Source: Selaginella moellendorffii
Taxonomy: Eukaryota > Plantae > Lycopodiophyta
Direction: 5' to 3'
NCBI RefSeq assembly: GCF_000143415.4
Contig: NW_003314296.1
Coordinates: forward strand, 1,277,858 to 1,341,857
DNA length: 64,000 nucleotides
Shown: positions 1 through 64,000 of the stretch, piece by piece
How positions within the stretch are numbered: the first letter of the stretch is position 1
Layout: each line of letters opens with the position of its first letter
Notes under the pieces: generated by a model
What the model was told of the DNA's origin: nothing
Databases searched by the model: none
The model's input: the letters and a program-made list of their open reading frames with translations, nothing else
Program-made: the position numbers and the translations under genes

Positions 1-453
1 CACTAGTCGTAAAGCAACTAACAATCACTCTTCAACTTGCCTTCACAAGACCCAAACACTAAACTCATGCCATTGAGTCATATACTTGTCCAGTATAAAT
101 ATAATACCCCAGATACGAGATAAAGGTTCATGGACAATCATGAACTAAATGACCACTCAAATCCAACTCAACTGTAATAAGCTCACCAATGCATTTAGCC
201 AATAGCTCTGAGCATGCTATGAGACACAAAATCCCTAGGCCCCAAAGTGGAGCCAGAAGGGTGCCATGTGGTAGTGGCTGAAGCGAAAGCCAAATGAGCG
301 TAACACGTTTGGACTAAAAGCTCCGACTTGGAAGGTCGAGAGCGGGAGTGGAACTCCCAACAAAGTGCTTGAAGAGCGAGCACGAGGCAACCAATAAGCA
401 AGGCTCCAAAAAGGGACCCAAAAAGGACCAACAAATGACACGTGGAAGTGTCT

Positions 454-760
454 GAGATGGAGTCCGAGATGGACCGAGACGGAGTCCGAGATGGAGTCCG
501 AGATGGAGTCCGAGGTGGACCGAGACGGAGTTCGAGATGGAGTCCGAGAAGGACCCGAGATGGAGTCCGAGGTCGAGACTGAGACTGGGACCGAGACCGA
601 GACTGAGACCAAGACCGAGACCGAGACCGAGACCAAGACCGAGATTGGGACCGAGACCGAGGCCGAGGCCGAGACTAAGCCCGAGTCCGAGTCCAAGTCC
701 GAGTCCGAGTCCAAGTCCGAGTCCAAGTCTGAGTCCGAGTCCGAGTCCGAGTTCAAGTCT
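454..760 (+). repeat. LTR-internal tandem array of 11-12-mers (GATGGAGTCCGA / GATGGACCCGA) grading into 6-mers (GACCGA, GTCCGA)
   Basis: Directly visible. Homologous arrays at about 1889-2210, 7561-7852 and 62872-63252. Confidence 0.92.
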
Positions 761-855
761 GAGAGGGTGAAAGCCCAAAGCGTTCGTCTCCCAGACCCTG
801 AGGGTTTGGTGAGCTCCAAAAGTATAGTAAGGGGGAAGACTGCAGTGGAGCCAGT

Positions 856-2442
856 TGTAAGCGACTAAATTTTCCATTCTACTTTAGTCCCTTAACCACA
901 CCTCCAACCACTTTGAGGAGTCTCACTCACAACCTCCATAAGTCTTATTTCAGACTTGGGCTTGCTAGCCCCGAGAATGGCATCCCCGCCACTCAACCTT
1001 TGCACTTGATCCAAGTGCTCCACGTGTCCGATCCCATGACCGACACCCCAAGGTACCACTGACATATCAGCCCGTTACGCTAAGGCCATGCCCCTTTACC
1101 TTGGTCACACCGGAGGTCTAACACCACCTGCATCACAGTCCCATCTCTCAAGGACTGGGCCATCCGTCCATGAGTGATCATTCCAGATTCACTACTTAAC
1201 ATCCTTAGGATGCCTATAGACATGGGGAATAGCCTTCCCCAATATCCCTTTTCCAGTCTTCACCAAATCCCTTTCTGCCCATGGCCGTGTTCGCCAACAC
1301 TACCACTGGATCGAGGCCCACAGGCCTAACCACTAAGTCCCACAGTCCTCTAGGACTTCCTCACCACTCGACTGTATCCTTGGTCACTACACCAGAGGAC
1401 TACTCCTCTTCCTTTCCATAGTCTGGGCCTTTGGGACAACATTTCGGAACACTGTGGCCTTACGCGAGCCACCTGGGTACTCTCCCCGCCTTCCGCCCTT
1501 GGGTGCTCTAGCCATGGGCTTAAGGCGAGGTTCCGTTGAGCCACGCCTGGTATCCAAGTAGGTAGTGCCACCCACACTTGGACTGGGAGTATCAGCCAGT
1601 CGATCTCCTGGGGGAACTAGAGCCGGCTCTTGAACACTTCACCAAGCTACCCCGCTTGTCGGTCCGTGTTCACTCTAGTCTTGGACTTCCCAGTGGTCAG
1701 CTCATCACCCAACACTGGGTCTGGCCTTCCTGGGCCAAACTGGCCTTTCCTGGCCAAACTAGCTCCACTGGGCTTCAACCCCCACACTCTCCCTACTATA
1801 CTTTTGGAACCCCCCGTAGCCCCCCCCCCCCCCTGGGGGACGATCGCTTTGGGCTTTCACCCAACTGCCTGTATTAGTTATTAGTATTCAGACTCGGTCT
1901 CGGTCCCGGTCTCGGTTCCATCTCGGACTCCATCTCGGACTCCATCTCGGTTCCATCTCGGACTCCATATCGGACTCCACTTCAGGTCCATCTCGGACTC
2001 CATATCGGACTCCACTTCAGGTCCATCTCGGACTCCATATCAGACTCCACATCAGACTCCACTTCCAGTCCATCTCGGACTCCATCTCGGACTCCATATC
2101 GGACTCCACTTCCGGTCCATCTCGGACTCCATATCAAACTCCATCTCGGACTCCACTTCGGGTCCATCTCGGACTCCAACTCGGGTCCGCCTCGGACTCC
2201 ATCTCGGACACTTCCACATGTCATGTGTTAGTCCTTTTTGGGTCCCTTTTTGGAGCCTTGCTTATTGGTTGCCTCGTGCTTGCTCCTCGAGCACTTTGTT
2301 GGGAGTTCCACTCCCGCTCTCGACCTTCCAAGTCGGAGCCTTTAGTCCAAACGTGTTATGCTCGTTTGGCTTTCGCTTCGGCCACTACCACGTGGCACCC
2401 TTTTCGGCTTCACTTTGGGGCCTAGGGATTTTGTGTCTCACA
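856..2442 (-). repeat. 3' LTR of nested element
   Basis: Runs TGTAAGCGAC...TGTCTCACA on +; aligns end to end with 6555-8083; PPT adjacent. Confidence 0.93.
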
Positions 2443-5400
2443 ACTCCACCACCCATAGACGAAGTTCGATGTCCTCATCGAACGATAAACTATTTTATAA
2501 AGTAACACCCGCATGTGTTACCATTTCCATCCTTGGCACCTAGCCAATATTTGTCAATAGTTTGACATTGAAGGCTCACCATGCCTTCTCCATATTCGTC
2601 AATGGTTTGACACCAAAGGCTCACTATGCCTTGCCCATCCTCGAAGGAGCATAGTCTTTCCAACATAGAGACTTATTCGACCACCTGGGGTGGTTTGCTC
2701 CCTTTTATTGGTTCAGTTCTCATTAAACCTGTTAGAGACATCTTCTCTAACTCAATTCCCACTACTCATTCTCAAGTGGTCTCAGTTCCCATCTATATAA
2801 CCTTTGCACTTTGGAACTTTGAATTTTGACTTCTTGGAGTCAATTTCCTAGGTGTCTCCGACACCTTACCTTGCACCTTTTGTGCAACTCCACTTCCCAT
2901 CCTAGGAAGTTCTCTACTCGAGGGCACCATCATCCTCTCTTCTATTTCGTGCCACCCTAGGGCACTAAGTTCCAGTTATCATACTTTGTGCTAGGGCTGT
3001 TCATGGCCCTATCATTTGGCTACCTTACCGCTCCCTCCCTTGGAGCGTCCCCTTTCGCCAAATCAGAGCAATTCGGAATCCATCCTTGGAAACACACTTC
3101 CTTTCCCACAATTTGTTAGCGTCCAACACATTAGTGTTCCTCGCCTAACTTTGCCACTTGGATTCCTTCCAAGGGATTCCACGGCTTTATCTTGGCCACT
3201 CATCTTTTGCTCCTATCCATTGATTGTTGCACCAAGCAACACTGAATCTCTACCTCCCTCCTTGAGGTATTCTTTTGATTCCATAGCAAAGGCTCTGCTT
3301 TGCCAAGACTAGAGTGTTCACCCCTAGTAAGTCTCTTTAGCATCTTCTGCTGTGGGCTCTATCCACGGCCCAACTTTGTGACCCTCCTATGGGTCTCTTT
3401 AGAGACTATTTTCCTTGGACACACTATGCCATCGCAATGACATAGCTCATTTCCCTAAGGTGCTTTTCCCACTTGGTCACCTTGACCAAGCCACACCATC
3501 ATCAATAATTCAAATCAACACTTTGAACTAGGAACCTTATTCCTTAGTCCAAACAAGGACCTTGTCCTTATTTAGCCACAAGATCACCTAGTGATCTCAC
3601 CTCGGCACCTTAACAGATTTGCCAATAGGTACTAGGTTTTCTAGACCTTTAACTTGTTAACTACGACCCCGGGGGCATCCCCCACACTTGGCGGTGCACC
3701 CAAGCCGGCCCTTCCGGCCAAGGGTCCATAGCAACTGAGACTGGGTGTCCCCATCTCATTCACCACGTCCTTGGTGCCACTTGCACCAAAGTGTTCAAGT
3801 TAGATATGCTGAGCCACACTAAGCAATCTAACAGTGCATCACGACTCCGAAGCATCCCTCGCTTGGCGGTGTGCCCAAGCCAGTCTCCACACTGAGAGTC
3901 CATGACCACTGAAAAATGAGTGTCCTCATATTTCAAACCATCACCACGCCCTAGTGAGTTGGGACTCGAACCCAAGCACTAGAGGGTCGGGACTCGAACC
4001 CAACCTCCATATATGCATCTACGGACGGCATCACCCAGGATGCCTGGCGTGACTCCCCACGCCGGTGCACCAACTTATATTCAAAGCGTACCATAGATCA
4101 CAGCTTAGAAACCTAGTTCCTCCACACTGCCAAGTCCTCTCACTTGACAAGTCTATGATCATGCATGGACTCCTCCATGCTTGGCCTCATGGCCCACCCT
4201 TTTTGAAGTTATCACCTTCAACTAGGGTATTTGTTCCCCTGACTTACCAATCTCGCTTTGGCGAGTCCTCCGACTACCGTAACATGGTTCCTGCACAAGC
4301 GTGAAAGCCCTTTGTCATCGACTTTCGTTCAAAGCCCTCTCTTTGAACACTCGGGAACTACTTCCTTAAGCTTGATAGCCTTGCCTCATGGCAGGCTTCA
4401 AGACCACGCTTCTGCTGCACCACTCTGATTTCGCGCGTTCCTTGAACCATTTACGCTTGGCCTTTCTAGGTACTAAGCTACCTAGAATCATCTTTGGGAA
4501 CCTTGAAGGAACTCTGTCCCTTAGCTTGCTAAGGCCTCCCTTTTTGCAAGTTTTCCAATTACCATATAGTCTAACATGGACAATTCCATATTTTAGACTC
4601 TCCATGGCATCACGGTTGTTAGCGGCAACACCCTTGAGCCCCCACTTGATTTTCCACTCCCAGCTGGCATAACCAACCTTGGTTATGCCCTTCGATTCCT
4701 ATGGTTCGGTTCTATCCCCTTACTTCTTGCTTTTGGCTTCACACCTTTCCTTCGGTCATTCTCCTCCAGACCAGGAGGATAGCTTTGCACTTTCTATCAT
4801 GCCTTAGCAAGTATTCTTAGGGATGAACCTACCCGATAGCCTAGGGAGTGGTTCCTCAATCCAGGTATGCTCACCCTATAATCCCACACAACGAGATTAC
4901 GTTGTTCCTTACGGGCCTTTACATGCCCATCACTAGCCTTGCCAAAATTCCATTTTTGGCTTTGTCCAATTCGAGTAGACAGTCTCCTCCTGTCTCTGCC
5001 ACCTTTGGACATTTGGATAGCACCTTCTATCCATCATTCACTAGAGACTTAGTCCCTTGGGCCTTATTTATTACCCTCGCGACATAAAATACCACCTCCT
5101 AGTGTTCTAGAGTGTTCAGGTGTCCCAATGATGGCTTCCTTGACAATGAGTATTTCCTTTTATGACATTGACTTACTATATCGCAATATAAGCAACTTAT
5201 CCTCCGTAAGGGTACGTCCAACTTCCCTATGCCATTAAGAAGGCTTGGGTAGCTACCTTCTACCCATTTAACCAATTATTTTGCACCTCTTGCTTAGTTG
5301 CCTCATAGTTGTCAAGTTCTACAACTCATTGCTGGTGCTTCCACACCTCCATTATTATCTGGGTCACCACACTCCAACTGCATGCTCTGCCGCTTAGGCT

Positions 5401-6539
5401 ATGCCATTCCCATTTCCATTGGGATTCCTTTGGCAAGGGGTTCTCATGAACCCACCAACATAGCCTCAAAGTATCACACCTTGGCACATTTGGTGTCTTC
5501 ACACTATCGGCTTCACGAGCCTACCTTTATGATACTTCTTCTTTGTGTCTAAGTCTTTGCCAAGACCAATACCACTCTTTCTCATGCCAACCATTCGTTA
5601 GCACTGCACCATAGAGGTCACACACAACTTTGTGTCAAAGTTGTTTTCCTTTTTAGGAACACCTTTCCCACGACTTTAGCATGGCACATTTTGCCATCGA
5701 TGAGGTACCCTCTGTTCTCATCCTTGGATCCTATGATCCCCCCCCCCCCATCCTTCGTGGGGTACAATACACCTCAATCCGAATGCTTCCATCAGTCCTT
5801 TTAGGACCATTCCTTGACTCTACTTGAGTCATCCAGCAATTTTGGACTTGGTTAATCCACAGACCCGTAAGGTCCCACTTGTGAGGCACTAGCTCACTGG
5901 AATACACTTCCTGCATTCCTGTCCTACTCAGAAGGACTATTTTCACAAATGTTATTCTGACACTTGTTTTTGTTCTTTGGGGCAACCTCTGCTCCTTAGG
6001 ACTACTTGTCCATGTGATGAGAATACCAACTCATCTCTAAGTACACCCCCCAACTCCTTGGGTTGTTCCAGCATTTATTAAAGGTAGCCTCGGCTACCAT
6101 TTCAAGGACTTGAGTCCTCTTCCGTATTTGACCTCCCACGGTCATTAATTCCGGTCTCAAAGTTGTGAGCACCAGCCTCAACTATATGAGGGTAATCCTG
6201 TGACTCCTTTATTGTTTTGGAGTTTGCATCTTTTCCGTGATCCCAACTATAGTTGTTTACCACAACTATATTAGCCCGTTTGTTACGTCAAACGCTCATC
6301 TGAATCACATCCTCAACTCTTTGAGGAAACCCTTATACTGTTCCCAAGATCCCAAAGTCGTTCCCTTACTGGCCCTTTTCCATCCACCATATCGTGCACA
6401 AGTTCATGCATGAACTTGAGTGGAGAGCCATGTCCTTTCGACATGCTACTCCTCGAGGATAGGTCCATATCTAGGACCTTCCAATTCCAATACAAGCGGT
6501 GATATACTTGGCCACCAATAAGAGTCGGACTAAGGAACA

Positions 6540-6551
6540 GCTCCGATACCA
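6540..6551 (-). promoter_or_regulatory. Primer-binding site (initiator tRNA-Met type)
   Basis: GCTCCGATACCA on +, i.e. TGGTATCGGAGC on -, next to the LTR end. Confidence 0.9.
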
Positions 6552-6554
6552 AGT

Positions 6555-8083
6555 TGTAAGCGACTAAATTTTCCATTCTACTTTAGTCACTTAACCACAC
6601 CTCCAACCACTTGGAGGAGTCTCACTCACAACCTCCATAAGTCTTATTTCAGACTTAGGCTTGCTAGCCCTGAGAATGGCATCCCCGCCACTCAACCTTT
6701 GCACTTGATCCAAGTGCTCCACGTGTCCGATCCCATGACCGACACCCCAAGGTACCACTGACATGTCAGCCCGTTACGCTAAGGCCATGCCCCTTTACCT
6801 TGGTCACACCGGAGGTCTAACACCACCTGCATCACAGTCCCATCTCTCAAGGACTGGGCCATCTGTCCATGAGTGATCATTCCAGATCCACTCCTTAGCA
6901 TCCTTAGGATGCCCACAGACATGGGGAATAGCTTTCCCTAATATCCCTTTTCCAGTTTTCACCAAGTCCCTTTTTGCCCATGGCCATGTTCGCCAACACT
7001 GCCACTGGATTGAGGCCCATAGGCCCGACCATTAAGTCCCACGGTCCTCTAGGACTTCCTCACCACTCGACTATGTCCTTGGTCACTACACCAGAGGACT
7101 ACTCCTCTTCCTTTCCATAGTCTGGGCCTTTGGGACAACATTTCAGAACACTGTGGCCTTACGTGAGCCACCTGGGTACTCTCCCCGCCTTCCGCCCTTG
7201 GGTGCTCTAGCCATGGGCTTAAGGCGAGGTTCCGTTGAGCCACGCCTGGTATCCAAGTAGGTAGTGCCACCCACACTTGGACTGGGAGCATCGGCCAATC
7301 GATCTCCTGGGGGAACTAGAGCCGGCTCTTGAACACTTCACCAAGCTACCCCGCTTGTCGGTCCGTGTTCACTCTAGTCTTGGACTTCCCAGTGGTCAGC
7401 TCATCACCCAACACTGGGTCTGGCCTTTCCTGGCCAAACTGGCTCCACTGGGCTCCAACCCCCACACTCTCCCTACTATACTTTTGGAACCCCCTGCAGC
7501 CCCCCCCCCCCCTGGGGGACGATCGCTTTGGGCTTTCACCCAACTGCCTGTATTAGTATTCAGACTCGGACTCGGTCTTGGTCCCGGTCTCGGTTCCATC
7601 TCGGACTCCATCTCAGGTCCATCTCAGACTCCATCTCGGGTCCATCTCAGACTCCATCTCGGGTCCATCTCGGACTCCATCTCGAGTCCATCTCGGACTC
7701 CATATCGGACACCACTTCAGGTCCATCTCGAACTCCATATCGGACTCCACTTCCAGTCCATCTCGGACTCCATATCGGACTTCATTTTGGACTCCACTTC
7801 GGGTCCATCTTGGACTCCAACTCGGGTCTGCCTCGGACTCCATCTCGGACACTTCCACGTGTCATGTGTTGGTCCTTTCTGGGTCCCTTTTTGGAGCCTT
7901 GCTTATTGGTTGCCTCGTGCTTGCTCCTCGAGCACTTTGTTGGGAGTTCCACTCCCGCTCTCGACCTTCCAAGTTGGAGCCTTTAGTCCAAACATGTTAT
8001 GCTCGTTTGGCTTTCGCTTCGGCCACTACCACGTGGCACCCTTTCCGGCTCCACTTTGGGGCCTAGGGATTTTGTGTCTCACA
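6555..8083 (-). repeat. 5' LTR of nested element
   Basis: Direct repeat of 856-2442; PBS adjacent, 3 nt away. Confidence 0.93.
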
Positions 8084-8994
8084 CCAGTTTGGCCAAGAAA
8101 GGCCAGTTTGGCCCAAGAAGGTTATACCCAGTGTTGGGTGATGAGCTGCCCACTGGAAAGTCCAAAACTAAAGTGAACACGGACCGACAAGCAGGGTAGC
8201 TTGGTGAAGTGTTCAAGAGCCGGCTCTAGTTCCCCCGGGAGATCGACTGGCCGATGCTCCCAGTCCAAGTGTGGGTGGCACTACCTACTTGGATACCTGG
8301 TGTGGCTCAACGGAACCTCACTCTAAGCCCATGGCTATAGCACCTAAAGGCAGAAGGTGGGGAGAGTACCCATAAGGGCCGCATAGGGCCACGGTGTTCC
8401 GAAATGTTATCCCAAAGGCCCAGACTGTGGAAAGAAAGAGGAGTAGTCCTTTGGTGTAGTGACAAAAGATACAGTCATGCTGTGAGGAAGTCCCAGAGGA
8501 CCGTGAGACTTAATGGTCGGGCTTGTGGGCCTTGATCCAGTGGCAGTGTTGGCGAACACGGCCATGGACAGAAAGGGACTTGGTGGGGACCAGAAAGGAG
8601 ATATTGGGGAAGGCTATTCCCCCTATTGGCGGGCATCCTAAGGATGTTAAAGGGTGGATCTGGGATGACCACTCATGGATGGATGGCCCAATCCTGGAGA
8701 GACGGGATTGCAATGCAAGTGGTGTTGGACCACCAATGTGACCAAGGTGATTGGGCATGGCCTAGCGTAACGGGCTGGTATGTTGGTGGTGCCTTGGGGT
8801 GTCAGTCATGGGACCGAATATGTGAAGCACTTGGACCAAGTGCAAAGGTTGAGTGGCAGGGATGCCATTCTCAGGGCTAGCAAGCCCAAGTCAGAAATAG
8901 GACTTATAGAGGTTGTGAGTGAAATTCCTCCAAGTGGTCGGAGGTGTGGTTAAGTGACTAAAGTAGAATGGAAAATTTAGTCACTTACACATGT

Positions 8995-11225
8995 CTTAAA
9001 GAGGCTAGTTACATATGACCAACACTAAATCGAAACTCAAGTGAAGACCATGAGATGAACTCATATCGGTACACAACTTCCTTATAAACAAAGCTATAGT
9101 ACGGGTACCAACATCTCAACTGCAAACAATTAAGCTGGACATCACCATCCTCAACCAAGGCGGAGGACCACCAAGACCAAGTCAAGATCAGTGAGAGCTC
9201 ACTACTCTCATAAAGTCTTAACGAAATGCAAGGTGCAACCTACCACCAAGCACAACGCTACAGAAGAAAGGCACAAGGGTCACCTTTTTTAAAAAAGCGC
9301 AATGGCCACTTTTCTACACCAACTTTAGACTTTATCCAACTCAATTGCCTTAACCCCAAAAGTCAGCATCCCTTTTGGGTTACATCATACAAATTACCTA
9401 CTAAGGTTTAGGCTAACCGAAGTTAACTCTAACCCTTTCACTAGTTTGTATTGGCTTACAAAAATGGAATGGTTTTCGAGCAAAGTGACCAATAAATCAG
9501 CCATTGGAAAAGTCTAAGAAAATTTGTGGAAATTTTCCATTCTAAAGAAAGAATGACTCTTAGTCCAGGAATGCAAACCTTCAAAACTCAACCAACTTCC
9601 TCCTATTAACAACTTCACATAGGTTCACTTTAACACCAATTCTCATGACCCATAGTATGCTTAAGCCTCGAACATCTTTTTGCCCATACTTCCGACATCC
9701 AACACTGACATCCGCAAAATGCAAAATGAACATCCAAGGCTTAATCACGAAGACCACATCTTCGGATATCCACATTGCACTAACACTCTTCTTCAACCAC
9801 CTTCAAGATCCAATGTGAAGCCTAAACACTAACAAGAAAAATGACATAGAAAATCAAGCTCTAAGGAAAATTCCTCATCACTCGAATTAACAATGCCACT
9901 TCCACTAACACAAGTGCTAGCAATGTTAATGCCTCAAACTTCACATCTTCTCAATCCAGCAATCTACTCCAAGTGTTAACAGATTCATCAATAAGCTATA
10001 GCAAGTGAATGTTACAATCCTTTTCCAACACCTTATGGGCAAACCCAAGAAACTAAGGAACCGACTTAAGCTTAGCATAATGGATTACCATCGAGAATCC
10101 AGTCAAAGCTACTACAATGCTACTACGTGCAAGTAGACTAGCTTCACCATGAACCACTTTGGGGTTGATCATCGTTTAACTAAGCAACTTTGTAAACACA
10201 TTGCTCATTATCACATGGATATGATATAAGTATCACAATGACTTGATCATCAATTGAGCAACACCACGAGCAATGCCCATATCACTACTTGCATTTTGTC
10301 GAATCGAGTTAGCACTTGATAATCACATAAACTTTTGAAGTAGTGATATAGGCATTGCTCATGGTGTTACTCAATTGATGATCAAGTCATTGTGATACTT
10401 ATATCATATCCACACCCCACCAATAGAGATTTACAATATTTAACACCACTAACTTTTGTTCACAACATGAACAAGCTCATGCCACTCTCTTTCCGACCAA
10501 ACTCAGCACTAATCCAAAACCAAGCTATTCAAGGAGCAATAGCAAGGTTCCCCGGACAAGAATTGAGCATTGCAACCCAAGTCTTCCAATAGCAAGTCTA
10601 GACAAAATAGTTTAACGCTTCACCGCTAACCATCCCACAACTCGCCATTTGTAAGACCATCATTTCCAACATGCATCAAGGTAGGGACTCTTGATTGCAT
10701 GATGTGAACACGAGCAATGAGTCACATCTTGTTGCAAATCACCTCTCCAAGAAGAGAAAATGATTTACGTGTTTGATCCTTCGTCCCTAACGACTCTCTT
10801 TTCGGTCTTATCTTTGACTAAACCTCAAGTTTGCGTTTGCACTGCCTTTAGTCCAATCCAAGAAAAGTTTATGAGAGAGCATGGCAATGATTACTTGAAT
10901 CAATAGACTCATCCCTATAGTCTTGATTAATCCACTTATAATCACGCCTAGGAAGGATCCACTAGTGCCGTGTTAAACAGTTATGGACTAGTTTATTTGC
11001 CACTCACAACAAACCTAGGGAAAGGTTTACTTAACCCCCGGTATTTGGAACAATTCATGGAACCACTAATAAGCTTACATTAATCCTGCCAACTCAACAT
11101 GTAACCTTGAGTTGCTAATGTGCTTCACTCACGAGCCCAAGCTCAAACTCGTGCAAATGAAATAACTCATTTATAACTAACCGTAAGGACTAACTGACAG
11201 GTAATTTTCGATACCCGAAGTCACA
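8995..11225. mobile_element. Older decayed retroelement-like sequence hosting the solo LTR
   Basis: No intact ORF; purine-rich gag-like composition on -; continuous in character with 1-217. Family not identified. Confidence 0.35.
10216..10412. repeat. Inverted repeat, 75-bp arms (10216-10290, 10338-10412), 47-nt loop
   Basis: Arms are reverse complements with only 3 mismatches. Confidence 0.92.
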
Positions 11226-12060
11226 GGGGGGGGCTGTGGGGGGTTCCAAATGTATAGTAGGGATAGTGGGTAGGTCAAGCATGGCCGACCAATTTGAGGC
11301 ATAGTTTAACTCTCGCTTGCATGCTTGTCCTTGTTCTACGTCCGGCTTGGGTCTAAGCCCAAGTTCCATTCCATGCTAGCTGGTGGAGTACCCATGTCCT
11401 TACGTTAGGCCACCAGTATGCTGAAATAGCGCTAAACTCCGTTTGGCTCCATTTTACATGCTGGTCCTAGCATTGGGATGCTGGTTACTCTAGGATACAA
11501 AAAGTGGAGCTGAAAAACATGCAACAAGAAGTGGAAGAGGTGATATCTCATAACATTATGCCAAACGAAGAGTATTATCAAAGATAGTTTGAGCAAATGT
11601 ATGCACAAGTCCGACAAAGTGCTAACCACAACATTCCCAACTTGATCTTCTCTAATATATTTGGCTCTATACAAAGCAAGAGGCTTTGGAAATGAATGCT
11701 AAATTGCATCATTGACTTAGATGGCTCTTAACAAAGATGATGGAATTTTTGAAAGGCATCATCATAACTATTGATATGTCTAAGTGTGCATTTGAAGACA
11801 TCTAGGAGAATATTCCAATCCTCATACATGGCCATGCTTAAACCATTGTACCATTGCAACACCATCCCTTGAAGACACATGGGAAACTCATGCAAATGCT
11901 AAACATCATCCCAAAAATGATATGTGGAAATCACTATAAAGTGATCGAACTAATGGTACACATCATCCCCAAAACTCCCATGAAAAAACTTTGGTCGAAT
12001 GCAAGGATTTGCACCAAGAGCAAGAGTAGTTGTACCATACGCTATGAATACTACCATTAA
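11226..12060. mobile_element. Decayed repeat family member (LTR-like segment plus gag-like remnant on -), paralogous to 13075-13360 and 60270-61260
   Basis: Shared blocks, e.g. GCATGGCCGACC...CTTGGGTCTAAGCCCAAGTTCC...ATGCTGAAATAGCG and CTCTATACAAAG...AAACCATTGTACCA...GGGAAACTCATGCAAAT, occur at both about 11280-12060 and 60270-61260. Confidence 0.65.
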
Positions 12061-12183
12061 CTGAGTCTAATTGTTCAACTCTAACTACATAATATCAAGT
12101 AACTACACCAATTGTTACTCTAGACTCAAACAAGGAGGAGGCTATTAGTCTGTTATGAAGATGAATGAAAAAGAAAAGAAAAT

Positions 12184-12188
<5 letters not shown>

Positions 12189-12217
<29 letters not shown>
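12189..12217. repeat. (AT)n microsatellite
   Basis: Run of about 14 AT units. Confidence 0.95.
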
Positions 12218-12222
<5 letters not shown>

Positions 12223-14619
12223 TATAGTAAGTGTCTTTATAGTAAGTGTCTATATCTATTAGGATATGTTGCTCTAGTGCTTATAAGGGATTTTGAGTGC
12301 ATACTAAATCTTCATTTCGTAATGGAATGGACTTCGAGTTTAGATATGTGCCCCCATCCAAATTTGGCATCAACACCAACAATAATGCATCATATGAAAC
12401 ATTTTGGTTTTATCATGATATAATTGCTATATTAGCCAAAAAATGCAAAAGAGCAAATGCTCCTTCAAAATCCATTTTTTGTTGAGGAAGATAAAGTATT
12501 TAAAGTAGACAAACCTTTTCAGTTTCATTTGTCTCCCAAAAAACTTACTCACAAAGTCTTAAAGCTTTATAAAGTGACTAAACTGATTATAAATTGCTTT
12601 AACGTTGCAATAAGTATTCATTGCTAGAACAAAAGGGATTTGCCCAAGAATTTTTTTTTAAGACCCCTTCACAATAGAAGACTGCTTAAAAACCTACTCT
12701 AAAACCTCTAATATCACACTCAAATAATCTTTATTACTCAATATCTATACAGCTGTCTCATATATTAGATGCTCTAATTCATCCATAATAAAGACTTGGT
12801 CAAGGTTTGCCACTTCTAGAGCATTAGGGATAATTTACTATGTTTGCCACGACAGTTTTGTTATTATTCCCTCAATTATTAACTCGTGTTAGTTCTATTT
12901 GGTGGTATTAATTATTTACGGAAAGTGTCTAGATTTGTTAGTTTGGTATATCTATGGAATGTAAAAATTGTTCTAAATACAATAGTGTTATTCTTGTGTT
13001 CAAATTTGCAATCTAACATTATTCTATATTTAGTAAGTTTTTGTGATTATCCCAGAGATTAACTTATGGGACTGAGGTGAAAGCCCAAAGTGTGCATCCC
13101 TTTAAAGAGGGCTGTGAAGGGGTTTTAAATGTATAATAAGGAGAATGGGTAAATCAGGCATGGCTGACTAAATTGAAGTATAGTTTAACTTTCATTTGCA
13201 TGCGTATTCTTGTTCTGTGTCTTGCTTACCAAGCCCAAACTCTATATTGCTAACTGGTGGAGTATCTATATCCTTTTATTAGGCCATTAGTATACTAAAA
13301 TAATGCTAAACTTTATTTAGTTTCGTCTTGTATATTTGATATGACATTGGGATTCTAGAAGTTCTAAAATTGCTTTAACATCACTCCATGCTCCTATTTT
13401 TTTCCTTCTTGGGTTATACACTCAAGAGTCACTTCGTGCTTCTATCCCCTGCTGCTTCCACCTCCGCCACTGCTCAGATGATCTCCAACTTGAAATTGGT
13501 GTCACAAAGGTGGAGCTATGGCTGGAGCTGAGGGCACTCCACCACATCACCTACTACTGGGACGAGTTTAAGATTTAAAAGAGCCAAGGAGATTAGACAC
13601 TCACTCCATCATCCAGATCTTGAATGCAAAATATTTCAATCACAAGAGTGACTACAAGAAGAAGGTGAAGCTAATTGCAGATCTGGAGCACAAGTTATGA
13701 GGAAAAGTGTGCTTCCCACCTGACCAAGGTTTGTGAAAGCTCTCTTTCATACTTACACTTTCTTTTGGAGTCAGTCATAAAAAAAAAAACCAACAAGCTC
13801 TCACCTTTCACTCGCTGGAAGTATGAAACCAACACTCTTTTTATGTCAATCCTCAAGACAGAGGAAACATTCCAAAGCTGACACCTCGCTTCTAGAAGCA
13901 GTCCAGAAGAAAAGTGATGGGACAAGAGAGCAAGCAAATTGAAGAGAGCTAGAGAACATATGAGGGAGCGACTTGATCTCATTCCTGGTGGCCAAGTCCA
14001 CCACCCCACCATCGATGTCAATTGTGTAGCCGCTTTTGAGGCTGCAAAGAGCAAAAAGATCACACAGGAATTACAGCCCTCCCATCACTCCCAGAACTCA
14101 GCATGGTAGTCATACCTGTTGAGCATCATGGGCATTTCTCACGAGCTCATCCAGTATGGTTGCGCCCTGATATCCTGGATGCTCTTGAGAAGCAGCGCCT
14201 TATTCTGCCACCCCCGGCTTTGGGCTTTGTGCTCATCTCCGATGGCAACTTTGAGGAGCTCGTGCTCCACCACCTTGAGGAACTGCGATGGTGACTCAAG
14301 CTTGTGGAGACACGGCACCAGTGGCGAGGTGGAGCTGGATCCCGTCCTGGCGTGGCTCCAGGGAGTGGAAGCGGAGGCAATGTGCTGTGCTTTAGGAGAT
14401 GGAAATGAGCTGCGTGATGCAAAGCTGGATCCGAGCCTGGAACTGTTGAGCTCGAGGAGCTCATCGTCATGTCCATCTTCCTGTTGTGATCGATCCCGGA
14501 TGCGTTCTTCATCATCGAGCCGTCACTGAAACGATCGAAAGAGTCTATGGGCCGCACAAGCCAGAGCTTATCACGTAATCCCCGACTCGCTTCATCGTGC
14601 CCGAGTGGCTGCAAGCGAC

Positions 14620-15900
14620 GAGCACGGCCATCAGAGTTTGGGAACCAGCCCCTGGAGCTCCATTCTGTGGCAAACGCTTTAGGTAAACATGCTACCATGG
14701 TCGACCAAGTTCCCATGTTGGTTACCTCGAAGAGATTGGCTGCCTTGTCTAGCCTACCGTGGTAAGAGTATGTTAGGACCAGGTAACCACGTCATACTGG
14801 GCTGCCTTGTTGAAGGTTTGTTTGGCCTTGCCCTGAGCGTATGCCATGAGCATGCACTTCCAATGAGGCATCTCATCAAACAACAGCTTCGATTCAACGA
14901 GCTTTCCATTCGTGCAACAACGTAGTAACAGGTCGGTGTAAGCCATGGCACTTCTTCCCGGCATTCTTTCAAAGAGAAGGTTCGCAGTCTCAAAATGCCC
15001 ACTTAAGGCATAAGCTTGTACAATAGCATTCCACGAGCAGAGATTTCTGTGGGGAGTATTCCTAAAGACAAATGATGCCAAGAATAAGTCTTCCTTTTGT
15101 GAGTACATGCCTATAAGTGTGTTCCAATCACTGGAATCTTCGGTGTAAAAGCTCTCTAGCATGTGTTTCTCATCTTCTATTCTAAAGGGCATATGCAGAG
15201 ACCAAAGAACCCCAAGATTAAGAATCTATACAAGGCATTCTAGAAAAGATATCTAGAGCTTGTGATAACAAACCGTTGCTACCAGCTAATGGGCATATGG
15301 AGCAGGCAGTAGTGATGTTTGCTTTGATGCTTTCGATAAATCTAATCTCTTGCAATATAGTGCTTGTTAGTTTTATCAAAAAAGTCCATGTCAGATCGTT
15401 TCTATCGGGGGAGTGATCAAACAAAGCTTGGGCAGTGTGTTGCTGGCCGACTTGTGAGCGGCCATTTATCACAGCGTTCCACGACACGGCGCTCTTCTCG
15501 GGGATGAAATGGAACGCTCGTATCGTGTGGTCGGGGCAAATCCAGAGACGATAGTAGTGAAGGAGAAGATGCTCCAGCACGGCATTCTCTCGAAACTCTC
15601 CCACAAATTGCCCATGAGCTCTTGCTGGGAGGAATCCCATCAAATTCCACAAGACAATGTGTGGAGTCCTTGTGTGACATCCCCCGGAAGAAGAAGGCCG
15701 CGCAGGCCTCGAATTGTGCTGCCACGGAGGATGTTGGAGGAGAAGACATTGGGGTTTGGATTCGCGGCGTAGCATCGCCCAAGCTCCCACATTTGCCATA
15801 CATGTACGTGATCATATTGGAGAGGTATTGATTCAGCCAGCGCTCTCCAGGATCTGCGTGGATCCTCCAAATCTCTGGTCTTGCGGCCCCTGGATGTCGT
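14620..15900 (-). pseudogene. PLS-class PPR pseudogene
   Basis: PPR fragments scattered across frames: MYGKCGSLGDA, EKSAVSWNAVING, RNLCSWNAIVQAYALSGHFETANLLFERMP, DVVTWS. Multiple frameshifts and stops. Confidence 0.85.
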
Positions 15901-16664
15901 CCACGTGGACAGTCAGATGGACTCTAAATGTTCCTTAGCATTCCAAATCTAATAAGAGGTGCTGAAACTATATTTTATTATCTCTCAGTGTTCATGACTT
16001 TGTGGTTATAGCATGTATTGTTCTATTATATATTGTTGGGTTTGATTTCCAATCCACTTGATTCTTTCAAGTAGGGATAGTATGATTTTAGAGTCACCTT
16101 TTGAACATGGACATAATTTTATTATTTTCCTTATTGTTATTATTTTATTAATATTGGCTGGAGAAAGAGCGCAAAATGTCTTGGTGAGCTAGAGAGAGAG
16201 CTTACTAAGAGCTGGGCTTGACACTACACCATAGAAATTTAAAAGTGTAACTTGCAGTACAACTAATGAGAATTTGGTATAGAGCTCTATATGATCGAAT
16301 TGGTAAGCTCAATGGCATGTTTGTGCTGTTTGTGTGCTAGAGCAAATCAAATATATATCTTCCCTTCCACAAAATTTGATTGAATGACTACAGTGGAGAT
16401 GCACCTAAGTTAATACTTTTTAATGATCTGTTTGATCAATCTAGAAAGGACTTTTCCTTTTTTCTTCTATAGATATAGCTCACTATAATCTTTTAAACAC
16501 TTCAACATAATCAAACAATCACACGCCATTGAATTCTCGATACCCTGCCAGCATATGCAAGCCTTCCTCACCATTTGAACAAGAAAGACGCTAGACAACA
16601 AGCTAGAAATAGTGAATGAGAATGAACTTTTAAACGCAGTTTATATTAATGGTAACTACATCAC

Positions 16665-16733
16665 AGCCGTTGGATTAAAGGATATCTTAGAATATACCAT
16701 CCAAACCGTTAGATTTTAGTGCGGCTAGGGTTT
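16665..16733 (+). promoter_or_regulatory. Two MSA-like elements plus a telo-box upstream of ATG 16743
   Basis: AGCCGTTGGA (16665) and AACCGTTAGA (16704) read TCCAACGGCT and TCTAACGGTT on -, matching YCYAACGGYY. TAGGGTTT at 16726. Confidence 0.5.
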
Positions 16734-16742
16734 CGTGTGGCT

Positions 16743-17279
16743 ATGGATGAGACTCGGGTATTCGTCTTCCTCTGTGCAGCGGAAAGCTGCCATCTCTCGA
16801 TGTTTGGGTGGCTTGAATCCCTCGGAGCTCTCCATCCGGTTGCACCCAGACGAAGGCGACGTTTTCCATCCCCTCTCTCTCAACTACACAACGGGCCTGT
16901 CGTGCCGGACTTGGGACGAGCTCAGCTGCATCTATTCTGAGGGACGTGGAGGTGAGGCAAAAGCTCGGCCGTTCTTGCGCATGGAAGCGACGCTGTTCTT
17001 GGGATCGAAGACGTCAGTGGGCTGAGCCGGCAGGGATTGAACAGATGCGAGATGGAATTCTACCTGTGGGCGAGCTCGTCCAAGCTCCTGTTTTTGCAGC
17101 TGGTGACTGATTTCAAGAGCGCCGCTGTCTTTTACTATCGGTTTCCGCGGACAGGATCCATCGCCACCTTGAGGAAGCTCGTGAAGTTGATCGCGTTGAG
17201 ATTACCCAATTGTCCAGAGTCTGAAATGGCTTGGTCGATTCTGGGCTGGAAACGCTTCGCAAACGAGGAAGGGTGGTAG
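16743..17279 (+). pseudogene. Internally deleted, frameshifted tandem paralog of the 17357 gene
   Basis: AISRCLGGLNPSELSIR..FHPLSLNYTTGLSCRTWDEL and RCEMEFYLWASSSKLLFLQLVTDFKSAAVFYY..LPNCPESEMAWSILGWKRF align to the downstream protein. The middle is missing and the pieces lie in different frames. Confidence 0.85.
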
Positions 17280-17356
17280 AATAATCTTGTTTCCTTTCGC
17301 CACCCACATATCATTCTGTGCCGTCCGATCTTCGACGAAAGTCCTAGGGTTTGATC

Positions 17357-18481
17357 ATGGCGTCCTTGGATCTGCGCTGGTTCCGGCTGCACTGCAGGAC
17401 AATCTTTGGTATGCGTCTTCCTCTCTACAATGGGAAGCTCGACCTGCTTGCAATCTCTCGCTGCTTCGAGTTGAATCCGGCAAAGCTCTCCTTCCGAGTC
17501 ATGGTGCGGCAATACGAAGCAGACAACGAAGATGATGACGAGTATGATGTGAGTTTCCATCCGCTTCCGCTCGACCACACAACAGGCCTGTCATGCTTGA
17601 CTTGGGAGGAGATGGTCGCGGATGTCCTCGCTGTGTATCCCATCTCGTCCGTTGCCGACGCCAAGACGCGGCAGCATGCCGCTGTAATCCACGGGCCCCC
17701 TCTGCAAAGCTCTCCCGCTTGGCTGTCGAGATTGTCGCGGATATGCAGGGCTCTTGTCCCGGTGGAGTCAGTTTTGTGCCACCAGTTCATGTTCATGCTT
17801 CACAAAGAGCTTGGCGTCACTGGCTTCGTGCATAAGGTTTCCAGGGACAAGAAATTGAGTGAGCTCACCCGACACGAGCCTGAGCCCGAGGAGGAGGACT
17901 CTTACGTCGATCGCCACCTCCCTCGCGAGCAAAGTGACGAGCTCTTGCGTGATATTTCCAATCTAAAGGTGCCACACGCGTACCGATGGCTGCAGCCGCA
18001 GGAGATCGACGGGGGCATGAGAACTTTGCGAGTGCAGAGCGTGAACTTGGACGTGGAGGTGAGGACCAAAAGCTCGGCTGTTCTTGCGTGTGGGAAGTCT
18101 GGCGACGCTGTTCTGGGCATTGACGTCGTGAGTCATTTCAGCCAGTTGAGCTTGAGGAGGTGCGAGGTGGAGTTTTACTCGTGGGCGAGCGCGTCCAGGC
18201 TTCCTTTTGTGCAGTTCATCACTGACTTCAGAAACGGGGCCGTGCTTTTCTACTGCACTTTCACGCAGACGAGAGCAATGTGCCGTGAGACGATGTCGAC
18301 CGGCACCATGATGAAGCTGCTGCAGCTCGTCATGGCAACGTTGCCCAATCCGGAGTTGGAGCTGGAGTGGTGGCCGCTGGCCTGGAAGCGTTTCTCCCAA
18401 ACAGGTGAGGTCTTTCAACTTTGCATTCTTTGGTAGTACTAATCTTTCTTGAAATTAACAGATGGAACAAAGGAACAATGA
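17357..18481 (+). CDS. ~355 aa protein: N-terminal ubiquitin-like domain plus C-terminal degenerate PD-(D/E)xK (Crinkler-like) domain
   Basis: Long GC-rich ORF from ATG 17357, with a telo-box just upstream. Probable 57-nt GT-AG intron 18405-18461 and short last exon (DGTKEQ*). Domain call is from motif recall only. Confidence 0.75.
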
Positions 18482-21400
18482 GCACTCCAGCCTGCAATCT
18501 ATCATCCAAGGCGCAGAAGACAACCCAAAGTTTTATAGTATTGTGGTTACTTTGTGTTTTTCATTTTTGGTTTGCTTAAGCAAACTTGTAAGGGAAGTGA
18601 ATATATCTAGAATATATTTGCAATTGTCTTAGTATTTTATTAGTAGTTTCATCACTATTGACAAGCTTCTGTCACCTCCCTTCCTCTCTTTGATTCCATT
18701 TTTGCAATTGGTATTCATTTAATATCCAATCTTCTCTCTATATATGCTGACTATAAACAAGGAGAGATTTGATATCTTGCCACCATATCAAATTTATGAT
18801 TGTTCATGTGGAAGTAAAATAACCTATTTACAATCTTTCATAAAATTTTAAAGGTTTTATTCAACATTTAAGGTTTAATATATGTATGTATTCTAGGTAA
18901 TACATTAATTATATAGACCATTCTTATATATAAGTAGGGGTCTAAACCTCAATTAATATATCTATTCTTATAGCCCAAGCATTCACATTAGTGGAGGTGA
19001 GGGGCACTACAATTTATTTGTGAAGGACAAGCTTTTTGGGAATGCTTTACTCTAGTGTTTGGGATTGTACTTTTTATTTTTATTTCTTCATTCTCTTTTA
19101 GATCTAGATTTGTATTAGCTTTTTGTAAAATTTAGAATTCTAACTATCAATATACTCTTTCTTTTAATCTTCATTACATTTGCTTCTTTTACCATGTCAT
19201 GCTATCATCAATCAAGGAATATATCACTTGAGGCACTTTATTGGATCAAGCTTTTGGTGGTATGAGGTTTGATTATATTGGTGTTGTAACCATTTTTAGT
19301 GTGTTGCTATCTTTAACCAATTGGAAAAGGGGGTGGAGTCTTGTTTATAAGCCCTTTCCTTTTATATTTCTTTTGAGTCGTTCTTTTTAGTTACTTATAA
19401 TCCATCAACCTTAAATTCTATAAATTCACACCCTTATGAATGAAAACTGAAAATCATAACTCCTTTAAAAACTACACTCTCTTGACACTCTATCCTTTGG
19501 GTCGAGCTTAGCCAAATGCAAATTAATTCTGCCAAATGTCAATTTCAATATGTAGTGTGATTCCTCTAACTAATTAATAAAGTTAGTCCCAAGACCTCCA
19601 TAATACCAAATGTAAACTCATGAATTTGAACTTCCTAGGAAGTCACTTAGCCCAATACTACTTAAATATCCCAAGATCATTAATCAATTGAAAAAGGGGA
19701 TGCATTCTTGTTCATGAGCCTTTTCCCTCTATATTTGAACCTTTATAGATAATCTTTCAAATCATTCTTTTTGGTTGCTTACACATACTAATGGCTTTAG
19801 TGTATTGCCATCTTTAACTTTCATAGGATATGATTATATAGCTTGTCTTGTTCTCATTGTTCTACCATTTCCTGTTGATGTGAAATATGATTATGACATC
19901 AATTGGTGAACTATGGATGATGCAATCCAATTCTTGGAGAATGTTTGAGGAGGGAAGATAATGTATATGAGCTTCAATGAATTCTAGATTGTGATGAAAA
20001 ACTTAATTATTATAGAGATAACTTTTGAAATGAGTTAAAAATTTCACGAGGTAAGTGTCAATCCTTAATATGCCATCTAATCCTTTTTCTTTACCTTTTG
20101 TTTTTTCTCAACTTTTTTCTTATTTCTCGGCTTGAGCCACTTTTTTATGTTCTTATTGTTCCTTCTTCATTTGCAATATTTCTTTTTCCTAGCACATCAA
20201 TCATTTTTTACTCTTATGATTCTCATTCTCAATCCAGTGTTGAGTTGAATGTTTTTTATCCTCCTCATATTAATTTAGATCTTGAGCATGTGCAAGAAGT
20301 TAAAAATCTTGTTTTTATTTCTTTGGTAAAATCTTTGATTAATTCTAATGTTGAGTATTCCCCTATTCTTAAGGTTGAATCAATTTGGCTAAAGTTTTGT
20401 GTATATCTTTAGTTATGAGTGTTGTTAAGAACTTTTGTTTTATTGTTACTGCTATGTTCTTTCGAGAGTATGGATTTTTCTATTAATTTATCTTTTTCAA
20501 GTGTTGAATTGTGTATTGAGGAAGTTGAGTGGTATGAATTTCTTATTTATCTCATGCTACCCGAAATATTTTATCACAACAAATTTTTTGTTCTCTAAGC
20601 TTTGAACATATTTCTTTTTTTTCTTCCCATTTCTATTTTGACAATTGTTGAAAATTCCTTTTCCAATACTTCTTTATCCACTTTTTTTTCTTCCATGTCT
20701 TCCTTTTTTTTTCTCACTTTCTCCTTTTTGCCCTAACATTTCAAACTGTTTTTTTCTTCATAGAAGGGGGTAAAGAAGATAGGCCTTAATGATGGAGTGA
20801 AAACAAATGGATATAATAGTGGAGCAAAGACAAACAACATGGATTGTTGATTGAGGATGAATAAAATGAAACATCCAACCCTGATGTAATGAAGCTAAAT
20901 TGATGTGATAATGGAGTGAAGTCGAATATAGATGGTAGAGTGAGGACAAGTGTAGCGAGTCCAAATAGAATTAGTGTTTTAAAACTTTTTTTCCTTCAAG
21001 AAGGGGATAAAGAGGATATAGAGGATGAATGGAGTGAATTTGGTCTTTCATGTGTAGTTTTAAATAAGGATGACAATCATTAGTTTAAATCAACACAGGT
21101 CTTAAATGTTAAATGAAGGGAAAATGCAAAAACAAGTTTTACTTATGATTGTAAGTCCGAGTTAATGGTGGTCTGTGAGGATCATCAATAAGCAAAATTA
21201 CAGATAGGATGTATTGTTTACTATAATGATGCTTTATGGACTGTTGTGGCTCTTAAAGTTCCTTATTTCAGTTGAAAGTTATGGCTCTATAGTTGGTTTA
21301 AACATTTGGCAGTTGCATATGGAATTATATTTGATTCATTGGGATTTTGTAATCAACTAATGTTTGTGCCATAACTTTGGATTTTATTTCAATCATTATT

Positions 21401-21688
21401 GTTAGCAACTTTATTGATGGTTTTGTGGAAGCTTCAAATTCTTGTGGTAGTTTATAATTGCTCAGCAAAAACTTCAAATGTTCCACTTGACTTTTTCATC
21501 TTTTGGAAGGAAGGATTGTATAAAGGTTTGTAAATATATGTATTACCCTGGTTAGGTAATACATTAATTATGTGGAAGGTAATAGTTGTTGATCTACTCA
21601 GATCTCTAAGAATCATGCACCAATTAGTCAGAAATAACTTGTATATAGAGCATGATTGATATGTGAATGGTAACTTATTTTCTCTTTA

Positions 21689-24600
21689 TGGTATCGGAGC
21701 ACTTGTGACTTATCACTTTTCTTTTCTTTCTTTGTTTCTATTTCTTGCTATTATTGTTGATGGAGCAATTGGCTGTTACCATTCTTATAAATCTTCAACC
21801 ATTCTTGCAAACCTTTAGCCATTTGATAGCTCAAGGCATTTTTGGTACTAAAGGGACTAAATTAAAGTGTTGAGCTTGATGGGGGTGTAGGACATAATTG
21901 CATCTCCCCAAAGTGTTGATTTTTCAACCACTAAATCCACTCGCAATAGCAATTAAGAGCAAGTTGCTCAAGCCATCATCAAATCAAAGTTAGTAGAACA
22001 TCTAACATATGCAACAAGAGTCAAATTTGTTGGAAGAATTTGGGAGCACTTCCTTATGCATTAAGGGACAAAGACTACTCAAAGATCACAATGATTGTGA
22101 CAAAAATTCTATCAAAGTGCTACATTGCCAAGGAGGATTTGTAAGTTCTCTTCCAAGATTTTGTCATCTTTTTTAGGAATTGGAAGAAAGCAAATGTAGC
22201 TATAGTGAAGCAAGAAAAATCTTGGCACTTAGTAAGGCTTTTGAGAAACTGAATCAAGCTCTTGCTATCACTGTCCATAGCACTAGCACTACGATTGATA
22301 ATATTGAGGATCAAGACAGAAATTAATGCTAGTTTTTTGGAGTTTGCTAGAGCAATCATGACTCAGCATCATGGAAGAAGAAGGCATTGCCCCAAGGATG
22401 AGGATGTGGTTGTGGGTGCTTGCAAGGACAAGGATGCAGATCACAATCTCAAGCAAAAGAATTTGAGAACAATGAGGAAGAAGATGACAACTATTGCTAC
22501 TATTGCTAGAAGTTGAATACTAGACATGTAAAGGCTAATAGTTTGGTTTGCTTGCAGGAAGAAGCAAGAGGAGCAGCCAGGCACTATACAACTGCTAGAC
22601 TTCCTCCATTTGCAACTACTATGGAAGACTTTAGATCCATGGGAGACCAAAGTAAGGATGATCCAATAGTATGCTTAGTTGCTAAAAAAAAACTTAGTTT
22701 TTGATAGTCTAGTGTTGAATTCAGGACCTAAGGGGCATGTCATGAAGGATAGGAATTGGTTTGAGGAGGTCAAACTGTTCAAATGGGAAATAGAGGACTT
22801 CAAGTAATCAAGGGTAGTGGAAGTTGTGTAGTGCCAATTAAAGGGCAAGAAGTCTTTAAAGTGAAGTAGACTTTATTAATATCTGGCATTATGCACAATT
22901 TGGCCTTTGTTGCAAGTTTCATTGACCATGGGATGGATATAAGGTTTACCAACACTAAATGCTTTGTTAAAGGATTTATAGGAGAAGTATGGATTGCTAG
23001 AAGGGTTTGAAATTTATATAAGCTTTTGTTCCTAAAAGACCTTTAGTTTCCTCAATAGCTCCAAGCATTTCCAAGGTTGCAAATATGGAGAATAAGACAG
23101 CTTTTTGGCATGCTTGATTTGCACATACAAATGTGCATCTTTTAAAATCCATCAAGTCACAGAATTTGGTGGATGGATTGGATGATCCACTCTTGGAAGA
23201 GAACATTTGTCATGGTTGTCAACTTGGTAAACATGCATAGAGTTCCTTTCCTCATTCATACTAGTGTACCAAGCAACCTTTGGATTTTATGTATTCAGAT
23301 CTTTGTGGTCCTATACAAGTTTGGTCGCTCTTGAGGAAGTTCTACTTCATGATTATGATTGACAACTTCACTAGAAGGTGTATGGTATTCTATCTGAATA
23401 AAAAAAGTGATGCTTTTGTAGCTTTCAATATCTTTCTTAAGAAATCTAAGAGGTAGTTGGATAGAAGATTGAAGATATTGCACTCAAACTCAAGAGGAGA
23501 ATACACATCAAATGAATTCAAGGTTTTTTATCTTGAAAGAGGTATTTGGCAAGAGTTCACATATATAGCTACACCACAACAAAATGGAGTAGCTAAATAA
23601 AAATATAGAACAATCATGAATGTAGTGAAATCTATGATGAAAGCAACTGATCTTCCCAACTTTCTTTGGCAAGAAGCTATTCAAGCAATAGTTCACATCC
23701 AGAATAGAATCCCTTCAGCTAGAAAAAGGGATGTCATTCTAGAGGAAGTTTAGATAAATTGTCAACAAAGCATAGCAAGCATAAGAGTTTTTTGCTCACT
23801 TGCTTATGCTAAAGTTCTTAATAATGATTTGAAGAAGCTTGATGATAGGAGTGTCCTTGGTTTTCTCATTGGATATGATGGATAGAAGAAAGATTATCAT
23901 ATCTATCTCCCAAGCTAGTGTAAGATGATTGTATCACAAGATGTCATATTTGATGAAGGCATTTTGTACAAGGATTATCATCTTGCAAAGTCTTAATGTG
24001 GGAACCAGACCTAGAAGAGCTTGTAACAACTTCTAGAGTGGACAACCACAAGCTCCTTCTTGATAACTTTCATAGAAATGACCCTTAATGATCCCAAGCT
24101 GAAAATCTTGAGCAAAATCAAGAAGTTCAAGAGCCTTTAGCAACAGCTCAAGTTAAAGAACTTCCACAATACCATTGAAGGAGGCCAGAATCTAAAAGGT
24201 TGATAGTTGAGTTGAATTTCGATACACAAAATAGAGGGAGGGATGAATCTAGAAGAACATTACAACCTCCTAGACCAGAAATCCTGAGCATTCACATGCC
24301 AAGCACATACCAAGAAACTATCTCAAGACCAGATGTAGAGAAATGGACCTAGGCCATGAAGGAAGAACTTGATAGTCACAATCAAAACAGCATTTTTCAA
24401 GTTGTGTAAAACTCCACCTAAAAGAAAGATCATTGGGAAGAAATGGGTGGATAAGATCCAATACAACCCAGACTCCACCATCAAGAGGTATAAGGCTAGA
24501 TTTATAACTCAAGGTTTTTCACAAATTTCAAGTGTTAATTATGAAGAGACCTTCTCATCAGTAGTGAAGGTAGTAAGTTTGAGGACACTAAAAGCTTTTG

Positions 24601-25840
24601 TTACTAAGTTTGGTTTACATGATCATCATATGGACATCAAAATAGCTTTTCTAAATGCCACTTTGAACAAGGAGATCTTCATGCATGAACTAGAAGGTTT
24701 TAAAGCAGGTCTTGACTTTGTTTGGAAGCTAAGAAAATCCATCTATGGGCTAAAACAAGCATCAAGGGAGTGGTACAAATACTTGAATAATTTATTGCAG
24801 AAGAAAGGTTTCCAAAAGCTCAACTCATATGGAAACCTTTATTAGAAGTAGGAAGGAATAGATGTTTTGGTCATGGTAGTGTATGTCAATGACTGTTTGC
24901 TTGTTAGCAATGGAAAAGAGTACCTTAAAAAGGTCAAACAAATTTTGATGCAGCAATATAGGATGACAGCTCTTGGGAAGGTCCAGAAAATCCTTGGTAT
25001 GGAAGTTCATCAGAGTCCAGATTATTTCCACATTGCAATCACATTGTGTGCATAAGTTCATAAGATACTTCATGAATACAGCATAACAGAGTGCAAGTCG
25101 GCTCCAATGCCAATGGTGTTTGGTACAAAATTCTCTCAATATTCTGAGCTTGAGGTACTTCAAGATATCAGACCATACCAGAAACTTGTTAGCAGCCTTT
25201 TATACATCTCCACTTACATATGGCCTGACATTGCTTTTGCAGTTGGAGTACTTAGTCGCTACACCTCTTATCCAACAAAGAAACACATGAAGGCAGCGAA
25301 ACGAGTACTAAGATATCTCAAAGGGACTAAGCAGTTTGGTTTAGTCTACAAAAGAGATTGCATACTCGGATGTAGATTGGGTAGGCAATGTGGATACTAG
25401 GCAATCAACATCTGGAGTATGTTGTTTACTTTTTGGGGCAGCAGGGAACTGGCTGAGTAAAAAGCAAACTATGGTGGCTCTTTCCAGTGCAGGAGCAGAG
25501 TATGTAGCAGCTTCAGCAGCAGCAAAGGAGATAGTAGGAGCAAAAGGATGCCACTCCACTTTTTACAGACAACAAAAGCTGTATTGCCATCTCAAAAAAT
25601 CCAGTGTTTCATGGGCATATAGAGATCTAAAAGACAAGTGACCCTAGAGTATATTCCAACAAGCTTCTTTTGATTTTCTAAAGTTTACATTCACTTCCAT
25701 TTAAGTTATTATTCATTCAAACAATACTAAGTCATATTTGGTTTAAGAAGTTTAAGACATAGTCTGAAACTGAGTCTAGATACTATATAGTGAAATCCCA
25801 AAACAATTAATCTCCTAATAGGGGGGATAGGAGAGGACAT
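21689..25840 (+). mobile_element. Decayed Ty1/Copia retrotransposon, internal region
   Basis: PBS TGGTATCGGAGC at 21689. Integrase remnants at about 23100-23960. RT motifs KRYKARFITQGFSQ, HMDIKIAFLN, LRKSIYGLKQASREW, VYVND. RNase H motifs YSDVDW..RQSTSG and KKQTMVALSSAGAEYVA. PPT GGGGGGATAGGAGAGG at about 25821, then TG at 25841. Many stops. Confidence 0.92.
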
Positions 25841-26199
25841 TGTGAAATAAGGAGAATGAGGCTAAAGACCCAAAACTGAGTTGAGATTTGGACCAAAAGT
25901 TGGTAATTTTAGTGAGAGTAAGCATGGACTGGATAGAAGGGTGCTAAAGAAGTGTTCAAAAATAATTTCCATTCTCAGAAGAGAAATCAACTATAGTGCA
26001 AGTAGAATGGTGCCCCGCTTGAGTACCATGTAGCTCTCTCTCTTTCTCTCTCCACCACTTTTGGCCAAAGTTCATCATTCCCGTTGGCAATTAGGACTTT
26101 AACTTCAAGCTCCATTTCTGAAGTGTGGAGACAGTTCCAAGTGGAAGTGTTCATGAAATATGACTTTGGAGAAAGATTTTGCCCTCGAGGGTAAGTTGA

Positions 26200-27628
26200 A
26201 GCTATGACAAAGAGCACTCGCAGAGAATTCCAATCACTAAACCCTATAAGATTTTCAAACGATAAAGAAATTATACCTTTCCATTGAGGCCGAAATGGAC
26301 AGCAAATATGTAAGCGATTGGTACACCAACAATGTAGCAAGCTCTTGCAACACCTAAAGTTCTCATGGTCGATCCATAAAAATCATAGAAAGAATCACGA
26401 AAGAATCAACATCGTCAGGAGTCCAAAGTTCTTGGAGGATTGATATGAACTTACCCGAAATGGATCCTTGGATATCATCCATGAAGGGCATCAGAGGTGT
26501 GGTACAACTTCTACTATAAGCTTTGGCGACTTCTTTGCGAGCCAAAAACAAGATCGTCACCATTATCGTAGCCTTGACGAGCACGAGACCAAGCGTGACA
26601 ACGAATGAAAACTGCACAAACATTGGAAACATGGCCAGCTCCAAGCTCGTTGGAAATTCGTGTACTATGAAAAAATACTTGAAAACTCTGATCAATAAGA
26701 ATGTAAGGAGAAACTGGCTGATATTCCAATACCACGTCAATCATAGAGTGTTATATCTTCTTAGATCAAGGTTCCTTCATATCTTCATATATCAAAGGAG
26801 TTTAACCTTCCGACTAAACTTCATTCTTACATGATCGAATAGACCGATGCCTCGAGTTGGGGATTTGGCAGAAGTCCTGAAAAGAACTACCGTCTCAAAG
26901 CCCACCATTCCACACTAAACAAACAAATCAAAAAGTAAAAAAATGTGATAAAGAAGGTACAAGACATAATTTACCAGACATGATCGCTGAAGCAACTGCC
27001 AACTTTAAGAAAACTTCGATGTCTCGAAACATTTCGGTGGAAAATCCGGGCCAACATTGCTGGCAGCGAGGGATGAAAGCCACCAAGAGCACAAACAATC
27101 CAGCGTTTATCCAGTAGGAAATGCTGAGTCCAATTCCCAGCTTGTGGATCATGATCCAGCAGAGCAGCATTGGAACCACGAAGCTATGGATCTGGAGAAA
27201 TCTCATGAGTGGCTGGATCAAAGCATAGGATAGCAATCCCGGGATCAAATAGCGGGCGTAGGTCCCGGCCTTGAGGGTTCCACATTGTTGAACAAAAGAG
27301 CAAATGGTAGCGAGATCAAGAAGAATTCCCAGCGTGTGGTATTGCTTGGTTCCATAGGCTTGGCCGCAAAGAGTTTCCAGAGCGCTAGCCAGTTCCAGCT
27401 GCAAAACAATCAAACAGAGAAGAAGACCAATGCAAGCTCGCAAACTTTGAAGAACAGTGATAAACTTGGCTAAAGAACAAGAGGAAGAACTCACTACGAA
27501 TTTATAGAGAAGATACTGAATCCCGAGATGGTGCAAAAGGAAGTGGCGATGGAATTGACGCCCATCATCGGCAGCACGAGCCAGAGCTGGCGCCCAATCT
27601 CCGCTCGAGCCCGATTGAAGGCGACCAT
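26200..27628 (-). pseudogene. Tandem MATE/DTX transporter pseudogene
   Basis: Near-copy of the adjacent gene (ARAEIGRQLWLVLPMMGVN, LASALETLCGQAYG, YARYLIPGLLSYALIQPLMRFLQ, FMDDIQGSISG) carrying many short internal deletions and frame breaks. Confidence 0.85.
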
Positions 27629-27725
27629 CTTCTTCTTCTGTAAAACTCGCTCCTCTAATTCCTTCCAGATTTAGATCTTATTCTTGTGACGTGTCACATT
27701 TTACCGTACTCAAGTACGGCATGAT

Positions 27726-29774
27726 CTAAGATAGTAATGGTAAAGTTGCCGAGGTCTCGACTCTCTTGGTCGCGTTCTCGGCCTGGAAGAGGAAGTTTTA
27801 AAATCGATGTCGAACCAAAACTTCCAAGAGAGATTTAGATTTCTTACTTGTTTTTCCCAGTTTGTGAAGACACTAGAGATCAAAAGGAAGGTTATCGCTT
27901 GTGTGCCCGTTCCACAAAGTATTCCAATCACTAGTCCCTGTTCGATTTGGGAGGAACACAAAACTTCGACGATCAGGAGTAACAAAACACGATTATTCAC
28001 ACCTTTCCATTGAGGCCGAAATGGAACGCGAGACTGTAAGCGATTGGTACACCAACAATGTAGTAAGCTCCCAGATTTGCAGCAGCAGCAGTTGCTTGCC
28101 ATCCACAACCCCTCGCAACACCTAAAGTTCTCACGATCGATCATAAAATCCCATGAAAGTCATCTCCGAAGTTCTTGGAGCGATTATGAGCTTACCCGAG
28201 ATGGATCCTTGGATATCATCCATGAAGGAAATGAGGGCTATGATCGGTCCAAGCTTCGCCACATTGTTGATAACTTCTGGTTCGTTACTATAAACTCTTC
28301 CCAGAAAGTGGCGAGCCAAGAACAAGAGAATCGCCATTGTCGTAGCATCAAGGAGGGCGAGACCAAGTGTGACAAAGAAGGCAAACCGCGCATTGGAAAC
28401 TTGGCCAGCTCCAAGCTCATTGGAAATTCGCGTACTATGAAAGACCAAAACTTGATTTTTCAGTAAGAAAATGGATGAAATTTTACCTGGCCGCTATACC
28501 AATGCCATAAGGTATCATAAACGTGAAGCTTACAGTGTTCAAGCTGCAAGGACGGTTTTACCGTGATCAGTAAAATCAAAAATCAATCTACAATCTCATT
28601 TACATGATCGAATAAACCGAGGTTTGGAGCTGGGGATTTGGCAAAAGTCCTGAGAGGAGAAGCAGTAGCTCAAAAGCCCACCATTCCACACTGCCAAAAA
28701 AAAAAAAAGATAGTAAGAAATAGCACAAAAAACGAAAGAGAAAACCATAATTTACCAGACCATGATCGCGGAAGGGACCGCCAACCTCAGGAAAAGTTTG
28801 AAGTCTCGAAACGCTTCGGTGGAAAATCCGGGCCAGCATTTCTTGCAGCGAGGGATAAAAGCCACCAAGAGCATAAAAAATCCAGCGTTTAGCCAGAAGC
28901 AAATGCTGAGCGAGATCGCGGCTCCATGAGCTCCAATTCCCAGCTTATGGATCATGATCCAGCAGAGTAGTATGTGAACTAGCAAGCTCACGACAGAGCA
29001 AAACAGCATTGGAACCACGCAACTCTGGGTCTGGAGAAATCTCATGAGTGGCTGGATCAAAGCGTAAGATAGCAGCCCTGGGATCAAGTAGCGCGCGTAG
29101 ATCCCGGCCTTGAGAGAAATATCTGGAGCCTGGCCGAAGAAGAGGAGGACTGGCTCCATGTTGTAGAACAAGAGAGCTAATGGTATCGAGATCATGATAA
29201 GGATACAAATTGCTCTTTGGAGGAGAATTCCCAGCGTGTGGTATTGCTTGGCTCCATAGGCTTGGCCGCAAAGAGTTTCCAGAGCGCTCGCCAGTCCCAG
29301 CTATTTCAATAGGAAAATCCAAGATGGATTAGAATCCGTGCAAGCAATCACCCATCATATCCAGAGAAGACTCAAGCAAAGTTCTAGAGATAAAATCCAG
29401 CACTGAAAGCTTTGCATGATGAGGAGATAAGAAAATGGGGGACTAACTATTGGAAGATCAATCATTGAGTCATTTATACCTAGGAGAAGAGAAATGGGTT
29501 TGTTTACCAGGATGCTGAAGCCCGTGACATTGCAAAAGGAGCTGGCGATGGAGGCGCCGGACAGATCGAGCTCTCCCAGGTGACCCACGAACATCACCGA
29601 GACGAGCTGGATGGAATACTGGAGGAGATTGACGCCCATCATCGGCAGCGCGAGCCAGAGCTGGCGCCCAATCTCCGCTCGCACCCGATTAGCAAGGCGG
29701 CCATGAGTGGCATCTTCTTCTTCTTGTTCTAAGTCAAGCTCTTTTCTCTGGCTCATGCTGCTCAGTGCCGCCAT
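27726..29774 (-). CDS. MATE (DTX) family efflux transporter, multi-exon
   Basis: Motifs VSVMFVGHLGELDLSGASIASSF, GLASALETLCGQAYGAKQY, FLRLAVPSAIMV, EWWAFELLLLLSGLLPNPQLQTSV, STRISNELGAGQ, GLVIGILCG, TNWEKQ. GT-AG introns; last exon AENATKRVETSATLPLLS*. Confidence 0.93.
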
Positions 29775-30010
29775 GCCCAAGCCTGATCCTTTAATTCAAT
29801 CTGTCGACGTCTCTTTCTTTATTGAATGTTTTGTTTGTACGGATTCAAAGTAGAAGAAGCAAGAATGTTGACAAGATCTTGCATTTTTTATTTTTGACGT
29901 GAAATCTTAATTTTATGCCATCTTATCTCGAGCTTGGCGGAGAAAGTGGAGCTTGGGACAAAAGAGTCCTATAGCAGCTATAGAAAAACCCTCCCTCACC
30001 TGTTCACACC

Positions 30011-30110
30011 NNNNNNNNNNNNNNNNNNNNNNNNNNNNNNNNNNNNNNNNNNNNNNNNNNNNNNNNNNNNNNNNNNNNNNNNNNNNNNNNNNNNNNNNNN
30101 NNNNNNNNNN
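30011..30110. other. Assembly gap (100 N)
   Basis: Run of N. Confidence 1.
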
Positions 30111-33100
30111 GAACCATGGACACTCATAACTGCATAGAATAATTATGTGCATTCGTCTTTTTTCTTTTTAAATTTTATTCAATCAGGTCATCAAAAAATT
30201 TCATCTCATGGAAAATCAAACAACAATCTCAACCATAGGAATATTTTAAGAATATCCTATGGCTGTGGGATTTAGTTGGGTTCACTCTTTATTCACTTCA
30301 TTGGTATCGGAATAGTCTATTCTTTTGGGGATGGCAAATAAATGGGATATAAATTTTGATGAGGAGTATAGTGTTAGTGATGATGGCCATGATGATGAGG
30401 AAGAGATTTTTAATGATGTCGTTATGCAATAAGGTTGCCAAATTCTTAAGGTTCAAAGTGACATTAAAGAGGTTAAAGATTTTATCAATTTCATTAAGAA
30501 TTTCCTACTTCGCATGAACCCTCAAAAATTGAACTAATCTTATGTCCATGATTATTATTGGTATATCAAATATGCCAAAGATTATAATGGAAATCATTAT
30601 TAGATGTTTGTAATAGCTAAAAGGTTGATTTTTGGTTGGAATTGTGAGAAAGTTGTTAATTTTACAATCTTTGTAAAGATAAAGTGAAGATTGATTTTTT
30701 GGTGATAAAGCTCATGAATTATGCTTTTTCGTGGTGGTTAAACTATATCAAAGTTAATCCTAAGCCAACTTCCTAAAGTGATTTGACAAACCATTTCATT
30801 TGTCAAGAAGTTTGAAGAGCTATTAAAGATCAAATAAGGGACTTTGTCTTTGGATGTGTATATCCATAAATTCCATGATCTTTGTTTTAGTTTCATGGGT
30901 ACCTATAATAAATTGTTAAAGGTGCAATGTTTCACCAAATAAGAATCTTTAGCAATGTTGACTAATGTTATCATTAAAGTTCAGATCTTTTCACCCAAAC
31001 TGTCAATCTACTTTAATTAACAGAATGGTCTACATAGTAGTCAACATGATGACCAACCCATCAATGCTTCATATTCAAAGAAAAAATAACTATTGCTTCA
31101 TAAGGGCTCAAAGAGTGGAGATGGCAATGAAACTAAAAAAAATTGTTTGGACTAGTGAGAGAAGGGGGCAATTATTTTTATTATCAATAAGCTAGACATC
31201 ATAGCAAGGATTGTCTTTTTGTGATCAATATTTTCCAATCTTTTCTAGAATACATCAAAACATGCTATTATTCATGATTGAGATGAGAAGTGTCAAATGG
31301 CGTTTTAGTGTTTGAAGCAATATTATATTTCTACTACTATGTTGAAGATTTTTTATCTTGAGAAGTCTTTTGTGGTCAAGACAAATGCAAGTGACAATGC
31401 TATTAGAGCCATCTTGCTTTAAGTTGGGCATCTTCTTGCATATATGAGGCACAAGTTTGATGCTACATAATGGAATTGGCCTACTTAAGACAAGGAGTTA
31501 TATGTTGTAATTGTTCTATGAAAGAATGACAACATTATTTATATAGATAGAACTTCTATATAAATTCAAACTATCAGTCTCTTTAGTATTTTAATTGTCA
31601 AAAGAATCTTCAAGGCCACCTTGTTTGTTGGCAAGAGTTCCTATAAGAAATGTCTATTAAAATCCAGTACAAATATGGAGGTGATAATAAGGTGGTTAAT
31701 GCATTATCCATGATGGTAAATTCTATCTTATTTATGAAGTGATCCAATGATTTCTTGGATGAGTTTATGCAGTTTGTTAACTTCAACTCCTTTATCATTG
31801 ATATTCATATGAAAGTTTTATTAAGGGTTTGAAGGGTGATAGATTTGTGTCATTTAATATACGAGATGGAATTCTGGAGAAGAAAGGATGCATGATGGTT
31901 CCTTATGTTGATAAATTCATCAAATGGATTTTGGTTGAATGTCATAATGTGCCAAGTATTGGGCATCTGGGGGTATTGAGAATATATATATTGGTGAAGA
32001 CATATTTTTTTTGGCATGGGATGAAATTAGATGTTAAAAATTACATATGTGGTTATTTAACCTACAAGATAGTCAAAGTTGATAATCAAAAGCTCGCTAA
32101 TCTCTATTATCCTTTATATGTACCTGAGAATAAATAGGATAACATTTCAATAAATTTTATCACTAGTTTACCAAGAGCTTTTAAGGAAATGATGCTATTA
32201 GGTTGTTATGGATTGTTTGACGAAGATTGTTCATTTTTTCCTAATGAAGATGACAATTAAAGCTTTTGAACTTGCTTAATTATTTGTAGACCAATTATTC
32301 AATCTCTATGGTTTGCTTGATAATATTGTGAGTGATCAAAATCCCAAGTTCATGTCCAAGTTTTGGCAAACAATTTTTGATAAGCTAGAGATTAAGTTGA
32401 GTATGAATAGTGGTAAGTATCCACAATTAGATAGGTAGATAAAGCACAAGTTAGAAGATATGCTAAAGTTGTGGGAAAACTTGACTCAACAAGGACTATG
32501 AGAGAAGTATTTGCCTTTGCTTCAATTTACTTACAATAGTGCTTATCAATTAGCTATTTGCATATTTCCATTTATGGCAATATATGGCTATGAGCCTAAG
32601 TTTCCCGTGAGGTTAAGTTTAGTTTTGGTTTGGGTGCCTCATACTTTTGATTTCCTATATGCAAGACAAACTTGAGTTGGCAAAGTTAAATATGAGACAA
32701 ACTCAAGATTAAAACAAAACATTGATTGATGAGTATTGTCATTATCAAAAATACAAAGTTGGTGACTAATTTTTTTTTTAAGCTATCAAATGCACAATGG
32801 CCTTTGAGAGATGGCAGTGCTAAGTTGTCTATACAGTATTGTGGGCTATGAACAATTTTACAATGTGTGGGGGATATTGTTTACACTTTGGACTTGCCAG
32901 GTAATTTAAAGATTCATCCAACATTCCATGTGAGCAAGCTTAAAGTGTGTTTGCACTTTGGTGATATCATGGATTAATCCATCATCTAAGTCCCAAAGAT
33001 TTAAGGTTAGTTTGGCCAATATTTTTGCTCAAAGATTGATGAAAATATGCCATAAAACAAGTTGGGCTTTGTTAGTTTAGTGGAATGGTAATTCCATGGA

Positions 33101-33772
33101 CAAAGTTACATGGGAAATTGAAGATGATGTGAAAAAAGTGTTTTTAAGTTTTAATTATGACTTGGATGACATTTTTGAAGAAAGGGAAAATTGAGTTCTA
33201 TAATCATATTACTATATGATTTGTGTTGTTTATTCTATTTTCATTCTTTTTTTTTTCATGATTATATTGTTATGTGAGAAAGCTATATTGTTTTCTTTCT
33301 TTCTTGGCTATTTATTGCAACATTGGTATTGCTGTTTGCTCATCTTTTCTCAATGGCCGTATTGCCTTAAACTCTTTTCATATGAGGCTTGTTTAGTTTC
33401 TTGAGGCTGCTGTCCATGGCTGAGTTATGAGGGAGATAGTGCTCAAAGCTGCTCAAAGCTATCATGAAATAATGTAACTTGTTGGTTCAATAGCAAGCTA
33501 CCATGGAGGCAATTGGAGCAACTGGGAGATAGTGCTCAAAGCTACTCAAAATTCAAATTGCTTCATCAAGGTCACTACATTGGCTTGTGTGTTGAAAGAG
33601 TGACTTTATCTTTTGTTAGATATTTGAACTATAAAATCAAACTTCCTACCACCATTAAATCTGACACAAACCATAGGAATAATCCAAGAATATTCTATAA
33701 CCTGTGGGACTTAAGGCTGTAATGCCTTAAGAGTTAGGAGGTTAATTTAGGGTTCACTTCTTATTCATTTCA
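30111..33772 (+). mobile_element. Decayed chromodomain-type Ty3/Gypsy element with protease/RT deleted
   Basis: LTR end TTCA at 30300, then PBS TGGTATCGGA. Gag remnant, RNase H (TNASDNAI), integrase zinc finger (ECHNVPSIGHLG..FFWHGMKLDV), integrase core, chromodomain-like LLV*WNGNSMDKVTWE. PPT at about 33177-33190. The 3' LTR end (to 33772) matches 30230-30300. Confidence 0.85.
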
Positions 33773-33952
33773 ATCTAGAAAATTTGATTTTATAGTTCAA
33801 ATATCTAGCAAAAGATAAAGTCACTCTTTCAACACACAAACCAATGTAGTGACATTGATGAAGTAATTTAAGCTTTGAGCACTATCTCCCAATGGCTCCA
33901 ATTGCCTCCATGGTAGCTTGCTATTGAACCAACAAGTTATGTTATTTCATGA
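33462..33952. repeat. Inverted repeat with ~180-bp arms (33462-33648, 33776-33952)
   Basis: Arms are reverse complements with scattered mismatches and one indel of about 10 bp. Confidence 0.9.
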
Positions 33953-34758
33953 GCGAAGATGGTAATGGAATGAGCTAACTTGATGACATTGCTTTGCCCT
34001 TCAATGTCCACTATCTGAGATAAAATCCATGGATATCCAAAAAGATTATATGTTAGGTCTATGTACTAATTATTTAGAGTTTTGTAATGCAAACTAATAT
34101 TGCCCTTGGTGGCACTGATGCTTGTCTCCATGCAAGCCAGGCAACAAACGTCACCTAAAGACTAGCTTCACCTTGATGTTCATCTTCTTGATTCTATCCA
34201 TCACTTGATCAACCATTTCTTATTTGTCCTTGCATGAACTTTTCTTTCCCTTTCCATCTGGCTTGACATATAGAACCAATAAATGGTGAATGTTGCTAGA
34301 TTAATGTGTAGCACCAGTATGTAGATCCCTCAATAGCATTTGAGGAGTGGTGATGAGGGCCTGTATTGAGTGACAAAAGTTTCATGAATGGGTAATCAAC
34401 TTGTCACAAACTAGTTCTTTGGATAAAAATACCTGTGAATATAAATGTTTCCACCACTTAAACCACCTGAAGGTTTTATGGACACGTATGTTAAATGCGA
34501 TATGCCAAATCTAAAATCTTAGTTGATTCCATCCAAGAGAATATAATCTCTATGAATTATTAGAGGATCCTATCATATTCAGTCAGTAAAAGAACAAAAA
34601 GACTAAAGTAACTTCATCCAAGCCTTTTGCAGCAGTTATAGCAATTGCTAATCACTGGTAACAATTTAAAATCTGAATAGAGTATTTGCAATGGAATGAT
34701 AAAAAGCAAAAAATGATAATAGATATAAATAATAATACCAAGAAGTCTTTTGTGTGGT

Positions 34759-34982
34759 GAAAAGTAATTTTAAAGAGAGATTAGGGAGTTCTTAAATTTG
34801 AAATTTATATGATAAAAGATGAATATAATCTTTAATTGATTTCATTTATAGTGTATATTTTATAAAATTTAGAAAAGTAATTTTAAAGAGAGATTAGGGA
34901 GTTCTTAAATTTAAAATTTATAAAATAAAGATGAATATAATATTTAAGTGATTTCATTTATAGTGTATATTTATAAAATTTA
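34759..34982 (+). repeat. Tandem duplication of a ~113-bp unit within a very AT-rich tract (~34700-36100)
   Basis: GAAAAGTAATTTTAAAGAGAGATTAGGGAGTTCTTAAATTT starts at both 34759 and 34872. Confidence 0.9.
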
Positions 34983-36224
34983 GACTATTGAAAAAATTAA
35001 ATTAAATTTTTTTTATTGGTATTTGTCAACTATGAGCTACTAAGATGTGGTGTAGATCTTCTATAGCTTTTCCATTGTTAATAATTAATGATGCATATAT
35101 GAGTTTAGATTAGATATTTTTAAATGAAAGGAAATAAAAATAAATTAGTTTTATCAAAATTTGTTCATCATAATATTAAAAGAATATCTTGATGATGTTG
35201 TTATACTATTACTAAGTTTTAGATTTATTAAAATTCAATAAAAAAAGTATTTATTATAAAAAATTATATAGTTATCTTATTTAACATTTTTAAAATTAAA
35301 TTTATTATTTATTAAATTTTTTACTCATATATAGTGCTTTTTTATAGAAGATATAACAGTGATTTTATCTTTAAGTGATTTCTTTTAGTTGTAAAATTTA
35401 TATTATTAAGTTAATTTAATTTAATTTATTCTTCCATATATTTCAAGTAAGAGTTATAGAGTTATGGTTAGAATCATTTGCAGTTTTTCTGTTTTTTCTA
35501 TCACACATTCAATATGTTATTATAATACTAAAATTATATCTTGATGATATTTCTATATTATTGGTAAGTTCTAGATTTATAAAATATAATCATTAGTGAT
35601 AAATAACAAATTTTGTGATTATAGTTCTTAGAATATTATATAGATAACTTATTACCAATTTAAATCATAAATCATTCATTTATTTATAATGTAAAAAATC
35701 TTAAGTTTTAATTTGAAAATTATAAAATAAAATGAGGATAATATTTAAATGATTCTTTTAGATATAAGTTATTAAATTTAAACAACTTTGGGTGGTAGTG
35801 GATATAACTAAAATATGCTTGAATATTCTATTATCTAATTATTTAGATTCATCTTGTATTTATAAATTTTAAACATATTTATATTTCTGAAATACTTTTT
35901 ATTATATTATTATTTATTCTATCATCAAATGATTGATATGTAATAAGATGAATCTTGATTTAAAAATTATAAACATGTTTATATTTATTTATCTATTGGA
36001 TTATTCAATAGTAGTAAATATTAAATAAAATAGTAATAAACTGGCAATGCACAACAAATAATTTTAATATATGTTATCAATCTCCATCAGATGGGATAAC
36101 TGTCAAAGGGTTATTTTTTTAACCACGTCTTAATGAATAATTGCGTTGATGTTTACACTTAGCCAATGGGAGGTTGGAAGGCATTCTAACATGTGTCACA
36201 CATTCTAGGTCATTAACGATCCTA

Positions 36225-36680
36225 AATGGAGAGTGGTGATTCATGCTACACCTTCTTCTCTAGGGTTCTGCGCTTGTAAAAGCAAACACCAGGTTATTGC
36301 TTTACAGCTCCCCAATCTCTTTAAGTGCTCTCTCACAGGATTCCAGGGCATTTTCCACAAGTGTGCATGGGGGTGTTCAGATCAACATAAGTGCAAGGAA
36401 CTTCTTGAGATTCCAATTCTCATCCAGAATGGTAAGTTTATTTGGGAGTCTTTCATCATCATTGACTACATTGACAGGTTCTCACATCCATGCACAAAGG
36501 CTGTAGCTCACTTCTGGGCAGACTTGGTTGACAAAAAAGTAATAGAGTCCATTCTTCCAAAACCAGCTTATAGATTATTTGGGGTTTCCTAGACAACAGC
36601 ACAGTGACAAAGAAACATGCCATAATGCTAGATTGGGTGCTGATTTCGACTGTCCTTGACTCTCCTTTAGATCCCATTAA
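36225..36680 (+). pseudogene. Glutathione S-transferase (tau-like) remnant
   Basis: IPILIQNGKFIWESFIIIDYID..P..KAVAHFWADLVDKK matches the GSTU pattern IPVLIHNGKPICES..IVEYIDE..RA.ARFWADF.DKK. Rest is truncated or frameshifted. Confidence 0.8.
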
Positions 36681-37166
36681 AGTGGAATATGCTTGATCCT
36701 ATTCCAAAATCTAATTAGGTAGTTTGCTAATCAGGCAGTTTTGCTAACTAGGTCTAGGCAATTGCTAGTATAACACTAAAAGAATCTTGATGATATTGTT
36801 GGTATGAATTTATAAAATAAAAAATTATTATTTAAACAATGAATGCACAATATTTATTGATGATCCGACTACTTAATCTTAATAGAAAATTGCATGTTTA
36901 AATTATCTTTACGTGTAAATTCACATTTGCAATTTAGAACTTATACTCATTCATACATAGTTTTAAAAGGAAATATCTATTATCTAGGTCACCTAAACAC
37001 TTGCTTTATGTCATAATAGAAAGAGTTTACGTGTTCCAAGAGAAAACACGTTCACATGTCGTAATAGAACACTCTTAAATCAACTATTAAAGGACTGTCA
37101 TGAAACATGAGGTTTTGTGTTCTTTTCATCCATAATCTACTGGGAGCAGGGCATAGCATTGCTATA

Positions 37167-37624
37167 ATGGATCATAGAGTGATCATTGCACTTGTGTTTC
37201 TTAAGCTTTTGTGCTTTGGCGTGGTTTATAGCGCTGATTGCTATGGGGGTTCCATGCCAAACGGGCTTACAGTATCTAATTACCAAGGAGCTGCCAATCT
37301 TTTTTGTGGGGCTGATATAGCCAACAATGGGAAAACATACAGCTTTGGGTTTGACTCATCTGGAAGGAGAAAAAGTGTTACCCTGACTTTCAGAGGGAAT
37401 GCCAAAGCAAAATATTGCACGGTAATGGATGCAAGGTTTGAACAATGGTGAAGTTTACTAATTACTTGGTAATTCTGAATGTTTAGACTGCGTATAACAA
37501 TATCATCAGCCAATGCATGCAAGCCACATGTGGGCGGAATGCCTGTCCACAAAAGGCAGGTAAATGGGATTGGTCGTTAAATGGCGAAGAAGCCCACTAC
37601 ACTATTGATGGCACTGTTGCTTGA
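37167..37624 (+). CDS. Small secreted cysteine-rich protein (130 aa, 2 exons: 37167-37421, 37487-37624)
   Basis: Signal peptide MDHRVIIALVFLKLLCFGVVYSA. A 65-nt GT-AG intron restores an open frame. Six Cys in the mature part. Confidence 0.8.
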
Positions 37625-37868
37625 TCTGTCAAATCTAAAATAAAAAATAATATAAAATGATATAATAAGGAATCAACAAGAAAAATGTGCACCTTTTGAA
37701 TCATAAAATAAATATTTCCAGTTGTGATAGATTATGACATGAAAAGATCACGGCATTGGCAGGACAATTTCTAGTTTATGTCCCCATATGCAAATATATA
37801 ACAGCGTATTTCATGCTGTACATGGCATCAGATATCTCATCCATGAACAAAAATCGATCAAAAATCGA

Positions 37869-40800
37869 TCATCCCCCACGAACTTCAATCACGTCTCCAT
37901 CCCTGAGCTCCACCAGCGGCAGTGCGAGCTGCCCGTTCACGTACATGATCTTGTTGTCGATGCCCATGCGCTGGGCTGCGTCCGAGACTGTGCTCCCGGT
38001 AGGCATTCGAACGATATCACCGTTTGGCCACGAGATCACCAAGACCTCCGTGAGAACAGCCGAGCTCGGATCATCCGGATGCCGTGCCGCCTCAAAGTGG
38101 ACCTCTTTTTCCCACTGGAGCATCGATCTCAGCAGCTTCACCTGTGTTTTCGCAAACTTTCCTTGTGATGGAACGCAAAAGCATTTCGCTTCCTTACCTT
38201 GTTGTTAAGTCGCGTTGTCGCCGATCCCGAGCTTAAGTTCTGGCTTGACATCGATGTCCCAGCCTGGGTTTGGAGCTCTATCTCGATTCCTTCATCCACC
38301 ATGGTCATCACTTCCATGTACTCTTTAAGTTCGCGAGCATCCAATTCTAGCAGCTGGAGAAATGTTGGCAATGGACGGTGAAATTGATCCTTCTGTTCGT
38401 CAGGCAGCCACAATTTTTTTTACTTGCCTGCCTTGAAACATAAAAGCAAGGAACCACGAACCTTGTGATAGATATGATCCCCGCATAAGACATATTTCTC
38501 GAGACAGGTATCCCAATCACCGTGTCCCGGAGCAAACCACCAGCTTTTGGCCACCTGATACTTTCCCGCTCCAGTTACGGAGAAACAAAACTGTGAACAA
38601 ACCTTGCTGTACATGTACGCAAAAATCTTCCACCGATCCTTATCGTCGAATGAAGCTCCAGATACTATAGCTTCTCCAGAACTTACAGCCACCAGCAGCT
38701 CTTTCCCATCATGGTCTACTCTGCAAGTAACACAATTAAAACCGCGAGTAATTGGATTCAGGTTTCACCTTATGACAACAGCTGCTCGGAGACTTCCACC
38801 TTCGATTCTAAGAGCAGGGTATCTCAACTGGACTTGCTTGGAGGGTGTAGACGATGATGGTGTTAGATCCGTGTCCGAATCTCTGCCATTTGTCGGCAGA
38901 TCCTGCGTCATAACTGGAGCTCCACTCTCTTTGTAAAGCCAATGAGCAGCATTTCCGCTCTCTGCTTGTTCATGCATCAGCTTGTATCAAAGACAAACTT
39001 TGTGTAAGTAAAAAGAATCTTAGTAAACTCTCCATACCTGAGTACGAATTTGCACCTCTAGGGGGGCACCGTCAGGTCCTCTCACAGCCGTGTGAAGAGA
39101 CTAGAGGATAAAACAGCTATAGATTAATTCAACCTGAGACGCAGCATACCTGGTATCCACTTGGTTTTGGATTCAAAATATAGTCGTCAAACTCCCCACT
39201 AATAGGCATCCACAATCTACAGAGCGATGCTCGCGTTAAGTGGTCCTCAAAGTAAAAGAATTTGGCAAAGAAATAAATTACCTGTGGACAACGTCAAGAA
39301 GGCTGTAACACCCTTTGATGGCAGCCACATGGAGCTTTCCTCCACCGTCTCCAACGACAACTCTCAAAGCACGAGCATCATAAATTTGATCCAGATGAAC
39401 ACCTTTTCTCTTCATCTGCAAGCCTTGGTAAGAGTGTGTGACCGTAAAACAAGCGAGCTGTCACCTTGGAATGCGTGCTATACAGGCTCTTTAATCGACC
39501 AGATAGGGTTACTTCAGTTCCAGGGATGTATCTATAAGTTGCGGGATTAGTACGCTGAATGTAATACTTCGGATTGGTAAGAACCTTACGGTGTGGAAAT
39601 CGCGACTTCTTTATCAAGTGCCTCTTCGCAAAGGGAGAGAGCCGCAAGCGCAACTTTAGTATCTTCGATCACCTTGCTTTTGGACAGAGACGGTGGCAAA
39701 CCAAATTTTTGCTTTCCACGATTTTTACGACCTGAGAGCAAGTCAAATGGAATTACTGCATCCAGGAGATCCTGCACAAAAAAGGACCATAAGTCTAGTC
39801 AGTCAACAAGCTCTTTAGTAAAGAACCTTCATTGATAAATCTTCTATCTCTTCGTTGCTCTCGTCCTCGGTGGATTCCGTGCCATAAATCAAGGCTCTCC
39901 TTTTTTCCCTCTTTGTCATTTTCCTGTAGTGCCTGACCTCCTCGTCAACTGACCACATTGCAGCAAGTCCAGACCGTAGCTCTCGAAAAGTTTGCGGCTT
40001 TACAGAAACAAAACGTTAGAAATCTTTAAGGAAAACTTCAGGACCGCACCTCAAGTACAGCAAAACAAAGATCCTCAAGCTCCGCTTTGACGGTCCAGAC
40101 TCCAAGTCTGGAAGCGAGTGAGCACCAAACAGCTAGTGTCTCTTGTGCTACAGCACGCGCCTTTGGAGCAGGCAGAGCATATCTAAACCAACCATTAGCC
40201 GTTAAAACTCGCGTCGCACATAAATGATTTAGCTTACATTGTCCTCATGTTATGCAAGCGATCAGCAAGTTTCACGAGAACTACTCTGGGATCGTTAACC
40301 ATTCCTAGCAACATAATGCGCAAGCTGTCCACCTGGAAATACAAAAAGCATGAACATCTCTGGACAGGCACACGCATTATTTCTTTACCTCCTCCGAAGT
40401 TAATCCATTCCCAAATTCTTCTCTTTCATGTGCGGTTTTTCTTCGATGTCTGCGCAGCAACTGCCTTAAAACACATGAGACTGTTTCTGAGCACTCGTCT
40501 ACGGCCGTACCTGGTTTATGTAGCTCAGCCTAGAAACGCCTGCCACAAGGTCAGCCACATTATCACCAAAACTGGTCCGTAAGTCATGTAAGCTTCTCGT
40601 AGTATCGTCAACTACATCATGTAAAATTCCAGCAACAACGGTGTCAATTGCCTGAGAGACAATTGGTTTTAGCGCTTTGAAAAGGTGACAAGGACGCAAA
40701 AGAAAAAGAGCATTACCTTGGTTCCCACTTGTGGAACTAAAGCAGCTAAAATCTTAGCAGTATGAATGCAATGTGTTATATAAGGATCACCCGTCATCCG

Positions 40801-41376
40801 CATCTGTCCAGCATGAGCTTCTCGAGCGTAAGAAACTGCTCTCTGGACCTGGAGGAAACAAAGCATTTACGCGCACTTGATCGAAAACTACACGATTGTC
40901 GATCCATACCTTCTCATCTTGAAAAATGGGATAGTCACTAACATCAACTCCATCGAACACCAAGCTCGCTGCTGGCGATCAAGAACAATGTAAAGAAAAA
41001 GAAGAAGACGAGAGCGCGCCTTACTTCCATCGTCAACTTTCCCGTTTCGTGGATCACTGCTCGCCTGTGGAAGAATGCATGCTCCATACGCCACGGCCGC
41101 CGTGACCGCAACTTGAGCAAAGGTCATGAGCGCCACAGCATGAGCCGAGGCGGTCGGAGCCACAGTCCTGAAAGCAGTGCTCCCGGTGGCGAGCAGCTGC
41201 CCCACGGACGCCAGCGGCACCTGGCGGACGACATGATCCAGCAGCAAGCTGCTGCGACAAACCGGAAGGAGAAATCGCCGCCGCTTCCTCCTCACTGTCG
41301 ATCGATTCTTGCCGCCGCCGCCGCCGCCGCCGTCGCAATGCGCCCACAGCGCCACATTCCCGCAGGCGCAATCCAT
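37869..41376 (-). CDS. RSH: RelA/SpoT homolog, (p)ppGpp synthetase/hydrolase, with C-terminal TGS-like domain; many short introns
   Basis: AHAGQMRMTGDPYITHC, HD motif ILHDVVDD, KLADRLHNMRT, GRLKSLYS, YDARALR, KPSGYQSLHT, EVQIRT, MHEQAESGNAAHWLYKE, C-terminal MPTGSTVSD..VNGQL..LRDGDVIEV. The N-terminus resembles a plastid transit peptide. Confidence 0.95.
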
Positions 41377-41734
41377 GCCGCCAGCGGCAGCAGCAGCATC
41401 GCACAGCTCGCGCGCTTCGTTCTAGCCCTAAATCCTCGCGGAAGAACAGCGAGTGATACTACGCCACTCCGCCATGGCCACCACCGCAAGAGGACAAAGC
41501 GCTAGATACCCGAAACGTGGCTCTTTCCAAATTCTACACGTGTCACAATAATATCCTCTAGAATATTCCACACTTTGAAAATGTGAGTTGACCCCTTCAA
41601 CACGGAGGGGGAAAGTTCTTTCCATCTCTTTCGATCGCCCAAAAAAAAATCTCTTCGCTACTTCGCGGCACTACCTACACGATCGCATCGTGTTAGTCGA
41701 TCAAACAAAAATATAGAAGCAGCAGCTAGAAAAC

Positions 41735-42139
41735 TCACGAGATTGCCTGGCGCCGCCCTTCCTTCTTCACCAAAACTCTGTCCCCCTCGCGAGCCACCGT
41801 GATCTTCTTATACACGAGCAAATCGTCCGAGTCCACGCTCAGAGCGCCGCTCGAGCTCAAGCTCCGCCCCTCCAGATTGTTTGCTGCTCCATCTCCATCA
41901 CTCACTACCACGACTCTCATCTCGTAGTACGTATCCGTCCCAGCCATGTCCACCGGGACAAACTTGTCCGAGAAAGGAGCCACCGAAAGCCTGAGCCTGC
42001 CAAGCTGATCCCTGTATCGGTCCCGGAAAACCACCGTTGCCGGTGTCTGGTTGCAAATCCAAGTAACTCGCTGCAAATCCATGCTGCACGGCTGCGAGTC
42101 GGACGTCTTGATTCTGGAGAAGCATCCCAGCTTGAACAT
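41735..42139 (-). CDS. Small uncharacterised protein (~134 aa from MFKLG; ORF is open to 42289)
   Basis: GC-rich intronless ORF. The pattern NQT..VVFRD..TYYE..LSVDSDDL..YKKITV recalls a small beta-rich family of non-seed plants. Start codon uncertain. Confidence 0.6.
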   Translation of the reverse strand: MFKLGCFSRIKTSDSQPCSMDLQRVTWICNQTPATVVFRDRYRDQLGRLRLSVAPFSDKFVPVDMAGTDTYYEMRVVVVSDGDGAANNLEGRSLSSSGALSVDSDDLLVYKKITVAREGDRVLVKKEGRRQAIS

Positions 42140-43926
42140 CTCCTCGCTCGAAGAACTGAGACCAACTGTATGGAGCTTATAAACTGCCGACCACCAGCAG
42201 TTTAGTCGCCCTGTTCGGCCCGCCAGAGCTACAATCGGGCGACTATTGAGCTCCGTGCCGTACTCGGACAAGTATCCATCGCCGGCCATTCTTTCTGTGA
42301 AACATCAAAATATAAGTCAAACACTTCCCTGGAACGCTGAAACACGAGCTAGCTTCATTACCAGACAGCCGAGTTGAAGTTGAAGATCTTGGTGAGCGCA
42401 AAGTCGTCGAAAGGGAAATAAAAAAAAAGTCTCGCTGGAAAAGCCTACATGTGGAGAGATCAACGAAGGTACACAGAAAGTAACAAGCTTAACTTGCTGC
42501 TGCACATGACTAAAGACAGTGGGCTCCTTCAATGCTGCCGCTTTTCACACCCAACTTGAACAAACCACCCTTGTCTGCAAACCAAAAACAAAAAGACACT
42601 TGCATCAAACCAGAGAGAAGACTTGGTAGAGAAAGCACACCTCACTCACAGGCTTAATCTAGGTAAGATGTTGCAGAGAGGACTCGTGCAATGCGCCTGA
42701 GCGGATAGGTGTGAGTGACAACGACGCTGCCTGCACCAACAACAGCGTATTAGTCAGAAAGAGGAAAAACAAGTGATGCTAAGAGTAAGATAAAGCCACT
42801 ACCAAGAGCGCAACAAATGCAGCGCAGACGAAAGAGTTTTCGGCCTTACTCAAACCGCTATAGCGTCGCGACTTCTGAACGGAAAAATAGTTCGACGTAT
42901 CATCAGTAGTACACTGGCGTTACACTTCCCCGTCAATTCGCGATAGTTTTCCTCGAGAAAGACGTTCTCGCTCCCCTATGAAACAATCAGACACCACCAC
43001 CATCAGTAAAAATTCCATACAGCACTACTGGCGAGCCATCCTCCAACAAAAACACACCAAACATCTCCCTCCCTATGAGAGGGAAGTAACAACCAAAGCA
43101 GAAAAAAGAGAGGCAGAAAACAAAGAAATCACAAACTATTAGAACCTGTCCCTATCAAAAGCTCAGTAGCTTGCATTCATGCTGCACCTTCGGACCCGCT
43201 GCGCACCTTGTCTGCTTCATTTAACAATTGGAAAATGAAAAGCAGCTTGATGAAATATACAAACATTCATTACCTTCACAACGACAGCAAGGCGGTGCTC
43301 ATCCATCAAGATTCAAAGCTTTTGAATTCTCTGCATCCAAACAAGTTTAAACCACAGATTCATTACCAGAGAGAAAAAGTAAGAGAAAACAAACAAAAAA
43401 AAGAGGATCATACCTTGTTGTCAAAGAATTATTACTTCCAGAAGATCTGCACAGATCATCAAACATTAACGAGCAACGGACTAAGAAACATAGAAAAATC
43501 TCGCCTATACACCAATCATTTCAAAGTAAACATTTGGTGATTGCTTTCGCCGTTTGGAAACAAAAAAAAGAGTTTCGTAGCAAGTGACATAGTTTAGTAC
43601 TTCTTCCCAATCTAGAGGAGGTAGAACCTCTAGAGGCCAGGAAAAAAAGGCCACTGTACTGCTAAATTTCGGAGGCCCCTTGGGAAACACACACGGCTTA
43701 CCCAAGCAGAGGACCTTCAACCCCACTCAAACTTATTGTCATGAATCGCCTTCGTCTCGATCTTATCTAGAAGGTCTGGGAAGAAGAGTGAAAAACAAAA
43801 GGAGAAAAGAAGATGAGAACTTAACAAGAGATTAACCTGAAGAAGCCGTGTCGAATGAATAAAGGGACCACCCTTCGTGTCCTCCTCCCGTCCCACTCCA
43901 CAGTATTTACAAAACTTCGTGTGGAA

Positions 43927-44853
43927 CTATTCGCTCTTCCAAGCGTAGAGAAGCAACGAAAAACCAGCCGCCGAGACGTGTGAAGCAGCAGTAGCAGCAT
44001 CTTGGGCTGCTGCTCCTGTTCCCGGCTGGACTCGCAAGCTCGACGAGCAAGCCATGGCGTCTTTCATCCACGGCCTCTCGGACGAGACGCACGTCTGGAA
44101 CATAAACACGGCATTCCCCAGCGAGGGATTGAAGAGCCAATTGTGCACGTCCCAAAACACCTCCACCGGCAAGCCGTCGACGAGGATGGTCTGGTTCCCC
44201 CTAAACTTCCACATAAGCTTCTTCACCTGGATCACCAGCTGCCTGTCCACCCTCACGTAAAGCCGCGGCTCCCGAGCTCCACTCGTGTGGCACTCGATCA
44301 TAATGTCGTGAGTTTTTCCACTCTCGCCAAACTGCGCCTTGGTGGTGTAGTACCGCTTCCCAAAGACGTGCTCCCGCCGCGAGAGAAGCATAGCCTCGAT
44401 CGTCGGTGGCCTCGCCTGCGTCTTCTTGTAAGCCTCCCTCACCATATCGCCCAGCAGCAATGCCACCTCTCCATCGGAAACAATGGCGAGGTAGAAACCA
44501 TCTTGCGGTTCCGGCCCGCAGAGATACTTGGCTGAGGAGAGGTCCCAAAAGACCTCCACTTTCTGCCCATCCACCTCCATAGCCTTGGATCCCTGCTTCT
44601 TCCAGAAGAACCACGGCTTCATGTCTACCTTGCAAGTGTAGTGGCACGCTGGGTCGTCCACATTGACGCTCAATCCCTGCCCCATGAGATTCTTGCACCA
44701 TGTCACCGTGATCAAGCGGCAGTGGCCCCAGAGCTTGGTCTGATAGACGCAAGTCACCAGATTTTGCGTCATCCGGGCGCCCATGGACATGTCCGCAACC
44801 TGGACGCCGTATTCGCCGAAGCAAGAGGGGAATCCATCCGGCATTCTCAGCAT
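43927..44853 (-). CDS. DUF868 family protein
   Basis: FPSCFGEYGVQVAD, QNLVTCVYQ, ITVTWCKNLMGQGL, CKVDMKPWFFWKKQGSK, VFWDLSSAK..GPEP, VKKLMWKFRGNQTI, VFWDVHNWLF, FSLLLYAWKSE. Intronless. Confidence 0.95.
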   Translation of the reverse strand: MLRMPDGFPSCFGEYGVQVADMSMGARMTQNLVTCVYQTKLWGHCRLITVTWCKNLMGQGLSVNVDDPACHYTCKVDMKPWFFWKKQGSKAMEVDGQKVEVFWDLSSAKYLCGPEPQDGFYLAIVSDGEVALLLGDMVREAYKKTQARPPTIEAMLLSRREHVFGKRYYTTKAQFGESGKTHDIMIECHTSGAREPRLYVRVDRQLVIQVKKLMWKFRGNQTILVDGLPVEVFWDVHNWLFNPSLGNAVFMFQTCVSSERPWMKDAMACSSSLRVQPGTGAAAQDAATAASHVSAAGFSLLLYAWKSE

Positions 44854-45420
44854 CGTCGCGGGAGCGCCGATAATCTTGGATGGATTCTGGCGATGTTCTT
44901 GCCGCAATGCCGCAGGAATCTTGGGGCTTGGATCCGAGATCTTGCTGTCAGCCAAAAGCAAGGCAGCTCCGCTTGTCGTGGAAAGAGCGCCGCTCCTCCT
45001 GTTCCTGTTCCCCGAAATTCCTCATCCGGGAAAGATTCCAGGCCGTCGCCGTCGCCGCCGCCGCACAGATCTTCTGTCGAGGCGCTGGAGCTCGAGGAAT
45101 CAAGAACGCCAAAACCCTAGGCCTAGAATATGAGTGGCAAGCGATCGAAGTGACCTGGGAAGAATGGAGGCCTCCGCCAATGCGGCCGCGTCGCGATTCT
45201 TCCAGCGCCCGGCACGAATTCGCCACGCCCTAGCTAGAGCGCGCAAAAGCAATAAATCCTCGAGCTTTTGGGAGCTAGGAAGAGCTCGCCCAAGCACTGA
45301 CTGGTATCCCCCATTTTACACGGATAACGGAACTAGGTAGAGAAAAAGCTCGCCTTTAGCCAAAAACGCTACCTAGCAATCGTGCGTTCGAATCCAGTCC
45401 ACTCAAAGGCGCCAAAGCCA

Positions 45421-45461
45421 CACCGTTGGATCCACACACCATTCAAACCTCGGCCGTTGGA
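45421..45461 (-). promoter_or_regulatory. Two MSA-like elements upstream of the DUF868 gene
   Basis: TCCAACGGTG and TCCAACGGCC on -, 31 nt apart. Confidence 0.45.
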
Positions 45462-46039
45462 TTTGGGATTGGTCAAATAGTAGTTTTCTCACGACTTTAA
45501 AAAACGGGAAGGTGGAGGTATAAAGAATGTCTGATACCGCGGCATATTCTGCACCTTGCACGACTATACATCATGCTCTGCGCAAATGCGCCAAATTACC
45601 ATTAGATTTCGTGATGGTGATGCCTTACATCACAAACCAAGCTAACCTAAAATAAATAGTTCCATGATCCATGATTGGTTTTGCCTCCGTCAACTTTCCT
45701 AGAAACAAGCATGGTTGATAAATTCCACGTCAACCTCCTCGACTTACGTAACAAATGGTCCAGGTTTGATACCTCGTGTCAATCTTTGGGGAAAAATTCT
45801 CCCGGCTTTTGGCATGTAAAAAAGGTGACAAATCTCTTCATATACACTGTCCCACACCATCTTGTCAAACACCAAACTTTGGATTTTTTGCTTGTTTCTC
45901 CACGCCACGAAACATGAGAGAGACAGGGAAGGCTGCAAATCTCTAGGAAATCATACTGTGCCTTGTTGATGCGTTAAGGTGGATTTCAAGTGATCGCAGC
46001 TGTTTACAACGATACATACCTTCTTTGTTAACATTTTCT

Positions 46040-47340
46040 TCGCTGGAGGTGGAGCCAAAGTCGAGATCCATCCATTGCAATGCGATTGTTAAAGAGCTTC
46101 TCTAAAATCTCCCAGATTGAGGCCGCGGACCTGACAATCGCGGCAATGTCACTCCTGACAAGTAGACCAGAAAGAAACAACAACAAACAAACCTGATCGT
46201 TTCCACCAGTGGACCAAGTTCGCAAATTGACATCATCGCTGCTTCCTCGCATAGCGCACGAAGGTCGCTCCTAGAATGCCAAGCCGCTTCCCACAGTTAG
46301 AAAGCAATATCTGGGGAAAAGAACAACGTTACAATCTGTGTCTTTCACGAGCTTTTCCAAGTCAGAGCCTGTCAAAACCGAAGGATTCAGCGAGAAAGAG
46401 AGGAAAGAAAAAAAAAAAAGCAGAACTTTCCCACTTGACATGGGCTGTCCTTTGAGAAGATTTTGTAGGAGTGACCTGCGGCCATCAGAGTCAGGTAGTG
46501 GACGCATATTCTCTTTCACCTGGAGAGGAAAAGCAAGAGGAGAACTTAAAAAAAGGATCACGCGTTGGACTCACGAGACGCCTCCGTACTGGATCATCTA
46601 TTTCCACTGGCCTGTTAGTAGCACCTGTGACAAAAGAAATTCTCAGCTCAATGGCAATGAATATCGCGCGCTTTACCCATCACAAAAAACTTCGATCGTC
46701 CTTGATGGCTCAAAAATTTTCCGATTTGAGCCTGCGACCAGCATCATGTTCATTCGAACAAAATGCTGCCTATCTGGAAACGATTCGAACTCGAAGTTTC
46801 ATGTGGGAAGCCCAACCCACTGCGTAGCAACTAAGCATAAGCTCCACAGACTGATGATAGAACAAATCTTACCCATTTTGAAGTGAACGACGAAGAAAGA
46901 ATGCACTATAGGCCGCTCAGATGCCACTGCCTTGGCCAGCAAGCCTGTTAAAGTGGGCGTCAGGCAAAAAGCAACGCGGCTTTTGTTTAAAACCTGGAGC
47001 TGGTCTGCGAAAATCCCTGAAAAGATCACTCCTTTTTTGTAGGAAGAATAACCATCTCCATCAAAGCGTGCTTAAGTTTGCAAGTCCAGCTGCAAGAAGT
47101 AGCAATGTTCACGCAAGAAAAAAAAAAAGGACAAACACTAAGAAACATACCAATGATGGCCTGCCATAGACAATCTTACGTTTGATAGAAGTTGTCCGCC
47201 ATTGGAACGACGATCACCACAGACGAGCTAGAAAGAACAGTTTGTGGCTGTAAAGTTCCAGGCTTCCAAAATCAAAAGAGAAATCACAAATACCGGTCGA
47301 ACCTGAGTTGTGATCAAATTCTCCAGCCAGAGCTTCGCAT
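46040..47340 (-). pseudogene. Spastin/fidgetin-like AAA+ ATPase pseudogene (introns retained)
   Basis: AGL..KHALMEMVILPT..RSDLF..RRPA, GLLAKAVASE (Walker A deleted), NEHDAGRRLKSE, GATNRPVEIDDPVRRRL, PLPDSDGR, SGSDLRALCEEAAMM. Frameshifts present. Confidence 0.85.
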
Positions 47341-47360
47341 CGCTCATATTTTTCTAGGGC

Positions 47361-49790
47361 TCATATCAGTAGCGATCTCTTTGCCACTGAATCCGGCCAG
47401 AACGGCATGCTCTCGAGCAATTCCATTGCGAAATCCCTGCGCCCCGACCTCGCAAGAACGCCGAGAATGCAGCAGTAGTGCCGGATCGACGCCTGGAGCC
47501 CGAAATCCAGCGCCATTGACAAGAACTGGCGCCGGCTCTCCTCGATCGACCGCGGCGATCCCAGCACCGCCAAGAACGTCCCCCTGTCCGGCGCAAACCC
47601 TAGCAAGACCATCGCGTGGAGGAGCTCGATCGCGTTGCCAAAAGTGGAGCTTGCCGCCACAATGTACGTGCTCCACGACACGTCATCACGCTCTGGCATC
47701 CAAGCGAATATCTTCGCAGCCTGTTCTAAACTCCCAACCTGGGAATATGCCACCATCAGCGCATTCCATGCCACAAGATTCCTCTCTGGCATGTTGTGAA
47801 AGGCTTCCCTGGTAGCATCAAGCTCCCAATTCTGGGCAAAAGATGCCACCATTGTGGACCAAGAAATGGTGTCCAGCCATGGAATATAATCAAACACTCT
47901 TTTTGCTTGACAAATATTCCCAGCTTTAGAATATGCCTGTAACATTGCAGTGGAGCATATTACATTGTTTCTAAGAGGTATTTTATCATATATACATTGT
48001 GCCTCTTCAATGTTGCCTTTGGAGGAAAATGCTTGCAAAATGGATGACATTGAAGACATAGTATATTCTGGCACTTGATTGCAAAGGTGTAGAGCTTCTT
48101 CTTTGAAATTATTGGAGATGAGTGCCACAATAATCATGGCCCATGAGTGAATATCCCTCTCCCTCATGCTTTTGAATATGATCCTTGCCTCATGCATCTG
48201 CCTGGCTTCGGCATATGCTCCAATCATTAAGCTCCAAACTTTCAAATCATGCTCTGGCATATTCTTAAAAATAGTTTTTGCTCCCTCCAAATTCCCAGCC
48301 CTGGCATATCCTTGCAACATTGCAGTGTATGTTATAATGTTTTTTATGGGAATGTCCTCGAATATGTTTTCTGCTTCAATCATATGCCCACATTGGGTAT
48401 AAGCAGTGAGAAATGAGGTCCAAAGCACCACATCTGGATATTCAACCTTCAGAAACAAATCCATTGATTCCTCAAATTTGCCATTTTTCACTAAGCTCTG
48501 AAGCATTATTTCTAAACCATGCCCATCCCAAAGAGGCATTTGGTGAAAAACTTTCTTTGCTAGATCTAAGTGCTCACATTGACAATAAACTTGTAGCAAA
48601 GCATTCCAAGTTCCCAAAGTATGGCAAGGCATCTCCAGAAAAACACACTTTGCTGCTACCACGTCGCCCAGCTGAGAATATGCGCCAATAGCAGCATTGA
48701 AAGAAAGAATATTCACCTCTGGAAGCCGCTTAAACATTCTAACAGCTCCCTCTGGATACCCATTCTGGGAATATCCAGCTATGCATGTAGTCCACGACAC
48801 TATGTTCGTCAATGGCATCTGGGCAAAAAGATTCCGGGCATCCTCCAACCATCTGCAGCATATATAACCTGCTAGCATAGAATTCCACGTAACCAAATTA
48901 TGCCTAGGCATCTTACTATAGAGTTTCCAAGCTCGATCAAGATTCCCATTTGAGGCAAGTGCATCAAGCATAATATTCCAGGACACAATATTCCTCTCCG
49001 GCATAGAATCGAATATTCTTTTGACTGAAACAGAATCATTGCTTTGACTGTAAGCTGCAAGCATCACGTTGAACGACACTGTGTCTGGATGAGGAATTTT
49101 CTCAAACAAGGACTTGGCACTTTCAATATGCCCGTTTTGGGCATATGCTTGTACCATAAGATTCCAAGATACAACGTTCTTGTGGGCGATACCATCAAAC
49201 AATCCCTCTGCCTTTTCTAGAAATCCATTTTCCCCAAATGCTTGTATCAAAGCATTGCACGAAACTAGACTCTTCTCCGGCATTCTTTCAAAGTAAGACA
49301 CGGCGTCCTCCAAATGCCCAGCTTTGGCGAGCCCTGTGACGATCGAATTCCACGAAACTTGATTCGCATCGGGCATTTCCTCGAAGATCTTCTTTGCGGC
49401 GTCGAGATCCCCGCTCTGGACGAACAAGCTGATCATGTTGTTCCATAGAACAGGAGGTTTCTCTGGAGCCATGTCAAAGAGGCTCTTCGCTGCGTCGAAA
49501 TGACCGTTCTGGGCATAGGCCGAGATCATGGTGCTCCAGGAGAATGCGTTTGGCGCCTCCATCTTGTCGAAGATCGAGCGCGCGGATTCCACACAGCCGC
49601 ACTTGCCATACATGTCGATGAGAAGGTTGAGGAGGAACCTGTCAGATCGGAGCTGGCTCTGCGAGACCCAATCGTGAATTTGCCTTCCGGACAAGAGATC
49701 TCGATCAAACGCGCAGCCACGGATCACTTCCGCGAAATCCTGGACCCTGTGGAATTGATCCGCAGCGCCCGCGATCTGGATTGCATCCAT
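47361..49790 (-). CDS. PLS-class PPR protein (809 aa), ends in a truncated E region, no DYW
   Basis: Intronless ORF of tandem ~31-aa PPR motifs. N-terminal GRQIH..LIDMYGKCG; C-terminal HYCCILGVLARSG..SMPFWPD. Confidence 0.95.
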   Translation of the reverse strand: MDAIQIAGAADQFHRVQDFAEVIRGCAFDRDLLSGRQIHDWVSQSQLRSDRFLLNLLIDMYGKCGCVESARSIFDKMEAPNAFSWSTMISAYAQNGHFDAAKSLFDMAPEKPPVLWNNMISLFVQSGDLDAAKKIFEEMPDANQVSWNSIVTGLAKAGHLEDAVSYFERMPEKSLVSCNALIQAFGENGFLEKAEGLFDGIAHKNVVSWNLMVQAYAQNGHIESAKSLFEKIPHPDTVSFNVMLAAYSQSNDSVSVKRIFDSMPERNIVSWNIMLDALASNGNLDRAWKLYSKMPRHNLVTWNSMLAGYICCRWLEDARNLFAQMPLTNIVSWTTCIAGYSQNGYPEGAVRMFKRLPEVNILSFNAAIGAYSQLGDVVAAKCVFLEMPCHTLGTWNALLQVYCQCEHLDLAKKVFHQMPLWDGHGLEIMLQSLVKNGKFEESMDLFLKVEYPDVVLWTSFLTAYTQCGHMIEAENIFEDIPIKNIITYTAMLQGYARAGNLEGAKTIFKNMPEHDLKVWSLMIGAYAEARQMHEARIIFKSMRERDIHSWAMIIVALISNNFKEEALHLCNQVPEYTMSSMSSILQAFSSKGNIEEAQCIYDKIPLRNNVICSTAMLQAYSKAGNICQAKRVFDYIPWLDTISWSTMVASFAQNWELDATREAFHNMPERNLVAWNALMVAYSQVGSLEQAAKIFAWMPERDDVSWSTYIVAASSTFGNAIELLHAMVLLGFAPDRGTFLAVLGSPRSIEESRRQFLSMALDFGLQASIRHYCCILGVLARSGRRDFAMELLESMPFWPDSVAKRSLLI

Positions 49791-49802
49791 CGAGCCAAGC
49801 TC

Positions 49803-50087
49803 TCACGCGTGCTTGAAGAGCTTCATGCTGAGCCAGTGGAAGTAGACAGCCACGATCAAGACCGGGATCGTCATGGGAACCAGGAAGAAATAGTACCTGG
49901 GATCATCAAGAAACCCCAGATCTCGTCAAGAAACGATGAAGCGAAGGACTTACCACTCTCCCCGGATGAAATCCAGAGGCTTTGGCCCCGAAGATGGCAA
50001 GAGCTGCGCCAAGAACGCGAAGTAGACGATGGCGCCAAAGGAGCAAACGCTGAGCGCTAGAAGAAGAGCTCCGCCTTTCCCGCGCAT
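49803..50087 (-). CDS. PIG-Y: GPI-GlcNAc transferase subunit Y (PIG-Y/Eri1 family), 75 aa, exons 50087-49954 and 49896-49803
   Basis: Splicing a 57-nt GT-AG intron gives MRGKGGALLLALSVCSFGAIVYFAFLAQLLPSSGPKPLDFIRGEWYYFFLVPMTIPVLIVAVYFHWLSMKLFKHA*. It has two TM helices and the conserved plant PIG-Y ending YY..LVP.T.P...VAVYFHWLSMKLFKHA. Missing from the ORF track. Confidence 0.92.
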
Positions 50088-50423
50088 TGCTTCTGCCCTA
50101 AAAGTTTGAACTAACTCACCCAAGTTAGCGTTAACCTAACCTGGAATCCCTTTAAAACGATGCCTGGATCTTCGGATCCTTTTTTAATATATGAGGAGGA
50201 GGAAGCCCGTGTGTCTCGAGGGCTCTTGTCCACGCGCACACCCCAGCGCGCTTCTTGGAAGGTACGACTCAATCCATCTTGGCGCTCGCGCTCTCAGCGA
50301 TCAATCTCCTGGAATCGATTCCAGTCCACGCCGCCATGAATCGATCTGGTCGGTAATCCGATTTCGCGAGATTTCGTGCTCAACTCACCCTGTTCTTGAC
50401 AGCCGCGCAAGATTCTACCCGGA

Positions 50424-51463
50424 ATGAGAGATCGATCGGCAAAGGTATGGGAATCTCTTCCAAGAAGCCTAATGTAGGAACCAGGGGCCTGTCCAGGTCG
50501 TCGGCGCAGAGCTGCCGCGGAGCAGCGGCGGATAGAACAGCAGCGATGGGGGCAATTCGACGAAGACAAGGACGAGGATGGAGCTACGGACTTGATCCTT
50601 GCGCCGGCGCCGAGGCGGCGTAGCAGGCGTCCCTCGCGGCGAGAGCTGCTACAGGATGAGCTCCAACTGGCGAGGGATGAGCTCGAGATGGAGGCGCTGC
50701 GCTTGCGATACGGCGGATCTCACGAGCTCGATATTGCTCTAGGTAAGTTGTCGCAATTCGCAAGGTACTTCTTTCCCTCTTCTTTGCTTGTTTGGTTTTT
50801 TCTTTTCTTTGTTTGAGTGCCTTCTTTGCTTCCATTGATCAAGGTGGTTTGCCTTCCTTCGTCTATTTCGTTTTCCCTTCCCACGGTTCTTCTATTTGTT
50901 TTGAGAAAACTTCTCACGCTTCTCCTTGTTGGTTTGTCTTCCTTCATCTTTTTTCCTTTTCTCGAGAGAACTTCTCACGGTTTGAAGTGCAGCCTTGTCT
51001 CTCTCGTTGAGTGATGAACCGACTTACGCTCACGCGGAGGCTACTGCGGTTTCACTGGATATGTCGTATGAGGCAAGTAACTTCCCTTCTTTCTTTTCGC
51101 GTAGTTTTCTCGAGCTTGGGACTCACTCGTCTTCCACAGAGCCTCGTAGAACTGGAGAGCGTGAAGTGCGTGGCTTCGCCAGCTCTGGTGGCTTCCCTTG
51201 ACCGGACCGTCTTCTCAGATGGCGGCGGCGGCGGCTCCGCCGAGTAAGTCCCTCTGATCACTCTCACTCCTCTGACTTGGGCTTTCTTTGTGGCTTTTCT
51301 ATCCAGCTCTTGCGTCATCTGCCAGAACGAATACGTTGGCGGGGACAATCTCTCCCGCCTACCTTGCAAGCACGACGTTCACGAAGCTTGCGGCTCCGAG
51401 TGGCTGCTCAACTATTCAAAGCTCTGCCCCGTCTGCAAGGCGGACGTGACCATGGAGCATTGA
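50424..51463 (+). CDS. RING-H2 E3 ubiquitin ligase, multi-exon (5' end uncertain)
   Basis: Last exon CVICQNEYVGGDNLSRLPCKHDVHEACGSEWLLNYSKLCPVCK is a C3H2C3 RING. Upstream DMSYE-SLVEL motif is joined across a GC-AG intron 51073-51139. Stop TGA at 51461-51463. Confidence 0.85.
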
Positions 51464-51641
51464 TCTTTGTACAGTTCCAGGTAAAACTTCATACTCGATC
51501 GATCGAAACTAAGAGAACTTCTTCCTTTCTTGTCCCGCAGATAGCTACATTATTATTTCTCATTGATTCATCCAGCAACGATGAACAAGCTGTACATTCA
51601 ACCTTGTAAAAAATGGTTCTTCTTTCTTGTATTTAACTTGT

Positions 51642-53777
51642 ATGTCAAGGCAGCGTGTCTTATCGTGGAACATCGCTATAGCAGCCTATGCCCGAAATGG
51701 TCAGGTGGAGCTCGCAAAGGCGGTGTTTGACGAGAGCCCCCAGCGCGACGTGTCTTCGTGGAACACACTCGCGCAGGCCTATCTCCACCGCCAGGATTTC
51801 TCCTCCGCGAAAAGAGCCTTCGATGGAATGCCTTCTCACGACGTTGTGTCGCTCAACACGATGGTTTGTGGGTACGTTCGCGCTGGATTGGTCCAACACG
51901 GTGAGGATCTCTTCCGCTGGATGCCGCAGAGGAGCAGCGTCTCATGGAAGAGTTTGTGCCAAGCATATGCCCAAACTGGGCATCTAGAGAGAGCTAAGAA
52001 CTTGTTTGAGAAAATGCCACATTTAGATCTTTTGTCATGCACAAGCCTCTTGAGTGTATTTGCCCAAACGTGTCAAATGGAACAAGCAAAACTTATTTTT
52101 GATGTGATGTGTTTTAGAGATGTTCTGTGCTGGGTTGCCATGCTTGCAGCATATGCCAAAGGTGGGTATATGCTGATTTCTGAAGTGTGTTTTGCTTTGA
52201 TGCCTTGCTGGGACAATGTGGCGTTTACTGTTATGCTGGCGACATATTCCCGCTGTGGAAAGTTAACTAAAGCCTTGGATATCTTTCAGAAAATAGTCTC
52301 TCACGACGTTTATTCCTGGACTGCGCTGCTTTCGGCATATGCCATAAACGGGCATTTTGAGGAAGCGTATGGAATCTTCTCCTTTATGCCGTGCCGCGGG
52401 CCTGTTGCGTGGAACTCGATGATTTCTTCGTTCTCGCAAATGGGAAACTTGGAAGTGACGAAGTTTTTGTTTGAAGAGATGCCTCAGCTGGACATTGTGG
52501 CGTGGGCGTCGCTGGTCATGGCCTGTACCGAGGCACAACAAATGGGCTTGGCCCAAAACGTGTACGACCGGATGCCCCAGCACAATGCCGTGGTTTGTAC
52601 CTCTCTTTTCCAGGCATATGCCCGCTATGGGCATCTCAAAGAAGCCGAGAAAATGTACCACGGAATGTTCTACAAAGATGCTCTCTCGAGTAGAGTCTTG
52701 TTGAGTGCCTACATACGGAACGAAGAACCGGTTCTAGCGAAAGAGTTCTTTGACAAGATGTGGAAGAGGGATCAGTTTTCGTGGAACATTTTGCTGTGCG
52801 GCTTTGTGCACTGTGGCTGGCTAGACAAGGCCGAGATTCTGCTGCACGAAAAGATGCCAATGTACGGCATTGTGCCGATGAATGCCATTCTAGCCGGATA
52901 TTCCCAGCTTGGGAATCTAGAGAAAGTTAAGATGCTCTTTGATGCTCTTCCTTGTGGCAATGTTGTCTCGTGGTTTATTCTCATTGCTTGCCATGCCCAC
53001 AAAGGGGAATCTCTCCAAACAAAGCTCGTGTTTGGAAAGATGCCGCAGCTGAACATGGTGGCTTGGAATGCCTTGGGATTCGTCTGTGGTTTGACGAAGC
53101 AGCTGGAAGCAGCACGAGAAGTTTTCCATTCGATGCCGGGTCGTGATTTTCTCTCGTGGGCGAATTTTCTTGCAGCATCACTATCGAGTGGAGATCTTCC
53201 ATCGGCAAAGCGGGTCTTTGAAAAGATCCCGATGCTGGACATGGTTCTTTGGACGACTTTTGTTTTGGCTCATGCCCAAGCTGGGCATATTGGTGAAGCC
53301 AACACACTCTTTGCAAAGATGCCAGCCAGAGACTTGGTGGCTTGCAACGCCATGCTTGGAATCTATGCCCAGAATGGGTATTGCAGCGAGGCAACTGGCC
53401 TCCTCCAAGAGATGACCCTGGAAGGTTTGAGCGCCGATGGGACGAGCTTCACGAGCTTGCTCAGTGGATTTGGCCACTCGGGATTGCTCAGCGATGGATT
53501 GAGCTGCTTGGCGAGCATGGCTATTGACTTTGGTCTTGTTCCAGATCCCCAACACTACGGCAGTGTGATTGATCTCGTTGCCAGGAGTGGAGAGGTGAAA
53601 GATGCGAAGGGAATGCTGGCATGGTTTGGCCTTGCAAGCGATGTTGCCTGGAGGAGCTTGCTCGCTGCTTGCCGCATTCAGCTGGATGAAGAGAGCGCTC
53701 TGGCAGCTGCTAGCTCCCAAGAAGATCACAAGGAAAAGGCTCCCTATTCTTTGCTTGTAAACATTCTTGCAAGCTGA
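51642..53777 (+). CDS. PLS-class PPR protein (~711 aa) with E-like end, no DYW
   Basis: Intronless tandem PPR motifs; HYGSVIDLVARSG..VAWRSLLAACRIQ..PYSLLVNI. First ATG at 51642. Confidence 0.93.
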   Translation: MSRQRVLSWNIAIAAYARNGQVELAKAVFDESPQRDVSSWNTLAQAYLHRQDFSSAKRAFDGMPSHDVVSLNTMVCGYVRAGLVQHGEDLFRWMPQRSSVSWKSLCQAYAQTGHLERAKNLFEKMPHLDLLSCTSLLSVFAQTCQMEQAKLIFDVMCFRDVLCWVAMLAAYAKGGYMLISEVCFALMPCWDNVAFTVMLATYSRCGKLTKALDIFQKIVSHDVYSWTALLSAYAINGHFEEAYGIFSFMPCRGPVAWNSMISSFSQMGNLEVTKFLFEEMPQLDIVAWASLVMACTEAQQMGLAQNVYDRMPQHNAVVCTSLFQAYARYGHLKEAEKMYHGMFYKDALSSRVLLSAYIRNEEPVLAKEFFDKMWKRDQFSWNILLCGFVHCGWLDKAEILLHEKMPMYGIVPMNAILAGYSQLGNLEKVKMLFDALPCGNVVSWFILIACHAHKGESLQTKLVFGKMPQLNMVAWNALGFVCGLTKQLEAAREVFHSMPGRDFLSWANFLAASLSSGDLPSAKRVFEKIPMLDMVLWTTFVLAHAQAGHIGEANTLFAKMPARDLVACNAMLGIYAQNGYCSEATGLLQEMTLEGLSADGTSFTSLLSGFGHSGLLSDGLSCLASMAIDFGLVPDPQHYGSVIDLVARSGEVKDAKGMLAWFGLASDVAWRSLLAACRIQLDEESALAAASSQEDHKEKAPYSLLVNILAS

Positions 53778-54329
53778 TAGCTTAGTTTACACAAGTGATC
53801 GAGAACACAAGTGAGAAAGTGAGTGAAGAGGTGAAAATTAAGTGGTTTTATGCCTCTAGGTAGGTGTTGTAACACCCAAAAAAACACTGTAAAATCTCAA
53901 GCTATAAGTGCTACCTTAGATTTTTAGAATACCACAAAAACAAGTCCTTGATTTTGGTTGACCCTCCAGAGCCTTCACACAAGTTCTAGAAATTATGTGT
54001 GTCATATTGAGAGGAATTAGGATGCTCATAGGTGGAAAATGTACTGACACTTCCCCAAACTTCTGACTCAACTGACTGAAGGGCAGGGTCCATATCCCCA
54101 CTTGCAAAATGTAGCTTTCCCCACCTCAGGCGCTCACAGGAATCTCTCCTCTCATTTACTGATTCCCAAATTATGTTGTGGCCATTGAGTGTGTTGATTT
54201 CTTTCTTTGCTTTCCCCTGCTTTTCCTTCCACCCACAGATCTATATAGAAATCCTTTCTCCTCTATCACTTGCTTGATCTGGAAAATAGATCTGATGCTC
54301 TGACCTTTCAAAGCTTCCCCCTGCTCCCC

Positions 54330-54692
54330 TCATGATCCCTGAATTGCAGACTGGATTGTGAACTGACACCATAGCAGAAACAGCACCAGTGCAATGAGCC
54401 CTCCAACCAAGAGTGAAGACTGTGAAATCCCTGGATTTGATGGGCTGAGCTTTGGGCCAGAGGGAGAGGGAGAGGAGGAGGAGGAGCTGAGGAAATGGAG
54501 GAGGAAGAGCAGGAGAACTGGGAGCAAAAAGAGTGGCTTGAGTGACATCTCTGATGATTTCTCCTCCTCCTCTTCCTCCTCTGCTCCCTCTAATGTAAGA
54601 TACCATGGGATAATCAGGATTCCCAGCACCAGCACAAGAATGAGCAATGGAACCAGTGGGGATGGAGAGGAGGCATCTGCAGCTGTTGCCAT
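54330..54692 (-). CDS. Small plant membrane protein (120 aa, three hydrophobic segments)
   Basis: PL..L.LVL..PWY / LFLLPVLLLFLLHFLS / VGGLIALVLFLLWCQ..IQS matches a widespread uncharacterised land-plant TM family. Confidence 0.8.
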   Translation of the reverse strand: MATAADASSPSPLVPLLILVLVLGILIIPWYLTLEGAEEEEEEEKSSEMSLKPLFLLPVLLLFLLHFLSSSSSSPSPSGPKLSPSNPGISQSSLLVGGLIALVLFLLWCQFTIQSAIQGS

Positions 54693-55123
54693 TTTCGAAA
54701 ATGGGAGAAAAGAAAATAGAGAAAAAAGATAAAAGGGAATGAAAAGAGGCAGCTGCTGTTGTAGGTAGATGGAATTGAAGCTGTTTGTATTTACTTTTGT
54801 ATTTCTGGTCTGGTTCTTCCTTGTGGGGGTCCTTTGCAGCCCAGTAAAAATGCTTTAAAATTCTACACACTCACATGTAAGATGGTGTCAAGCTCTTGCT
54901 TGAGCCCGCCTGCATGTTTCCTTTGATTTGCTCTCCCTCCTGTAACTTTTTTCTTCTTTTTATCCTCCTTGATTTTGTTGGTAGAGTCTAAAAAGGAAGC
55001 AGAGCGCGTTTTCTCTTCCGTCCTACTCCATAAACATCAACGTCGTCTTGTCCCAAACAGATGCCTTTTTGGTGCATTTTCTTTTTTCTTTAGAGAAAAG
55101 AAGTCTTGTTTTTTCCTTTGATT

Positions 55124-57703
55124 TTAGTGACTACTTGATAGTGAATTTGCTAGAAGGGCCAGGGCTCCAGCTCTCTTTCCATCCAGCCTAGCGAGCACAT
55201 TGGTTCCTTTGATTAGAGTTTTAGGAGCCGCTCCCAGTAAACATGTCCACTCCAAGGAATCTGGCTCGAATGGCATGTTCTCGATTAGATCTCTCGCAGC
55301 TTCATAAGAGGCTGCTCTTCCCACTAAATCGACCATGCAAGAGTAGTGCTGCTTCAAAGCCACAAATCCGTAGCTTTCAACCAGCATGAAAAAATTCTTC
55401 CTTCCATTTTCAAGATCTCCCAAGCGACTGCACGCAATAAGAACTGATACAAAACACGTCTGGTCGGTCACGTCCAAGATTTTCGCTTCCTCAAATAAAG
55501 CAAACGCTTCAAGGTAGTGGCGGTTTTGGGCATATGCAGCAAGCATCGTGTTCCAGGTAACAATGTCTTTCTCAGGCATTTTGTCGAAAAACGCTTTTGC
55601 AAGAGCTATATCCCCAGATTGGGCATATGCAGCAAGCATGGCATTCCATGTTACTACAGTTTTCTCACCGCACATAGTGTGGAACATCCCAAAGGCAGTT
55701 TGTAGGTCTTCACAGGCTAGAATCTCATTGAAAGAAATAGAATCTTGCTGTGGCATGGAGTTGAATACAACCTTGGCTTGCTCGATATGCCCAGTTTGAA
55801 CATATCCACAAAGCATAGAATTCCAAGAAGATAACCCTCTATGCGGCATTTGCTCAAACATTGCCTTAGCGTCTTCAATGCGATTGTTCATTGCATAGGC
55901 ACTCAACATTGCATTCCAAGACACGATATCATGAACTGCCATTGAATCGAACAAGAGTTTTGCCGATTCAAGCTGACCTGTTCTTGAGTAGCCTGTGATC
56001 ATAGTCGTCCAGGCTACAAGGTCTGTCTCTGGAATTTGGTCAAAAATGCTCTTTGCTTCCTCCATCTCTCCTTCTTGGGCATATGCTCCTATCATGGTAG
56101 TCCAAACACAAAGGTCCTTAGTGGGCATAGCATCAAATATGATTCTAGCATTTTGAAAGTCACCTTTCTTAGAATAAGCCCATATAATGATTGCCCATGA
56201 AACTAAATTCCATTGTGGCATTGTATCAAAGATATTGGAGGTTTTCTCAAAGTTTTTCCCTTGTGAGAAGGCCATTAGCATTGCATTGTAAGAGCTCAAG
56301 TCCTTCTCTACCATTCTAAGAAACAAAAACTCACATTCTAGATAATACCCATGCCGGGCATATGCTAAGAGCATTGTATTTGCAGATAAAAGGTCCCACT
56401 CTGGCATTGTGTTAAAAATGTGGCTTGCATAATCAAAATCATTTGCTTGATTATAGCATGACAGCAAACACGTCCACGAAACTAAGTCATATTGAGGCAT
56501 ATCCTCAAATAAACGACGAGCTTCATCAATATATCCCATTTGGGCATATGCTTTCAACAAGGTGGTATAAGACGTCATATCCTTCCAATGTAAATCCTCA
56601 AAAATCTTCTTGGCCTCGTCAAAATTTTCAGAAGCATAGAAGGCAAGCATGGCATTCCATGAGATAATAGAATGCTCTGGTAGTTCACAGAGCATTCGCT
56701 TGGCTTGCAACGTATCACCTTCGCTTACATAAGCAGAAAAAAGAGTGATCCATGACACACAATCATGGGTTGGAATCGAGTCTACAAGTTTTTCTGCCTT
56801 TTCAATATGTCCAGTTTCAATAAATACAGAGAGCAGAAGCGTAGAAGAAACTAAGTCGATCTGTGGCATATTCACGTATATGCTCTCAGCAAAGGATACA
56901 TTTTCTTCTTGGCAGTACCCTTCCAGAATTGTGTTCCAAGATACAAAATCTTGATACCGCATTGTGTCAAAGAAATTTCTGGCCTTTTGCATTTGCCCGG
57001 ATTTGGTAAATGCTCGTAAAACGATGTTGCTTGATATCAAGTCAAACACAGGCATTTTGTTGTAGAGGGCTTCCTTTTCCGGTACTTCTTCAGAATTGTA
57101 CGCTGAAAGTATCAACGTCCAAGAAACTAAGTCGTGAACCGGCATCCTCTCAAACAGAAATTTGGCATTTACCAGATGCCCGTCACGGGCATATACAGAA
57201 AGCATGGAGTTCCAGCTCACAAGGTTTCGTTCGGTCATTTCGTTGAACACTAGCTCTGCCTTTTGTACCTCGCCATGTTTTGCATACAGTGTGAGAAGTA
57301 TATTGTGGCAGACAACGTCCCACATTGGCATACGAGCAAATATTCTCTTAGATTCTCTGATATGCCCATGCCGGGCATATGCCTCGAGCAGCACTGTCCA
57401 CGAGACAATGCCGGGTTGTGGAATCTCCTCAAAGAGAAGCCTCGCATTTCTAAGATCGTCATTTTTGCAGTAAGCTAGGAGGATGGCGTGCCAGGAAAAG
57501 GAATCTTTCGATCCCAGGGAATCAAAGACGGCTCGTGCGTGGCTAGGCGAGCCGCAGTGGCCGTACGCTTGAATCAGCTTGTTGGCAGCGAAGAGATTGT
57601 GTGGAAGAAGCGATTTGATCCGCTCGTGAATCTCTCTCGCATCAACCAGAGTTTTGCAGCGCTCGATCTCGGCGAACAAATCCCGGTGAGAACTTGGAGC
57701 CAT
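55124..57703 (-). CDS. PLS-class PPR protein (~859 aa) with degenerate E domain, no DYW
   Basis: Intronless; AREIHERI..NKLIQAYGHCGS; HYSCMVDLVGRA..MPFEPDSLEWTCLLGA. First in-frame ATG at 57703. Confidence 0.95.
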   Translation of the reverse strand: MAPSSHRDLFAEIERCKTLVDAREIHERIKSLLPHNLFAANKLIQAYGHCGSPSHARAVFDSLGSKDSFSWHAILLAYCKNDDLRNARLLFEEIPQPGIVSWTVLLEAYARHGHIRESKRIFARMPMWDVVCHNILLTLYAKHGEVQKAELVFNEMTERNLVSWNSMLSVYARDGHLVNAKFLFERMPVHDLVSWTLILSAYNSEEVPEKEALYNKMPVFDLISSNIVLRAFTKSGQMQKARNFFDTMRYQDFVSWNTILEGYCQEENVSFAESIYVNMPQIDLVSSTLLLSVFIETGHIEKAEKLVDSIPTHDCVSWITLFSAYVSEGDTLQAKRMLCELPEHSIISWNAMLAFYASENFDEAKKIFEDLHWKDMTSYTTLLKAYAQMGYIDEARRLFEDMPQYDLVSWTCLLSCYNQANDFDYASHIFNTMPEWDLLSANTMLLAYARHGYYLECEFLFLRMVEKDLSSYNAMLMAFSQGKNFEKTSNIFDTMPQWNLVSWAIIIWAYSKKGDFQNARIIFDAMPTKDLCVWTTMIGAYAQEGEMEEAKSIFDQIPETDLVAWTTMITGYSRTGQLESAKLLFDSMAVHDIVSWNAMLSAYAMNNRIEDAKAMFEQMPHRGLSSWNSMLCGYVQTGHIEQAKVVFNSMPQQDSISFNEILACEDLQTAFGMFHTMCGEKTVVTWNAMLAAYAQSGDIALAKAFFDKMPEKDIVTWNTMLAAYAQNRHYLEAFALFEEAKILDVTDQTCFVSVLIACSRLGDLENGRKNFFMLVESYGFVALKQHYSCMVDLVGRAASYEAARDLIENMPFEPDSLEWTCLLGAAPKTLIKGTNVLARLDGKRAGALALLANSLSSSH

Positions 57704-57732
57704 TACTTTTCTGTGATTGAGTGGGTCATGAC

Positions 57733-59238
57733 ATGATCCACGCTGTTCTTCCAAGCTCTAGGGACGAAATCGCGGCAGCCATCCGGCACTGTGGAGACAG
57801 CAATGATGTGTTCGCCGGCAGGAAAATCCACGCCCAGATCCACCTCTCCCGACAGCACCGGGAGGATCTCTTCCTCGCCAATCTCCTCGTCCAGATGTAC
57901 GGCAGGTGGGGCGACACCCGTACGGCACTCGAGACCTTTCGCGCCATCCCCGACAAGAACCTCTTCTCGTATACCATCATGATGACTGCCTACCTGGACA
58001 GCACCGACATCGCGGGCTGTAAGCGAATATTCGATGGCATGCCCCTGCACGATCTAGTGTCCTGGAACGCCATGGTTACTGCATATGCCCAAAACGGGTA
58101 TATTCTAGAGTCTCGGCAAATGCTTTTTTTTATGCCGGAATGGGACGTCTCTTCGTGGAATTCTCTGCTATCGGGGACGGCACAAAACGGGAATATACGT
58201 GAGGTACAAGAGGTTTACGGTATGATGCCGTACCGTGACGTTGTGACGGAGAGTACGCTCTTGGCAGCATATGCCCATAAAGGGTATTTGGAGTTGGCGG
58301 AGGAACTTTTTGAGAGTATGACGGTCCGGAACATGGTGTCGTATACGTCCATGGTTGCTGCGTACGGGAAAAGTGGGATGATTCAGAGAGCGAAATCTAT
58401 GTTTGATGTGATGCCAGAGAGGAATCTCGTTTCGTGGACTGTGATGATTTGTGTGTTTGCGGAGAATGGGCTCCCAGAGCAAGCAAAGCGCACATATGAT
58501 CTAATGCCGTGCCAAGATTGTGTTGCTTTGGTTGCGGTGCTGGATTCTTATGCGCAGATCGGAGACACAGTTCGTGCCAAAGAGCTGTTTGATTCAATGC
58601 CCAAGAAGAGCTTGATCGCGTCAAATGCATTGATGAAAGCACACGCTCTAGCTGGGGACCTGGATGGAGCGAAAAGTTGTCTGGAGCAGATGCCCGAATG
58701 GAGTGAATCTTCCTTTAACTTTTTCATTGAGTTGTATGGAAGGCATGGGTTTGTTCTTGAGGCTAAATCCATGTTTGATATCATGCCCTTAAAGAGCGTC
58801 ATATCATGGACAAACATGACAGTTGCATTTGCCTCGAATGGACGTGTAGAAACCGCTTTTAAGCTCTTTGATGGGATGTTTGAGAAAAACAAAGTGATAT
58901 GGAACACAATCCTCCATGGATTTGCGCTTAATAACCACAGGACAGAGAGTCTTGAGTTGTTTGTTAAAATGGTGATTGAGGGATTTGATCCAGATGAAAT
59001 ATCTTTCAACAGTGTTCTTAGTGCTTGCAATCACACTGGGAATACTAAATTGGGTTTGGATTACTTGATCTCAATGGAAGTGGACTTTGGATTGAAAGTA
59101 ATGTTAGAGCATTTTCATTGTGTCATGGACCTATTAGGGAGGGTAGGCAGGCTTGATGAAATTGAACAATTGTTCAATTGTATGCCATCTGCACCAAATA
59201 GTATCACATGGACTATTTTCTTAGCATCTTATCATTAG
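57733..59238 (+). CDS. PLS-class PPR protein (~501 aa), stops at the start of the E domain
   Basis: GRKIHAQI..NLLVQMYGRWG; HFHCVMDLLGRVGRL..MPSAPNSITWTIFL. First in-frame ATG at 57733. Confidence 0.95.
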   Translation: MIHAVLPSSRDEIAAAIRHCGDSNDVFAGRKIHAQIHLSRQHREDLFLANLLVQMYGRWGDTRTALETFRAIPDKNLFSYTIMMTAYLDSTDIAGCKRIFDGMPLHDLVSWNAMVTAYAQNGYILESRQMLFFMPEWDVSSWNSLLSGTAQNGNIREVQEVYGMMPYRDVVTESTLLAAYAHKGYLELAEELFESMTVRNMVSYTSMVAAYGKSGMIQRAKSMFDVMPERNLVSWTVMICVFAENGLPEQAKRTYDLMPCQDCVALVAVLDSYAQIGDTVRAKELFDSMPKKSLIASNALMKAHALAGDLDGAKSCLEQMPEWSESSFNFFIELYGRHGFVLEAKSMFDIMPLKSVISWTNMTVAFASNGRVETAFKLFDGMFEKNKVIWNTILHGFALNNHRTESLELFVKMVIEGFDPDEISFNSVLSACNHTGNTKLGLDYLISMEVDFGLKVMLEHFHCVMDLLGRVGRLDEIEQLFNCMPSAPNSITWTIFLASYH

Positions 59239-60269
59239 TCTTACCTCAGAAAATTAAAATAAAGATGTTATTACTTTTGAGTCTATTTTAAATTTAATAA
59301 AATACAAGGGTAAATTGTAGTATGATTAAGTTTTCTGATCTTTTCTTGTTACTTATTTAGATATTAAGTGTATTTAATAATTAAAAATAAATAAATATCC
59401 TAGAAGCTGTAAGTATATGGAATATGGAAATGTGCATATTCAATTAGCCCAAAACCTCTAACTTATATACAAAAATGAGTGGTTTGGATTGAAGAAAATC
59501 CAATAGCTATCAAAATTCTATGCTAATATTTAGTTGACAAGCCAAGATTTGGAAGAACATCAAGAAGTGGCATCAATGGATCTGTAAATGGTGTCAATTA
59601 TTCTTTGGTCCAACTTGTCATAATATTTGATATGGTCTCTTCCACTAAGTAAGGAGGCCTTTAAATAAACCACATGTCATAAAATTGGGAAAATAAACTA
59701 ACATTATATCATCCACTTTATACTTTGTAGATGGGTGATAATGAGAGTTATAAAGCCATTATTATTCCACTTATATGTGGCCTAAATCTTCAGTAAACTC
59801 CACTCAAAACAGTGAAAGAATGATTATTAAATACTGATCCTAGGATCTAGTATTGGCAATTTATAGCAAGTGTGAAGGTATCATTAGTAATATTGGATTA
59901 TGACATATAGAAATTTATCTAGTGAACTATCAACAAAACTTTGTACCCCTTCAATACACACATACTAAAAGATAACAAATAACTATCCCAATTTGAATAG
60001 TAAAAGCTCACATACTGTGTAATCATCACTTTAAAGGTCCAAATAAACCATTCTACTAAACCATCTAAAGGGGGGAAGAGTGTTGTCATGGGTATTAAAA
60101 GTTATTTGTTGGCTAATTTTTTTCAAATATTCTTTTTTTATTGCTATGACGGCAAGAAGTCAGTATTATGAGATCTTTTATCAATCCTTATTGTTCAAGA
60201 GGTGATAATTTACCGTGTTTGCCAAACATTTTTGCTATCATGCCCATTGTGTTAGTTCCGATCAACTTG

Positions 60270-61260
60270 AGGCATGGCCAATCAACCTGATGCATAGTCT
60301 AGCTCCCATTTGCATGTTTGTTTTTGTTTTGCGTCTGACTTGGGTCTAAACTCAAGTTCCACGCCATACTAGTTAGTGAAATATCTATATCCTAGTGTTA
60401 GGTTACTGATATGCTGAAATAGCGACAAACTAATAATGGAGATGGCATTATTATGTTGAATGATAAGGAACTTTTTTTAAAGCTTGATTTTTTATATCAC
60501 TTTTCTTGTTAGTGTTTTGGTTTCATACAGGATTTTAAAGGTGATAGAAGAAGAATGTTAGTACAATGTGGATATTTGAAGATATAATTTTTGTGATTAA
60601 GTCTAAGGTATTCATTTAGATTTTGTGGATGTTGGAAATATGGGCATGATGTCCGATGCTTAGCCTTCTCGGACTCTTTTTTGGACTCTATCTCAGACTC
60701 TAGGATCATCTTCCACAAAAAGTGAAGTTGAAACATGTATAATTACAAGTGAGAGAAATAATGTCTCATAGCATTATGTTAGTCATAGAGTGTCGTCAAA
60801 GGGGGTTAGGGTGAGTGCATGCACAAGTTTTACAAGATCATGATAAAGTGATAGTTACAACATTCCTGACTTGATCTACATTAAAATATTTAGCTCTATA
60901 CAAAGTAAGAGGCTTCAGAAACAAACACCAAATTGCATAATTAACTCAGAAAGTTAATGATGCAATTGCTAAAAGGCATCATCACAATCATTAACATGTC
61001 CAAATGCATGTTTGAAAATGTTTGGGAGAAAACTCCAATCTACATGAGTGGCTATGCTCAAACCATTGTACCACTTTAACACTATCTCATGGATATAAGT
61101 GGGAAACTCATGCAAATATCAGACATCATCCCAAGAATAATAGGTGGTAATAACTATGAAGTGATTGAATCAATAATATATATCATCTCCAAGATTCTCA
61201 CAAAAGAAATTCAACTAAAAGTAAAGATTGGCAACAAGAGTAAAAATTGCACTATATGTC
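60270..61260. mobile_element. Decayed repeat paralogous to 11280-12060
   Basis: Collinear similarity with the 11.3-12.0 kb segment. Confidence 0.65.
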
Positions 61261-62655
61261 CTGAATATCAAAAAGTGGCCTAATACCTATAAAGATTTTA
61301 GTTTGGAAATGAGTGGGCTTTTAAGAAGGCCCAAAGATGTTTGGACCAAGACAAATTGGTATATTGCACTCTCGATAACTCCATATCCCTTATACTACAC
61401 CATCAGATAATTAAAAGATTCAAGCAACTAAAAGACTAAAAATATATGTGGGGATTATATTAATATAAATACTAGCAAGAAAATATATAGAGAAAGTCAA
61501 TAACTACTTAATAATCTTAGAAAATAACATAAAAAGTCACAAATAAATTTGTATAAATCCCTTCAAAGCTCAATGGATCACCTTGTGAAATTAGATAGGC
61601 TATTTCCTTTTAAATTTTATTTTAAAATAACATAAATTGTTGTATCAAATTTATCATTTGTGACTAAAGTATTAGTATGCATTTTATTCACTCTACTTCA
61701 TTCCATTATATTATAAATTTAATTGTGTATAATAATTTGATTTTCCATATTAAGATAAACTATAAGAATAAAAGTAATATTTGATTATGAAATAAATTTA
61801 TTAATTCGTCTAGATTTACTTTTAATGTTGACTCAGTAAAAATTATATTTTAATGAGTTCTCATATACGTCCATTAAATTTTAGAAAAAAAAGGAAAAGT
61901 TAGTTAAAGGAGTAACACTATCAAATAAATATAAAATTAAAGTTTAATCTTTTTTGTTCTAAGAGTACTGTCTACATAAATTTTGATAAATCCTAAGACA
62001 TGTTTAAGATTATTAAATTAGATGCCAGTTATTTAACACTTAACTAATAAAATGATAAAATCTCTTTTCTATATAGCAATAAAATATTTTTCACGTTTTG
62101 GTAACTTGATAGTTGATTAAACCATTATAATGTAGTTAAATTTTTTTTTTTTTATAAAGGTCAAAGAATTGTTAAATTATAAAATGTAATATTTTAAAAG
62201 AATTTTGCAGCCTAGTATTATAAGGAAAATCAAACACTTAGTACATCTCTCTTTCTCTCTATTTGGAGTTAAATAACTAAATATCTATTTCATGAATCTC
62301 ATTAAATAGAGGGATGCCCAATTTGCATTTATATATTTCAATTTAAGGTGCAATTTCTCTTATAATGGTCTCAGATTTTACTAGAACAAAAACCTTTTAA
62401 GTCAATGATTTCATCTTTTCTATGACACAAATTTAATATTAGCATTCAAATCCCCAATTTTACTCTTCTATATTATGCATTGCAACCATTCCAATCTGGA
62501 GAATCTAACACAGCCACAGCCTAGGGACATCTTGGATCTTGGCACTCAACTCATTAGATTGGATTAGGGAAGAATTCTTTAGTGTAGATGAATGGATCCA
62601 AAACTTCTTTAATATCAAATATAAACTCACGAATTCGGACTTCTTAGGAGATTAT

Positions 62656-64000
62656 TGTGAGACACAAATCCTTAAACCCCAAAAGGGTGCCACGTGGTAG
62701 TGGTTGAAGTAGAAGCCAAACAAGCGTAACAAGTTTGGAGTAAAAGCTCTAACTTGAAAAATTGAGAGTAGGAGTGGAACTCCCAATGAAGGGCTCGAAA
62801 AATAAGAATGAAGCGAGTAATAAGTGAGTCTTTAGAAAAGGGACACAAGAGGACTAACACATGAAAGTGCCAAGATGGAGTCCAAGATGGACCCAAGATG
62901 GACCCAAGATAGAATTCGAGATGGACCTGAGATGGAGTTTGAGATGGAGTTTGAGATGGACCCAAGATGGACCGAAGATGGAGTCTGAAATGGACATAAG
63001 ATGGAGTCCAAAATAGACTCAAGATGGACCTAAGATGGAGTCTAAGATGGACCCAATTTAGAGTTTAGGGTTAACCCTAAACCCTAAACTGAGATGGACC
63101 CAAGATGGAGACTAAGATGGAGATTAAGACAAAGACCGGAACTAAGACCAAGACTAAGACCAAAACTGAGACTAAGACTAAGACCAAGATTGAGACCACA
63201 ACCGAGACCAAGTTTAAGTCTGAGTTCAAGTTTGAGTCTGAGACTGAGTTTGAATACTAATATAGGCTATGGGGTGAAAGCCCAAAGCAATCCCCCCCGG
63301 GGGGGGGGGGGGGGGGGGGTTGTTGCAAGGGATTCCAAAAATATAGTAGGGAGAGTGTGGGGGTTGGACTCCAATGGAACCAATTTGGCCAAGAAAGGCT
63401 AGTGTGGTCTAGGAAGGTTATACCCATGTGTTGGGTGATGATATAACCACTGGGAAGTCCAAGGCTATAGTGAATACAGACAGATAAGCAAGGTAGCTTA
63501 CAAAAGGTGGCTCTAGTTCCTTCAGGAAATCAAATGGTTGATACTCTTAGTCCAAGTGTGGATGGCACTACCTACTTAGATAGTTGGTATAGCTTATTAG
63601 AATCTCACTCTAGCCACATGGCTAAGGCACCCAAAGGTGGAAGGTAGAAAGAGTACCCATGAGGCTTACATAAGGTTGTAATGTTTTGAAATGTTATCCT
63701 AAAGTCTTAGACTATGGAAAGGAAAAAGAACAATCCTCTTGTGTAATGACTAAGGATTTAGTCATGCAACAAGGAAGTCCCAGAGGTTAATGGGACATAG
63801 TGGTTGGGCCTTTGAGCCTTAACTTAGTGGCAGTGTTGGCAAACACGACCGTGGACAGAAAGGGACTTGGTGGGGACCAAAAAAAAGATATTGGGGAAGG
63901 CTATTCCCTATGTCTATAAGCATCTTAAGGATGCTAAAGAATGGATCTGGGATGATCACTCATGGATGGATAGTTTAGTCTTTGAGAGACGGGATTATGA
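62656..64000 (+). mobile_element. Eroded LTR of the same family as 218-8989, running off the window
   Basis: Starts TGTGAGACAC; collinear with the solo LTR through the tandem array, GGTGAAAGCCCAAAG, the poly-G tract and beyond. Most CG sites are changed to TG/CA. Confidence 0.92.

Follow-up and report, generated by a model that had tools for sequence, protein, structure and literature searches.

How a PPR gene that begins almost directly behind the stop codon of another gene comes to be expressed is the question raised by a 64,000-nt stretch of the Selaginella moellendorffii (spikemoss) genome (hereafter the window; source scaffold, GL377600.1). On the minus strand, a spliced PIG-Y ORF is followed by an intronless PPR ORF. 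The original prediction placed the PPR ATG 12 nt past the PIG-Y TGA, on the same strand and in the same frame; we confirmed these coordinates and found the joint to be identical on both haplotypes. Haplotype 2 (GL377642.1), which we reached via the neighboring DUF868 allele, is 2.5% apart from that of the window. The features of the unit, in window positions, are as follows.

49954 to 50087, minus strand: PIG-Y exon 1, 134 nt, with the ATG at 50087 and the first hydrophobic segment; covered by RNA contigs of runs X4 (to 50065) and X1 (to 50030).
49897 to 49953, minus strand: PIG-Y intron, 57 nt, GT..AG; its splice joint is present in RNA contigs of X1 and X4.
49803 to 49896, minus strand: PIG-Y exon 2, 94 nt, with the TGA stop at 49805-49803; matches Pfam PF15159; identical in haplotype 2.
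49791 to 49802, minus strand: inter-ORF spacer, 12 nt; identical in haplotype 2.
47361 to 49790, minus strand: intronless PLS-class PPR, 809 aa, with the ATG at 49790 and the stop at 47361; intact on both haplotypes.
46820 to 47360, minus strand: spliced 3′ UTR with four introns, whose joints occur in three or four of the four runs.
47302-47248, 47150-47090, 46993-46945 and about 46872-46820, minus strand: the 3′ UTR introns; splice sites checked, the ends of the fourth inferred.

PIG-Y was searched exon by exon, and the spliced model (a 75-aa product of a 285-bp gene) was translated locally for residue counts and haplotype comparison. Exon 2 alone matched Pfam PF15159 with an E-value of 6.8e-11 and 43.3 bits (curated gathering cut-off, 25); exon 1 alone gave no Pfam match. 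A protein search with exon 2 returned 78 proteins, nearly all of them homologues of PIG-Y in plants or other eukaryotes. The predicted protein has the plant C-terminal YFHWLSMKLFKHA end and two hydrophobic segments, at about residues 5-31 and 45-71 according to its hydropathy profile. Since it shares the KLFKHA C-terminus at which most plant homologues stop, the TGA is the true end of PIG-Y. Given the Pfam match, the 78 homologous proteins and an intron spliced out in RNA contigs from two studies, the hidden ORF that had been predicted is, as judged by homology, a real and well-supported PIG-Y gene of the GPI-anchor family, although neither haplotype has it among its called genes. Its role as a subunit of the ER GPI-GlcNAc transferase would be that assigned to the family.

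The downstream ORF has an L-like motif at its N-terminus, then a tandem array of about 20 S motifs of 31 aa each, and finally a tail resembling P2-L2-S2 and an E1 that is cut short, according to motif classes assigned by eye rather than with dedicated PPR HMMs. The 31-residue period extends over about 20 motifs, and the fifth and last residues are mostly canonical (NN, ND, NS, TN, TD, SD or SN). A monotypic S-array is typical of Selaginella editing factors (PMC8809517), and the PPR resembles these S-array PLS proteins in its tandem 31-aa S motifs, P2-L2-S2, partial E1 and canonical fifth and last residues. Unlike them, it lacks a DYW, has a shortened E1 and carries an acidic N-terminus (7 acidic residues and 1 Ser/Thr in the first 40) that appears unlike a transit peptide, as read from these counts. 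A domain search found neither an E_motif nor a DYW match. Because the ORF ends inside E1, without a DYW, the protein could act only as a specificity factor and not as a deaminase. Several PPR paralogues likewise begin close to their first motif.

The nearest database relatives of the full PPR were paralogues; since the best of these was only about 30% identical, the PPR is not a fresh duplicate. Its first 184 residues gave one match in the protein search, at 32% identity. Between haplotypes the ORF carries 60 substitutions, with 25 synonymous and 31 nonsynonymous codons, and the resulting pN/pS of 0.33-0.45 (P = 7e-5 to 3e-3 against neutrality) indicates that the PPR is under purifying selection. 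As it is intact on two haplotypes, has an excess of synonymous changes and retains mostly canonical code residues, its translation from some RNA is very likely. The copy was probably retroposed, to judge from its lack of introns, from lycophyte PPR expansion, which has been attributed to retroposition (PMC13386178), and from a vertebrate precedent (PMC13303939); no insertion hallmarks were found at the locus.

From which RNA, then, is the PPR translated? We analyzed Logan contigs from four runs of four studies (X1, X4, X11 and X13) over positions 46700-52600. The RNA nature of these runs was a guess that their spliced joints bear out. Contig 23 of X4 comprises 50065-49951 joined to 49893-49240, so that the PIG-Y intron is spliced out and the sequence then continues 550 nt into the PPR; contig 3 of X1 contains the same spliced PIG-Y-to-PPR join, and contig 18 of X13 runs continuously from 49897 to 48610. 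Because a haplotype SNP at 50066 adjoins the 5′ end of the X4 contig, this end is probably a break in the assembly graph and not a 5′ end of the RNA. The six differences in X1 all fall inside the PPR, showing that the PIG-Y stop, the spacer and the PPR AUG are intact in RNA.

Neither individual molecules nor RNA ends can be seen in de Bruijn contigs, and none of those listed spans the whole unit. Contig depth, which was corrected for heterozygous k-mers and is weak evidence when used for ranking, stayed broadly similar between PIG-Y and the distant 3′ exons (12/9/13 in X4, 38/18/24/33 in X1, 116/106/143/164 in X11 and 8/17/13/13 in X13). In the plus-strand pair that mirrors this arrangement, depth dropped 3-15-fold from a RING gene into the PPR behind it. 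No AU-rich 3′-end zone was found within 500 nt behind the PIG-Y stop: AT content was 36-50% in all ten 50-nt bins, with no AATAAA, and AT content behind the RING stop was 66-72%. The claim that the PPR is the second cistron of the PIG-Y transcript was therefore borne out as far as co-transcription, which is supported by the spliced contigs from two studies and by the lack of an AU-rich zone; it falls short of proof, as contigs do not represent individual molecules and would look no different if transcription started inside exon 1. Either way, PIG-Y mRNA has to extend into the PPR ORF and the PPR leader has to overlap PIG-Y.

At the other end of the unit, the first 3′ UTR intron starts 58 nt past the PPR stop, and the ends of the fourth were inferred because allele differences shift its reported joint. 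We considered a third cistron in the 3′ exons, where a 77-codon ORF is interrupted in the allele of the window and becomes readable with a 1-nt deletion near 47033 that is present in all four runs and in haplotype 2. Its pieces had no Pfam match, and we treated the region as UTR.

These data are consistent with two main readings. We lean, with modest confidence, toward the reading in which the PPR is a retroposed second ORF on the PIG-Y mRNA that is reached by leaky scanning. An intronless PPR copy, probably generated by retroposition, would have settled directly behind the PIG-Y stop and would now use the PIG-Y promoter. The main mRNA would start shortly upstream of the PIG-Y AUG, lose the PIG-Y intron, and continue through the whole PPR into the four-intron 3′ UTR, so that one message probably makes both proteins. 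PIG-Y would be translated first, while a minority of 40S subunits would pass the PIG-Y AUG, as well as two more in the same frame, before initiating at the PPR AUG 240 nt on, by leaky scanning and perhaps some re-initiation. The outcome would be a low level of separate PPR protein, enough for an organellar RNA-binding specificity factor.

The other reading, a substantial possibility but short of a probable one, is that overlapping single-protein messages are made in a compact genome: PPR RNAs would start inside PIG-Y, downstream of its AUG, and PIG-Y RNAs would end inside the PPR ORF or carry the PPR as an untranslated, NMD-prone tail. The surroundings of the unit comprise the following features.

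50088 to 50170, no strand assigned: putative divergent promoter and short 5′ UTR zone, probably extending from the PIG-Y ATG to the furthest-upstream RING RNA.
50170 to 51630, plus strand: divergent RING-H2 gene, 213 aa, with a 3′ UTR intron at 51481-51540; 3′ end approximate.
51642 to 53777, plus strand: another intronless PPR, downstream of RING, that served as an internal comparison.

RING RNA begins at 50170 on the plus strand (X13, contig 19), only 83 nt from the PIG-Y AUG, and the PIG-Y leader is therefore probably short. A possible 43-nt 5′ UTR intron at 50140-50098 was absent among the joints listed. Further along the window, the PPR ORFs at 55124-57703 and 57733-59238 are oriented head to head with 29 nt between their start codons (in haplotype 2, 24 nt), which implies either that their promoters lie in each other's coding sequence or that the real starts are further in. 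Tight spacing of this kind favors overlapping messages, and it recurs in six other loci of the S. moellendorffii genome, chosen around PPR paralogues, where gaps taken from the annotation measured 63, 79, 134, 140 and 154 nt between same-strand genes and 38 nt head to head. The original prediction had argued that 12 nt leave no room for a promoter, a 3′ UTR or a poly(A) signal. For the promoter this argument is weak, given such packing genome-wide, but the spacer is indeed shorter than every measured gap: among 15 annotated same-strand gaps the minimum was 63 nt and the median 234 nt.

Some of the RNA data also point to overlapping messages. In X11, the deepest run, the PPR contig begins at 49822 without PIG-Y coverage upstream, which may reflect filtering, a variant or an internal start, and in X1 the depth of the 5′ contig exceeds that of the rest by a factor of about 1.1-2. 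Arabidopsis offers parallels, since start-site choice excludes upstream ORFs from most transcripts (bioRxiv 10.1101/2024.04.25.591216) and the second gene has its own start site at 202 of 271 readthrough loci (PMC9768141). Against separate messages, however, depth shows no clear step and the vicinity of the PIG-Y stop lacks an AU-rich poly(A) zone. Moreover, the RNA that enters the PPR in X1 and X4 has the spliced PIG-Y junction, so an internal start would have to lie within the 134-nt exon 1 or coexist with a through-running PIG-Y RNA.

Leaky scanning finds support in the C at +4 of the PIG-Y AUG, which has G, the commonest base, at −3. Two internal in-frame AUGs precede the PPR AUG, one of which (Met69) has A at −3, and the PPR AUG itself has the rare T at −3. 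Three AUGs would thus have to be passed, and the −3 bases of the PIG-Y AUG and Met69 also argue against leaky scanning. There is no out-of-frame AUG between the PIG-Y AUG and the PPR AUG, a depletion that is not significant (0.57 expected, P(0) = 0.52). A strong NMD trigger is expected from the 2.9 kb and four splice junctions behind the PIG-Y stop, and little re-initiation would be expected across 12 nt once 75 codons have been translated. In Arabidopsis readthrough transcripts, the second ORF was rarely translated in 7/8, and such RNAs are NMD targets (PMC9768141). It is because of the expected inefficiency of re-initiation, and because Arabidopsis second ORFs are rarely translated and NMD-sensitive, that we keep overlapping messages as a serious contender beside the bicistronic reading.

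Two further routes to a PPR protein were considered. The first, which had been predicted as a rare event giving a membrane-anchored PPR, is readthrough of the stop codon to yield an 889-residue PIG-Y-PPR fusion in the ER membrane. The two ORFs are indeed in frame with a single UGA between them, and exon 2 with its UGA, the intron, the spacer and the PPR AUG are identical on both haplotypes, exon 1 differing at two bases. The shared frame is nevertheless a weak argument, being a one-in-three chance. Known leaky stop contexts are UGA-C and CARYYA, and the UGA-G found here is a non-leaky context. The stop also lies at the conserved PIG-Y C-terminus, none of the 78 homologues is fused to PPR repeats, and an ER anchor would hold an organellar RNA factor away from its targets. 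A hairpin just behind the PPR AUG, considered as an aid to initiation or readthrough, had a z-score of −2.2 in the window but was lost in haplotype 2 (−0.5). We therefore regard readthrough as very improbable, and this part of the original prediction found no support.

The second route, to which we give marginally less credence still, is alternative splicing around the PIG-Y coding sequence, such as a joint between a donor near 50140 and an acceptor late in exon 2; the shared promoter would then also give rise to a monocistronic PPR mRNA. The start of the X11 contig coincides with an AG (49822-49821), and position 50140 has a donor-like CAG/GTTAGG, but no such joint was among those listed and the acceptor would be an AAG without a pyrimidine tract. 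Visual inspection of the three nearby acceptors gave no in-frame splice from PIG-Y exon 1 to the PPR: each leads to a stop or a frameshift.

The bicistronic reading would make PIG-Y/PPR a probable, though unproven, bicistron working like those of green algae and like Arabidopsis CDC26-TTM3. The CDC26-TTM3 pair is conserved across plants, unlike PIG-Y/PPR, which is missing from both bryophytes checked; it also has a demonstrated functional link, whereas the products of PIG-Y and the PPR work in different compartments. The two cases are alike in that a small conserved gene lies upstream of a larger unrelated ORF in a land-plant mRNA (CDC26-TTM3 is described in PMC9768141). The nuclear bicistrons of green algae share with the spikemoss unit a small upstream ORF, a short spacer, few AUGs before ORF 2 and unrelated products (PMC7896298, PMC11892635), as well as a short leader, which is probable for PIG-Y/PPR. 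The spacer of algal REX1S/REX1B, for example, is 14 nt (PMC7896298, PMC11892635), and few AUGs and short leaders mark the algal bicistrons that use leaky scanning (PMC11892635). As in the nuclear bicistrons defined in PMC7896298, there are two separate ORFs, each conserved or under selection. The algal cases differ in being documented by Iso-Seq, H3K4me3, poly(A) mapping and peptides, whereas PIG-Y/PPR is known from short-read contigs, and many of them are conserved across species, whereas the conservation of PIG-Y/PPR is that of two haplotypes.

The NMD-suppressed readthrough transcripts of Arabidopsis (PMC9768141) are similar in that tightly spaced neighbors are co-transcribed, PPR genes are often involved and NMD features are present. 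This class is a good fit for the RING-to-PPR join through the 3′ UTR intron on the plus strand. By contrast, the Arabidopsis transcripts are a minor form beside monocistronic mRNAs, whereas the through-running PIG-Y/PPR RNA looks like the main form, and PPRs are noted there among the first genes, with ORF 2 rarely translated, whereas the spikemoss PPR is second.

In vertebrates, STREMI-SLC35A4 and human PYURF-PIGY likewise place independently evolved genes on one mRNA, with an intronless downstream ORF ascribed to retroposition beside an active small gene, and intronless second ORFs are typical of vertebrate bicistrons born in this way (PMC13303939). The human pair had been cited as a precedent, but the analogy fits loosely: PIG-Y is the downstream ORF in human and the upstream ORF in spikemoss. 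Since the human partner is also unrelated to PPRs, PIG-Y, if bicistronic in both lineages, would have become so by convergence.

Green algae commonly have nuclear mRNAs that encode two proteins, but hardly any have been documented in land plants, in which most readthrough RNA is degraded and translation of its second ORF is rare. A literature search, which most subscription journals lay outside, returned no report of bicistronic protein-coding pairs in Selaginella. If the PPR is made from PIG-Y mRNA, promoterless PPR retrocopies would have had a way to become expressed in a lineage whose PPR genes number in the thousands and whose organellar editing is extreme. More speculatively, and on balance doubtfully, a real share of S. 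moellendorffii nuclear genes may be expressed from true bicistronic mRNAs, as in green algae, with part of the PPR family having spread behind the stops of small housekeeping genes, its members translated as second ORFs in spite of NMD features. One clean case of such spread would then be PIG-Y/PPR.

The PIG-Y/PPR pair is kept on both S. moellendorffii haplotypes and was absent in the two bryophytes, Riccia and Ceratodon, where the gene next to PIG-Y lies 4.5 kb and 658 nt away, respectively, and is in neither case a PPR. A protein search with PIG-Y exon 1 gave no match among data with little Selaginella, and the junction pattern was not found in metagenome contigs within the limits of that search; neither result is proof of absence. 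Regardless of bicistrony, the analysis supplies the missing annotation of the spikemoss PIG-Y gene, whose intron lies at the plant-type position, the same as in the Riccia and Ceratodon genes.

The PPR gene behind PIG-Y has a counterpart on the opposite strand, where the RING-H2 gene adjacent to PIG-Y is itself followed by a PPR:

Window 50170-53777, + strand: RING-H2 gene and 711-aa PPR, the mirror pair of PIG-Y/PPR

The distance from the RING stop to the start of the 711-aa PPR is 178 nt, and the 3′ UTR of the RING-H2 gene contains an intron (51481-51540, +). In a contig assembled from the presumed RNA run X11, this intron was spliced out and the sequence continued 700 nt into the 711-aa PPR. 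Because contig depth fell 3-15-fold from RING-H2 into the PPR, and because scanning ribosomes would meet two AUGs in other frames ahead of the PPR start codon, the RING-to-PPR RNA looks like minor readthrough. The 711-aa ORF is unbroken on both haplotypes, which differ at 26 synonymous and 31 nonsynonymous codons. Intron 5 of the RING gene (window 51073-51139, +) uses a GC donor (GC..AG), in frame to yield the annotated 213-aa product.

The intronless 809-aa PPR is followed by a spliced trailer:

Window 47360-46820, − strand: 3′ UTR with four introns, downstream of the 809-aa PPR

These introns measure 49-61 nt each, the first lying 58 nt past the stop, and their arrangement is an NMD-type layout. 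The window carries one base more in a homopolymer run (47033-47038) than haplotype 2 or any of the four RNA runs; a rare allele may explain this, or an error in the assembly. Within the ORF, GC3 is 0.37-0.44 in the middle (49100-48000) versus 0.72 and 0.82 at the ends, a pattern for which separate origins of the S-motif array and the termini are one possible reason; overall GC likewise falls within the neighbouring PPR ORF. The haplotype 2 annotation gives the 809-aa PPR gene a range (L010 3001-11714) that starts within the upstream PPR, 6 kb off, and spans two genes on the opposite strand. Paralogous reads probably produced this long range as an annotation artefact, the alternative being a rare PPR-to-PPR splice.

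Two further PPR ORFs, of 859 aa (−) and 501 aa (+), start head to head with 29 nt between them (window 57703-57733; 24 nt in haplotype 2), and therefore neither has an intergenic promoter or 5′ UTR. Close annotated genes are not confined to PPRs, as non-PPR genes lie 38 nt apart head to head (L012 4374-4413) and 63 nt apart from stop to start (L005 1854-1918) at two other S. moellendorffii loci.

In the moss Ceratodon purpureus, PIG-Y is also followed by an ORF, as judged from sequence only:

L003 5922-6581, Ceratodon purpureus: PIG-Y-to-SCD2-like interval

The intronless 562-aa SCD2-like ORF starts 658 nt after PIG-Y. If a candidate GT..AG intron (about L003 5958-6509) were removed, the PIG-Y stop and the SCD2-like start would lie about 105 nt apart with no ATG between them, and the pair is thus a possible independent PIG-Y bicistron. 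Telo-box-like motifs near L003 6455 could instead be the sign of a separate promoter.
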